Source: Paramoeba atlantica (taxonomy: Eukaryota; Protista; Discosea). Taken from it: a DNA stretch of 64,000 bases. Position 1 is the stretch's first letter. Each line of letters starts with the position of its first letter. The stretch lies in assembly GCA_977017575.1 (NCBI GenBank), contig CDRNVI010000087.1:1-64000 (forward strand), written 5' to 3'. The notes beneath the pieces were generated by a model, which searched no databases, had not been told where the DNA came from, and saw nothing but the letters and a program-made list of their open reading frames with translations. Made by a program: the position numbers and the translations under genes. Shown one piece after another: positions 1-64,000 of the stretch.

Positions 1-710
1 CCTCTTTCTTCCTCTTTCTTCCTCTTTCTTCCTCTTTCTTCCTCTTTCTTCCTCTTTCTTCCTCTTTCTTCCTCTTTCTTCCTCTTTCTTCCTCTTTCTT
101 CCTCTTTCTTCCTCTTTCTTCCTCTTTCTTCCTCTTTCTTCCTCTTTCTTCCTCTTTCTTCCTCTTTCTTCCTCTTTCTTCCTCTTTCTTCCTCTTTCTT
201 CCTCTTTCTTCCTCTTTCTTCCTCTTTCTTCCTCTTTCTTCCTCTTTCTTCCTCTTTCTTCCTCTTTCTTCCTCTTTCTTCCTCTTTCTTCCTCTTTCTT
301 CCTCTTTCTTCCTCTTTCTTCCTCTTTCTTCCTCTTTCTTCCTCTTTCTTCCTCTTTCTTCCTCTTTCTTCCTCTTTCTTCCTCTTTCTTCCTCTTTCTT
401 CCTCTTTCTTCCTCTTTCTTCCTCTTTCTTCCTCTTTCTTCCTCTTTCTTCCTCTTTCTTCCTCTTTCTTCCTCTTTCTTCCTCTTTCTTCCTCTTTCTT
501 CCTCTTTCTTCCTCTTTCTTCCTCTTTCTTCCTCTTTCTTCCTCTTTCTTCCTCTTTCTTCCTCTTTCTTCCTCTTTCTTCCTCTTTCTTCCTCTTTCTT
601 CCTCTTTCTTCCTCTTTCTTCCTCTTTCTTCCTCTTTCTTCCTCTTTCTTCCTCTTTCTTCCTCTTTCTTCCTCTTTCTTCCTCTTTCTTCCTCTTTCTT
701 CCTCTTCCTC
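1..710. repeat. Perfect 10-bp tandem array (CCTCTTTCTT)x70 plus one degenerate junction unit; candidate telomere (other strand AAGAAAGAGG)
   Basis: Positions 1-700 are 70 identical units; 701-710 read CCTCTTCCTC. The pyrimidine strand starts the window. The telomere role is inference. Confidence 0.9.
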
Positions 711-1042
711 CTGTAGTACAACCCTGGCACATGGAATGTCAATCGGGCAGAACTTCACGATATTCAAGTTCAAGTAAATAGAATGCGCAGAATTGTATTT
801 GGCGTAAAAAATGCTTGTGACTCTCATCTCAGAACGGAATCGCTTTATCCTACTGACTTAAAACCGGAAACAGTAATTAAGACACAGAGAGCTTCCTTAA
901 TAGGGCATCTTGTGCGCCATCCTACACCGTTTACTACAGCAGTACTATGGAGAACAAATGATGAGGCCTCTAAACCAACATTGTCCGAACGGTGTGCCCA
1001 CGAACTACACTCTGATGTTACTGAAATTACTTACTACTTACT
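708..1042 (+). pseudogene. Inverted 3' end of RTE-like LINE RTE1 (post-RT C-terminus plus short tandem tail)
   Basis: Frame of ORF 783 reads LL*YNPGTWNV...RMRRIVFG...LY...LIGHLVRH, matching the RTE pattern LLYGSETW...RRIL...GH..R; it ends in TTACTTACTACTTACT. Confidence 0.75.
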
Positions 1043-1043
1043 A

Positions 1044-4000
1044 AATAGGATAGACGAAGCAGTCAAACAGGCGTATTTTCATAGCAGCACTCAGAGGAGA
1101 AGCCCAAATGCCACTGAGTTTACGAAATGCTGCCCATGCGAGCCTTAACCTGTCCTTGATGGGGGATGATGCTGTAGCATCTTGAAGATGACCAAGATGC
1201 CGGTAGGAATCCACAAGAGGAATCTTGCCAAGCGATCGTGCTCGAAGTTCTCGCGTCCCCCCCGGAACTTTCCCAAAGGCCATCCACGCAGTCTTGGTTT
1301 TCCCCACGGCAATCCTCAGATTAGCTGGTTTTGCCTCATTTGCCGTAGCTTCGATCATTTGCGATATTTCATGTTTCGTGGAAGCTAAAAGTGTTATGTC
1401 GTCTGCGTAGTCGATGTCCTTTAGTCTAAATTCTTGAATTCCCCTTTCGTCCCTTTCGTCCCGCTGCTCCTTAGAAGAATCCCGAGCGGCTTGTTATCGA
1501 GTGCTTTGTTCAGAATCCTATCGATTACAAGCACAAAGGAGCAAGCACGTCCCCTTGAAGAATTCCTGTTTCAATGGGAAAAGAATCCGTATTTCCGTAT
1601 GGTGTGCGGACTATTCCTTTTAAATCCGAGTACAAGGACATTACCATCCTAGTAAGCGCTGGTCCGACATGAAAGGCATTCAATGCAGCACGGATCGCAT
1701 GAAAGGATACTGAGGGAAATGCTTTTGCGAAGTCCATAAATGCCACTGCAATGCCACTGCAATGCCTTTCTTGCCCCTGGTTGCACGAACTCTTGCATCA
1801 TTCAAAATGATTTGCGCCCCTACCGTGGACCTTTCTGGCCGAAAACCAAATTGACTGTCGCGTAGGAGCGGCTCGATGGATGGTCTGATTCTTTTCAGGA
1901 TCATTGCATTCATCAATTTAACCGCACTGTTCACGAGACAGATTGGCCGCCAATTCGCTACTTGTGTCAGGTCGCCTTTTTTTGGAATAGGCACCTGAAG
2001 GACAATTTTCCAGGATGCAGGCGAAACCCCTGTTCGATGAACCTCGTTTATAATATGTAATAAGGATTTTCTCAGTTCAGCATGTTCTGTGATCATTCTG
2101 AGTGCATCCGCCGGAATTTGGTCTATTCCAGGTACCTTGTTTCGCGCTAGTCTACTGATGCCGTCCTCGAGCTCTTCTACAGTGAAACTTTCATCGTTGA
2201 TTGGTACTTTCGGGCTGACTACTTCGTCAAATTTTATATCTTTATCTCCGCGATCATCGGACCCCACACGAGCAAAGAAATCTTTAACAATGTTAAGAGT
2301 TTCCCTTGTCGACGAGGTCTCGATGCAAAGAGTCTCCCTGTACAAACCGCAAATTCTACGTAGCGTACGCCACGGATTAGAACGGTTTCGCCGCAGACCT
2401 GCTTCAATTTCGGCGCATTCTTGCCCAATCTGCGCCTCAATTTCTTCTCCATGCTCTTTTAGCACTTCCTTGAAGTGGTCCGGTTTTCGACTCTGAAGAA
2501 ATAAGTCGCGAAACCCTGAGATGCGCGGTGTTTCTGTACCCGGTGTGTTTTCTGTACCGCGGTGTGTTTCTGTACCGCGGTGTGTTTTCTGTCCCTGTAG
2601 GTGCGTTGTTCGTTTTTGGGGTTCGGTCCTTTTTTGAGAGTCTTTTCGCTGTGTGTACCATATTTTCCGATAAGTGTTCCCATGTGATCTCTTCCTCTTT
2701 CTTCGCCATTTCCCACACTGCTTGCTGGAAGGATGCCTTCTTCTCTTCATCTCCAAGTCTTGGCCAGGGTACCTTGCTTTGCCCCCCTGTACCTTTAGAA
2801 CGCCACTTGATTTTCACATCCGCCATAACGACGCAGTGTACTGTAGGCACTGGCGCCTTGAGTACTTTGTGCCTCCTAATGCTGGAGGCAAAGCGCTCAC
2901 TGACCATGATGTGGTCAAGCTGTCTCCGCACCTTGTTGTCCCCACGCCTTTTGCTACCTCCCTTGTTGCCGACATCTCCTTTTACATGTATGTACTCGCA
3001 GGCCTTGTCCCCATTTTCCTCTCCTTCCCTGCCCCTCTTCACCATACCGTTGTTATCCGTCCCCTCTGGCTCTGATCCTTTCCTTCCCAGTTCCACCTTT
3101 CCTTCTTCCCCCTTCTGCCCCTTCTCTGTTCCTACGTTGCGACGGTACTTTGTCTCCGCCCTCCTGCCCGGCAGCTCACATATCCATTTCCTCTTGCTCG
3201 GGCAGAGGGTGTATGCTGACTTACAGCCGATGGAGAACAAGAGGCCTTTCAGCTGAGAGACCGCTGGGGGATCCATGCTCGGATTTGTCACGAGCGTTAT
3301 CGGTGCATTGAAATCCCCCATGACCAATAAAGGTCTTCGTTTCCGTTCAGCCTTGACCTCACGACACGCCTTGTCCAAGTCACCCAGAAATGCCGCATGA
3401 ACGGCTTCTGAGGAGTCCCATATTGGGGCATAGACATTGAACAAAGTGCCGGTCCCCTCCTCCAGGGGATACCCAGCTCCCATCACCCTGTTGCTCGCCA
3501 TCCAAACCTTCCGAAACGCATGCCGGCTCACTATGGCCATGCCATTATATGAATCGCGTGCGGCGGCCGACTGCAAATACAGGTGAAACCTCTCCCCTAG
3601 GTTTTCAACCTGCCTGTAGAGGATTCCATGCTCATGGCCTTCCTTCGAGAAATTGTATCTGGTCTCCTGCACCAACCCCCCTTACCTGCATGAAAGCAAG
3701 CACCTCGTTCAAACGGGTGCATCTTCGAAGAGAGAATTCATCTTCCCCCTCGAGTTTTAACGTCGTAACGTTAAGCGTTGCAACGGTTGTGTCCTCCTTC
3801 ACAGCGGAACCTTTGAGGTTCTCCGAATCTCGTTGGGCGTGTGTGCCACGCGACGCCCAGTGTGACCGAGGGCGGTGACGGGAGCTCCTTCGTTTTGCCT
3901 TTGCCGGGTTACTCACCTGCACCGCGCAGGGCACGACACCTGTATTCGGTAAGGGGGGAAAGGGGAGAGTCGTGTGCGGCCTCGCCGCGTACCGAACACG

Positions 4001-4321
4001 AAATGTACCGGCCAAAGGTTCACCTCGAGTTACCGAGGATCCCCCCTGAGTATGCCAGCCTACGCTTTTAAGATAAGCCGGCCCCTCACACACGACTTCG
4101 CCCTCCCAAACAAACAAAGTCTCGCAACAGTTGTGTCTCCACGCGACGCGAAGATGAGCCCCAACGCGGACAAACTTACAGAGCGCCCGCACCGCCCTCT
4201 GGCGGAGTTTAGCAGGCCCCTCTCGCTCGGGCGAACGAAAGATGACCCCCCGACCACGCTTGGTCCGTGTAAGGGTTTCAAAAACCTCTGTCCCCTTACA
4301 CGTGCCGGAAGCATCCGCCAT
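1044..4321 (-). mobile_element. RTE-like non-LTR retrotransposon RTE1 (N-terminal extension, APE endonuclease, RT), frameshifted
   Basis: APE motifs TLNV, NVYAP, VMGDFNAP, LDHIMVS; RT motifs PKKGD..NWRPI, QFGFR, DFAKAF, GILQGDVLAP, DIDYADD, YRHLG, AWAAF. Split over ORFs 3632-4321, 2437-3675, 1680-2756, 1525-1746 and 1041-1358. Confidence 0.9.
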
Positions 4322-4336
4322 GTTTTTATAATTAGA

Positions 4337-4516
4337 TTACAAAAAACGATGGTCTTACAAAAAGCGATGGTCTTACAAAAAACGATGGTCTTACAAAAAA
4401 CGATGATCTTACAAAAAACGATGGTCTTACAAAAAACGATGGTCTTACAAAAAACGATGGTCTTACAAAAAACGATGGTCTTACAAAAAACGATGGTCTT
4501 ACAAAAAACGATGGTA
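4337..4516. repeat. 18-bp tandem repeat x10 (TTACAAAAAACGATGGTC) immediately upstream of the RTE1 ATG
   Basis: Visible directly; translates as LQKTMV x10 in the overlapping spurious ORF. Confidence 0.9.
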
Positions 4517-6154
4517 TTGCGTAAGGCCTTCTTTCGTCTCTGGGATCTTCTGGCTGGAAAGAATGTGAAACTAGCGAACCATAAATGCGTATGGTTTGAG
4601 GGAAAAAGCGGGATCGAAAGACCAGAAGAACTTCGGTTGGCGCAGGTACGTACGGAAAAGGAAGCCATAAAAACATTAGGCGCGTATATCGGCGAAGACT
4701 CAAAGGTTAGTGATCTCCTTCTCCAAAAACTGAGCAAGCATAAAACGATCTTTGCCCGATTAAAAAAATGGGAGCTAACAATGTTTCGTCGCTCATCCTA
4801 TCGAAATGCGTTAATATTCGACACCTTTTTCACATAAGGGCACACACACCGGAATCCACTTCAAAGTTGGCATGGGACTTCGACGTGGAGGTTGAAAAAG
4901 TCATATCGTACTGGTTCGGAAAACTTAGCAAGAAACAGATGGCATGGGCCAGATTGCCTTTGAAGATGGGGGGTTTTGGATTAACTTCCACGTATGCACT
5001 TCGTGAGGCCGCATATGCTTCTTCGCGACATGCAGCTTTCGAGCGCCGAACAGTCTATTCAGCTCAAGCTGCAGGTTGTGGTAGCACTTCTGAGGATCAC
5101 TCCGTGCCGGACGAGGAAGCAGCGATTGCAGCGAAAATAAACGCGGACGTTAAGGAAGACTTGTGCAAGGATCCGATAATCGCTCGGATTATGGCTTCAA
5201 CCACGAAAAAGGGTAGCTATCAATGGTTACATGCGACAGAAAGATACCTTCCAACGGCTCAATACACACTTTCCGTTATGCCGAGATTAGGATTGAGTCA
5301 TCCCAAGATACCATCCTCGATTTTGTATCCCGGATGTAAAACAGTCTTGAACTCTACCACGGCGTTGAAACATATTCCGGGTTGCGTACGGTGCTCGGGG
5401 GTAAACTCAACGGTTAAGCATCATTCGTTGGCGCGCTATATATATAAACTATGTAACAAAGCAGGCATACCATGTGCACGAGAACCGAGAGAGTTTTCTT
5501 CTTTTGTATGCTCATCATGTTCATCAGTCATTTCCGAGGAAAACAAAACAGAACATTCCAGATTATGCAACGGCGCAGCTATGCATCGATCTGGCCCGGA
5601 CTTGGTAATATATTGGGCTACGGGGGCAATATACTATGACATAACGGTTGTACATGAATTATCACCGTCCATTGCGAAAATTACCACACAGAAAGCTGTA
5701 AGAGACGCAATCAACCGGAAAGAAACGAAATACGTAACGTCAAACATGCTAACCAAGGAGCAGTTCCAATGCTTACCAATATTATCCTGCGGAGCGCTAC
5801 ACGCGAACACGAAGAATCTAATTAAGGCACTAGCTGAGAGTACTCGGCAAGAACCGGCCTCTGTAAATAGAGATTTCACGCTTCATCAGCAGGAGCTGAA
5901 CGGGGCCATATGTCTATCCCAACTGCGCGCATACCTGCGAGATGCAAACGAAGAGCTAGGTTTTTAGCAGGATTTGGTAGGGTCTCAGGAACTTTATGCA
6001 GGTAAAATGTTATAAAGGAAGAACAAGTGATTCTTAAACAATCAATATGATAGGGAGACAGACTTAAAGGGAAACGAAGTCTATGCCTACATGCATAGCT
6101 ATTTACCTTATTTCTTAAAAAAAAAGATTAAAAAAAAAAATTAATAAAAACAAA
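4516..6154 (+). mobile_element. 5'-truncated CRE-like RLE retrotransposon, family D (late RT, CCHC, RLE), one frameshift near 4768
   Basis: HKCVWF, ARLPLKMGGFG, MPRLG, KHH, REPR, SGPDLVIYW..YYDITVVHE align with family A. An extra A in TTAAAAAAATGG shifts the frame. The first Cys of the knuckle is mutated (YPGC). A-rich 3' end. Confidence 0.85.
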
Positions 6155-6584
6155 GGTAGAGGTGTCTAGTTTGGTGTGAATTTGTTATCGCATTGGACGT
6201 TTCTGTGAAACAGACAGTGACACATGTGCTGCGCTGTTTAAATCAGCTTGTGAGCATCAAAGCCACAACGCTCGAGAAACACACATGCACTCATCTCCTT
6301 TTTCGTTTGGCATTTGCCACGTTTTTCAGTTTTTTGTTCTAAAAGTGACGTTCGATTTGGGGTGGTGTGGATCGCGCTTTGGAGCCAGGAAGTCGTGCGA
6401 GGCTGTCGGCTATCCGAACGGCGGCTTCTCGAATCTTGTCCCGCTGGGAGGTGCAGAAAGGCATCGGAGAGATGAAAACAAATCAAGCACGATTAGATTC
6501 ATACGGACGAATTCTTAGCTGGAGAGAATGGTGGAAAACTGTTCACTCGATCTTGATCAGTTCCTTGTGGTAGAGACTCGGAAG

Positions 6585-6665
6585 GCGTCTATACCCAAGT
6601 GGTTAAGGGGCCTGACTTGAAATCAGGTGTGTTCTCACGCGCAGGTTCAAACCCTGCTGGGCGCG
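6585..6665 (+). tRNA. tRNA-Ser(TGA), the only fully intact copy
   Basis: Acceptor GCGTCTA/TGGGCGC, D arm CCC-AAGTGGTTAA-GGG, anticodon arm CCTGA-CTTGAAA-TCAGG, long variable arm, T arm GCAGG-TTCAAAC-CCTGC, G discriminator, then TTTT. Confidence 0.93.
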
Positions 6666-6699
6666 TTTTCCTTCCACAAGCGTTGTCAAATCATATTCA

Positions 6700-7040
6700 G
6701 CGCGGGATACCAACTACGCCCGCACCGCTCTTCTTCTCTCTTCTTCTTCTTCTATTCCGCGCGGAGTTTTTTTGAAAAGGTGGGATGCCCAGCGGCGCGG
6801 CACCCGTCGTGGGAACGCACGCTCCGCATAAAAGACGTTGTTCTGAATCTCGAGGCGGTTTTACCCACAGAAGCTGCATTCGCAGGCCTTTCAGTGCAAT
6901 TTTCGCCGGGACAGCCCACAGAAAACACCCTTTACCTGAGAGAGGTGCATTTGGGAACGTGAATACGAAACGAGCGAACAGATCACCCGTCCACAAAATC
7001 GTGGAGCATCGAGTGTCGCCGAGTAAATTGAAAGGTGTGA
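6700..7040. other. Conserved segment X: contains the empty target site of family B (6968-7013); possible small-RNA gene
   Basis: Repeated almost unchanged in every array unit. The minus strand has an Sm-like GATTTTGTGG followed by a 7-bp hairpin, and a CAG/GTAAAG donor-like site. Identity unknown. Confidence 0.3.
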
Positions 7041-8110
7041 TGGAGAAACAGGCGGAATGAGGTGGAATACAATGGTGTGCTGCATGGCGAGGTTGTGGTG
7101 TTTGTTTGCGCTGTTCAAGTTTTTTGTAAAGATCAAGTTTTTTGTAAAGATCAAGTTTTTTGTAAATTTATTTGCAAAATGGCGGATGCTTCCGGTACAC
7201 GCATGCCCACTGCTATTATGAATCTTCTTGCGTGTTCCAAGCTTGATCGGGGGATTCTTTTCCGTCCTGCGAAGGGTGGAACGAAATCTGCTAAACTCCG
7301 CGCGAGGTCGTTAGGACACATTATGCGACTGCTTTGTTTAGGCGCTAAGCTTGCGGTGGTTTGGAGGTACGCGGATTCATCGAACTACAGTGTGTGGGAG
7401 GGGGTAGTAGAGAGTTGGGTGCCGAGCCTCTGGCGTGTTCGCTCCGCTAAGTGTTCGCGATTTACGCTTCCGTTCCCTCCATGTAGTCCTCACATCGTCC
7501 TCTGTGCTGCTCGGGTTTGTGCGCCTAAGCGTAGACGACGTTTCAAAAAGCGCTCTCGCAAATACAGGGCACAGTCTGGCAAACGTGCTCTCCGTGACTT
7601 GGTGGGCCCTGGGGGCCCCGCTGTGAAGAAAATGTTGAGTGTGGGAACCTTGAACGTGACTACTCTTAAGCTGAAAGGTGAAGACGAGTTTAGCCTACGA
7701 AAGTGCGGACACCTTTGCGAAGTACTTGCCTTCATTGGTCTGAAGGGAATAAATATTCTGGGCCTGCAGGAAACGCGATTCAGATTCCCATCTTCTGAAA
7801 AGTCGGATGTCCTTCACCGCAAAGTACAATATCGGAACGCAGATACAATGGAATGGGATTCGTCAGCACTTTTCCCTTGTCTAAGGTATCTAAAATCAGT
7901 GAAAGGATTATGTCGGGTGAATTTGAGATGGAGGAAGGAGTCGCAACAGTTATTAACGTATATTCTCCTACACGCGATTCTAAGGACGTCGAGGTTACGG
8001 AGTTCTACGGAGAACTCGAACGTTGCTGCTTGAGAATAAGGGAAAGCAACCCGCGTCGCCCATTAATTGTACTGGGCGACTTTAATGCACCTTTGAAACA
8101 TATAACAAAT

Positions 8111-9045
8111 TTATACTTTTTTAGGCTCTTCGTTAAACGCGGTGGTTGCTTTCAACTTAGAAGTCACTCATGCTGCGCGCTTCGCGTTGAAAACTACCGC
8201 CGCGTTTAACGAAGAGCCTAAAAAAGAAAATTTAGCCTGGAAAACGGAAAGATTATAGCCAAAAATAGCCGAATTTCGGGTAAAAATGGGGTTATTTTCG
8301 CATATTTTTGCTCTCAGAGCACTAAATCCGACATTTGCGCGTGGGAAATCACTCGCAGGCATGAATGAAAGCCTACCGAACGTATTGGGTAGAGAATGCG
8401 ACTCCAACCATACCATTCTTTCGACACAAAAATGCCCCTTTAGGTCCGAAAAATACTTTTTCACCTTTTTTAGTCAAAAATGGGTCATTTTGGGGGGCGC
8501 ACCACAGTTCGAAGAAGGGATACCTTGCGAAAACAACTGCGTAGAAAGCTAGTGTAGGTCTCAAACTATCAAAATACAATAGGGGAAACGATTTTGGAAA
8601 AATATTTTTTTTGTCATTTTTTTCGCCAAGTTGAAATTTTTTTCAAAAGCTTTTTTCCGAAAAAATCCGAACTTGGCGCACCCGTCCTGCGGATACGCGG
8701 GGGGGGGTCACCCCCGGGTAGGGGGGTGGAAAATGCGCGCCAAGACCCCGGCTACCCTTTCTGCGGTTTTTTTTCGAAAACTAATTTTTTCGAAAAAATT
8801 TGCTCAACCATGCCCCCCCCCCCTGGACCCCCCACCTGGACCCCCCCCCTGGACCACCCCCCTGGACCCCCCCCATGGACCCCCCATTTTTTTCAATTTT
8901 TTTTTTCAGTTTTGGACCACCGGAGCCCCCTTTTATATTTTTTTCTTCTATTATATTACTGTGTTCCCCTTTATATTTTCACTGTTTTTGTTCACTTTTT
9001 TTTCAATAATCGAGTGTAGAGCGGTAGTTTTACAACCACCGCAAT
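8111..9045. mobile_element. Non-autonomous hairpin-ended DNA element inserted at AT (copy 1)
   Basis: ~40-bp-arm hairpin at 8117-8225, terminal hairpin GCGGTAGTTTTACAACCACCGC, internal GGACCCCCCC repeats. Removing it restores the RTE2 reading ITN/KDLDP. Second copy at 40016-40958. Confidence 0.75.
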
Positions 9046-9185
9046 AAGGATCTAGATCCCATTGCGGCCGCCCGTCTTAAAGGACTTTCTTGTTCTATAG
9101 ATTGTAAGTCTGCGCACAGTCTTTAGTCGGAAATGGACATGCGAATTACCAAACAAAGCTTTAAGGCAGTTAGATCACATATTTA

Positions 9186-10170
9186 GCACACTTCATCGTC
9201 CAGTAGAAGTCGTAGCACGTTGTCAGTCGTTCCCGTTGGGCATGGGCTGACTCCCTTCGCTAGCCTTCGACCTGCTGCACGCAGCTCCTCTGGAGAGACC
9301 CCGGCAATGATTGGCGCGTTATCTGGCAGTTTGAAGTCACATGTTTGTTCAGGGTGAAGCATTCGCAATTTTTCCAGCGTTTCGGCGTCGGACAGCTTGT
9401 TGCGGGTGAAGGTCTGACCCATGACCTTGGCCGCTTTAGTGGAGCACCCCTCAAGCACGAGTCTTGTCGCTTTCTTTACTGCTCGCACGTCATCGTCAGT
9501 TGTCTTTGCCTCTTCTGATGAGCCGTCCTGCGGGCTCGTGTGCTCCTTGTGTGGTTTCCGCCGTCGTTGTCGTCCGCTAGAGCTTCGAATTGTTGCCAGA
9601 GAGACTTTCATAGCTGAAAGTGTTTGATTCCAGATTTTGTGGCGCCCAGCGTAGTCGCTTTTTTCATAGGCGAACATAATATCCCGGTACACCGCAACTA
9701 CGCACGGCACAAACTCAGGGGAGAAGCTGCGCGCCGTTGGCACTGGTAGGTGGTCTACGTCTTCGTCAGGAGCTGTTTGTTGGGTGCTTCCCAACAAAGG
9801 GCGGAGGTGGCGGAGTGGCAAGAATTCAAAGTTTGAAGCACATGGTGCTCAGACGGCGAGTTCAAACCCGCTCATCGCAATATTCCTGGCGGCCTCACTC
9901 TAAAAGGCTGGGCTGATAACCGACTAGGCCCAGTACTCGGAGGACCGTCCCGGACCCTCCCCTCAGGGAACCAGCTCCCTTACCCGACTTACACCTCTTG
10001 GGTAAGCCGTGTTGACGTACAATTCGTCGACGCAGCGTGTTGGCAACAGCACGTTGGTGCCGACTTGGACAAGCGGAAACCGGTAGAGGACGTCGGCCTC
10101 GGAACTTCCAAATCTGTCTGTGAAGGGTCTGGCTTGCCAGTGACCATCCGGAGCAATCCGGAATGATTTG
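9186..10170 (+). mobile_element. Retrocopy of SINE-b with ~600 bp of upstream family-A antisense sequence; 13-bp TSD
   Basis: GATCACATATTTA flanks it at 9173-9185 and 10171-10183. The insert is the reverse complement of ~57262-58250 with a few SNPs. Confidence 0.85.
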
Positions 10171-11423
10171 GATCACATATTTATTTGTAGCAGATTTGCA
10201 TCGGCAGATCAACGACACAAAGTCGTTCCTACTACTCATTGTTGTGTTATAGCCAGAATTAAAATTAATTGGCGAGTCAGTGATCCCAAAACGAATACGA
10301 ATCAGCTCTCGTGGGTTTCTCTTCGAAATAGTGAGGATAGGAAGAATTTCATCAATAAAGTTCACGACCAATATCGAGCAACCTCGAGCTCTTGTCCATC
10401 ATGGGGCGCTCTCGCACAATATATGAAAAATGCTGTAAGAACTTTCAAAAAACCGACGAAACGAAATTTGAACAAAGAAGCTGTAAAGGACTCAAAAATA
10501 CATGATTTGCGCGGTTTATATCACAAGAGCAGAAACAAAAAGGTGTTCAACGCTCTCGTAAAGGAGAATAAAGAGGAAGTTGAAGAGATTATTTCTGACG
10601 AATGCTTGGAGATTGAAATACAGCTTCGTAAAAACCATTCAAACCCATGGAGAACGATTCGAAAGATATGCGGGCAATATCGTGATACCTTTAGCACGAA
10701 CGGAAGCTCACGAAATGATAAACTTAACGAAATTCGATCGTACTTCATGAAATTTAGTGGCGCTGATGATGGAGATCCAAATCTTAGCTTTGAACTGCTG
10801 CCGCCGCCGTTAGTACCAATATCCGATGCAGCATTTACAAGCGAGGAGTTAAGCACATCTTTAGAACATTTCAGAAGAGGAAAAACACCGGGAAGTGACG
10901 GAATACCAATGGAAGCCCTTCAAGCTATAGCGGTCCACCCTGATCTGAGATCGCATATCCTGAATATAATCAACCAGGTACACGAAACGGGAGTCACAGA
11001 GGAAGCCTGGCGCAACACTCTTCAAATACCCATCCCAAAGAACGGAGACCTCACTAACGTTGAGAATTGGCGGCCTATATGCGTAGTAAATAGCGTAGTT
11101 AAGCTCATGAATCATATGATACTCTCCTGCATTAGACCCAACATTGAAAAGTCTCTTCGGGGTAACCAGTATGGGTTTCGACCTAACCGAGCGACTTCTG
11201 GAGCTCAGATTATCATGAACGAAATAAAAACCAAAGCATTCAGAGGACAAGGCCTTCTGTAGCTTTTATAGACTTTGCTAAAGCATTTTCCTTCGGTATC
11301 GTTCGCTGCTATTAAAGCTAGTTTGCATGCATTTCGAGTAGGTCCATGTCTTTCTAAGATGATAATGTCTATATACGATGAGCTGAAAGGCACTGTACGA
11401 ACTTCTATTGGAATCACAAATTC

Positions 11424-12312
11424 GAAGTGTACAACTTTCGATGAAGCACATTGAAAGTTGTACACTTTCGATGAATCTTCATCGAAGGTGTTTTTGACTT
11501 TTTTTTTATTTTTTCAAATCTTCACGCAAACGTTTTTCGCGGATCCATATAGACATTTTGACTTTTTTGGTGCTTCATCGAAGCGTATTGTGAAGGCTCG
11601 TAGAGGAATTTCACCGTTTCTTCAGTTTATCTTCATCGAAGCGTTTTTGACTGATCCATATACATATTTTGAGCGACAATCCTGCGGAAGGGGTAAACAC
11701 AGGATTTTCGTTGAGTACTCAACGAAGTGCCGGATTTTCGTTGAGTACTCAACGAACGGAAATTCACGGTGGAAATCAAGGACTTTTGCATAAGTCAAGG
11801 ACTTTTGTGGAACATCCAAGAATTTTTTTTGATTTTCATTTTCCGTGCGTTCAGTATCCTACACTTCGCTATATACGTTGACAACGCCTGCGTAGCGAAA
11901 ACTACGAAATTTAGTGAGCTTCGCAAATTGCTTCCCACTAACGACGCACAGGGGAACCCTACGCGGGGTACGGCTCAGGCCCGCTCACGCGGGCCCTCGC
12001 CGTTTCGCGGCCGCGCGCACCCCCGCTCACGCGGGGGCCCCCGCGCGGCCAAAATGGGTACTAAAATTTGTTATCAAGGTAGTTGGGCTTCGCAAATTGC
12101 TTCCCACGAATGGGTACTAAAATTTGTTATCAAGGTAGTTGGTCAAGATTATCAAGATTATCAAGTAGTTATCAGTTGGGCCTTTCTTCCTCCTCCCTCT
12201 AAGGTCCTGCAGATTTTTTACGGTCACAGGGTACGTTCGTTGAGTACACAACGAAAATCCGGATTTTTGTTGAGAAATCAACGAACGTACCCCCAAGCCA
12301 AACATTGTAATA
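11424..12312. mobile_element. Non-coding element with iterated palindromes TTCG(T/A)TGA-N-TCA(A/T)CGAA and an internal inverted repeat
   Basis: Palindromes near 11465, 11707, 11737, 12236 and 12265; a 28-bp inverted repeat (~11730-11757 vs ~12235-12262); GC-rich hairpins at 11960-12050. It sits between two truncated LINEs. Confidence 0.5.
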
Positions 12313-12850
12313 ATAACAGCTTGTGAGGCAAATTAGACGCCAGTTCCCAAGAATGCTGGTTTCCCCATCCTTATGTATCAGAAGAGTGACTCCTCGTTTC
12401 CAGCTATCGGGGCACGTACCAAAGGTAAGGAGGTCGTTGAAAGCCTGTGCTATGGAAGGGTATAGAGCTGCGCAGCGTTTTAAGACAGCGTTCCCAATGG
12501 TATCTGCGCCAGGGGCAGCGGATGGTCTCTTTGAAGATATCGCCGCCTCGATGGCACTGCAATCGATCTCTGCCCAATACATGTCTGACTGTACCTGAGG
12601 TCCCAAGAGCTCTGTGGGAGGAAGTTCATAGTTTTCTTGTGGGGTTTGCATGCTATTTCGAAAATAGGTTGTGATTTCCTCCTGGGAGCAGTCCGGGTAC
12701 TTGCCCCACCGCTGATCTGCCTCTTTCTTGTGCGCATCAAGGCATTCCCCAGCTGCAGTCCAAGGATTTCTTTGGAATCGCACTTTAGCCCAGCGCTTGG
12801 CGATCTCCTCTCGTTGTGCCCTGCTTTCTTCTGCATAGACTTTTAGCAGC
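12313..12850 (-). pseudogene. Fragment of another non-LTR RT (R2/NeSL/R4-like N-terminal RT region)
   Basis: RPSAAPGADTIGNAVLK and WKRGVTLLIHKDGE...NWRLICLTSC are RT motifs 0-1; distinct from both the RTE and CRE families here. Confidence 0.7.
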
Positions 12851-13191
12851 TTACTAGCTTCTTTTATTTAAATTATTAAACGGGAATGAGGTCTATGCGC
12901 AGTTGCGCCAGTTTCTGTCGATCCCGGAGCCACGCATTTGTTAACAGACTTAGTTGGCGAAAACAATTGAAAAATTACTATACATGTATTGACAAAAACC
13001 AGAAGTTTTATTTTTGGAGTCAGATTCCATCTGAAAAAAAAAAGATATTTTACGAAGGTAACTATATTTAGATATATTCGTCATCATTTGTGCAAAGGGG
13101 CGATTATTAGGATCAACTCCTTCCGGGATTTATACTTTATATATTGATGTACAAACATATTCGATGGATTTGACGAAGGGTAGGATTACAT

Positions 13192-13398
13192 TAACCCAGA
13201 TTGAAAGGGGCGAGGGAGATACGAAGCAACAGGCGTGGCAGATTCCAACTGAAAAGGAATGGTATCTCCCCGCACGAGAAAAGTCTTTGCGCCTTCTAGC
13301 TCGGAGACAAACTTCGTGCGGGAGATACCATTTCTTTTCAGTGGGAATCTGCCACGCCTGTTGCTTCGTATCTCCCTCGCCCCTTTCAATCTGGGTTA
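13192..13398. repeat. Long near-perfect inverted repeat (~85-bp arms, ~33-nt loop)
   Basis: TAACCCAGATTGAAAGGGGCGAGG...GCACGA is the reverse complement of 13313-13398 with about 3 differences. Confidence 0.92.
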
Positions 13399-14164
13399 TA
13401 CGGCGGGCCGTTCGAGGCGGTGCAGACCCGCTGGCGTGGGTGGTGCTTTACCTCGTGACAAGTAATCTTGAAGGAAACAAGCTTCTGAAATCTTTTTTTT
13501 GAAGGGCCCGCCGGGCGGGCCCTTCGAGGCGGTGCAAACTAAAGCATCCGCAAATATTGCAACGTACTTTTTGACTCTCGTGCGACGACAGGTGGGTATG
13601 TCTCTTTTTCGGCATACTAGAGGAATAAAAAAAGGGTTTGAAATTACTCTAGCACGAAATGCCGCTCTATTACTGTACCTGAACACACTTCAACCTCGTA
13701 AACGCCAGCTTCACTTTTCATACATTGTCAAACCATACAAAATTTCAAATTCCTTTCATGGCAGTCTTCCTCCAAAAATAGCTTTTTCATTACTAATACA
13801 GTAATGATTCAATTTCCTACTTGTACCACTATAGTGAAGTGTCTTAGCTCAGGCGTCGGGGTGCGCTAAGCCCCAACACTACTAGCCTAAATCATCAACC
13901 AAAGCTTTCAAAGTATGCTAGCAGTGCCCCTGGCCGGAGTGATTCTCTTTCTCTTTCCTTTATTTCTACCGCCCACCTTTCCACGCCCTTCTTTTTCTAC
14001 ACATCCTCGCTCTGTGTCTCTCCTGTCCCACCCTATCTCTGAGAATAGCTATCTCTGAGAAAGGTATGACCCTGCTCGTTTTTCTCTACATATATACAAA
14101 ATGCAGACCGTGTTTTTGGTGTCCAGCTGGCCACTTTTCGACGAAGCACAAACCGTGTTTTTGG

Positions 14165-14298
14165 TGGCCAGCTGGCCACCCTTCCACAACATGGCCAGCT
14201 GGCCACCCCTCCACAACATGGCCAGCTGGCCACCCTTCCACAACATGGCCAGCTGGCCACCCTTCCACAACATGGCCAGCTGGCCACTCTTCCACAAC
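14165..14298. repeat. 27-bp minisatellite (ATGGCCAGCTGGCCACCCTTCCACAAC), 4-5 copies
   Basis: Direct tandem copies with a TGGCCAGCTGGCCA palindromic core. Confidence 0.9.
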
Positions 14299-14339
14299 AC
14301 TCTCCCACCCCCGTGGGACTCACTCAGTGGACTCACTCA

Positions 14340-15630
14340 ACGTGAGCCACTGCCCCACGTGGCAGTGCTCTGACTCTCTCACGTGCCACTGTAGGTACAG
14401 TGCCGATGCAGTCACTACCTTACGTGGCAGTACTCTCACTCTCTCACGTGCTACTGCATCTGCACTGCATCACTGCAGTCACTGCCTCACGGGGCATTGC
14501 CTCTCACTCTGCCACTGTATCTACACTGCAATCACTGCCTCACGTGGCAGTACTCTCACTCTCTCACGTGCTACTGCAGCTACGCTGCAGTCACTGCCTC
14601 ACGTGACACTACTCTTACTCTCGCACGTGCCAATACAGCTGCACTGCGATCACTGCCTCACGTGGCAGTACTCTCACTCTCTCGCGTGCTACTGCAGCTA
14701 CACTGCATTCACTGCCTCACGTGGCAGTACTCTCACCCTCTCACGTGCTACTGCAGCTCCACTGCATCACTGCAGTCACTGCCTCACGTGGCAGTAATCT
14801 TACTCTCTCACGTGCCACTGTAGCTACACTGCAGTCACTGACTCTCTCACATTCCACTGTATCTACACTGCATTCACTGCCTCACGTGGCAGTAATCTTA
14901 CCCTCTCACGTGCCACTGTAGCTACACTGCAGTCACTGACTCTCTCACATTCCACTGTATCTACACTGCATTCACTGCCTCACGTGGCAGTAATCTTACT
15001 CTCGCACGTGCCGCTGCAGCTGCGCTGCATCACTGCATTCACTGCCTCACGTGGCACTACTCTTACTCTCTCACGTGCCACTGCAGCTACACTGCATCAC
15101 TGCAGTCACTGCCTCACATGGCAGTGCACTTACTCTCTCACGTGCCACTGCAGCTGCACTGCATCACTGCATTCACTGCCTCACGTGGCAGTACTCTCAC
15201 TCTCTCACGTGCTACTGCAGCTGCGCTGCATCACTGCAGTCACTGCCTCACGTGGCACTACTCTTACTCTCTCACGTGCCACTGCAGCTACACTGCATCA
15301 CTGCAGTCACTGCCTCACATGGCAGTGCACTTACTCTCTCACGTGCCACTGCAGCTGCACTGCATCACTGCAGTCACTGCCTCACATGGCAGTGCACTTA
15401 CTCTCTCACGTGCCACTGCAGCTACACTGCATCACTGCAGCCACTGCCTCACATGGCAGTGCACTTACTCTCTCACGTGCCACTGCAGCTACACTGCATC
15501 ACTGCAGCCACTGCCTCACATGGCAGTGCACTTACTCTCTCACGTGCCACTGCAGCTGCACTGCATCACTGTGCAATCGCTGCCTCACGTGGCACTGCTC
15601 TCACTCTCTCAAGGGCCACTGTAGCTACAC
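14340..15630. repeat. Degenerate ~55-67-bp minisatellite rich in CACGTG, CTGCAG and CACTGC
   Basis: Units such as CACTGCCTCACGTGGCAGTACTCTCACTCTCTCACGTGCCACTGCAGCTACACTGCAT; bracketed with the 27-mer array by a ~60-bp direct repeat near 14079 and 15657. Confidence 0.85.
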
Positions 15631-15804
15631 ACTGTACCACTCGGACCTGCACATTATTTTTCTCTCTATATATATACAAAATGCAAATCGTGTTTTTGGT
15701 GGCCAGCTGGCCACTTTTTTCAAGAAAAAAAAATCTGAAAAAAAAAATCGTTCCGAATTTGTTTTTTTCGCGATTTTGAGCATATAATTTTTTTTGTTCA
15801 AAAA

Positions 15805-15875
15805 TGTCGATGCCGGGAATCGAACCGCGGACATCCAGCGCCAAAATGGAAACCCTTTACCAACTGGACTACTCA
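15805..15875 (-). pseudogene. tRNA-like Pol III unit (pseudo-tRNA or SINE head)
   Basis: A box TAGTCCAGTTGG, B box GGTTCGATTCC, then CATCGACA and TTTTT. Acceptor and anticodon stems pair poorly. Confidence 0.5.
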
Positions 15876-16748
15876 AAGGACTCTCCTTAGTCAACCAGTG
15901 TGTCGTATCGCAGACCTTTGCAGACGCACTTTTTTTTACCAAAAGTGTTCTACAATTTGGGAAATGAGGTCGTTGTAGATGATTTTTCGAGTATTAAAGA
16001 CTTCATCTAATGAGCTACTGCTTTAAAATTTTGAAAAAACTCGATCTCTCGCGTCTTTGAGGGGCATTTTCAAGTTTTGGAATTAACCTTAGTAAGCGAG
16101 TTAGATACTCCGTATCTCCCTCAATATATTTTACACTTGATTTGAGTTTTTCAATCTTCACGCGGGATACCAACTACGCCCGCACCGCTCTTCTTCTCTC
16201 TTCTTCTTCTTCTATTCCGCGCGGAGTTTTTTTGAAGTCTGGGAAAAGACGTTGCTCTGAATCTCGAGGTGGTTTTACCCACAGAAGCTGCATTCGCAGG
16301 CCTTTCAGTGCAATTTTCGCCGGGACAGCCCACAGAAAACACCCTTTACCTGAGAGAGGTGCATTTGGGAACGTGAATACGAAACGAGCGAACAGATTAC
16401 CCGTCCACAAAATCGTGGAGCATCGAGTGTCGCCGAGTAAATTGAAAGGTGTGATGGAGAAACAGGCGGAATGAGGTGGAATACAATGGTGTGCTGCATG
16501 GCGAGGTTGTGGTGTTTGTTTGCGCTGTTGGGGGTAGAGGTGTCTAGTTTGGTGTGAATTTGTTATCGCATTGGATGTTTCTGTGAAAATCATATTTTCC
16601 GGAGTAAGCATACGGTGGGGGGGAATACAATGGTGCGCTGCGTGGTGCGTCGGGTGTGCTTGTTGTGGCGTTTGAAGAGTAGATGTGTCTACGTTGTAGG
16701 GATGGTGTCTGTTTCATTATGGAGTATTGTACGATGCTTGCAAAAAAA

Positions 16749-16874
16749 ATACTTGCCCTGAGATGAATGTTCACAGACAGTGACACATGTGCTGCGCTGT
16801 TTGAATCAGCTTGTGATCATCAAAGCCACAACGCTCGAGAAACACACATGCACTCATCTCCTTTTTCGTTTGGC
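16749..16874 (+). ncRNA. Segment Y, 3'-truncated copy with intact 5' end ATACTTGCCCTG; candidate divergent U1-like snRNA
   Basis: 5' end resembles U1 ATACTTACCTG; GAGATGA/TCATCTC closes a multi-hairpin junction. Also at ~22835, ~28922 and ~35072. Confidence 0.25.
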
Positions 16875-17447
16875 TTTTTTTTTCTTCGTTGTCTTCGCCC
16901 TCCCCTCGCCACCCCCTTGGTCGCCCTCTGTTGCCCCCTGCGTCGCTCTGCCGCGCCGCTTTTCGCCCCCCACCCACTGCGCTGTCCCCTTCGCCGCCCA
17001 TTCCCCCTCCCTCCCTGCTCCCACCTGCGCCACTCTTTCCCTTCCCACAACAACAACAACAACAACACTGATATAATCAGTTAAGGGGTTAATATTTTCC
17101 CTTAAACATCTTCACACCTTAGATTAAAAACACTGACCACACAACTGTTTACCATATCTCAAATTTAATGTTTGTTTTAATGAGTCCTCGCATAATGATG
17201 AGTCTTTTCATTACAATAAACCAGGAAATGGAACCACCAACGCCCCTAGAGTTCAACGCAAATTGAAGGTATCAACTACTTGAGCGCTTCCCTTCCCACT
17301 CTTTCCCTTCATCCCCTCTGCCACCCCCTCACGCTGCATCTCGAAGAATGGCGCCGCCCGGTACCGAATATAACAAGGTACTAAAAAACTAGTGTAGGCG
17401 TCATTCACGCTTTTCTTTTCTTTTTTCTTTCTTTCTGCGGCTTGCAA

Positions 17448-17886
17448 CTAGCCCATGATAACGGGGCTAGGGTAACAATTTGGAGAGATACGAGCTTGTT
17501 GAAGCTGAGGTTTGGCCTGTTGAAGCTGAGGAGCCAGTCCGCTCGAGGGGATACCACCCTAGAAGACTTGGTCCGTTGAAGCTGAGGTGCTAAAACCGTT
17601 GAAGCTGAGAGTCGACACTCCCAAACTATGCCAGCAAGCAGGCAAGGGGTCAAGGAGCACTGCTTTTGGCAGTGTCCGGGTGTGGCGAACCCCACCCTCC
17701 TAGCTAATCCAGATTCCCGCAGCGGACTTTCAGTCTGCGCGTTAGCTGGATCGGCTTGCATTGGCTCTGTGCTGCAATTCTTTTAGGTCTGCGCATGGGT
17801 CGTGCGGGTCGGAGCTACCTTCGGCTCTCTCCGAGGAGGCAACACCCCGTCTACGGGGTTTTTACCTGAATACATAACATAACATA
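17448..17886 (+). mobile_element. Structured non-coding retroposon-like element S2 ending in (CATAA)3
   Basis: 5' hairpin CTAGCCC/GGGCTAG, four GTTGAAGCTGAG motifs, at least 6 hairpins, CATAA tail. Copies at 23534, 29621, 35771 and 61320. Confidence 0.5.
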
Positions 17887-18020
17887 ACTTGCCCTGAGAT
17901 GAATGTTCACAGACAGTGGCACATGTGCTGCGCTGTTTGAATCAGCATGTGAGCATCAAAGCCACAACGCTCGAGAAACACACATGCACTCATCTCCTTT
18001 TTCGTTTGGCATTTGCCACG
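17887..18020 (+). ncRNA. Segment Y with complete 3' part (U-rich tract, terminal hairpin, T-run); 5' end abuts S2
   Basis: ACTTGCCCTGAGATGA...TCATCTC-CTTTTTCG-TTTGGCATTTGCCACG-TTTTT. The canonical U1 loops GATCACGAAG and ATTGCAC are absent. Confidence 0.25.
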
Positions 18021-18283
18021 TTTTTCAGTTTTTTGTTCTAAAAGTGACGTTCGATTTGGGGTGGTGTGGATCGCGCTTTGGAGCCAGGAAGTCGTGCGAG
18101 GCTGTCGGCTATCCGAACGGCGGCTTCTCGAATCTTGTCCCGCTGGGAGGTGCAGAATGGCATCGGAGAGATGAAAACAAATCAAGCACGATTAGATTCA
18201 TACGGACGAATTCTTAGCTGGAGAGAATGGTTGAAAACTGTTCACTCGATCTTGATCAGTTCCTTGTGGTAGAGACTCGGAAG

Positions 18284-18364
18284 GCGTCTATACCCAAGTG
18301 GTTAAGGGGCCTGACTTGAAATCAGGTGTGTTCTCACGCGCAGGTTCAAACCATGCTGGGCGCG
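18284..18364 (+). tRNA. tRNA-Ser(TGA) copy, T-stem mismatch
   Basis: T arm reads GCAGGTTCAAACCATGC. Confidence 0.75.
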
Positions 18365-18716
18365 TTTTCCTTCCACAAGCGTTGTCAAATCATATTCAGC
18401 GCGGGGTACCAACTACGCCCGCACCGCTCTTCTTCTCTCTTCTTCTTCTTCTATTCCGCGCGGAGTTTTTTTGAAAAGGTGGGATGCCCAGCGGCGCGGC
18501 ACCCGTCGTGGGAACTCACGCTCCGCATAAAAGACGTTGTTCTGAATCTCGAGGCGGTTTTACCCACAGAAGCTGCATTCGCAGGCCTTTCAGTGCAATT
18601 TTCGCCAGGACAGCCCACAGAAAACACCCTTTACCTGAGAGAGGTGCATTTGGGAACGTGAATACGAAACGAGCGAACAGATCACCCGCCCACAAAATCG
18701 TGGAGCATCGAGATTA

Positions 18717-19439
18717 GTGCCCAGCAGACTATTCACCCTTGCGGTAATGCCTCGTTTTGGACTGGCACATCCCAGGCTCCCTGCACACCTACAGTGCCCC
18801 GGGTGTCACACCTTGCTGACTTCCGAGAACGCTATTTCCCACGTGGCTGGATGCTCGACTTGCACTGGTAACAACGCGACAACGAAGCACAACAAAATGG
18901 TCCACAGACTGTATGAATTATGCATCAAAGCAGGCATTCCTTGTGAACGAGAACCCCGGCAGTTCTCTACGTACACGTGTGGCAAATGTGGAGCTCATCT
19001 GGATGGGGATTCTAAACCATCACACCAAAGGATCTGCGGATCAGGATCTTTTCACCACTCAGGGCCGGATCTAGTTATTCACTGGGCCGACGGAGACGTA
19101 TTCTACGACTTCACCATTGTGCATGAACTATGTCCTTCGAATTTAACGCGAGGCGGCACAATCCTTATGAGGGACGCCATCAAACGGAAGAACAAGACGT
19201 ACGTAGCCTCAAAACTGCTCCCCCAAATCCAATTTCAGTGCATACCGATGCTTGCAGGAGGAGCTATGCACGCTAACACAAAGAACCTACTTCTCGCTTT
19301 AGCCGACGCGTGTGGATTAGAGCGGGATTACGTGATCCAAGATTTTACACTTCGATTACAAGAATTCAACGGATCGGTTGTTCTCTCGCAACTTGGCAAA
19401 TTTCTAGTGCCGCAGAGCCGAGAAGATACGGCGATTTAA
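18717..19439 (+). CDS. Family B 5'-truncated RLE retrotransposon: CCHC plus RLE ORF (first ATG 18747, 230 aa)
   Basis: CPGC-x11-H-x3-C, KHN, EPR, second CCHC, SGPDLVIHW..FYDFTIVHE, AIKRK. Insert spans 18713-19583. Confidence 0.8.
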   Translation: MPSRLFTLAVMPRFGLAHPRLPAHLQCPGCHTLLTSENAISHVAGCSTCTGNNATTKHNKMVHRLYELCIKAGIPCEREPRQFSTYTCGKCGAHLDGDSKPSHQRICGSGSFHHSGPDLVIHWADGDVFYDFTIVHELCPSNLTRGGTILMRDAIKRKNKTYVASKLLPQIQFQCIPMLAGGAMHANTKNLLLALADACGLERDYVIQDFTLRLQEFNGSVVLSQLGKFLVPQSREDTAI

Positions 19440-19622
19440 TCAACCATTCTTTATTAATTATGAAAACTTGAGAAAGTAATTGTGGTTCCGGCTCAACACA
19501 TGAGAGAAAATCATATTATTCATTATCTGAAAACATCTGTCAGTTTCTTCGTCTGTAGGTTCCTTTGAGATACAGTTTATTTTAAACGAGCGAACAGATC
19601 ACCCGCCCACAAAATCGTGGAG

Positions 19623-19893
19623 ATTTTCCACGTCCACCCCGTTACATCGTGTCTCAAGCCTCCTTTGCGTAAGCAGCTCGCAATTTAGCGGCTGCGCTGG
19701 AGCCTGGTTCAACTCGGCGGTTCCGGGTTGGTCCTCCAGGGGAGCGGGGTTGGGTGTGGGCCTTGAAGGCACTCCTGATCGCTTTCCCTTTGTAGTGAGG
19801 CCGCCAGGTTGCGAGTTTTGTCGATAGCGGGAATCGAACCCACAACCTACAGGTTGTAAGGCCCACCGTCTACCAACTACGCCCGCACCGCAC
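19623..19893 (-). mobile_element. tRNA-headed SINE-a (Val(TAC)-like head plus structured body)
   Basis: GGCGTAGTTGG A box, CTTACAA loop, GGGTTCGATTCCC B box; body shared with SINE-b. Copies start at 25709, 31796, 37950, 42415, 45941, 49463 and 52985. Confidence 0.7.
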
Positions 19894-20022
19894 TTATGGC
19901 ATCGGAGAGATGAAAACAAATCAAGCACGATTAGATTCATACGGACGAATTCTTAGCTGGAGAGAATGGTTGAAAACTGTTCACTCGATCTTGATCAGTT
20001 CCTTGTGGTAGAGACTCGGAAG

Positions 20023-20103
20023 GCGTCTATACCCAAGTGGTTAAGGGGCCTGACTTGAAATCAGGTGTGTTCTCACGCGCAGGTTGAAACCCTGCTGGGC
20101 GCG
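20023..20103 (+). tRNA. tRNA-Ser(TGA) copy, B-box lesion
   Basis: T loop TTGAAAC instead of TTCAAAC. Confidence 0.7.
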
Positions 20104-20120
20104 TTTTCCTTCCACAAGCG

Positions 20121-20873
20121 TTGTCATGGCTCACCTCAAATTCTAGACTTGTACCTACGCGACTTTTCAAGTTAGCAGTTATGCCACGCATTGGGATTGC
20201 ACATCCGAGCCTCCCCTCCAATTTACAGTGTCCAGGGTGCCATGCATTACTTAACCCCCGTACAGCGCTCACGCACGTGTCCGGGTGCGTCAAATGTTCA
20301 GGCAATAACGCAACGGCAAAGCACAACAAGATGGTTCGGAATATTTATGAATTATGCATAAAATCAGGTCTGCCCTTTGAGCTGGAACCCAGACAGTTCT
20401 CCACCTACACTTGCGCAAAATGTGGAGCAAGCGTGGATGGCGACGGCAAATCCCATCACCAAAGAACCTGCGGATCCGGATCTTTTTATCATTCGGGCCC
20501 AGATATCGTGATTCATTGGGCAAGCGGAGATGTATACTACGATTTCACCATCGGCCACGAGCTATCGCAATCAAATGTTGGACGTAGCACCGCTCAGCTT
20601 TTCCGTGATGCCATAAAACGCAAAGTCTCCAAATACGTGGCGTCTAAGCTTATTCCTAATGAGCAATTCCAATGTGTACCAATGCTCTCCGGCGGTGCAA
20701 TGCACAGCAACACCAAAGCGCTTATCACAACCCTGGCTGATGCATGTGGACTCGAACGGGACTTCGTAGTACAGGATTTCACCCTTCGACTACAGGAACT
20801 TAACGGTTCAGTGGTGATGTCCCAACTCCGCAAATACATAGCCACAACTCAAGTGGACAATACGGCTTTTTAG
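20121..20873 (+). CDS. Family C 5'-truncated RLE retrotransposon: CCHC plus RLE ORF (first ATG 20181, 230 aa)
   Basis: CPGC-x11-H-x3-C, KHN, EPR, second CCHC, SGPDIVIHW..YYDFTIGHE. Insert spans 20126-20953. Confidence 0.8.
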   Translation: MSWLTSNSRLVPTRLFKLAVMPRIGIAHPSLPSNLQCPGCHALLNPRTALTHVSGCVKCSGNNATAKHNKMVRNIYELCIKSGLPFELEPRQFSTYTCAKCGASVDGDGKSHHQRTCGSGSFYHSGPDIVIHWASGDVYYDFTIGHELSQSNVGRSTAQLFRDAIKRKVSKYVASKLIPNEQFQCVPMLSGGAMHSNTKALITTLADACGLERDFVVQDFTLRLQELNGSVVMSQLRKYIATTQVDNTAF

Positions 20874-20966
20874 GCACGTGCGAGTTTTTCGGTAGGCGTT
20901 GACTATTGATATAAGAGTTGAAGTTTAGACGACTGAAAGTCTATGAAAAGAAACTGAGATGAATGC

Positions 20967-21553
20967 GTGCAATGTACAGGTTTCAACGCCACAGCGAAGC
21001 ACAACATGTTGACCAAGTTTCTGTATGATCTTTGCATGAAAGCCGGTATTCCATGCGAAAGAGAGCCGCGTTCTTTTAGCACGTGGAGTTGTCTAACATG
21101 CGGAAATACAGTCGACTACAACAATCAGCATCTCCACCACAAAACATGCGGAGGACGGCAGTTTCATCGCTCAGGCCCGGATCTTGCGATCTACTGGAAC
21201 AGTGGCGTGGTGTTCTACGACCTAACTGTGGTGCACGAGCTCGCGCCTTCCCATCGGAATAAAAAGTGTTCCCAACTCGTGCGAGAAGCTATACAGCGGA
21301 AAAATGAAACATACGTCAATAGTGGCATGATTCCGGCGGAAGCTTTTGAGTGCCTTCCTGTCTTGTCTGCTGGTCTTTACATAAGAGCACACGGGGCCTA
21401 ATTAAATCACTGACGGATGTCTGCCTGTTGGATACCCAAAACACCGAACAGGCATTCAAGTTGCTACTCCAAGAGCTGAACGGATCCGAAGTATACGCAC
21501 AGCTCCGACATTTTTTGGAGCCTCAAGACTATCAGAAAAGCACTATTCTTTAA
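20967..21553 (+). pseudogene. Family A 3' fragment (RLE), 1-bp deletion frameshift
   Basis: Near-identical to 59778-60367; TTGTCTGCTGG here vs TTGTCCTGCGGG in the full-length copy. Confidence 0.85.
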
Positions 21554-21686
21554 GAAATCAAAAGTACAGAAAAGATACAAATTGGAATTATAAAGCCTGC
21601 GAAGAGATAGACAAAAATCAGTACTAAAAGTTTATGTAAACTTGAGAAAGTAATTTTGATTACGTCTTATATCGAAAAAAAAAAAA

Positions 21687-22092
21687 CTAGCCCGCGAGGG
21701 CTAGGTACCCCAAGTGAGGTAGTACACGGGCAGTGAATCTCCTCCCCGTCGGCTAGCATCCTGTTTCGCGACCGTGTCGCTGTCGACACAGGCCCGCGCC
21801 TGCGCCCTCCTGTATAACAAGGGAAGGGTTCACAAGTCAGGCCGTGGAGAGGTCGAAAGACCCGGCCCGGAACGCGCGAATGGATTGGGCATAGATTGCT
21901 TGTTTTTATTGTTATTGTTTTTATTGTTCTTATACTTACGGGAGATCGAATTCCTAGTTTTGGGTTCCAAAATATGAAATTGCTAATTTGATTGCTTGTT
22001 TTAAAATCATGTACCCCCCCCCCAATGGACCTACTTGGTTCGTCTAATGGGTCAAAATATAGAGGCAATGCCGCAAAAAAAAAAAAAAAAAA
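21687..22092 (+). mobile_element. Structured poly(A)-tailed non-coding element S1
   Basis: Starts CTAGCCC-GCGA-GGGCTAG, GC-rich hairpins including GGTC-GAAA-GACC, AT-rich 3' half, A18 tail. Copies at 27773, 33923 and 55110. Confidence 0.5.
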
Positions 22093-24369
22093 TGTTCACA
22101 GACAGTGACACTAAACAAAAGGATTAAATCCCCAAATGCATCCGTGATATAAGAGTTGAAGTTTCCTTATTGTAAGACCTCGTTGTCAAATCATATTCAG
22201 CGCGGGATACCAACTACGCCCGCACCGCTCTTCTTCTCTCTTCTTCTTCTTCTATTCCGCGCGGAGTTTTTTTGAAAAGGTGGGATGCCCAGCGGCGCGG
22301 CCCCCGTCGTGGGAACGCACGCTCCGCATAAAAGACGTTGTTCTGAATCTCGAGGCGGTTTTACCCACAGAAGCTGCATTCGCAGGCCTTTCAGTGCAAT
22401 TTTCGCCGGGACAGCCCACAGAAAACACCCTTTACCTGAGAGAGGTGCATTTGGGAACGTGAATACGAAACGAGCGAACAGATCACCCGTCCACAAAATC
22501 GTGGAGCATCGAGTGTCGCCGAGTAAATTGAAAGGTGTGATGGAGAAACAGGCGGAATGAGGTGGAATACAATGGTGTGCTGCATGGCGAGGTTGTGGTG
22601 TTTGTTTGCGCTGTTGGGGGTAGAGGTGTCTAGTTTGGTGTGAATTTGTTATCGCATTGGATGTTTCTGTGAAAATCATATTTTCCGGAGTAAGCATACG
22701 GTGGGGGGGAATACAATGGTGCGCTGCGTGGTGCGTCGGGTGTGCTTGTTGTGGCGTTTGAAGAGTAGATGTGTCTACGTTGTAGGGATGGTGTCTGTTT
22801 CATTATGGAGTATTGTACGATGCTTGCAAAAAAAATACTTGCCCTGAGATGAATGTTCACAGACAGTGGCACATGTGCTGCGCTGTTTGAATCAGCTTGT
22901 GATCATCAAAGCCACAACGCTCGAGAAACACACATGCACTCATCTCCTTTTTCGTTTGGCTTTTTTTTTCTTCGTTGTCTTCGCCCTCCCCTCGCCACCC
23001 CCTTGGTCGCCCTCTGTTGCCCCCTGCGTCGCTCTGCCGCGCCGCTTTTCGCCCCCCACCCACTGCGCTGTCCCCTTCGCCGCCCATTCCCCCTCCCTCC
23101 CTGCTCCCACCTGCGCCACTCTTTCCCTTCCCACAACAACAACAACAACAACACTGATATAATCAGTTAAGGGGTTAATATTTTCCCTTAAACATCTTCA
23201 CACCTTAGATTAAAAACACTGACCACACAACTGTTTACCATATCTCAAATTTAATGTTTGTTTTAATGAGTCCTCGCATAATGATGAGTCTTTTCATTAC
23301 AATAAACCAGGAAATGGAACCACCAACGCCCCTAGAGTTCAACGCAAATTGAAGGTATCAACTACTTGAGCGCTTCCCTTCCCACTCTTTCCCTTCATCC
23401 CCTCTGCCACCCCCTCACGCTGCATCTCGAAGAATGGCGCCGCCCGGTACCGAATATAACAAGGTACTAAAAAACTAGTGTAGGCGTCATTCACGCTTTT
23501 CTTTTCTTTTTTCTTTCTTTCTGCGGCTTGCAACTAGCCCATGATAACGGGGCTAGGGTAACAATTTGGAGAGATACGAGCTTGTTGAAGCTGAGGTTTG
23601 GCCTGTTGAAGCTGAGGAGCCAGTCCGCTCGAGGGGATACCACCCTAGAAGACTTGGTCCGTTGAAGCTGAGGTGCTAAAACCGTTGAAGCTGAGAGTCG
23701 ACACTCCCAAACTATGCCAGCAAGCAGGCAAGGGGTCAAGGAGCACTGCTTTTGGCAGTGTCCGGGTGTGGCGAACCCCACCCTCCTAGCTAATCCAGAT
23801 TCCCGCAGCGGACTTTCAGTCTGCGCGTTAGCTGGATCGGCTTGCATTGGCTCTGTGCTGCAATTCTTTTAGGTCTGCGCATGGGTCGTGCGGGTCGGAG
23901 CTACCTTCGGCTCTCTCCGAGGAGGCAACACCCCGTCTACGGGGTTTTTACCTGAATACATAACATAACATAACTTGCCCTGAGATGAATGTTCACAGAC
24001 AGTGGCACATGTGCTGCGCTGTTTGAATCAGCATGTGAGCATCAAAGCCACAACGCTCGAGAAACACACATGCACTCATCTCCTTTTTCGTTTGGCATTT
24101 GCCACGTTTTTCAGTTTTTTGTTCTAAAAGTGACGTTCGATTTGGGGTGGTGTGGATCGCGCTTTGGAGCCAGGAAGTCGTGCGAGGCTGTCGGCTATCC
24201 GAACGGCGGCTTCTCGAATCTTGTCCCGCTGGGAGGTGCAGAATGGCATCGGAGAGATGAAAACAAATCAAGCACGATTAGATTCATACGGACGAATTCT
24301 TAGCTGGAGAGAATGGTTGAAAACTGTTCACTCGATCTTGATCAGTTCCTTGTGGTAGAGACTCGGAAG

Positions 24370-24450
24370 GCGTCTATACCCAAGTGGTTAAGGGGCCTGA
24401 CTTGAAATCAGGTGTGTTCTCACGCGCAGGTTCAAACCATGCTGGGCGCG
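24370..24450 (+). tRNA. tRNA-Ser(TGA) copy, T-stem mismatch
   Basis: CCATGC variant. Confidence 0.75.
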
Positions 24451-24802
24451 TTTTCCTTCCACAAGCGTTGTCAAATCATATTCAGCGCGGGGTACCAACT
24501 ACGCCCGCACCGCTCTTCTTCTCTCTTCTTCTTCTTCTATTCCGCGCGGAGTTTTTTTGAAAAGGTGGGATGCCCAGCGGCGCGGCACCCGTCGTGGGAA
24601 CTCACGCTCCGCATAAAAGACGTTGTTCTGAATCTCGAGGCGGTTTTACCCACAGAAGCTGCATTCGCAGGCCTTTCAGTGCAATTTTCGCCAGGACAGC
24701 CCACAGAAAACACCCTTTACCTGAGAGAGGTGCATTTGGGAACGTGAATACGAAACGAGCGAACAGATCACCCGCCCACAAAATCGTGGAGCATCGAGAT
24801 TA

Positions 24803-25525
24803 GTGCCCAGCAGACTATTCACCCTTGCGGTAATGCCTCGTTTTGGACTGGCACATCCCAGGCTCCCTGCACACCTACAGTGCCCCGGGTGTCACACCTT
24901 GCTGACTTCCGAGAACGCTATTTCCCACGTGGCTGGATGCTCGACTTGCACTGGTAACAACGCGACAACGAAGCACAACAAAATGGTCCACAGACTGTAT
25001 GAATTATGCATCAAAGCAGGCATTCCTTGTGAACGAGAACCCCGGCAGTTCTCTACGTACACGTGTGGCAAATGTGGAGCTCATCTGGATGGGGATTCTA
25101 AACCATCACACCAAAGGATCTGCGGATCAGGATCTTTTCACCACTCAGGGCCGGATCTAGTTATTCACTGGGCCGACGGAGACGTATTCTACGACTTCAC
25201 CATTGTGCATGAACTATGTCCTTCGAATTTAACGCGAGGCGGCACAATCCTTATGAGGGACGCCATCAAACGGAAGAACAAGACGTACGTAGCCTCAAAA
25301 CTGCTCCCCCAAATCCAATTTCAGTGCATACCGATGCTTGCAGGAGGAGCTATGCACGCTAACACAAAGAACCTACTTCTCGCTTTAGCCGACGCGTGTG
25401 GATTAGAGCGGGATTACGTGATCCAAGATTTTACACTTCGATTACAAGAATTCAACGGATCGGTTGTTCTCTCGCAACTTGGCAAATTTCTAGTGCCGCA
25501 GAGCCGAGAAGATACGGCGATTTAA
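24803..25525 (+). CDS. Family B CCHC-RLE ORF copy
   Basis: Identical protein to 18717-19439. Confidence 0.8.
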   Translation: MPSRLFTLAVMPRFGLAHPRLPAHLQCPGCHTLLTSENAISHVAGCSTCTGNNATTKHNKMVHRLYELCIKAGIPCEREPRQFSTYTCGKCGAHLDGDSKPSHQRICGSGSFHHSGPDLVIHWADGDVFYDFTIVHELCPSNLTRGGTILMRDAIKRKNKTYVASKLLPQIQFQCIPMLAGGAMHANTKNLLLALADACGLERDYVIQDFTLRLQEFNGSVVLSQLGKFLVPQSREDTAI

Positions 25526-26108
25526 TCAACCATTCTTTATTAATTATGAAAACTTGAGAAAGTAATTGTGGTTCCGGCTCAACACATGAGAGAAAATCAT
25601 ATTATTCATTATCTGAAAACATCTGTCAGTTTCTTCGTCTGTAGGTTCCTTTGAGATACAGTTTATTTTAAACGAGCGAACAGATCACCCGCCCACAAAA
25701 TCGTGGAGATTTTCCACGTCCACCCCGTTACATCGTGTCTCAAGCCTCCTTTGCGTAAGCAGCTCGCAATTTAGCGGCTGCGCTGGAGCCTGGTTCAACT
25801 CGGCGGTTCCGGGTTGGTCCTCCAGGGGAGCGGGGTTGGGTGTGGGCCTTGAAGGCACTCCTGATCGCTTTCCCTTTGTAGTGAGGCCGCCAGGTTGCGA
25901 GTTTTGTCGATAGCGGGAATCGAACCCACAACCTACAGGTTGTAAGGCCCACCGTCTACCAACTACGCCCGCACCGCACTTATGGCATCGGAGAGATGAA
26001 AACAAATCAAGCACGATTAGATTCATACGGACGAATTCTTAGCTGGAGAGAATGGTTGAAAACTGTTCACTCGATCTTGATCAGTTCCTTGTGGTAGAGA
26101 CTCGGAAG

Positions 26109-26189
26109 GCGTCTATACCCAAGTGGTTAAGGGGCCTGACTTGAAATCAGGTGTGTTCTCACGCGCAGGTTGAAACCCTGCTGGGCGCG
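26109..26189 (+). tRNA. tRNA-Ser(TGA) copy, B-box lesion
   Basis: TTGAAAC variant. Confidence 0.7.
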
Positions 26190-26206
26190 TTTTCCTTCCA
26201 CAAGCG

Positions 26207-26959
26207 TTGTCATGGCTCACCTCAAATTCTAGACTTGTACCTACGCGACTTTTCAAGTTAGCAGTTATGCCACGCATTGGGATTGCACATCCGAGCCTCC
26301 CCTCCAATTTACAGTGTCCAGGGTGCCATGCATTACTTAACCCCCGTACAGCGCTCACGCACGTGTCCGGGTGCGTCAAATGTTCAGGCAATAACGCAAC
26401 GGCAAAGCACAACAAGATGGTTCGGAATATTTATGAATTATGCATAAAATCAGGTCTGCCCTTTGAGCTGGAACCCAGACAGTTCTCCACCTACACTTGC
26501 GCAAAATGTGGAGCAAGCGTGGATGGCGACGGCAAATCCCATCACCAAAGAACCTGCGGATCCGGATCTTTTTATCATTCGGGCCCAGATATCGTGATTC
26601 ATTGGGCAAGCGGAGATGTATACTACGATTTCACCATCGGCCACGAGCTATCGCAATCAAATGTTGGACGTAGCACCGCTCAGCTTTTCCGTGATGCCAT
26701 AAAACGCAAAGTCTCCAAATACGTGGCGTCTAAGCTTATTCCTAATGAGCAATTCCAATGTGTACCAATGCTCTCCGGCGGTGCAATGCACAGCAACACC
26801 AAAGCGCTTATCACAACCCTGGCTGATGCATGTGGACTCGAACGGGACTTCGTAGTACAGGATTTCACCCTTCGACTACAGGAACTTAACGGTTCAGTGG
26901 TGATGTCCCAACTCCGCAAATACATAGCCACAACTCAAGTGGACAATACGGCTTTTTAG
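26207..26959 (+). CDS. Family C CCHC-RLE ORF copy
   Basis: Identical protein to 20121-20873. Confidence 0.8.
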   Translation: MSWLTSNSRLVPTRLFKLAVMPRIGIAHPSLPSNLQCPGCHALLNPRTALTHVSGCVKCSGNNATAKHNKMVRNIYELCIKSGLPFELEPRQFSTYTCAKCGASVDGDGKSHHQRTCGSGSFYHSGPDIVIHWASGDVYYDFTIGHELSQSNVGRSTAQLFRDAIKRKVSKYVASKLIPNEQFQCVPMLSGGAMHSNTKALITTLADACGLERDFVVQDFTLRLQELNGSVVMSQLRKYIATTQVDNTAF

Positions 26960-27052
26960 GCACGTGCGAGTTTTTCGGTAGGCGTTGACTATTGATATAA
27001 GAGTTGAAGTTTAGACGACTGAAAGTCTATGAAAAGAAACTGAGATGAATGC

Positions 27053-27639
27053 GTGCAATGTACAGGTTTCAACGCCACAGCGAAGCACAACATGTTGACC
27101 AAGTTTCTGTATGATCTTTGCATGAAAGCCGGTATTCCATGCGAAAGAGAGCCGCGTTCTTTTAGCACGTGGAGTTGTCTAACATGCGGAAATACAGTCG
27201 ACTACAACAATCAGCATCTCCACCACAAAACATGCGGAGGACGGCAGTTTCATCGCTCAGGCCCGGATCTTGCGATCTACTGGAACAGTGGCGTGGTGTT
27301 CTACGACCTAACTGTGGTGCACGAGCTCGCGCCTTCCCATCGGAATAAAAAGTGTTCCCAACTCGTGCGAGAAGCTATACAGCGGAAAAATGAAACATAC
27401 GTCAATAGTGGCATGATTCCGGCGGAAGCTTTTGAGTGCCTTCCTGTCTTGTCTGCTGGTCTTTACATAAGAGCACACGGGGCCTAATTAAATCACTGAC
27501 GGATGTCTGCCTGTTGGATACCCAAAACACCGAACAGGCATTCAAGTTGCTACTCCAAGAGCTGAACGGATCCGAAGTATACGCACAGCTCCGACATTTT
27601 TTGGAGCCTCAAGACTATCAGAAAAGCACTATTCTTTAA
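27053..27639 (+). pseudogene. Family A 3' fragment copy
   Basis: Same frameshift as 20967. Confidence 0.85.
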
Positions 27640-30456
27640 GAAATCAAAAGTACAGAAAAGATACAAATTGGAATTATAAAGCCTGCGAAGAGATAGACAA
27701 AAATCAGTACTAAAAGTTTATGTAAACTTGAGAAAGTAATTTTGATTACGTCTTATATCGAAAAAAAAAAAACTAGCCCGCGAGGGCTAGGTACCCCAAG
27801 TGAGGTAGTACACGGGCAGTGAATCTCCTCCCCGTCGGCTAGCATCCTGTTTCGCGACCGTGTCGCTGTCGACACAGGCCCGCGCCTGCGCCCTCCTGTA
27901 TAACAAGGGAAGGGTTCACAAGTCAGGCCGTGGAGAGGTCGAAAGACCCGGCCCGGAACGCGCGAATGGATTGGGCATAGATTGCTTGTTTTTATTGTTA
28001 TTGTTTTTATTGTTCTTATACTTACGGGAGATCGAATTCCTAGTTTTGGGTTCCAAAATATGAAATTGCTAATTTGATTGCTTGTTTTAAAATCATGTAC
28101 CCCCCCCCCCAATGGACCTACTTGGTTCGTCTAATGGGTCAAAATATAGAGGCAATGCCGCAAAAAAAAAAAAAAAAAATGTTCACAGACAGTGACACTA
28201 AACAAAAGGATTAAATCCCCAAATGCATCCGTGATATAAGAGTTGAAGTTTCCTTATTGTAAGACCTCGTTGTCAAATCATATTCAGCGCGGGATACCAA
28301 CTACGCCCGCACCGCTCTTCTTCTCTCTTCTTCTTCTTCTATTCCGCGCGGAGTTTTTTTGAAAAGGTGGGATGCCCAGCGGCGCGGCCCCCGTCGTGGG
28401 AACGCACGCTCCGCATAAAAGACGTTGTTCTGAATCTCGAGGCGGTTTTACCCACAGAAGCTGCATTCGCAGGCCTTTCAGTGCAATTTTCGCCGGGACA
28501 GCCCACAGAAAACACCCTTTACCTGAGAGAGGTGCATTTGGGAACGTGAATACGAAACGAGCGAACAGATCACCCGTCCACAAAATCGTGGAGCATCGAG
28601 TGTCGCCGAGTAAATTGAAAGGTGTGATGGAGAAACAGGCGGAATGAGGTGGAATACAATGGTGTGCTGCATGGCGAGGTTGTGGTGTTTGTTTGCGCTG
28701 TTGGGGGTAGAGGTGTCTAGTTTGGTGTGAATTTGTTATCGCATTGGATGTTTCTGTGAAAATCATATTTTCCGGAGTAAGCATACGGTGGGGGGGAATA
28801 CAATGGTGCGCTGCGTGGTGCGTCGGGTGTGCTTGTTGTGGCGTTTGAAGAGTAGATGTGTCTACGTTGTAGGGATGGTGTCTGTTTCATTATGGAGTAT
28901 TGTACGATGCTTGCAAAAAAAATACTTGCCCTGAGATGAATGTTCACAGACAGTGGCACATGTGCTGCGCTGTTTGAATCAGCTTGTGATCATCAAAGCC
29001 ACAACGCTCGAGAAACACACATGCACTCATCTCCTTTTTCGTTTGGCTTTTTTTTTCTTCGTTGTCTTCGCCCTCCCCTCGCCACCCCCTTGGTCGCCCT
29101 CTGTTGCCCCCTGCGTCGCTCTGCCGCGCCGCTTTTCGCCCCCCACCCACTGCGCTGTCCCCTTCGCCGCCCATTCCCCCTCCCTCCCTGCTCCCACCTG
29201 CGCCACTCTTTCCCTTCCCACAACAACAACAACAACAACACTGATATAATCAGTTAAGGGGTTAATATTTTCCCTTAAACATCTTCACACCTTAGATTAA
29301 AAACACTGACCACACAACTGTTTACCATATCTCAAATTTAATGTTTGTTTTAATGAGTCCTCGCATAATGATGAGTCTTTTCATTACAATAAACCAGGAA
29401 ATGGAACCACCAACGCCCCTAGAGTTCAACGCAAATTGAAGGTATCAACTACTTGAGCGCTTCCCTTCCCACTCTTTCCCTTCATCCCCTCTGCCACCCC
29501 CTCACGCTGCATCTCGAAGAATGGCGCCGCCCGGTACCGAATATAACAAGGTACTAAAAAACTAGTGTAGGCGTCATTCACGCTTTTCTTTTCTTTTTTC
29601 TTTCTTTCTGCGGCTTGCAACTAGCCCATGATAACGGGGCTAGGGTAACAATTTGGAGAGATACGAGCTTGTTGAAGCTGAGGTTTGGCCTGTTGAAGCT
29701 GAGGAGCCAGTCCGCTCGAGGGGATACCACCCTAGAAGACTTGGTCCGTTGAAGCTGAGGTGCTAAAACCGTTGAAGCTGAGAGTCGACACTCCCAAACT
29801 ATGCCAGCAAGCAGGCAAGGGGTCAAGGAGCACTGCTTTTGGCAGTGTCCGGGTGTGGCGAACCCCACCCTCCTAGCTAATCCAGATTCCCGCAGCGGAC
29901 TTTCAGTCTGCGCGTTAGCTGGATCGGCTTGCATTGGCTCTGTGCTGCAATCCTTTTAGGTCTGCGCATGGGTCGTGCGGGTCGGAGCTACCTTCGGCTC
30001 TCTCCGAGGAGGCAACACCCCGTCTACGGGGTTTTTACCTGAATACATAACATAACATAACTTGCCCTGAGATGAATGTTCACAGACAGTGGCACATGTG
30101 CTGCGCTGTTTGAATCAGCATGTGAGCATCAAAGCCACAACGCTCGAGAAACACACATGCACTCATCTCCTTTTTCGTTTGGCATTTGCCACGTTTTTCA
30201 GTTTTTTGTTCTAAAAGTGACGTTCGATTTGGGGTGGTGTGGATCGCGCTTTGGAGCCAGGAAGTCGTGCGAGGCTGTCGGCTATCCGAACGGCGGCTTC
30301 TCGAATCTTGTCCCGCTGGGAGGTGCAGAATGGCATCGGAGAGATGAAAACAAATCAAGCACGATTAGATTCATACGGACGAATTCTTAGCTGGAGAGAA
30401 TGGTTGAAAACTGTTCACTCGATCTTGATCAGTTCCTTGTGGTAGAGACTCGGAAG

Positions 30457-30537
30457 GCGTCTATACCCAAATGGTTAAGGGGCCTGACTTGAAATCAGGT
30501 GTGTTCTCACGCGCAGGTTCAAACCATGCTGGGCGCG
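30457..30537 (+). tRNA. tRNA-Ser(TGA) copy, A-box and T-stem lesions
   Basis: AAATGG and CCATGC variants. Confidence 0.65.
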
Positions 30538-30889
30538 TTTTCCTTCCACAAGCGTTGTCAAATCATATTCAGCGCGGGGTACCAACTACGCCCGCACCGC
30601 TCTTCTTCTCTCTTCTTCTTCTTCTATTCCGCGCGGAGTTTTTTTGAAAAGGTGGGATGCCCAGCGGCGCGGCACCCGTCGTGGGAACTCACGCTCCGCA
30701 TAAAAGACGTTGTTCTGAATCTCGAGGCAGTTTTACCCACAGAAGCTGCATTCGCAGGCCTTTCAGTGCAATTTTCGCCAGGACAGCCCACAGAAAACAC
30801 CCTTTACCTGAGAGAGGTGCATTTGGGAACGTGAATACGAAACGAGCGAACAGATCACCCGCCCACAAAATCGTGGAGCATCGAGATTA

Positions 30890-31612
30890 GTGCCCAGCAG
30901 ACTATTCACCCTTGCGGTAATGCCTCGTTTTGGACTGGCACATCCCAGGCTCCCTGCACACCTACAGTGCCCCGGGTGTCACACCTTGCTGACTTCCGAG
31001 AACGCTATTTCCCACGTGGCTGGATGCTCGACTTGCACTGGTAACAACGCGACAACGAAGCACAACAAAATGGTCCACAGACTGTATGAATTATGCATCA
31101 AAGCAGGCATTCCTTGTGAACGAGAACCCCGGCAGTTCTCTACGTACACGTGTGGCAAATGTGGAGCTCATCTGGATGGGGATTCTAAACCATCACACCA
31201 AAGGATCTGCGGATCAGGATCTTTTCACCACTCAGGGCCGGATCTAGTTATTCACTGGGCCGACGGAGACGTATTCTACGACTTCACCATTGTGCATGAA
31301 CTATGTCCTTCGAATTTAACGCGAGGCGGCACAATCCTTATGAGGGACGCCATCAAACGGAAGAACAAGACGTACGTAGCCTCAAAACTGCTCCCCCAAA
31401 TCCAATTTCAGTGCATACCGATGCTTGCAGGAGGAGCTATGCACGCTAACACAAAGAACCTACTTCTCGCTTTAGCCGACGCGTGTGGATTAGAGCGGGA
31501 TTACGTGATCCAAGATTTTACACTTCGATTACAAGAATTCAACGGATCGGTTGTTCTCTCGCAACTTGGCAATTTTCTAGTGCCGCAGAGCCGAGAAGAT
31601 ACGGCGATTTAA
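30890..31612 (+). CDS. Family B CCHC-RLE ORF copy
   Basis: One substitution (LGKF to LGNF). Confidence 0.8.
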   Translation: MPSRLFTLAVMPRFGLAHPRLPAHLQCPGCHTLLTSENAISHVAGCSTCTGNNATTKHNKMVHRLYELCIKAGIPCEREPRQFSTYTCGKCGAHLDGDSKPSHQRICGSGSFHHSGPDLVIHWADGDVFYDFTIVHELCPSNLTRGGTILMRDAIKRKNKTYVASKLLPQIQFQCIPMLAGGAMHANTKNLLLALADACGLERDYVIQDFTLRLQEFNGSVVLSQLGNFLVPQSREDTAI

Positions 31613-32195
31613 TCAACCATTCTTTATTAATTATGAAAACTTGAGAAAGTAATTGTGGTTCCGGCTCAACACATGAGAGAAAATCATATTATTCATTATC
31701 TGAAAACATCTGTCAGTTTCTTCGTCTTTAGGTTCCTTTGAGATACAGTTTATTTTAAACGAGCGAACAGATCACCCGCCCACAAAATCGTGGAGATTTT
31801 CCACGTCCACCCCGTTACATCGTGTCTCAAGCCTCCTTTGCGTAAGCAGCTCGCAATTTAGCGGCTGCGCTGGAGCCTGGTTCAACTCGGCGGTTCCGGG
31901 TTGGTCCTCCAGGGGAGCGGGGTTGGGTGTGGGCCTTGAAGGAACTCCTGATCGCTTTCCCTTTGTAGTGAGGCCGCCAGGTTGCGAGTTTTGTCGATAG
32001 CGGGAATCGAACCCACAACCTACAGGTTGTAAGGCCCACCGTCTACCAACTACGCCCGCACCGCACTTATGGCATCGGAGAGATGAAAACAAATCAAGCA
32101 CGATTAGATTCATACGGACGAATTCTTAGCTGGAGAGAATGGTTGAAAACTGTTCACTCGATCTTGATCAGTTCCTTGTGGTAGAGACTCGGAAG

Positions 32196-32276
32196 GCGTC
32201 TATACCCAAGTGGTTAAGGGGCCTGACTTGAAATCAGGTGTGTTCTCACGCGCAGGTTGAAACCCTGCTGGGCGCG
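32196..32276 (+). tRNA. tRNA-Ser(TGA) copy, B-box lesion
   Basis: TTGAAAC variant. Confidence 0.7.
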
Positions 32277-32293
32277 TTTTCCTTCCACAAGCG

Positions 32294-33046
32294 TTGTCAT
32301 GGCTCACCTCAAATTCTAGACTTGTACCTACGCGACTTTTCAAGTTAGCAGTTATGCCACGCATTGGGATTGCACATCCGAGCCTCCCCTCCAATTTACA
32401 GTGTCCAGGGTGCCATGCATTACTTAACCCCCGTACAGCGCTCACGCACGTGTCCGGGTGCGTCAAATGTTCAGGCAATAACGCAACGGCAAAGCACAAC
32501 AAGATGGTTCGGAATATTTATGAATTATGCATAAAATCAGGTCTGCCCTTTGAGCTGGAACCCAGACAGTTCTCCACCTACACTTGCGCAAAATGTGGAG
32601 CAAGCGTGGATGGCGACGGCAAATCCCATCACCAAAGAACCTGCGGATCCGGATCTTTTTATCATTCGGGCCCAGATATCGTGATTCATTGGGCAAGCGG
32701 AGATGTATACTACGATTTCACCATCGGCCACGAGCTATCGCAATCAAATGTTGGACGTAGCACCGCTCAGCTTTTCCGTGATGCCATAAAACGCAAAGTC
32801 TCCAAATACGTGGCGTCTAAGCTTATTCCTAATGAGCAATTCCAATGTGTACCAATGCTCTCCGGCGGTGCAATGCACAGCAACACCAAAGCGCTTATCA
32901 CAACCCTGGCTGATGCATGTGGACTCGAACGGGACTTCGTAGTACAGGATTTCACCCTTCGACTACAGGAACTTAACGGTTCAGTGGTGATGTCCCAACT
33001 CCGCAAATACATAGCCACAACTCAAGTGGACAATACGGCTTTTTAG
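32294..33046 (+). CDS. Family C CCHC-RLE ORF copy
   Basis: Identical protein to 20121. Confidence 0.8.
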   Translation: MSWLTSNSRLVPTRLFKLAVMPRIGIAHPSLPSNLQCPGCHALLNPRTALTHVSGCVKCSGNNATAKHNKMVRNIYELCIKSGLPFELEPRQFSTYTCAKCGASVDGDGKSHHQRTCGSGSFYHSGPDIVIHWASGDVYYDFTIGHELSQSNVGRSTAQLFRDAIKRKVSKYVASKLIPNEQFQCVPMLSGGAMHSNTKALITTLADACGLERDFVVQDFTLRLQELNGSVVMSQLRKYIATTQVDNTAF

Positions 33047-33139
33047 GCACGTGCGAGTTTTTCGGTAGGCGTTGACTATTGATATAAGAGTTGAAGTTTA
33101 GACGACTGAAAGTCTATGAAAAGAAACTGAGATGAATGC

Positions 33140-33726
33140 GTGCAATGTACAGGTTTCAACGCCACAGCGAAGCACAACATGTTGACCAAGTTTCTGTATG
33201 ATCTTTGCATGAAAGCCGGTATTCCATGCGAAAGAGAGCCGCGTTCTTTTAGCACGTGGAGTTGTCTAACATGCGGAAATACAGTCGACTACAACAATCA
33301 GCATCTCCACCACAAAACATGCGGAGGACGGCAGTTTCATCGCTCAGGCCCGGATCTTGCGATCTACTGGAACAGTGGCGTGGTGTTCTACGACCTAACT
33401 GTGGTGCACGAGCTCGCGCCTTCCCATCGGAATAAAAAGTGTTCCCAACTCGTGCGAGAAGCTATACAGCGGAAAAATGAAACATACGTCAATAGTGGCA
33501 TGATTCCGGCGGAAGCTTTTGAGTGCCTTCCTGTCTTGTCTGCTGGTCTTTACATAAGAGCACACGGGGCCTAATTAAATCACTGACGGATGTCTGCCTG
33601 TTGGATACCCAAAACACCGAACAGGCATTCAAGTTGCTACTCCAAGAGCTGAACGGATCCGAAGTATACGCACAGCTCCGACATTTTTTGGAGCCTCAAG
33701 ACTATCAGAAAAGCACTATTCTTTAA
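33140..33726 (+). pseudogene. Family A 3' fragment copy
   Basis: Same frameshift as 20967. Confidence 0.85.
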
Positions 33727-36606
33727 GAAATCAAAAGTACAGAAAAGATACAAATTGGAATTATAAAGCCTGCGAAGAGATAGACAAAAATCAGTACTAA
33801 AAGTTTATGTAAACTTGAGAAAGTAATTTTGATTACGTCTTATATCGAAAAAAAAAAAATAGTGGAGAAAGGAGTGGATCGAAACTATTTTCGATGCAAA
33901 AAAAAAAAAAAAAAAAAAAAAACTAGCCCGCGAAGGCTAGGTACGCCAAGTGAGGTAGTACACGGGCAGTGAATCTCCTCCCCGTCGGCTAGCATCCTGT
34001 TTCGCGACCGTGTCGCTGTCGACACAGGCCCGCGCCTGCGCCCTCCTGTATAACAAGGGAAGGGTTCACAAGTCAGGCCGTGGAGAGGTCGAAAGACCCG
34101 GCCCGGAACGCGCGAATGGATTGGGCATAGATTGCTTGTTTTTATTGTTATTGTTTTTATTGTTCTTATACTTACGGGAGATCGAATTCCTAGTTTTGGG
34201 TTCCAAAATATGAAATTGCTAATTTGATTGCTTGTTTTAAAATCATGTACCCCCCCCCCCAATGGACCTACTTGGTTCGTCTAATGGGTCAAAATATAGA
34301 GGCAATGCCGCAAAAAAAAAAAAAAAAAATGTTCACAGACAGTGACACTAAACAAAAGGATTAAATCCCCAAATGCATCCGTGATATAAGAGTTGAAGTT
34401 TCCTTATTGTAAGACCTCGTTGTCAAATCATATTCAGCGCGGGATACCAACTACGCCCGCACCGCTCTTCTTCTCTCTTCTTCTTCTTCTATTCCGCGCG
34501 GAGTTTTTTTGAAAAGGTGGGATGCCCAGCGGCGCGGCACCCGTCGTGGGAACGCACGCTCCGCATAAAAGACGTTGTTCTGAATCTCGAGGCGGTTTTA
34601 CCCACAGAAGCTGCATTCGCAGGCCTTTCAGTGCAATTTTCGCCGGGACAGCCCACAGAAAACACCCTTTACCTGAGAGAGGTGCATTTGGGAACGTGAA
34701 TACGAAACGAGCGAACAGATCACCCGTCCACAAAATCGTGGAGCATCGAGTGTCGCCGAGTAAATTGAAAGGTGTGATGGAGAAACAGGCGGAATGAGGT
34801 GGAATACAATGGTGTGCTGCATGGCGAGGTTGTGGTGTTTGTTTGCGCTGTTGGGGGTAGAGGTGTCTAGTTTGGTGTGAATTTGTTATCGCATTGGATG
34901 TTTCTGTGAAAATCATATTTTCCGGAGTAAGCATACGGTGGGGGGGAATACAATGGTGCGCTGCGTGGTGCGTCGGGTGTGCTTGTTGTGGCGTTTGAAG
35001 AGTAGATGTGTCTACGTTGTAGGGATGGTGTCTGTTTCATTATGGAGTATTGTACGATGCTTGCAAAAAAAATACTTGCCCTGAGATGAATGTTCACAGA
35101 CAGTGGCACATGTGCTGCGCTGTTTGAATCAGCTTGTGATCATCAAAGCCACAACGCTCGAGAAACACACATGCACTCATCTCCTTTTTCGTTTGGCTTT
35201 TTTTTTCTTCGTTGTCTTCGCCCTCCCCTCGACACCCCCTTGGTCGCCCTCTGTTGCCCCCTGCGTCGCTCTGCCGCGCCGCTTTTCGCCCCCCACCCAC
35301 TGCGCTGTCCCCTTCGCCGCCCATTCCCCCTCCCTCCCTGCTCCCACCTGCGCCACTCTTTCCCTTCCCACAACAACAACAACAACAACACTGATATAAT
35401 CAGTTAAGGGGTTAATATTTTCCCTTAAACATCTTCACACCTTAGATTAAAAACACTGACCACACAACTGTTTACCATATCTCAAATTTAATGTTTGTTT
35501 TAATGAGTCCTCGCATAATGATGAGTCTTTTCATTACAATAAACCAGGAAATGGAACCACCAACGCCCCTAGAGTTCAACGCAAATTGAAGGTATCAACT
35601 ACTTGAGCGCTTCCCTTCCCACTCTTTCCCTTCATCCCCTCTGCCACCCCCTCACGCTGCATCTCGAAGAATGGCGCCGCCCGGTACCGAATATAACAAG
35701 GTACTAAAAAACTAGTGTAGGCGTCATTCACGCTTTTCTTTTCTTTTTTCTTTCTTTCTGCGGCTTGCAACTAGCCCATGATAACGGGGCTAGGGTAACA
35801 ATTTGGAGAGATACGAGCTTGTTGAAGCTGAGGTTTGGCCTGTTGAAGCTGAGGAGCCAGTCCGCTCGAGGGGATACCACCCTAGAAGACTTGGTCCGTT
35901 GAAGCTGAGGTGCTAAAACCGTTGAAGCTGAGAGTCGACACTCCCAAACTATGCCAGCAAGCAGGCAAGGGGTCAAGGAGCACTGCTTTTGGCAGTGTCC
36001 GGGTGTGGCGAACCCCACCCTCCTAGCTAATCCAGATTCCCGCAGCGGACTTTCAGTCTGCGCGTTAGCTGGATCGGCTTGCATTGGCTCTGTGCTGCAA
36101 TCCTTTTAGGTCTGCGCATGGGTCGTGCGGGTCGGAGCTACCTTCGGCTCTCTCCGAGGAGGCAACACCCCGTCTACGGGGTTTTTACCTGAATACATAA
36201 CATAACATAACTTGCCCTGAGATGAATGTTCACAGACAGTGGCACATGTGCTGCGCTGTTTGAATCAGCATGTGAGCATCAAAGCCACAACGCTCGAGAA
36301 ACACACATGCACTCATCTCCTTTTTCGTTTGGCATTTGCCACGTTTTTCAGTTTTTTGTTCTAAAAGTGACGTTCGATTTGGGGTGGTGTGGATCGCGCT
36401 TTGGAGCCAGGAAGTCGTGCGAGGCTGTCGGCTATCCGAACGGCGGCTTCTCGAATCTTGTCCCGCTGGGAGGTGCAGAATGGCATCGGAGAGATGAAAA
36501 CAAATCAAGCACGATTAGATTCATACGGACGAATTCTTAGCTGGAGAGAATGGTTGAAAACTGTTCACTCGATCTTGATCAGTTCCTTGTGGTAGAGACT
36601 CGGAAG

Positions 36607-36687
36607 GCGTCTATACCCAAATGGTTAAGGGGCCTGACTTGAAATCAGGTGTGTTCTCACGCGCAGGTTCAAACCATGCTGGGCGCG
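36607..36687 (+). tRNA. tRNA-Ser(TGA) copy, A-box and T-stem lesions
   Basis: AAATGG and CCATGC variants. Confidence 0.65.
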
Positions 36688-37039
36688 TTTTCCTTCCACA
36701 AGCGTTGTCAAATCATATTCAGCGCGGGGTACCAACTACGCCCGCACCGCTCTTCTTCTCTCTTCTTCTTCTTCTATTCCGCGCGGAGTTTTTTTGAAAA
36801 GGTGGGATGCCCAGCGGCGCGGCACCCGTCGTGGGAACTCACGCTCCGCATAAAAGACGTTGTTCTGAATCTCGAGGCGGTTTTACCCACAGAAGCTGCA
36901 TTCGCAGGCCTTTCAGTGCAATTTTCGCCAGGACAGCCCACAGAAAACACCCTTTACCTGAGAGAGGTGCATTTGGGAACGTGAATACGAAACGAGCGAA
37001 CAGATCACCCGCCCACAAAATCGTGGAGCATCGAGATTA

Positions 37040-37766
37040 GTGCCCAGCAGACTATTCACCCTTGCGGTAATGCCTCGTTTTGGACTGGCACATCCCAGGC
37101 TCCCTGCACACCTACAGTGCCCCGGGTGTCACACCTTGCTGACTTCCGAGAACGCTATTTCCCACGTGGCTGGATGCTCGACTTGCACTGGTAACAACGC
37201 GACAACGAAGCACAACAAAATGGTCCACAGACTGTATGAATTATGCATCAAAGCAGGCATTCCTTGTGAACGAGAACCCCGGCAGTTCTCTACGTACACG
37301 TGTGGCAAATGTGGAGCTCATCTGGATGGGGATTCTAAACCATCACACCAAAGGATCTGCGGATCAGGATCTTTTCACCACTCAGGGCCGGATCTAGTTA
37401 TTCACTGGGCCGACGGAGACGTATTCTACGACTTCACCATTGTGCATGAACTATGTCCTTCGAATTTAACGCGAGGCGGCACAATCCTTATGAGGGACGC
37501 CATCAAACGGAAGAACAAGCAACACGTACGTAGCCTCAAAACTGCTCCCCCAAATCCAATTTCAGTGCATACCGATGCTTGCAGGAGGAGCTATGCACGC
37601 TAACACAAAGAACCTACTTCTCGCTTTAGCCGACGCGTGTGGATTAGAGCGGGATTACGTGATCCAAGATTTTACACTTCGATTACAAGAATTCAACGGA
37701 TCGGTTGTTCTCTCGCAACTTGGCAAATTTCTAGTGCCGCAGAGCCGAGAAGATACGGCGATTTAA
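37040..37766 (+). pseudogene. Family B copy with +4 frameshift
   Basis: AACAAGCAACACGTAC vs AACAAGACGTAC. Confidence 0.85.
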
Positions 37767-38349
37767 TCAACCATTCTTTATTAATTATGAAAACTTGAGA
37801 AAGTAATTGTGGTTCCGGCTCAACACATGAGAGAAAATCATATTATTCATTATCTGAAAACATCTGTCAGTTTCTTCGTCTGTAGGTTCCTTTGAGATAC
37901 AGTTTATTTTAAACGAGCGAACAGATCACCTGCCCACAAAATCGTGGAGATTTTCCACGTCCACCCCGTTACATCGTGTCTCAAGCCTCCTTTGCGTAAG
38001 CAGCTCGCAATTTAGCGGCTGCGCTGGAGCCTGGTTCAACTCGGCGGTTCCGGGTTGGTCCTCCAGGGGAGCGGGGTTGGGTGTGGGCCTTGAAGGCACT
38101 CCTGATCGCTTTCCCTTTGTAGTGAGGCCGCCAGGTTGCGAGTTTTGTCGATAGCGGGAATCGAACCCACAACCTACAGGTTGTAAGGCCCACCGTCTAC
38201 CAACTACGCCCGCACCGCACTTATGGCATCGGAGAGATGAAAACAAATCAAGCACGATTAGATTCATACGGACGAATTCTTAGCTGGAGAGAATGGTTGA
38301 AAACTGTTCACTCGATCTTGATCAGTTCCTTGTGGTAGAGACTCGGAAG

Positions 38350-38430
38350 GCGTCTATACCCAAGTGGTTAAGGGGCCTGACTTGAAATCAGGTGTGTTCT
38401 CACGCGCAGGTTGAAACCCTGCTGGGCGCG
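38350..38430 (+). tRNA. tRNA-Ser(TGA) copy, B-box lesion
   Basis: TTGAAAC variant. Confidence 0.7.
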
Positions 38431-38447
38431 TTTTCCTTCCACAAGCG

Positions 38448-39200
38448 TTGTCATGGCTCACCTCAAATTCTAGACTTGTACCTACGCGACTTTTCAAGTT
38501 AGCAGTTATGCCACGCATTGGGATTGCACATCCGAGCCTCCCCTCCAATTTACAGTGTCCAGGGTGCCATGCATTACTTAACCCCCGTACAGCGCTCACG
38601 CACGTGTCCGGGTGCGTCAAATGTTCAGGCAATAACGCAACGGCAAAGCACAACAAGATGGTTCGGAATATTTATGAATTATGCATAAAATCAGGTCTGC
38701 CCTTTGAGCTGGAACCCAGACAGTTCTCCACCTACACTTGCGCAAAATGTGGAGCAAGCGTGGATGGCGACGGCAAATCCCATCACCAAAGAACCTGCGG
38801 ATCCGGATCTTTTTATCATTCGGGCCCAGATATCGTGATTCATTGGGCAAGCGGAGATGTATACTACGATTTCACCATCGGCCACGAGCTATCGCAATCA
38901 AATGTTGGACGTAGCACCGCTCAGCTTTTCCGTGATGCCATAAAACGCAAAGTCTCCAAATACGTGGCGTCTAAGCTTATTCCTAATGAGCAATTCCAAT
39001 GTGTACCAATGCTCTCCGGCGGTGCAATGCACAGCAACACCAAAGCGCTTATCACAACCCTGGCTGATGCATGTGGACTCGAACGGGACTTCGTAGTACA
39101 GGATTTCACCCTTCGACTACAGGAACTTAACGGTTCAGTGGTGATGTCCCAACTCCGCAAATACATAGCCACAACTCAAGTGGACAATACGGCTTTTTAG
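38448..39200 (+). CDS. Family C CCHC-RLE ORF copy
   Basis: Identical protein to 20121. Confidence 0.8.
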   Translation: MSWLTSNSRLVPTRLFKLAVMPRIGIAHPSLPSNLQCPGCHALLNPRTALTHVSGCVKCSGNNATAKHNKMVRNIYELCIKSGLPFELEPRQFSTYTCAKCGASVDGDGKSHHQRTCGSGSFYHSGPDIVIHWASGDVYYDFTIGHELSQSNVGRSTAQLFRDAIKRKVSKYVASKLIPNEQFQCVPMLSGGAMHSNTKALITTLADACGLERDFVVQDFTLRLQELNGSVVMSQLRKYIATTQVDNTAF

Positions 39201-39293
39201 GCACGTGCGAGTTTTTCGGTAGGCGTTGACTATTGATATAAGAGTTGAAGTTTAGACGACTGAAAGTCTATGAAAAGAAACTGAGATGAATGC

Positions 39294-39880
39294 GTGCAAT
39301 GTACAGGTTTCAACGCCACAGCGAAGCACAACATGTTGACCAAGTTTCTGTATGATCTTTGCATGAAAGCCGGTATTCCATGCGAAAGAGAGCCGCGTTC
39401 TTTTAGCACGTGGAGTTGTCTAACATGCGGAAATACAGTCGACTACAACAATCAGCATCTCCACCACAAAACATGCGGAGGACGGCAGTTTCATCGCTCA
39501 GGCCCGGATCTTGCGATCTACTGGAACAGTGGCGTGGTGTTCTACGACCTAACTGTGGTGCACGAGCTCGCGCCTTCCCATCGGAATAAAAAGTGTTCCT
39601 AACTCGTGCGAGAAGCTATACAGCGGAAAAATGAAACATACGTCAATAGTAGCATGATTCCGGCGGAAGCTTTTGAGTGCCTTCCTGTCTTGTCTGCTGG
39701 TCTTTACATAAGAGCACACGGGGCCTAATTAAATCACTGACGGATGTCTGCCTGTTGGATACCCAAAACACCGAACAGGCATTCAAGTTGCTACTCCAAG
39801 AGCTGAACGGATCCGAAGTATACGCACAGCTCCGACATTTTTTGGAGCCTCAAGACTATCAGAAAAGCACTATTCTTTAA
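39294..39880 (+). pseudogene. Family A 3' fragment copy with an extra nonsense mutation
   Basis: CAA to TAA at 39600-39602, plus the shared frameshift. Confidence 0.85.
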
Positions 39881-40015
39881 GAAATCAAAAGTACAGAAAA
39901 GATACAAATTGGAATTATAAAGCCTGCGAAGAGATAGACAAAAATCAGTACTAAAAGTTTATGTAAACTTGAGAAAGTAATTTTGATTACGTCTTATATA
40001 GACGTATATATTTAT

Positions 40016-40958
40016 TTTCTTTTTTAGGCTCTTCGTTAAACGCGGTGGTTGCTTTCAACTTAGAAGTCACTCATGCTGCGCGCTTCGCGTTGAAAACTAC
40101 CGCCGCGTTTAACGAAGAGCCTAAAAAAGAAAATTTAGCCTGGAAAACGGAAAGATTATAGCCAAAAATAGCCGAATTTCGGGTACAAATGGGGTCAATT
40201 TCGCATAATTTTGCTCTCAGAGCACTAAATCCGACATTTGCGCGTGGGAAATCACTCGCAGGCATGAATGAAAGCCTACCGAACGTATTGGGTAGAGAAT
40301 GCGACTCCAACCATACCATTCTTTCGACACAAAAATGCCCCTTTAGGTCCTAAAAATACTTTTTCACCTTTTTTAGTCAAAAGTGGGTCATTTTGAGGGG
40401 CGCACCACAGTTCGAAGAAGGGATACCTTGCGAAAACAACTGCGTAGAAAGCTAGTGTAGGCCCCAAACAATCAAAATACAATAGGGGAAACGATTTTGG
40501 AAAAATATTTTTTTTGTCATTTTTTTCGCCAAGTTGAATTTTTTTTCAAAAAAATTTTTCCGAAAAAATCCGAACTTGGCGGACCCGTCCTGCGGATACG
40601 CGGGGGGGTCACCCCCGGGTAGGGGGGTGGAAAATGCGCGCCAAGACCCCGGCTACCCTTTCTGCGGTTTTTTTTCGAAAACTAATTTTTTCGAAAAAAT
40701 TTGATCGACCATGCCCCCCCCCCCTGGACTCCCCCCCTGGACCCCCCCCTGGACCCCCCCCCTGGACCCCCCCCCTGGACCCCCCCCATGGACCCCTCAT
40801 TTTTTTCAAAAAATTTTTTCAGTTTTGGACCACCGGAGCCCCCTTTTATATTTTTTTCTTCTATTATATTACTGTGTTCCTCTTTATATTTTCACTGTTT
40901 TTGTTCACTTTTTTTTCAATAATCGAGTGTAGAGCGGTAGTTTTACAACCACCGCAAT
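40016..40958. mobile_element. Non-autonomous hairpin-ended DNA element inserted at AT (copy 2)
   Basis: Highly similar to 8111-9045. The empty site GACGTATATATTTAT/AGAGATGAAAAC is visible at ~44466-44492, ~47992 and ~51514. Confidence 0.8.
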
Positions 40959-41075
40959 AGAGATGAAAACAAATCAAGCACGATTAGATTCATACGGACG
41001 AATTCTTAGCTGGAGAGAATGGTTGAAAACTGTTCACTCGATCTTGATCAGTTCCTTGTGGTAGAGACTCGGAAG

Positions 41076-41156
41076 GCGTCTATACCCAAATGGTTAAGGG
41101 GCCTGACTTGAAATCAGGTGTGTTCTCACGCGCAGGTTCAAACCATGCTGGGCGCG
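41076..41156 (+). tRNA. tRNA-Ser(TGA) copy, A-box and T-stem lesions
   Basis: AAATGG and CCATGC variants. Confidence 0.65.
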
Positions 41157-41508
41157 TTTTCCTTCCACAAGCGTTGTCAAATCATATTCAGCGCGGGGTA
41201 CCAACTACGCCCGCACCGCTCTTCTTCTCTCTTCTTCTTCTTCTATTCCGCGCGGAGTTTTTTTGAAAAGGTGGGATGCCCAGCGGCGCGGCACCCGTCG
41301 TGGGAACTCACGCTCCGCATAAAAGACGTTGTTCTGAATCTCGAGGCGGTTTTACCCACAGAAGCTGCATTCGCAGGCCTTTCAGTGCAATTTTCGCCAG
41401 GACAGCCCACAGAAAACACCCTTTACCTGAGAGAGGTGCATTTGGGAACGTGAATACGAAACGAGCGAACAGATCACCCGCCCACAAAATCGTGGAGCAT
41501 CGAGATTA

Positions 41509-42231
41509 GTGCCCAGCAGACTATTCACCCTTGCGGTAATGCCTCGTTTTGGACTGGCACATCCCAGGCTCCCTGCACACCTACAGTGCCCCGGGTGTCA
41601 CACCTTGCTGACTTCCGAGAACGCTATTTCCCACGTGGCTGGATGCTCGACTTGCACTGGTAACAACGCGACAACGAAGCACAACAAAATGGTCCACAGA
41701 CTGTATGAATTATGCATCAAAGCAGGCATTCCTTGTGAACGAGAACCCCGGCAGTTCTCTACGTACACGTGTGGCAAATGTGGAGCTCATCTGGATGGGG
41801 ATTCTAAACCATCACACCAAAGGATCTGCGGATCAGGATCTTTTCACCACTCAGGGCCGGATCTAGTTATTCACTGGGCCGACGGAGACGTATTCTACGA
41901 CTTCACCATTGTGCATGAACTATGTCCTTCGAATTTAACGCGAGGCGGCACAATCCTTATGAGGGACGCCATCAAACGGAAGAACAAGACGTACGTAGCC
42001 TCAAAACTGCTCCCCCAAATCCAATTTCAGTGCATACCGATGCTTGCAGGAGGAGCTATGCACGCTAACACAAAGAACCTACTTCTCGCTTTAGCCGACG
42101 CGTGTGGATTAGAGCGGGATTACGTGATCCAAGATTTTACACTTCGATTACAAGAATTCAACGGATCGGTTGTTCTCTCGCAACTTGGCAAATTTCTAGT
42201 GCCGCAGAGCCGAGAAGATACGGCGATTTAA
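41509..42231 (+). CDS. Family B CCHC-RLE ORF copy
   Basis: Identical protein to 18717. Confidence 0.8.
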   Translation: MPSRLFTLAVMPRFGLAHPRLPAHLQCPGCHTLLTSENAISHVAGCSTCTGNNATTKHNKMVHRLYELCIKAGIPCEREPRQFSTYTCGKCGAHLDGDSKPSHQRICGSGSFHHSGPDLVIHWADGDVFYDFTIVHELCPSNLTRGGTILMRDAIKRKNKTYVASKLLPQIQFQCIPMLAGGAMHANTKNLLLALADACGLERDYVIQDFTLRLQEFNGSVVLSQLGKFLVPQSREDTAI

Positions 42232-42814
42232 TCAACCATTCTTTATTAATTATGAAAACTTGAGAAAGTAATTGTGGTTCCGGCTCAACACATGAGAGAA
42301 AATCATATTATTCATTATCTGAAAACATCTGTCAGTTTCTTCGTCTGTAGGTTCCTTTGAGATACAGTTTATTTTAAACGAGCGAACAGATCACCCGCCC
42401 ACAAAATCGTGGAGATTTTCCACGTCCACCCCGTTACATCGTGTCTCAAGCCTCCTTTGCGTAAGCAGCTCGCAATTTAGCGGCTGCGCTGGAGCCTGGT
42501 TCAACTCGGCGGTTCCGGGTTGGTCCTCCAGGGGAGCGGGGTTGGGTGTGGGCCTTGAAGGCACTCCTGATCGCTTTCCCTTTGTAGTGAGGCCGCCAGG
42601 TTGCGAGTTTTGTCGATAGCGGGAATCGAACCCACAACCTACAGGTTGTAAGGCCCACCGTCTACCAACTACGCCCGCACCGCACTTATGGCATCGGAGA
42701 GATGAAAACAAATCAAGCACGATTAGATTCATACGGACGAATTCTTAGCTGGAGAGAATGGTTGAAAACTGTTCACTCGATCTTGATCAGTTCCTTGTGG
42801 TAGAGACTCGGAAG

Positions 42815-42895
42815 GCGTCTATACCCAAGTGGTTAAGGGGCCTGACTTGAAATCAGGTGTGTTCTCACGCGCAGGTTGAAACCCTGCTGGGCGCG
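42815..42895 (+). tRNA. tRNA-Ser(TGA) copy, B-box lesion
   Basis: TTGAAAC variant. Confidence 0.7.
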
Positions 42896-42912
42896 TTTTC
42901 CTTCCACAAGCG

Positions 42913-43665
42913 TTGTCATGGCTCACCTCAAATTCTAGACTTGTACCTACGCGACTTTTCAAGTTAGCAGTTATGCCACGCATTGGGATTGCACATCCGA
43001 GCCTCCCCTCCAATTTACAGTGTCCAGGGTGCCATGCATTACTTAACCCCCGTACAGCGCTCACGCACGTGTCCGGGTGCGTCAAATGTTCAGGCAATAA
43101 CGCAACGGCAAAGCACAACAAGATGGTTCGGAATATTTATGAATTATGCATAAAATCAGGTCTGCCCTTTGAGCTGGAACCCAGACAGTTCTCCACCTAC
43201 ACTTGCGCAAAATGTGGAGCAAGCGTGGATGGCGACGGCAAATCCCATCACCAAAGAACCTGCGGATCCGGATCTTTTTATCATTCGGGCCCAGATATCG
43301 TGATTCATTGGGCAAGCGGAGATGTATACTACGATTTCACCATCGGCCACGAGCTATCGCAATCAAATGTTGGACGTAGCACCGCTCAGCTTTTCCGTGA
43401 TGCCATAAAACGCAAAGTCTCCAAATACGTGGCGTCTAAGCTTATTCCTAATGAGCAATTCCAATGTGTACCAATGCTCTCCGGCGGTGCAATGCACAGC
43501 AACACCAAAGCGCTTATCACAACCCTGGCTGATGCATGTGGACTCGAACGGGACTTCGTAGTACAGGATTTCACCCTTCGACTACAGGAACTTAACGGTT
43601 CAGTGGTGATGTCCCAACTCCGCAAATACATAGCCACAACTCAAGTGGACAATACGGCTTTTTAG
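42913..43665 (+). CDS. Family C CCHC-RLE ORF copy
   Basis: Identical protein to 20121. Confidence 0.8.
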   Translation: MSWLTSNSRLVPTRLFKLAVMPRIGIAHPSLPSNLQCPGCHALLNPRTALTHVSGCVKCSGNNATAKHNKMVRNIYELCIKSGLPFELEPRQFSTYTCAKCGASVDGDGKSHHQRTCGSGSFYHSGPDIVIHWASGDVYYDFTIGHELSQSNVGRSTAQLFRDAIKRKVSKYVASKLIPNEQFQCVPMLSGGAMHSNTKALITTLADACGLERDFVVQDFTLRLQELNGSVVMSQLRKYIATTQVDNTAF

Positions 43666-43758
43666 GCACGTGCGAGTTTTTCGGTAGGCGTTGACTATTG
43701 ATATAAGAGTTGAAGTTTAGACGACTGAAAGTCTATGAAAAGAAACTGAGATGAATGC

Positions 43759-44345
43759 GTGCAATGTACAGGTTTCAACGCCACAGCGAAGCACAACATG
43801 TTGACCAAGTTTCTGTATGATCTTTGCATGAAAGCCGGTATTCCATGCGAAAGAGAGCCGCGTTCTTTTAGCACGTGGAGTTGTCTAACATGCGGAAATA
43901 CAGTCGACTACAACAATCAGCATCTCCACCACAAAACATGCGGAGGACGGCAGTTTCATCGCTCAGGCCCGGATCTTGCGATCTACTGGAACAGTGGCGT
44001 GGTGTTCTACGACCTAACTGTGGTGCACGAGCTCGCGCCTTCCCATCGGAATAAAAAGTGTTCCCAACTCGTGCGAGAAGCTATACAGCGGAAAAATGAA
44101 ACATACGTCAATAGTGGCATGATTCCGGCGGAAGCTTTTGAGTGCCTTCCTGTCTTGTCTGCTGGTCTTTACATAAGAGCACACGGGGCCTAATTAAATC
44201 ACTGACGGATGTCTGCCTGTTGGATACCCAAAACACCGAACAGGCATTCAAGTTGCTACTCCAAGAGCTGAACGGATCCGAAGTATACGCACAGCTCCGA
44301 CATTTTTTGGAGCCTCAAGACTATCAGAAAAGCACTATTCTTTAA
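43759..44345 (+). pseudogene. Family A 3' fragment copy
   Basis: Same frameshift as 20967. Confidence 0.85.
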
Positions 44346-44597
44346 GAAATCAAAAGTACAGAAAAGATACAAATTGGAATTATAAAGCCTGCGAAGAGAT
44401 AGACAAAAATCAGTACTAAAAGTTTATGTAAACTTGAGAAAGTAATTTTGATTACGTCTTATATAGACGTATATATTTATAGAGATGAAAACAAATCAAG
44501 CACGATTAGATTCATACGGACGAATTCTTAGCTGGAGAGAATGGTTGAAAACTGTTCACTCGATCTTGATCAGTTCCTTGTGGTAGAGACTCGGAAG

Positions 44598-44678
44598 GCG
44601 TCTATACCCAAGTGGTTAAGGGGCCTGACTTGAAATCAGGTGTGTTCTCACGCGCAGGTTGAAACCCTGCTGGGCGCG
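44598..44678 (+). tRNA. tRNA-Ser(TGA) copy, B-box lesion
   Basis: TTGAAAC variant, here upstream of family B. Confidence 0.7.
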
Positions 44679-45030
44679 TTTTCCTTCCACAAGCGTTGTC
44701 AAATCATATTCAGCGCGGGGTACCAACTACGCCCGCACCGCTCTTCTTCTCTCTTCTTCTTCTTCTATTCCGCGCGGAGTTTTTTTGAAAAGGTGGGATG
44801 CCCAGCGGCGCGGCACCCGTCGTGGGAACGCACGCTCCGCATAAAAGACGTTGTTCTGAATCTCGAGGCGGTTTTACCCACAGAAGCTGCATTCGCAGGC
44901 CTTTCAGTGCAATTTTCGCCAGGACAGCCCACAGAAAACACCCTTTACCTGAGAGAGGTGCATTTGGGAACGTGAATACGAAACGAGCGAACAGATCACC
45001 CGCCCACAAAATCGTGGAGCATCGAGATTA

Positions 45031-45757
45031 GTGCCCAGCAGACTATTCACCCTTGCGGTAATGCCTCGTTTTGGACTGGCACATCCCAGGCTCCCTGCAC
45101 ACCTACAGTGCCCCGGGTGTCACACCTTGCTGACTTCCGAGAACGCTATTTCCCACGTGGCTGGATGCTCGACTTGCACTGGTAACAACGCGACAACGAA
45201 GCACAACAAAATGGTCCACAGACTGTATGAATTATGCATCAAAGCAGGCATTCCTTGTGAACGAGAACCCCGGCAGTTCTCTACGTACACGTGTGGCAAA
45301 TGTGGAGCTCATCTGGATGGGGATTCTAAACCATCACACCAAAGGATCTGCGGATCAGGATCTTTTCACCACTCAGGGCCGGATCTAGTTATTCACTGGG
45401 CCGACGGAGACGTATTCTACGACTTCACCATTGTGCATGAACTATGTCCTTCGAATTTAACGCGAGGCGGCACAATCCTTATGAGGGACGCCATCAAACG
45501 GAAGAACAAGCAACACGTACGTAGCCTCAAAACTGCTCCCCCAAATCCAATTTCAGTGCATACCGATGCTTGCAGGAGGAGCTATGCACGCTAACACAAA
45601 GAACCTACTTCTCGCTTTAGCCGACGCGTGTGGATTAGAGCGGGATTACGTGATCCAAGGTTTTACACTTCGATTACAAGAATTCAACGGATCGGTTGTT
45701 CTCTCGCAACTTGGCAAATTTCTAGTGCCGCAGAGCCGAGAAGATACGGCGATTTAA
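45031..45757 (+). pseudogene. Family B copy with +4 frameshift
   Basis: Same CAAC insertion as the 37040 copy, plus QDF to QGF. Confidence 0.85.
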
Positions 45758-46340
45758 TCAACCATTCTTTATTAATTATGAAAACTTGAGAAAGTAATTG
45801 TGGTTCCGGCTCAACACATGAGAGAAAATCATATTATTCATTATCTGAAAACATCTGTCAGTTTCTTCGTCTGTAGGTTCCTTTGAGATACAGTTTATTT
45901 TAAACGAGCGAACAGATCACCCGCCCACAAAATCGTGGAGATTTTCCACGTCCACCCCGTTACATCGTGTCTCAAGCCTCCTTTGCGTAAGCAGCTCGCA
46001 ATTTAGCGGCTGCGCTGGAGCCTGGTTCAACTCGGCGGTTCCGGGTTGGTCCTCCAGGGGAGCGGGGTTGGGTGTGGGCCTTGAAGGCACTCCTGATCGC
46101 TTTCCCTTTGTAGTGAGGCCGCCAGGTTGCGAGTTTTGTCGATAGCGGGAATCGAACCCACAACCTACAGGTTGTAAGGCCCACCGTCTACCAACTACGC
46201 CCGCACCGCACTTATGGCATCGGAGAGATGAAAACAAATCAAGCACGATTAGATTCATACGGACGAATTCTTAGCTGGAGAGAATGGTTGAAAACTGTTC
46301 ACTCGATCTTGATCAGTTCCTTGTGGTAGAGACTCGGAAG

Positions 46341-46421
46341 GCGTCTATACCCAAGTGGTTAAGGGGCCTGACTTGAAATCAGGTGTGTTCTCACGCGCAG
46401 GTTGAAACCCTGCTGGGCGCG
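46341..46421 (+). tRNA. tRNA-Ser(TGA) copy, B-box lesion
   Basis: TTGAAAC variant. Confidence 0.7.
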
Positions 46422-46438
46422 TTTTCCTTCCACAAGCG

Positions 46439-47191
46439 TTGTCATGGCTCACCTCAAATTCTAGACTTGTACCTACGCGACTTTTCAAGTTAGCAGTTAT
46501 GCCACGCATTGGGATTGCACATCCGAGCCTCCCCTCCAATTTACAGTGTCCAGGGTGCCATGCATTACTTAACCCCCGTACAGCGCTCACGCACGTGTCC
46601 GGGTGCGTCAAATGTTCAGGCAATAACGCAACGGCAAAGCACAACAAGATGGTTCGGAATATTTATGAATTATGCATAAAATCAGGTCTGCCCTTTGAGC
46701 TGGAACCCAGACAGTTCTCCACCTACACTTGCGCAAAATGTGGAGCAAGCGTGGATGGCGACGGCAAATCCCATCACCAAAGAACCTGCGGATCCGGATC
46801 TTTTTATCATTCGGGCCCAGATATCGTGATTCATTGGGCAAGCGGAGATGTATACTACGATTTCACCATCGGCCACGAGCTATCGCAATCAAATGTTGGA
46901 CGTAGCACCGCTCAGCTTTTCCGTGATGCCATAAAACGCAAAGTCTCCAAATACGTGGCGTCTAAGCTTATTCCTAATGAGCAATTCCAATGTGTACCAA
47001 TGCTCTCCGGCGGTGCAATGCACAGCAACACCAAAGCGCTTATCACAACCCTGGCTGATGCATGTGGACTCGAACGGGACTTCGTAGTACAGGATTTCAC
47101 CCTTCGACTACAGGAACTTAACGGTTCAGTGGTGATGTCCCAACTCCGCAAATACATAGCCACAACTCAAGTGGACAATACGGCTTTTTAG
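46439..47191 (+). CDS. Family C CCHC-RLE ORF copy
   Basis: Identical protein to 20121. Confidence 0.8.
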   Translation: MSWLTSNSRLVPTRLFKLAVMPRIGIAHPSLPSNLQCPGCHALLNPRTALTHVSGCVKCSGNNATAKHNKMVRNIYELCIKSGLPFELEPRQFSTYTCAKCGASVDGDGKSHHQRTCGSGSFYHSGPDIVIHWASGDVYYDFTIGHELSQSNVGRSTAQLFRDAIKRKVSKYVASKLIPNEQFQCVPMLSGGAMHSNTKALITTLADACGLERDFVVQDFTLRLQELNGSVVMSQLRKYIATTQVDNTAF

Positions 47192-47284
47192 GCACGTGCG
47201 AGTTTTTCGGTAGGCGTTGACTATTGATATAAGAGTTGAAGTTTAGACGACTGAAAGTCTATGAAAAGAAACTGAGATGAATGC

Positions 47285-47871
47285 GTGCAATGTACAGGTT
47301 TCAACGCCACAGCGAAGCACAACATGTTGACCAAGTTTCTGTATGATCTTTGCATGAAAGCCGGTATTCCATGCGAAAGAGAGCCGCGTTCTTTTAGCAC
47401 GTGGAGTTGTCTAACATGCGGAAATACAGTCGACTACAACAATCAGCATCTCCACCACAAAACATGCGGAGGACGGCAGTTTCATCGCTCAGGCCCGGAT
47501 CTTGCGATCTACTGGAACAGTGGCGTGGTGTTCTACGACCTAACTGTGGTGCACGAGCTCGCGCCTTCCCATCGGAATAAAAAGTGTTCCCAACTCGTGC
47601 GAGAAGCTATACAGCGGAAAAATGAAACATACGTCAATAGTGGCATGATTCCGGCGGAAGCTTTTGAGTGCCTTCCTGTCTTGTCTGCTGGTCTTTACAT
47701 AAGAGCACACGGGGCCTAATTAAATCACTGACGGATGTCTGCCTGTTGGATACCCAAAACACCGAACAGGCATTCAAGTTGCTACTCCAAGAGCTGAACG
47801 GATCCGAAGTATACGCACAGCTCCGACATTTTTTGGAGCCTCAAGACTATCAGAAAAGCACTATTCTTTAA
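47285..47871 (+). pseudogene. Family A 3' fragment copy
   Basis: Same frameshift as 20967. Confidence 0.85.
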
Positions 47872-48123
47872 GAAATCAAAAGTACAGAAAAGATACAAAT
47901 TGGAATTATAAAGCCTGCGAAGAGATAGACAAAAATCAGTACTAAAAGTTTATGTAAACTTGAGAAAGTAATTTTGATTACGTCTTATATAGACGTATAT
48001 ATTTATAGAGATGAAAACAAATCAAGCACGATTAGATTCATACGGACGAATTCTTAGCTGGAGAGAATGGTTGAAAACTGTTCACTCGATCTTGATCAGT
48101 TCCTTGTGGTAGAGACTCGGAAG

Positions 48124-48204
48124 GCGTCTATACCCAAGTGGTTAAGGGGCCTGACTTGAAATCAGGTGTGTTCTCACGCGCAGGTTGAAACCCTGCTGGG
48201 CGCG
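48124..48204 (+). tRNA. tRNA-Ser(TGA) copy, B-box lesion
   Basis: TTGAAAC variant. Confidence 0.7.
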
Positions 48205-48556
48205 TTTTCCTTCCACAAGCGTTGTCAAATCATATTCAGCGCGGGGTACCAACTACGCCCGCACCGCTCTTCTTCTCTCTTCTTCTTCTTCTATTCCGCG
48301 CGGAGTTTTTTTGAAAAGGTGGGATGCCCAGCGGCGCGGCACCCGTCGTGGGAACGCACGCTCCGCATAAAAGACGTTGTTCTGAATCTCGAGGCGGTTT
48401 TACCCACAGAAGCTGCATTCGCAGGCCTTTCAGTGCAATTTTCGCCAGGACAGCCCACAGAAAACACCCTTTACCTGAGAGAGGTGCATTTGGGAACGTG
48501 AATACGAAACGAGCGAACAGATCACCCGCCCACAAAATCGTGGAGCATCGAGATTA

Positions 48557-49279
48557 GTGCCCAGCAGACTATTCACCCTTGCGGTAATGCCTCGTTTTGG
48601 ACTGGCACATCCCAGGCTCCCTGCACACCTACAGTGCCCCGGGTGTCACACCTTGCTGACTTCCGAGAACGCTATTTCCCACGTGGCTGGATGCTCGACT
48701 TGCACTGGTAACAACGCGACAACGAAGCACAACAAAATGGTCCACAGACTGTATGAATTATGCATCAAAGCAGGCATTCCTTGTGAACGAGAACCCCGGC
48801 AGTTCTCTACGTACACGTGTGGCAAATGTGGAGCTCATCTGGATGGGGATTCTAAACCATCACACCAAAGGATCTGCGGATCAGGATCTTTTCACCACTC
48901 AGGGCCGGATCTAGTTATTCACTGGGCCGACGGAGACGTATTCTACGACTTCACCATTGTGCATGAACTATGTCCTTCGAATTTAACGCGAGGCGGCACA
49001 ATCCTTATGAGGGACGCCATCAAACGGAAGAACAAGACGTACGTAGCCTCAAAACTGCTCCCCCAAATCCAATTTCAGTGCATACCGATGCTTGCAGGAG
49101 GAGCTATGCACGCTAACACAAAGAACCTACTTCTCGCTTTAGCCGACGCGTGTGGATTAGAGCGGGATTACGTGATCCAAGGTTTTACACTTCGATTACA
49201 AGAATTCAACGGATCGGTTGTTCTCTCGCAACTTGGCAAATTTCTAGTGCCGCAGAGCCGAGAAGATACGGCGATTTAA
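48557..49279 (+). CDS. Family B CCHC-RLE ORF copy
   Basis: QDF to QGF variant. Confidence 0.8.
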   Translation: MPSRLFTLAVMPRFGLAHPRLPAHLQCPGCHTLLTSENAISHVAGCSTCTGNNATTKHNKMVHRLYELCIKAGIPCEREPRQFSTYTCGKCGAHLDGDSKPSHQRICGSGSFHHSGPDLVIHWADGDVFYDFTIVHELCPSNLTRGGTILMRDAIKRKNKTYVASKLLPQIQFQCIPMLAGGAMHANTKNLLLALADACGLERDYVIQGFTLRLQEFNGSVVLSQLGKFLVPQSREDTAI

Positions 49280-49862
49280 TCAACCATTCTTTATTAATTA
49301 TGAAAACTTGAGAAAGTAATTGTGGTTCCGGCTCAACACATGAGAGAAAATCATATTATTCATTATCTGAAAACATCTGTCAGTTTCTTCGTCTGTAGGT
49401 TCCTTTGAGATACAGTTTATTTTAAACGAGCGAACAGATCACCCGCCCACAAAATCGTGGAGATTTTCCACGTCCACCCCGTTACATCGTGTCTCAAGCC
49501 TCCTTTGCGTAAGCAGCTCGCAATTTAGCGGCTGCGCTGGAGCCTGGTTCAACTCGGCGGTTCCGGGTTGGTCCTCCAGGGGAGCGGGGTTGGGTGTGGG
49601 CCTTGAAGGCACTCCTGATCGCTTTCCCTTTGTAGTGAGGCCGCCAGGTTGCGAGTTTTGTCGATAGCGGGAATCGAACCCACAACCTACAGGTTGTAAG
49701 GCCCACCGTCTACCAACTACGCCCGCACCGCACTTATGGCATCGGAGAGATGAAAACAAATCAAGCACGATTAGATTCATACGGACGAATTCTTAGCTGG
49801 AGAGAATGGTTGAAAACTGTTCACTCGATCTTGATCAGTTCCTTGTGGTAGAGACTCGGAAG

Positions 49863-49943
49863 GCGTCTATACCCAAGTGGTTAAGGGGCCTGACTTGAAA
49901 TCAGGTGTGTTCTCACGCGCAGGTTGAAACCCTGCTGGGCGCG
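49863..49943 (+). tRNA. tRNA-Ser(TGA) copy, B-box lesion
   Basis: TTGAAAC variant. Confidence 0.7.
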
Positions 49944-49960
49944 TTTTCCTTCCACAAGCG

Positions 49961-50713
49961 TTGTCATGGCTCACCTCAAATTCTAGACTTGTACCTACGC
50001 GACTTTTCAAGTTAGCAGTTATGCCACGCATTGGGATTGCACATCCGAGCCTCCCCTCCAATTTACAGTGTCCAGGGTGCCATGCATTACTTAACCCCCG
50101 TACAGCGCTCACGCACGTGTCCGGGTGCGTCAAATGTTCAGGCAATAACGCAACGGCAAAGCACAACAAGATGGTTCGGAATATTTATGAATTATGCATA
50201 AAATCAGGTCTGCCCTTTGAGCTGGAACCCAGACAGTTCTCCACCTACACTTGCGCAAAATGTGGAGCAAGCGTGGATGGCGACGGCAAATCCCATCACC
50301 AAAGAACCTGCGGATCCGGATCTTTTTATCATTCGGGCCCAGATATCGTGATTCATTGGGCAAGCGGAGATGTATACTACGATTTCACCATCGGCCACGA
50401 GCTATCGCAATCAAATGTTGGACGTAGCACCGCTCAGCTTTTCCGTGATGCCATAAAACGCAAAGTCTCCAAATACGTGGCGTCTAAGCTTATTCCTAAT
50501 GAGCAATTCCAATGTGTACCAATGCTCTCCGGCGGTGCAATGCACAGCAACACCAAAGCGCTTATCACAACCCTGGCTGATGCATGTGGACTCGAACGGG
50601 ACTTCGTAGTACAGGATTTCACCCTTCGACTACAGGAACTTAACGGTTCAGTGGTGATGTCCCAACTCCGCAAATACATAGCCACAACTCAAGTGGACAA
50701 TACGGCTTTTTAG
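49961..50713 (+). CDS. Family C CCHC-RLE ORF copy
   Basis: Identical protein to 20121. Confidence 0.8.
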   Translation: MSWLTSNSRLVPTRLFKLAVMPRIGIAHPSLPSNLQCPGCHALLNPRTALTHVSGCVKCSGNNATAKHNKMVRNIYELCIKSGLPFELEPRQFSTYTCAKCGASVDGDGKSHHQRTCGSGSFYHSGPDIVIHWASGDVYYDFTIGHELSQSNVGRSTAQLFRDAIKRKVSKYVASKLIPNEQFQCVPMLSGGAMHSNTKALITTLADACGLERDFVVQDFTLRLQELNGSVVMSQLRKYIATTQVDNTAF

Positions 50714-50806
50714 GCACGTGCGAGTTTTTCGGTAGGCGTTGACTATTGATATAAGAGTTGAAGTTTAGACGACTGAAAGTCTATGAAAAGAAACTGAGAT
50801 GAATGC

Positions 50807-51393
50807 GTGCAATGTACAGGTTTCAACGCCACAGCGAAGCACAACATGTTGACCAAGTTTCTGTATGATCTTTGCATGAAAGCCGGTATTCCATGCGAAA
50901 GAGAGCCGCGTTCTTTTAGCACGTGGAGTTGTCTAACATGCGGAAATACAGTCGACTACAACAATCAGCATCTCCACCACAAAACATGCGGAGGACGGCA
51001 GTTTCATCGCTCAGGCCCGGATCTTGCGATCTACTGGAACAGTGGCGTGGTGTTCTACGACCTAACTGTGGTGCACGAGCTCGCGCCTTCCCATCGGAAT
51101 AAAAAGTGTTCCCAACTCGTGCGAGAAGCTATACAGCGGAAAAATGAAACATACGTCAATAGTGGCATGATTCCGGCGGAAGCTTTTGAGTGCCTTCCTG
51201 TCTTGTCTGCTGGTCTTTACATAAGAGCACACGGGGCCTAATTAAATCACTGACGGATGTCTGCCTGTTGGATACCCAAAACACCGAACAGGCATTCAAG
51301 TTGCTACTCCAAGAGCTGAACGGATCCGAAGTATACGCACAGCTCCGACATTTTTTGGAGCCTCAAGACTATCAGAAAAGCACTATTCTTTAA
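50807..51393 (+). pseudogene. Family A 3' fragment copy
   Basis: Same frameshift as 20967. Confidence 0.85.
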
Positions 51394-51645
51394 GAAATCA
51401 AAAGTACAGAAAAGATACAAATTGGAATTATAAAGCCTGCGAAGAGATAGACAAAAATCAGTACTAAAAGTTTATGTAAACTTGAGAAAGTAATTTTGAT
51501 TACGTCTTATATAGACGTATATATTTATAGAGATGAAAACAAATCAAGCACGATTAGATTCATACGGACGAATTCTTAGCTGGAGAGAATGGTTGAAAAC
51601 TGTTCACTCGATCTTGATCAGTTCCTTGTGGTAGAGACTCGGAAG

Positions 51646-51726
51646 GCGTCTATACCCAAATGGTTAAGGGGCCTGACTTGAAATCAGGTGTGTTCTCACG
51701 CGCAGGTTCAAACCATGCTGGGCGCG
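51646..51726 (+). tRNA. tRNA-Ser(TGA) copy, A-box and T-stem lesions
   Basis: AAATGG and CCATGC variants. Confidence 0.65.
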
Positions 51727-52078
51727 TTTTCCTTCCACAAGCGTTGTCAAATCATATTCAGCGCGGGGTACCAACTACGCCCGCACCGCTCTTCTTCTCT
51801 CTTCTTCTTCTTCTATTCCGCGCGGAGTTTTTTTGAAAAGGTGGGATGCCCAGCGGCGCGGCACCCGTCGTGGGAACTCACGCTCCGCATAAAAGACGTT
51901 GTTCTGAATCTCGAGGCGGTTTTACCCACAGAAGCTGCATTCGCAGGCCTTTCAGTGCAATTTTCGCCAGGACAGCCCACAGAAAACACCCTTTACCTGA
52001 GAGAGGTGCATTTGGGAACGTGAATACGAAACGAGCGAACAGATCACCCGCCCACAAAATCGTGGAGCATCGAGATTA

Positions 52079-52801
52079 GTGCCCAGCAGACTATTCACCC
52101 TTGCGGTAATGCCTCGTTTTGGACTGGCACATCCCAGGCTCCCTGCACACCTACAGTGCCCCGGGTGTCACACCTTGCTGACTTCCGAGAACGCTATTTC
52201 CCACGTGGCTGGATGCTCGACTTGCACTGGTAACAACGCGACAACGAAGCACAACAAAATGGTCCACAGACTGTATGAATTATGCATCAAAGCAGGCATT
52301 CCTTGTGAACGAGAACCCCGGCAGTTCTCTACGTACACGTGTGGCAAATGTGGAGCTCATCTGGATGGGGATTCTAAACCATCACACCAAAGGATCTGCG
52401 GATCAGGATCTTTTCACCACTCAGGGCCGGATCTAGTTATTCACTGGGCCGACGGAGACGTATTCTACGACTTCACCGTTGTGCATGAACTATGTCCTTC
52501 GAATTTAACGCGAGGCGGCACAATCCTTATGAGGGACGCCATCAAACGGAAGAACAAGACGTACGTAGCCTCAAAACTGCTCCCCCAAATCCAATTTCAG
52601 TGCATACCGATGCTTGCAGGAGGAGCTATGCACGCTAACACAAAGAACCTACTTCTCGCTTTAGCCGACGCGTGTGGATTAGAGCGGGATTACGTGATCC
52701 AAGGTTTTACACTTCGATTACAAGAATTCAACGGATCGGTTGTTCTCTCGCAACTTGGCAAATTTCTAGTGCCGCAGAGCCGAGAAGATACGGCGATTTA
52801 A
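52079..52801 (+). CDS. Family B CCHC-RLE ORF copy
   Basis: FTI to FTV and QDF to QGF variants. Confidence 0.8.
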   Translation: MPSRLFTLAVMPRFGLAHPRLPAHLQCPGCHTLLTSENAISHVAGCSTCTGNNATTKHNKMVHRLYELCIKAGIPCEREPRQFSTYTCGKCGAHLDGDSKPSHQRICGSGSFHHSGPDLVIHWADGDVFYDFTVVHELCPSNLTRGGTILMRDAIKRKNKTYVASKLLPQIQFQCIPMLAGGAMHANTKNLLLALADACGLERDYVIQGFTLRLQEFNGSVVLSQLGKFLVPQSREDTAI

Positions 52802-53384
52802 TCAACCATTCTTTATTAATTATGAAAACTTGAGAAAGTAATTGTGGTTCCGGCTCAACACATGAGAGAAAATCATATTATTCATTATCTGAAAACATCT
52901 GTCAGTTTCTTCGTCTGTAGGTTCCTTTGAGATACAGTTTATTTTAAACGAGCGAACAGATCACCCGCCCACAAAATCGTGGAGATTTTCCACGTCCACC
53001 CCGTTACATCGTGTCTCAAGCCTCCTTTGCGTAAGCAGCTCGCAATTTAGCGGCTGCGCTGGAGCCTGGTTCAACTCGGCGGTTCCGGGTTGGTCCTCCA
53101 GGGGAGCGGGGTTGGGTGTGGGCCTTGAAGGCACTCCTGATCGCTTTCCCTTTGTAGTGAGGCCGCCAGGTTGCGAGTTTTGTCGATAGCGGGAATCGAA
53201 CCCACAACCTACAGGTTGTAAGGCCCACCGTCTACCAACTACGCCCGCACCGCACTTATGGCATCGGAGAGATGAAAACAAATCAAGCACGATTAGATTC
53301 ATACGGACGAATTCTTAGCTGGAGAGAATGGTTGAAAACTGTTCACTCGATCTTGATCAGTTCCTTGTGGTAGAGACTCGGAAG

Positions 53385-53465
53385 GCGTCTATACCCAAGT
53401 GGTTAAGGGGCCTGACTTGAAATCAGGTGTGTTCTCACGCGCAGGTTGAAACCCTGCTGGGCGCG
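53385..53465 (+). tRNA. tRNA-Ser(TGA) copy, B-box lesion
   Basis: TTGAAAC variant. Confidence 0.7.
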
Positions 53466-53482
53466 TTTTCCTTCCACAAGCG

Positions 53483-54235
53483 TTGTCATGGCTCACCTCA
53501 AATTCTAGACTTGTACCTACGCGACTTTTCAAGTTAGCAGTTATGCCACGCATTGGGATTGCACATCCGAGCCTCCCCTCCAATTTACAGTGTCCAGGGT
53601 GCCATGCATTACTTAACCCCCGTACAGCGCTCACGCACGTGTCCGGGTGCGTCAAATGTTCAGGCAATAACGCAACGGCAAAGCACAACAAGATGGTTCG
53701 GAATATTTATGAATTATGCATAAAATCAGGTCTGCCCTTTGAGCTGGAACCCAGACAGTTCTCCACCTACACTTGCGCAAAATGTGGAGCAAGCGTGGAT
53801 GGCGACGGCAAATCCCATCACCAAAGAACCTGCGGATCCGGATCTTTTTATCATTCGGGCCCAGATATCGTGATTCATTGGGCAAGCGGAGATGTATACT
53901 ACGATTTCACCATCGGCCACGAGCTATCGCAATCAAATGTTGGACGTAGCACCGCTCAGCTTTTCCGTGATGCCATAAAACGCAAAGTCTCCAAATACGT
54001 GGCGTCTAAGCTTATTCCTAATGAGCAATTCCAATGTGTACCAATGCTCTCCGGCGGTGCAATGCACAGCAACACCAAAGCGCTTATCACAACCCTGGCT
54101 GATGCATGTGGACTCGAACGGGACTTCGTAGTACAGGATTTCACCCTTCGACTACAGGAACTTAACGGTTCAGTGGTGATGTCCCAACTCCGCAAATACA
54201 TAGCCACAACTCAAGTGGACAATACGGCTTTTTAG
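53483..54235 (+). CDS. Family C CCHC-RLE ORF copy
   Basis: Identical protein to 20121. Confidence 0.8.
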   Translation: MSWLTSNSRLVPTRLFKLAVMPRIGIAHPSLPSNLQCPGCHALLNPRTALTHVSGCVKCSGNNATAKHNKMVRNIYELCIKSGLPFELEPRQFSTYTCAKCGASVDGDGKSHHQRTCGSGSFYHSGPDIVIHWASGDVYYDFTIGHELSQSNVGRSTAQLFRDAIKRKVSKYVASKLIPNEQFQCVPMLSGGAMHSNTKALITTLADACGLERDFVVQDFTLRLQELNGSVVMSQLRKYIATTQVDNTAF

Positions 54236-54328
54236 GCACGTGCGAGTTTTTCGGTAGGCGTTGACTATTGATATAAGAGTTGAAGTTTAGACGACTGAAA
54301 GTCTATGAAAAGAAACTGAGATGAATGC

Positions 54329-54915
54329 GTGCAATGTACAGGTTTCAACGCCACAGCGAAGCACAACATGTTGACCAAGTTTCTGTATGATCTTTGCATG
54401 AAAGCCGGTATTCCATGCGAAAGAGAGCCGCGTTCTTTTAGCACGTGGAGTTGTCTAACATGCGGAAATACAGTCGACTACAACAATCAGCATCTCCACC
54501 ACAAAACATGCGGAGGACGGCAGTTTCATCGCTCAGGCCCGGATCTTGCGATCTACTGGAACAGTGGCGTGGTGTTCTACGACCTAACTGTGGTGCACGA
54601 GCTCGCGCCTTCCCATCGGAATAAAAAGTGTTCCCAACTCGTGCGAGAAGCTATACAGCGGAAAAATGAAACATACGTCAATAGTGGCATGATTCCGGCG
54701 GAAGCTTTTGAGTGCCTTCCTGTCTTGTCTGCTGGTCTTTACATAAGAGCACACGGGGCCTAATTAAATCACTGACGGATTTCTGCCTGTTGGATACCCA
54801 AAACACCGAACAGGCATTCAAGTTGCTACTCCAAGAGCTGAACGGATCCGAAGTATACGCACAGCTCCGACATTTTTTGGAGCCTCAAGACTATCAGAAA
54901 AGCACTATTCTTTAA
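54329..54915 (+). pseudogene. Family A 3' fragment copy
   Basis: Same frameshift as 20967. Confidence 0.85.
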
Positions 54916-56453
54916 GAAATCAAAAGTACAGAAAAGATACAAATTGGAATTATAAAGCCTGCGAAGAGATAGACAAAAATCAGTACTAAAAGTTTATGTA
55001 AACTTGAGAAAGTAATTTTGATTACGTCTTATATCGAAAAAAAAAAAATAGTGGAGAAAGGAGTGGATCCAAACTATTTTCGATGCAAAAAAAAAAAAAA
55101 AAAAAAAAACTAGCCCGCGAGGGCTAGGTACCCCAAGTGAGGTAGTACACGGGCAGTGAATCTCCTCCCCGTCGGCTAGCATCCTGTTTCGCGACCGTGT
55201 CGCTGTCGACACAGGCCCGCGCCTGCGCCCTCCTGTATAACAAGGGAAGGGTTCACAAGTCAGGCCGTGGAGAGGTCGAAAGACCCGGCCCGGAACGCGC
55301 GAATGGATTGGGCATAGATTGCTTGTTTTTATTGTTATTGTTTTTATTGTTCTTATACTTACGGGAGATCGAATTCCTAGTTTTGGGTTCCAAAATATGA
55401 AATTGCTAATTTGATTGCTTGTTTTAAAATCATGTACCCCCCCCCCCCAATGGACCTACTTGGTTCGTCTAATGGGTCAAAATATAGAGGCAATGCCGCA
55501 AAAAAAAAAAAAAAATGTTCACAGACAGTGACACTAAACAAAAGGATTAAATCCCCAAATGCATCCGTGATATAAGAGTTGAAGTTTCCTTATTGTAAGA
55601 CCTCGTTGTCAAATCATATTCAGCGCGGGATACCAACTACGCCCGCACCGCTCTTCTTCTCTCTTCTTCTTCTTCTATTCCGCGCGGAGTTTTTTTGAAA
55701 AGGTGGGATGCCCAGCGGCGCGGCACCCGTCGTGGGAACGCACGCTCCGCATAAAAGACGTTGTTCTGAATCTCGAGGCGGTTTTACCCACAGAAGCTGC
55801 ATTCGCAGGCCTTTCAGTGCAATTTTCGCCGGGACAGCCCACAGAAAACACCCTTTACCTGAGAGAGGTGCATTTGGGAACGTGAATACGAAACGAGCGA
55901 ACAGATCACCCGCCCACAAAATCGTGGAGCATCGAGTGTCGCCGAGTAAATTGAAAGGTGTGATGGAGAAACAGGCGGAATGAGGTGGAATACAATGGTG
56001 TGCTGCATGGCGAGGTTGTGGTGTTTGTTTGCGCTGTTGGGGGTAGAGGTGTCTAGTTTGGTGTGAATTTGTTATCGCATTGGATGTTTCTGTGAAAATC
56101 ATATTTTCCGGAGTAAGCATACGGTGGGGGGGAATACAATGGTGCGCTGCGTGGTGCGTCGGGTGTGCTTGTTGTGGCGTTTGAAGAGTAGATGTGTCTA
56201 CGTTGTAGGGGATGGTGTCTGTTTCATTATGGAAATTCACGTCGTCTTTTCCCTTCCCGACATAGAATCAATAAATGAAGTAAATAAAACATGAAACTTG
56301 AATAAAATCAACATTCACAAAATACACTCACTCTAAATCCCTTATTCCTTAATACGCCTTCCCTCATATTCATCTTCCATACTATATTTTTCGGAAACAC
56401 AAGAATCTAGTCTCGGATCGGTAGGAAAAGTTGCCTGCATAGTCGGAAAAACT

Positions 56454-57446
56454 GTGTGGAAAGGCTTGCAAATGATCCACGATGCTTCAAATTCAAAGTC
56501 TACGGAGGTCGTAGGCGAGCTCAGTAGATCGAATAACGTTGATTCCATGATTATAAATCGACCACCCGCACGGGAAACAACTAGTCCAGGTACTCCAGAA
56601 ACCCGTTCAATGGATTCGACAAAAGCAGTTCAAGTTTCACCAACAGTGTTGCAAGTCTCACCGGAAACACCCGTAACACACAACTTCCACGACTGCATAT
56701 CGCCATCTCCGGAGCTATCCCAAAAGTGCAGGTCACCCAACACACGAGCTGCGGCAATGGACGATGAAGAAACGGGGGATGCTGTTACGCACGAAGCACG
56801 CAACACTACAATCGAATCCAAAAAAAATCAGAACAGTGCCATAATATTCGTAGGCCATAGCGAAGATGAAGTGGAGAAACGAGACCTGGAGCTGATGCAG
56901 TCGGCGAAACCAATTTCTCAATTTCCCCTGTCTTCGGAAGAAATCTGGTCGCGCTCGAAAACCATAAAAAACGGAACGACCTGCACAGTAGCATGGACAT
57001 GGGACCGACAAACGACACTCAACATTTCGCTAGGAAAAGTGGTAAAAACGTACAAACGGGCATCCAAAGGTAAACTTACTATTCAATATACAGGAGTCGT
57101 TGGACATAAGGCAGGAGAGAATTTTGATGGATGTATCCCACCACAAGAAAACGTTCGTGTCTTTCAAATTCTGTGGCACTGCGCCCCTCCTCCGATAGAT
57201 TTTACGACACCGGAAGTGCTTGAATACACACCGCCGGTGGGAAGCACCCAAAAATCCAAAAATCCAAATCATTCCGGATTGCTCCGGATGGTCACTGGCA
57301 AGCCAGACCCTTCACAGACAGATTTGGAAGTTCCGAGGCCGACGTCCTCTACCGGTTTCCGCTTGTCCAAGGCGGCACCAACGTGCTGTTGCCAACACGC
57401 TGCGTCGACGAATTGTACGTCAACACGGCTTACCCAAGAGGTGTAA
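56454..57446 (+). CDS. Family A N-terminal part (first ATG 56472); the last ~65 codons are read-in from the SINE insertion
   Basis: 330-codon ORF; the native frame ends at ...TPPVGSTQ (57251) and continues in the downstream ORF once 404 bp are removed. Confidence 0.7.
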   Translation: MWKGLQMIHDASNSKSTEVVGELSRSNNVDSMIINRPPARETTSPGTPETRSMDSTKAVQVSPTVLQVSPETPVTHNFHDCISPSPELSQKCRSPNTRAAAMDDEETGDAVTHEARNTTIESKKNQNSAIIFVGHSEDEVEKRDLELMQSAKPISQFPLSSEEIWSRSKTIKNGTTCTVAWTWDRQTTLNISLGKVVKTYKRASKGKLTIQYTGVVGHKAGENFDGCIPPQENVRVFQILWHCAPPPIDFTTPEVLEYTPPVGSTQKSKNPNHSGLLRMVTGKPDPSQTDLEVPRPTSSTGFRLSKAAPTCCCQHAASTNCTSTRLTQEV

Positions 57447-57641
57447 GTCGGGTAAGGGAGCTGGTTCCCTGAGGGGAGGGTCCAGGACGGCCCTCCGAGT
57501 ACTGGGCCTAGTCGGTTATCATCCCAGCCTTTTAGAGTGAGGCCGCCAGGAATATTGCGATGAGCGGGTTTGAACTCGCCGTCTGAGCACCATGTGCTTC
57601 AAACTTTGAATTCTTGCCACTCCGCCACCTCCGCCCTTTGT
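57252..57641 (-). mobile_element. tRNA-headed SINE-b inserted antisense in family A with a 14-bp TSD
   Basis: TGGGAAGCACCCAA at 57238-57251 and 57642-57655; A box TGGCGGAGTGG, B box GAGTTCAAACC, two GCAA-capped hairpins, GGATTTTT tail. Confidence 0.88.
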
Positions 57642-60367
57642 TGGGAAGCACCCAACAAACAGCTCCTGACGAAGACGTAGGCCACCTACCAGTGCCAACG
57701 GCGCGCAGCTTCTCCCCTGAGTTTGTGCCGTGCGTAGTTGCGGTGTACCGGGATATTATTTTCGCCTATGAAAAAAGCGACTACGCTGGGCGCCACAAAA
57801 TCTGGAATCAAACACTTTCAGCGATGAAAGTCTCTCTGGCAACAATTCGAAGCTCTAGCGGACGACAACGACGGCGGAAACCACACAAGGAGCACACGAG
57901 CCCGAAGGACGGGTCATCAGAAGAGGCAAAGACAACTGCCGATGACGTGCGAGCAGTAAAGAAAGCGACAAGACTCGTGCTTGAGGGGTGCTCCACTAAA
58001 GCGGCCAAGGTCATGGGTCAGACCTTCACCCGCAACAAGCTGTCCGACGCCGAAACGCTGGAAAAATTGCGAATGCTTCACCCTGAACAAACATGTGACT
58101 TCAAACTGCCAGATGACGCGCCAATCATCGCCGGGATCTCTCCAGAGGAGCTGCGTGCAGCAGGTCGAAGGCTAGCGAAGGGAGTCAGCCCAGGCCCAAC
58201 GGGAACGACTGACAACGTGCTACGACTTCTACTGGACGATGAAGTGTGCTGCACGAGCCTTTGTCACATGATGGCCGATCTACTGAACGGTTTTCTTTCG
58301 CGACAAGTTTTACGGCGGCTAAACAGAGCGAGGTTGATCGCTATCCCGAAACCAGGTGGAGGCGTTCGGCCGGTTGCTATGGGAGACGCTTTTGGAAAGA
58401 TAGCGGGAATCATTCTTTTTCAACGCTATGAGAATACCCTGGAGCCACTTTTTGCGCCAATGCAGCAGGGGATAATGTCAAAAGCGGGCTGCGAGAGGGT
58501 AGTGCACACCCTTCACGAAAAATATTTGACAGGCCACTCCATCCTATCCGTAGACTTGAAAAATGCGTTCAACACCCCCTCCAGGAATGACGTCGCAAAG
58601 CATGTTTTCGGTATCGCAACGCTCCGACCCTTCCAAAGGTATTTTGCCGCTGAATATTCCGAGCAATCTCAGCTTCTCTTCTACGGCAGCGAAGGTAAAT
58701 TGGTCGACACAGTATCAAGTTCCTCAGGAGTAAAACAGGGATCGCCACTATCCACGCTGTATTTCTGCACATACCTACAACCTGTATTGGAAACCCTTGC
58801 AGAAGAATTTCCTGGCATCAACATACATGCGTACATCGACGATATCAATTTGACATCCGAAGATCCGAATCAGCTCACGACCGCTTTTAAAAGGCTGAAG
58901 GCACTTGTCGCATCTAGCAATCTTGCACTATCGGCGCATAAATGTGTTTGGTTTGGTGGCATCCTCGGCAAGTCCATTCCAGAAGCTCTTCAAGCCGAAG
59001 GAGTACAAACCGAGAGCCAGGCCACTAAAGTACTGGGGGCTTTTATTGGAGAAGACGACGCCATCAGTCAAAAACTGCTCCAAAAGATCGGCAAACAAGA
59101 AGTAATATTCCGCAGGCTAAAGCTAATGGGCATGAGTAACGTATCCCTAATCCTTTTGACAAAAAGTGTGAACGTTCGTCAACAGTACTACATGAGGACA
59201 CACAACCCCAAGTCCACGGATCAAACATGTAAACGTTTTGATAGCGAAATCGAGAACGTACTTCAAACATGGATGGGCCCATTGCAGACTAGACAAATTG
59301 ACATAGCAAGGTTACCCCTGAAGAAAGGAGGACTTGGTCTCACGGCATGTCACCCAACGCGCGCGGCTGCTTATGAAGCTTCCCGACACGCAGCTTTTGA
59401 GCATATAAAATCTTTTTCAGCTCGAGTTGTGCCGTCACAGTTTCATAGCACTGAACACGCTGGGACAGCAAATGAACAAGAACTCGCTCGTCAAAAACCA
59501 CCTACTGACGAAATTACCGCTGCAGCGAAACTTCATGAGGAAGCATGGAACAAACTCGTAAGCGATCCACAAATGGCCGGGACGTTAAAAGCAACCTCCA
59601 ATAAGGGGAGTTATGACTGGCTACTGTCCAATGTAAGATATGTACCACCGCACTTATTCGAGCTAGCAGTCATGCCCCGTCTTGGAGTACATCACCCGAG
59701 ACTTCCTGATGCTATGACTTGCCCTGGATGCCGAACATTGATGGATGCAAACACTGCACTAACTCACATCCCCGGATGCGTGCAATGTACAGGTTTCAAC
59801 GCCACAGCGAAGCACAACATGTTGACCAAGTTTCTGTATGATCTTTGCATGAAAGCCGGTATTCCATGCGAAAGAGAGCCGCGTTCTTTTAGCACGTGGA
59901 GTTGTCTAACATGCGGAAATACAGTCGACTACAACAATCAGCATCTCCACCACAAAACATGCGGAGGACGGCAGTTTCATCGCTCAGGCCCGGATCTTGC
60001 GATCTGCTGGAACAGTGGCGTGGTGTTCTACGACCTAACTGTGGTGCACGAGCTCGCGCCTTCCCATCGGAATAAAAAGTGTTCCCAACTCGTACGAGAA
60101 GCTATACAGCGGAAAAATGAAACATACGTCAATAGTGGCATGATTCCGGCGGAAGCTTTTGAGTGCCTTCCTGTCTTGTCCTGCGGGTCTTTACATAAGA
60201 GCACACGGGGCCTAATTAAATCACTGACGGATGTCTGCCTGTTGGATACCCAAAACACCGAACAGGCATTCAAGTTGCTACTCCAAGAGCTGAACGGATC
60301 CGAAGTATACGCACAGCTCCGACATTTTTTGGAGCCTCAAGACTATCAGAAAAGCACTATTCTTTAA
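57614..60367 (+). CDS. Family A RT, CCHC and RLE polyprotein part (917 codons, open)
   Basis: ARLIAIPKPGGGVRPVAMG, VDLKNAFN, GVKQGSPLS, YIDD, LPLKKGGLG, CPGC-x11-H-x3-C, KHN, SGPD..YDLTVVHE..RK. Confidence 0.93.
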   Translation: MPLRHLRPLLGSTQQTAPDEDVGHLPVPTARSFSPEFVPCVVAVYRDIIFAYEKSDYAGRHKIWNQTLSAMKVSLATIRSSSGRQRRRKPHKEHTSPKDGSSEEAKTTADDVRAVKKATRLVLEGCSTKAAKVMGQTFTRNKLSDAETLEKLRMLHPEQTCDFKLPDDAPIIAGISPEELRAAGRRLAKGVSPGPTGTTDNVLRLLLDDEVCCTSLCHMMADLLNGFLSRQVLRRLNRARLIAIPKPGGGVRPVAMGDAFGKIAGIILFQRYENTLEPLFAPMQQGIMSKAGCERVVHTLHEKYLTGHSILSVDLKNAFNTPSRNDVAKHVFGIATLRPFQRYFAAEYSEQSQLLFYGSEGKLVDTVSSSSGVKQGSPLSTLYFCTYLQPVLETLAEEFPGINIHAYIDDINLTSEDPNQLTTAFKRLKALVASSNLALSAHKCVWFGGILGKSIPEALQAEGVQTESQATKVLGAFIGEDDAISQKLLQKIGKQEVIFRRLKLMGMSNVSLILLTKSVNVRQQYYMRTHNPKSTDQTCKRFDSEIENVLQTWMGPLQTRQIDIARLPLKKGGLGLTACHPTRAAAYEASRHAAFEHIKSFSARVVPSQFHSTEHAGTANEQELARQKPPTDEITAAAKLHEEAWNKLVSDPQMAGTLKATSNKGSYDWLLSNVRYVPPHLFELAVMPRLGVHHPRLPDAMTCPGCRTLMDANTALTHIPGCVQCTGFNATAKHNMLTKFLYDLCMKAGIPCEREPRSFSTWSCLTCGNTVDYNNQHLHHKTCGGRQFHRSGPDLAICWNSGVVFYDLTVVHELAPSHRNKKCSQLVREAIQRKNETYVNSGMIPAEAFECLPVLSCGSLHKSTRGLIKSLTDVCLLDTQNTEQAFKLLLQELNGSEVYAQLRHFLEPQDYQKSTIL

Positions 60368-60539
60368 GAAATCAAAAGTACAGAAAAGATACAAATTGGA
60401 ATTATAAAGTCTGCGAAGAGATAGACAAAAATCAGTACTAAAAGTTTATGTAGACTTGAGAAAGTAATTTTGATTACGTCTTATATCGACATCTAAATAT
60501 TATAATAGGAGAGCGTTTTCTCAACAATAAAAATAAAAA

Positions 60540-60940
60540 AAACCTCAATTCCCGCGCTCCTTCGCGGCCCTTTTTCGCCCCCCTCCGCGCCACGATCTCG
60601 GCCGCCCTCCCGCTCCGGTGCTCTCCTCGCCGCGCTCTCCCTCGCTGTTTTTTTTTTGCTCCCTCCCGTGCCCCCCTCCGCGCTCCACGCCACGCTCTCC
60701 GTCGCCCTTCCCCTCTGGCGCTCTCCTCCCGCGCTCTCCGCCGCTGTTTTTTTTTCTTCGTTGTCTTCGCCCTCCCCTCGCCACCCCCTTGGTCGCCCTC
60801 TGTTGCCCCCTGCGTCGCTCTGCCGCGCCGCTTTTCGCCCCCCACCCACTGCGCTGTCCCCTTCGCCGCCCATTCCCCCTCCCTCCCTGCTCCCACCTGC
60901 GCCACTCTTTCCCTTCCCACAACAACAACAACAACAACAC
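60540..60940. repeat. C/T-skewed GC-rich low-complexity spacer ending in (CAA)7
   Basis: Longer version of the spacer at ~16875-17066 and equivalents in each 6-kb unit. Confidence 0.6.
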
Positions 60941-62155
60941 TGATATAATCAGTTAAGGGGTTAATATTTTCCCTTAAACATCTTCACACCTTAGATTAAA
61001 AACACTGACCACACAACTGTTTACCATATCTCAAATTTAATGTTTGTTTTAATGAGTCCTCGCATAATGATGAGTCTTTTCATTACAATAAACCAGGAAA
61101 TGGAACCACCAACGCCCCTAGAGTTCAACGCAAATTGAAGGTATCAACTACTTGAGCGCTTCCCTTCCCACTCTTTCCCTTCATCCCCTCTGCCACCCCC
61201 TCACGCTGCATCTCGAAGAATGGCGCCGCCCGGTACCGAATATAACAAGGTACTAAAAAACTAGTGTAGGCGTCATTCACGCTTTTCTTTTCTTTTTTCT
61301 TTCTTTCTGCGGCTTGCAACTAGCCCATGATAACGGGGCTAGGGTAACAATTTGGAGAGATACGAGCTTGTTGAAGCTGAGGTTTGGCCTGTTGAAGCTG
61401 AGGAGCCAGTCCGCTCGAGGGGATACCACCCTAGAAGACTTGGTCCGTTGAAGCTGAGGTGCTAAAACCGTTGAAGCTGAGAGTCGACACTCCCAAACTA
61501 TGCCAGCAAGAAGGCAAGGGGTCAAGGAGCACTGCTTTTGGCAGTGTCGGGGTGTGGCGAACCCCACCCTCCTAGCTAATCCAGATTCCCGCAGCGGACT
61601 TTCAGTCTGCGCGTTAGCTGGATCGGCTTGCATTGGCTCTGTGCTGCAATCCTTTTAGGTCTGCGCATGGGTCGTGCGGGTCGGAGCTACCTTCGGCTCT
61701 CTCCGAGGAGGCAACACCCCGTCTACGGGGTTTTTACCTGAATACATAACATAACATAACTTGCCCTGAGATGAATGTTCACAGACAGTGGCACATGTGC
61801 TGCGCTGTTTGAATCAGCATGTGAGCATCAAAGCCACAACGCTCGAGAAACACACATGCACTCATCTCCTTTTTCGTTTGGCATTTGCCACGTTTTTCAG
61901 TTTTTTGTTCTAAAAGTGACGTTCGATTTGGGGTGGTGTGGATCGCGCTTTGGAGCCAGGAAGTCGTGCGAGGCTGTCGGCTATCCGAACGGCGGCTTCT
62001 CGAATCTTGTCCCGCTGGGAGGTGCAGAATGGCATCGGAGAGATGAAAACAAATCAAGCACGATTAGATTCATACGGACGAATTCTTAGCTGGAGAGAAT
62101 GGTTGAAAACTGTTCACTCGATCTTGATCAGTTCCTTGTGGTAGAGACTCGGAAG

Positions 62156-62236
62156 GCGTCTATACCCAAATGGTTAAGGGGGCTGACTTGAAATCAGGTG
62201 TGTTCTCACGCGCAGGTTCAAACCATGCTGGGCGCG
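62156..62236 (+). tRNA. tRNA-Ser(TGA) copy with three lesions
   Basis: AAATGG, anticodon-stem C to G (GGGGGCTGAC) and CCATGC. Confidence 0.55.
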
Positions 62237-62588
62237 TTTTCCTTCCACAAGCGTTGTCAAATCATATTCAGCGCGGGGTACCAACTACGCCCGCACCGCT
62301 CTTCTTCTCTCTTCTTATTCTTCTATTCCGCGCGGAGTTTTTTTGAAAAGGTGGGATGCCCAGCGGCGCGGCACCCGTCGTGGGAACTCACGCTCCGCAT
62401 AAAAGACGTTGTTCTGAATCTCGAGGCGGTTTTACCCACAGAAGCTGCATTCGCAGGCCTTTCAGTGCAATTTTCTCCAGGACAGCCCACAGAAAACACC
62501 CTTTACCTGAGAGAGGTGCATTTGGGAACGTGAATACGAAACGAGCGAACAGATCACCCGCCCACAAAATCGTGGAGCATCGAGATTA

Positions 62589-63311
62589 GTGCCCAGCAGA
62601 CTATTCACCCTTGCGGTAATGCCTCGTTTTGGACTGGCACATCCCAGGCTCCCTGCACACCTACAGTGCCCCGGGTGTCACACCTTGCTGACTTCCGAGA
62701 ACGCTATTTCCCACGTGGCTGGATGCTCGACTTGCACTGGTAACAACGCGACAACGAAGCACAACAAAATGGTCCACAGACTGTATGAATTATGCATCAA
62801 AGCAGGCATTCCTTGTGAACGAGAAACCCGGCAGTTCTCTACGTACACGTGTGGCAAATGTGGAGCTCATCTGGATGGGGATTCTAAACCATCACACCGA
62901 AGGATCTGCGGATCAGGATCTTTTCACCACTCAGGGCCGGATCTAGTTATTCACTGGGCCGACGGAGACGTATTCTACGACTTCACCATTGTGCATGAAC
63001 TATGTCCTTCGAATTTAACGCGAGGCGGCACAATCCTTATGAGGGACGCCATCAAACGGAAGAACAAGACGTACGTAGCCTCAAAACTGCTCCCCCAAAT
63101 CCAATTTCAGTGCATACCGATGCTTGCAGGAGGAGCTATGCACGCTAACACAAAGAACCTACTTCTCGCTTTATCCGACGCGTGTGGATTAGAGCGGGAT
63201 TACGTGATCCAAGATTTTACACTTCGATTACAAGAATTCAACGGATCGGTTGTTCTCTCGCAACTTGGCAAATTTCTAGTGCCGCAGAGCCGAGAAGATA
63301 CGGCGATTTAA
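62589..63311 (+). CDS. Family B CCHC-RLE ORF copy within a complete 46-bp TSD
   Basis: Insert 62585-63455; identical 46-mers at 62539-62584 and 63456-63501. Confidence 0.82.
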   Translation: MPSRLFTLAVMPRFGLAHPRLPAHLQCPGCHTLLTSENAISHVAGCSTCTGNNATTKHNKMVHRLYELCIKAGIPCERETRQFSTYTCGKCGAHLDGDSKPSHRRICGSGSFHHSGPDLVIHWADGDVFYDFTIVHELCPSNLTRGGTILMRDAIKRKNKTYVASKLLPQIQFQCIPMLAGGAMHANTKNLLLALSDACGLERDYVIQDFTLRLQEFNGSVVLSQLGKFLVPQSREDTAI

Positions 63312-63524
63312 TCAACCATTCTTTATTAATTATGAAAACTTGAGAAAGTAATTGTGGTTCCGGCTCAACACATGAGAGAAAATCATATTATTCATTATCT
63401 GAAAACATCTGTCAGTTTCTTCGTCTGTAGGTTCCTTTGAGATACAGTTTATTTTAAACGAGCGAACAGATCACCCGCCCACAAAATCGTGGAGCATCGA
63501 GTGTCGCCGAGTAAATTGAAAGGT

Positions 63525-64000
63525 GGGCTATGTCTCTACTTCGTTGAATCTTCAACGAAGCGCCGTCGGTTCGTTGAACGATTCAACGAACCGATTTTTT
63601 ATTTTTTTTCACTGAACTTTTCTGGGATTCTGCCAGCGAAGCCCTCTTCTTGAGGCAAAACCCCCGTCTGCGAGCAAGGCCCAACTGTGAGCGAAGCCCA
63701 CTTCTGGAGGCAAAAGCCCCCGTCTGCGAGCAAGGCCCAACTGTGAGCGTAGCCCTGGGACATAATTATATTTTTTGGCGACCCGCGCGCTCCAGCGCGC
63801 GGGTCGCGCACTGAGGACCTATGTCTGCCACTTCCGCAGGATTGTCGAGAGGCAAGGCCAAACTGTGAGTGAAGACCACTTCTGGAGGCAAAAGCCCCCG
63901 TCTGCGAGCAAGGCCCAACTGTGAGCGTAGCCCTGGGACATAATTATATTTTTTGGCGGCCCGCGCGCTCCAGCGCGCGGGTCGCGCACTGAGGACCTAT
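63525..64000. repeat. Start of a different repeat: TTCGTTGAA palindromes, 55-bp subrepeats and a ~177-bp unit with a GC hairpin
   Basis: CCCCCGTCTGCGAGCAAGGCCCAACTGTGAGCG x3; hairpin GCGACCCGCGCGCT-CC-AGCGCGCGGGTCGC; unit repeats at 63712 and 63889 and runs off the window. Confidence 0.75.

Follow-up and report, generated by a model that had tools for sequence, protein, structure and literature searches.

Few short sequences of eukaryotes are as conserved as telomere motifs, which the capping proteins of chromosome ends read base by base. Some non-LTR retrotransposons are specific to telomeres, such as TRAS and SART of Bombyx and HeT-A and TART of Drosophila, and GA-rich simple repeats are known as satellites, for instance the AAGAG family of Drosophila. 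The usual telomere motif follows the formula TxAyGz (PMC7046594). In Dictyostelium, the termini carry A(G)1-8, as reported by Emery and Weiner (1981) according to the citation of that work in PMC7046594. Purine-only simple satellites also exist, such as the AGAGGG arrays at barley centromeres, and PacBio HiFi reads are documented to drop out in long GA/TC-rich arrays (PMC9241371).

The array described here opens a 64,000-nt stretch of DNA, referred to below as the window. Like TTAGGG-type telomerase repeats, it is a perfect tandem array of a short unit, terminal in the sequence, with its G-bearing strand directed outwards and a degenerate inner unit beside retroelement-rich DNA. Unlike these repeats, it is built from a 10-nt unit, AAGAAAGAGG, whose G-bearing strand is free of T, is 40% G, has no G run longer than GG and gives neither a predicted hairpin nor a predicted G-quadruplex. 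The purine-only strand is shared with the termini of Dictyostelium discoideum, which provide a precedent for a T-free telomeric strand; the Dictyostelium repeat is irregular and G-rich, whereas the window array is a strictly regular A-rich 10-mer from what appears to be an unrelated lineage (Euglenozoa). An earlier note on this DNA had called a T-free G-strand very unusual, which is slightly too strong in view of Dictyostelium, but a regular A-rich 10-mer telomere would still be new.

The array also resembles GA-rich satellites, such as the barley centromeric AGAGGG arrays (PMC9241371), in its polypurine/polypyrimidine composition, its high homogeneity, its position among retroelements and its apparent under-representation in HiFi reads. 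It differs from them in that those satellites are long and internal, reaching 10^5-10^6 bp, whereas the visible part of the present array measures 0.7 kb and lies at the edge of a sequence, in telomeric polarity. On the evidence presented below, it is slightly more probable than not that the array is a true chromosome-end repeat. That it is a telomere repeat made by telomerase is a more tentative proposal.

Structure of the terminal array

Tandem Repeats Finder (TRF) describes window positions 1-706 as 70.6 copies of CCTCTTTCTT, with a period of 10, 100% matches and no indels. A search with the two-unit 20-mer, allowing up to two mismatches, returns 70 matches, all of them within 1-710, where shuffled sequences predict 0.01. 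The array is thus homogeneous in the manner of telomeres, its 70.6 short units being 100% identical. The plus strand is pyrimidine-only, and the purine strand, (AAGAAAGAGG)n, runs 5' to 3' towards the window start. In other words, the purine strand has its 3' side outward, which is the polarity of a telomere, at the single end that was tested. The unit itself, being T-free with at most GG, falls outside the canonical (TxAyGz)n form.

The inner edge of the array is simple. The innermost unit, at 701-710, reads GAGGAAGAGG on the purine strand and carries two A>G changes relative to the canonical unit; on the plus strand, position 706 is followed by CCTCC, in which 707 and 710 are changed from T to C. 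Base 711 adds an extra G to the purine strand and is not LINE-derived; sister LINE copies match only from 712, where unique DNA begins. Read along the purine strand, the order is therefore ...GTACTACA, then G, then GAGGAAGAGG, then (AAGAAAGAGG)x70. The coordinates of the array and of its neighbours are collected in Table 1.

Table 1. Features at and near the start of the window (columns: feature, position, strand, basis)
Candidate telomeric G-strand, 70 identical units	1..700	-	TRF and pattern search
Degenerate innermost unit plus one extra base	701..711	-	Direct reading, sister LINE copies
Inverted LINE ORF piece, 317 bp, from the RT-RNase H interval; abuts the array with its cut end	712..1028	+	phmmer, BLASTP
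Repair-junction filler, 14 nt, ACTTACTACTTACT	1029..1042	.	Divergence points of sister copies
Body of the LINE: N-terminal ORF, APE, RT to '...FVYPI' and base 1 of the following codon	1043..4321	-	Pfam Exo_endo_phos, RVT_1; six-frame reading
18-bp tandem array, 9.9 copies, LINE 5' leader	4337..4515	-	TRF; directly upstream of the start codon
Related 18-bp array, 2.9 copies	7115-7166	+	TRF; just upstream of the MADASGT methionine in the second element

Most of what the earlier note had described in this region is borne out. The 70 invariant 10-bp units are found alike by TRF and by the pattern search, and the C-strand polarity, with the pyrimidine strand 5' at the window start, is seen in the sequence. 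The single degenerate unit announced for the inner junction is indeed the only one, accompanied by base 711, and the subtelomeric-type debris said to lie beside the array corresponds to retrotransposon debris.

Canonical motif and placement of the organism

Comparison was possible with a closely related long-read assembly (ENA ERZ24900291), of which five contigs (L012-L016, ~65 kb) are up to 99% identical to the LINE copies of the window. Neither the window nor these five contigs contains a TTAGGG/CCCTAA dimer. The TTAGGG/CCCTAA hexamer occurs once on the two strands of the whole window, against about 31 expected from length only, a figure that disregards both the repetitiveness and the base composition of the window. 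Rfam at gathering thresholds finds tRNAs only in the window.

A spliced-leader-like sequence (...ACAGTTTCTGTAC...) is present at retroposon junctions on the related contigs. Copies of the form AACGATAAAGATACAGTTTCTGTACCTTG lie at L012:12494 (+), L012:10384 (-) and L013:1282 (+), all on LINE-bearing contigs, and the copy at L012:12494 directly follows an A-rich tract downstream of a LINE ORF. These copies suggest retroposition of trans-spliced RNAs and a placement of the organism in Euglenozoa. Kinetoplastids studied so far use TTAGGG, which is the expected telomere for such an organism. In the Perkinsela, prokinetoplastid and diplonemid genome papers that were found, no nuclear telomere motif is mentioned.

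A broken LINE beside the array

The element adjoining the array is a minus-strand non-LTR retrotransposon that extends from about 4321 to 1043; it comprises an N-terminal ORF together with APE endonuclease and reverse transcriptase regions, and has decayed through frameshifts (ORF listing, Pfam). Its outermost piece, next to the array, is oriented opposite to the remainder. This piece has 15 phmmer matches among 1.84 billion proteins, for example to residues 1002-1101 of the 1430-aa protein P0050, whose RVT_1 domain occupies residues 684-929 and whose RNase_H domain occupies 1169-1308. In BLASTP, the plus-strand piece begins at P0050 residue 1002 ('YNPGTW', E=1e-23) and the minus-strand body stops at residue 999 ('FDCFVYPI', E=5e-29). 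The two P0050 residues missing between the pieces are fully explained, as 1043 supplies codon base 1 and 712 supplies base 2, followed by an in-frame TAG. The LINE has lost more than 1 kb in total, comprising its RNase H part, the remaining ORF and the 3' UTR.

Sister copies define the break points closely. Positions 718-1028 are 98.4% identical to L016:1385-1695; sister copies of the plus-strand piece diverge past 1028, and those of the minus-strand body match only from 1043. The filler between these points consists of TTACT motifs copied from adjacent sequence. Loose ends of sister copies in public sequencing runs confirm the break points at 712 and 1028/1043. Judged from these boundaries, the LINE was cut a single time inside its ORF, without loss of a base at the cut, and its distal 317 bp were inverted and joined back by way of the 14-nt filler. 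The filler junction has the look of microhomology-templated end joining. Since the array adjoins an internal LINE cut end, with a flipped piece and a filler beyond it, its inner edge was created when a double-strand break in non-telomeric DNA was repaired. Neither fold-back (inverted duplication) nor twin-priming fits as the origin of the flip, since the inverted sequence has a single copy and comes from the downstream side of the element, the upstream side having kept its orientation.

An in-frame TAG at window positions 714-716 falls inside a conserved LLYG.ETW-like motif (...V*YNPGTW...). It is common to the sister copies in runs X1-X3, and the L016 copy carries at this site a variant 4 nt shorter, which produces a frameshift instead. 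Possible explanations are that the master copy is dead, or that the site serves for read-through or for frameshifting.

The window also holds a second copy of this LINE family, at 7062-8033 (+), whose MADASGT N-terminus is the same as in the protein of the first element. The 18-bp arrays of the two elements (Table 1) share GTTTTTTGTAA; they are LINE 5' leaders and do not form part of the terminal repeat.

History of the junction

Two histories could have produced this arrangement. In the first, a subtelomeric break would have been followed by inverted capture of the distal fragment and by de novo addition of repeats to the exposed end, as in classical healing. In the second, a two-break inversion would have occurred beside a pre-existing array, with trimming of the fragment's outer end. 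The first would point to an activity that adds repeats to ends, and the second would be neutral. The locus resembles chromosome healing in its abrupt repeat start at non-telomeric sequence made by a double-strand break and in its imperfect first unit; it differs from a clear case of healing in that inversion beside a pre-existing array yields an identical structure here. The flip is equally explicable by such an inversion, and repeats may have been added de novo. Because both histories fit, the junction is counted as compatible with a telomere but not as proof of one; it fits chromosome healing without proving it.

The broken state of the LINE also bears on the suggestion that the array belongs to the retrotransposon, either as its own 3' tail repeat or because a telomere-repeat-specific LINE had inserted into the array. 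At first sight, a minus-strand element with APE and RT does point its 3' side at the repeats, and a LINE directly against a candidate terminal repeat recalls TRAS/SART and HeT-A/TART. Unlike those elements, however, the window LINE is broken, partly inverted and 3'-less; its far side is free of repeats, and the junction lacks poly(A). What adjoins the array is a stretch of internal ORF in inverted orientation, and the element is devoid of its RNase H domain and 3' UTR. Moreover, the L016 sister, which continues through the RNase H ORF, shows no repeat 12-mer on its 11-kb contig, the true 3' boundary of that copy being unmapped. Ownership of the array by the LINE is consequently very improbable. 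Both specific forms were rejected: a 3' tail repeat because the array touches the inverted fragment (P0050 residues 1002-1101) and not an intact sense 3' end, and a TRAS/SART-like insertion because no units lie past 711 near the element, which is 3'-truncated and rearranged.

Other elements in the window and related contigs

Beyond the array and its LINE, the window contains 17 tRNA-Ser(UGA) genes (ARAGORN) and one further Rfam tRNA match at 62156, spread over 6585-62236 and all on the plus strand. The genes are arranged in tandem, with units of ~6.1 kb between 16.5 and 40 kb and of ~3.5 kb between 41 and 55 kb. Within ~25-350 bp downstream of many of them comes the 3' part of an RT-bearing LINE, truncated on its 5' side, and these fragments match residues ~669-916 of the 917-aa ORF at 57614-60367. 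The pairing suggests either a LINE family that targets tRNA genes or a single insertion multiplied by segmental amplification.

Several further repeats are present. Arrays of CCCCCCCCCTGGA (13 bp, 5-6 copies) occur at 8815-8885 and 40716-40796 within a repeated element, and in front of each array stands a TTTTTTCGAAAACAA repeat. A nested tandem-repeat block at 14165-15630, with periods of 27, 59/67 and 98/134/201 bp, is rich in CACTGCAG and CACGTG. On the related contigs, a Helitron-like ORF (Helitron_like_N together with PIF1) and genes for DDE transposases lie beside LINEs at L016:4287-10043 and L014:1-977.

Distribution and abundance of the 10-mer

Within the ~128 kb examined, that is the window and the five related contigs, the unit forms no internal array, and the five contigs (L012-L016) contain no array of the repeat at all. 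Past position 711, the window has no repeat stretch of at least 13 bases except one 15-nt match at 2688-2704. This match (minus strand, 1.5 units, GAAGAAAGAGGAAGA) lies within the LINE ORF, encodes KKEEE and is conserved in sister LINE copies on L014 and L015. It is probably a chance match in a Lys/Glu-rich stretch; a 15-mer match is nonetheless rare by chance, with a rough estimate of ~0.001 for random sequence.

In metagenome and prokaryote-genome collections, 12 loci with 3-11 units were found, mostly internal and with decayed margins. None of the 12 matches the window outside the repeat, so that they are ordinary microsatellites of other, unrelated organisms. A literature search with the 10-mer in six rotations returned primers and unrelated purine tracts only. 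The translated array with 62 flank residues has no match in the protein database searched, and exact ORF products of the window locus are absent from the public assemblies searched. The best protein match of the APE ORF is 94% identical, so ERZ24900291 does not contain the window locus.

Across four public runs (X1-X4), the word depths summed over the repeat come to 19,313, 3,700, 478,680 and 493,156, against 19 to ~900 for the flank. The 10-mer is abundant in all four, to an uncertain extent. The ratio of repeat to flank is ~25-190 in X1 and X2 versus >1000 in X3 and X4, and this 10-60-fold spread between runs leaves the abundance uncertain. X1 and X2 have contigs up to 228 kb, and Illumina adapters are seen in X3 and X4. 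All four runs are represented by contigs built at k=31, in which a 10-bp repeat is collapsed and molecule ends are not visible. Copy numbers derived from depth range from ~10^2 to 10^4 units, varying with the run and with the assumed single-copy depth, and are too loose to serve as an estimate. Among the run contigs listed, none bridges the 711/712 junction; those over the flank are ~2% different from the window and look like sister LINE copies.

Telomere, satellite or telomerase-free end

Several lines of evidence argue for a telomere. The array is perfectly homogeneous over 70.6 units, with its lone variant unit at the inner edge, and it occupies the window edge in telomeric polarity. Apart from the 15-nt match, neither the remaining 63 kb of the window nor the 65 kb of related contigs contains the unit, and the TTAGGG/CCCTAA dimer is missing from window and contigs alike. 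Its word depth is far above that of the flank in all four runs. Additionally, the array adjoins a non-natural LINE position that derives from a double-strand break, as expected at a healed or rearranged end. The way in which the sequence ends supports the same reading. The window resolves at least 8 repeat copies of 3.5-6.1 kb at ~99% identity, which indicates that the assembly was built on long reads, and a simple repeat of 0.7 kb should not halt a long-read assembly unless the reads end there.

It is at this point that an internal satellite has to be weighed. The array could be a GA-rich simple satellite, for example a pericentromeric one, that is truly much longer and of which HiFi dropout left a perfect 0.7-kb stub at the contig end; the neighbouring LINE debris would then be ordinary heterochromatin. 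Both purine-only satellites and HiFi dropout in long GA/TC-rich regions are documented (PMC9241371). The repeat-to-flank ratio, 10-60 times lower in X1/X2 than in X3/X4, is what would be expected if one technology under-reads the repeat; the neighbourhood consists only of retroelements and tRNA arrays; and the 10-mer is found as a short internal microsatellite in unrelated organisms. The telomeric polarity speaks against it, with the limitation that a single end would have this polarity by chance half of the time. A satellite is thus a serious alternative, though a somewhat doubtful one.

Some of the same observations count against a telomere. The contrast in depth between runs fits a technology-dependent under-representation of GA-rich arrays, and a kinetoplastid would be expected to have TTAGGG. 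The unit has no T, no G run longer than two and no predicted fold, and it does not obey the TxAyGz formula (PMC7046594).

A third explanation accepts a true chromosome end but dispenses with telomerase. The repeats would then be kept up through recombination, with ALT-like copying from one end to another, or through a retroelement reverse transcriptase that recopies a short template. Terminal repeat arrays without telomerase are known in some yeasts (PMC13234504). In this genome, the 18-bp arrays at the LINE 5' leaders raise the suspicion that its LINEs recopy short templates, and a stretch of 1.5 units is kept in the LINE ORF and its sister copies. However, the 10-mer is not derived from the LINE sequence that it touches (712 onward), the units of the LINE-leader arrays differ between elements, and the 15-nt match, which encodes KKEEE, may be due to chance. 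An end of this kind is unlikely.

Under the telomerase reading, the window edge would be the physical end of the DNA. After the break and the capture of the flipped fragment, repeats would have been added de novo to ...GTACTACA-3', or the fragment would have been rejoined to a pre-existing terminal array. The template of the telomerase RNA would read 5'-CCUCUUUCUU-3', in some permutation, replacing the CCCUAA-type template of other kinetoplastids; a matching RNA would bear a CCUCUUUCUUCCUCU-type template. The end would be capped by proteins that read a polypurine/polypyrimidine duplex and not by way of G-quadruplexes.

Implications

If the array is a GA-rich satellite, the practical warning is that arrays of this sort interrupt HiFi assemblies of the genome. 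The larger proposal is that a spliced-leader-bearing euglenozoan, kinetoplastid- or diplonemid-like, has swapped TTAGGG for a regular, purine-only, A-rich (AAGAAAGAGG)n telomere, and there is about as much reason to accept it as to doubt it. If true, a regular T-free strand without a G cluster would be the most extreme known departure outside Dictyostelium. It would imply a re-templated telomerase RNA, together with end-binding proteins that recognise a polypurine/polypyrimidine duplex devoid of G-quadruplex potential, and end protection would then need neither G-quadruplex-prone nor TTAGGG-like DNA. Such an organism, with a 10-nt template that would be readily recognised in RNA sequences, would also offer a clean system in which to follow the co-evolution of telomerase RNA, TRF-like proteins and base J once the motif has been switched.
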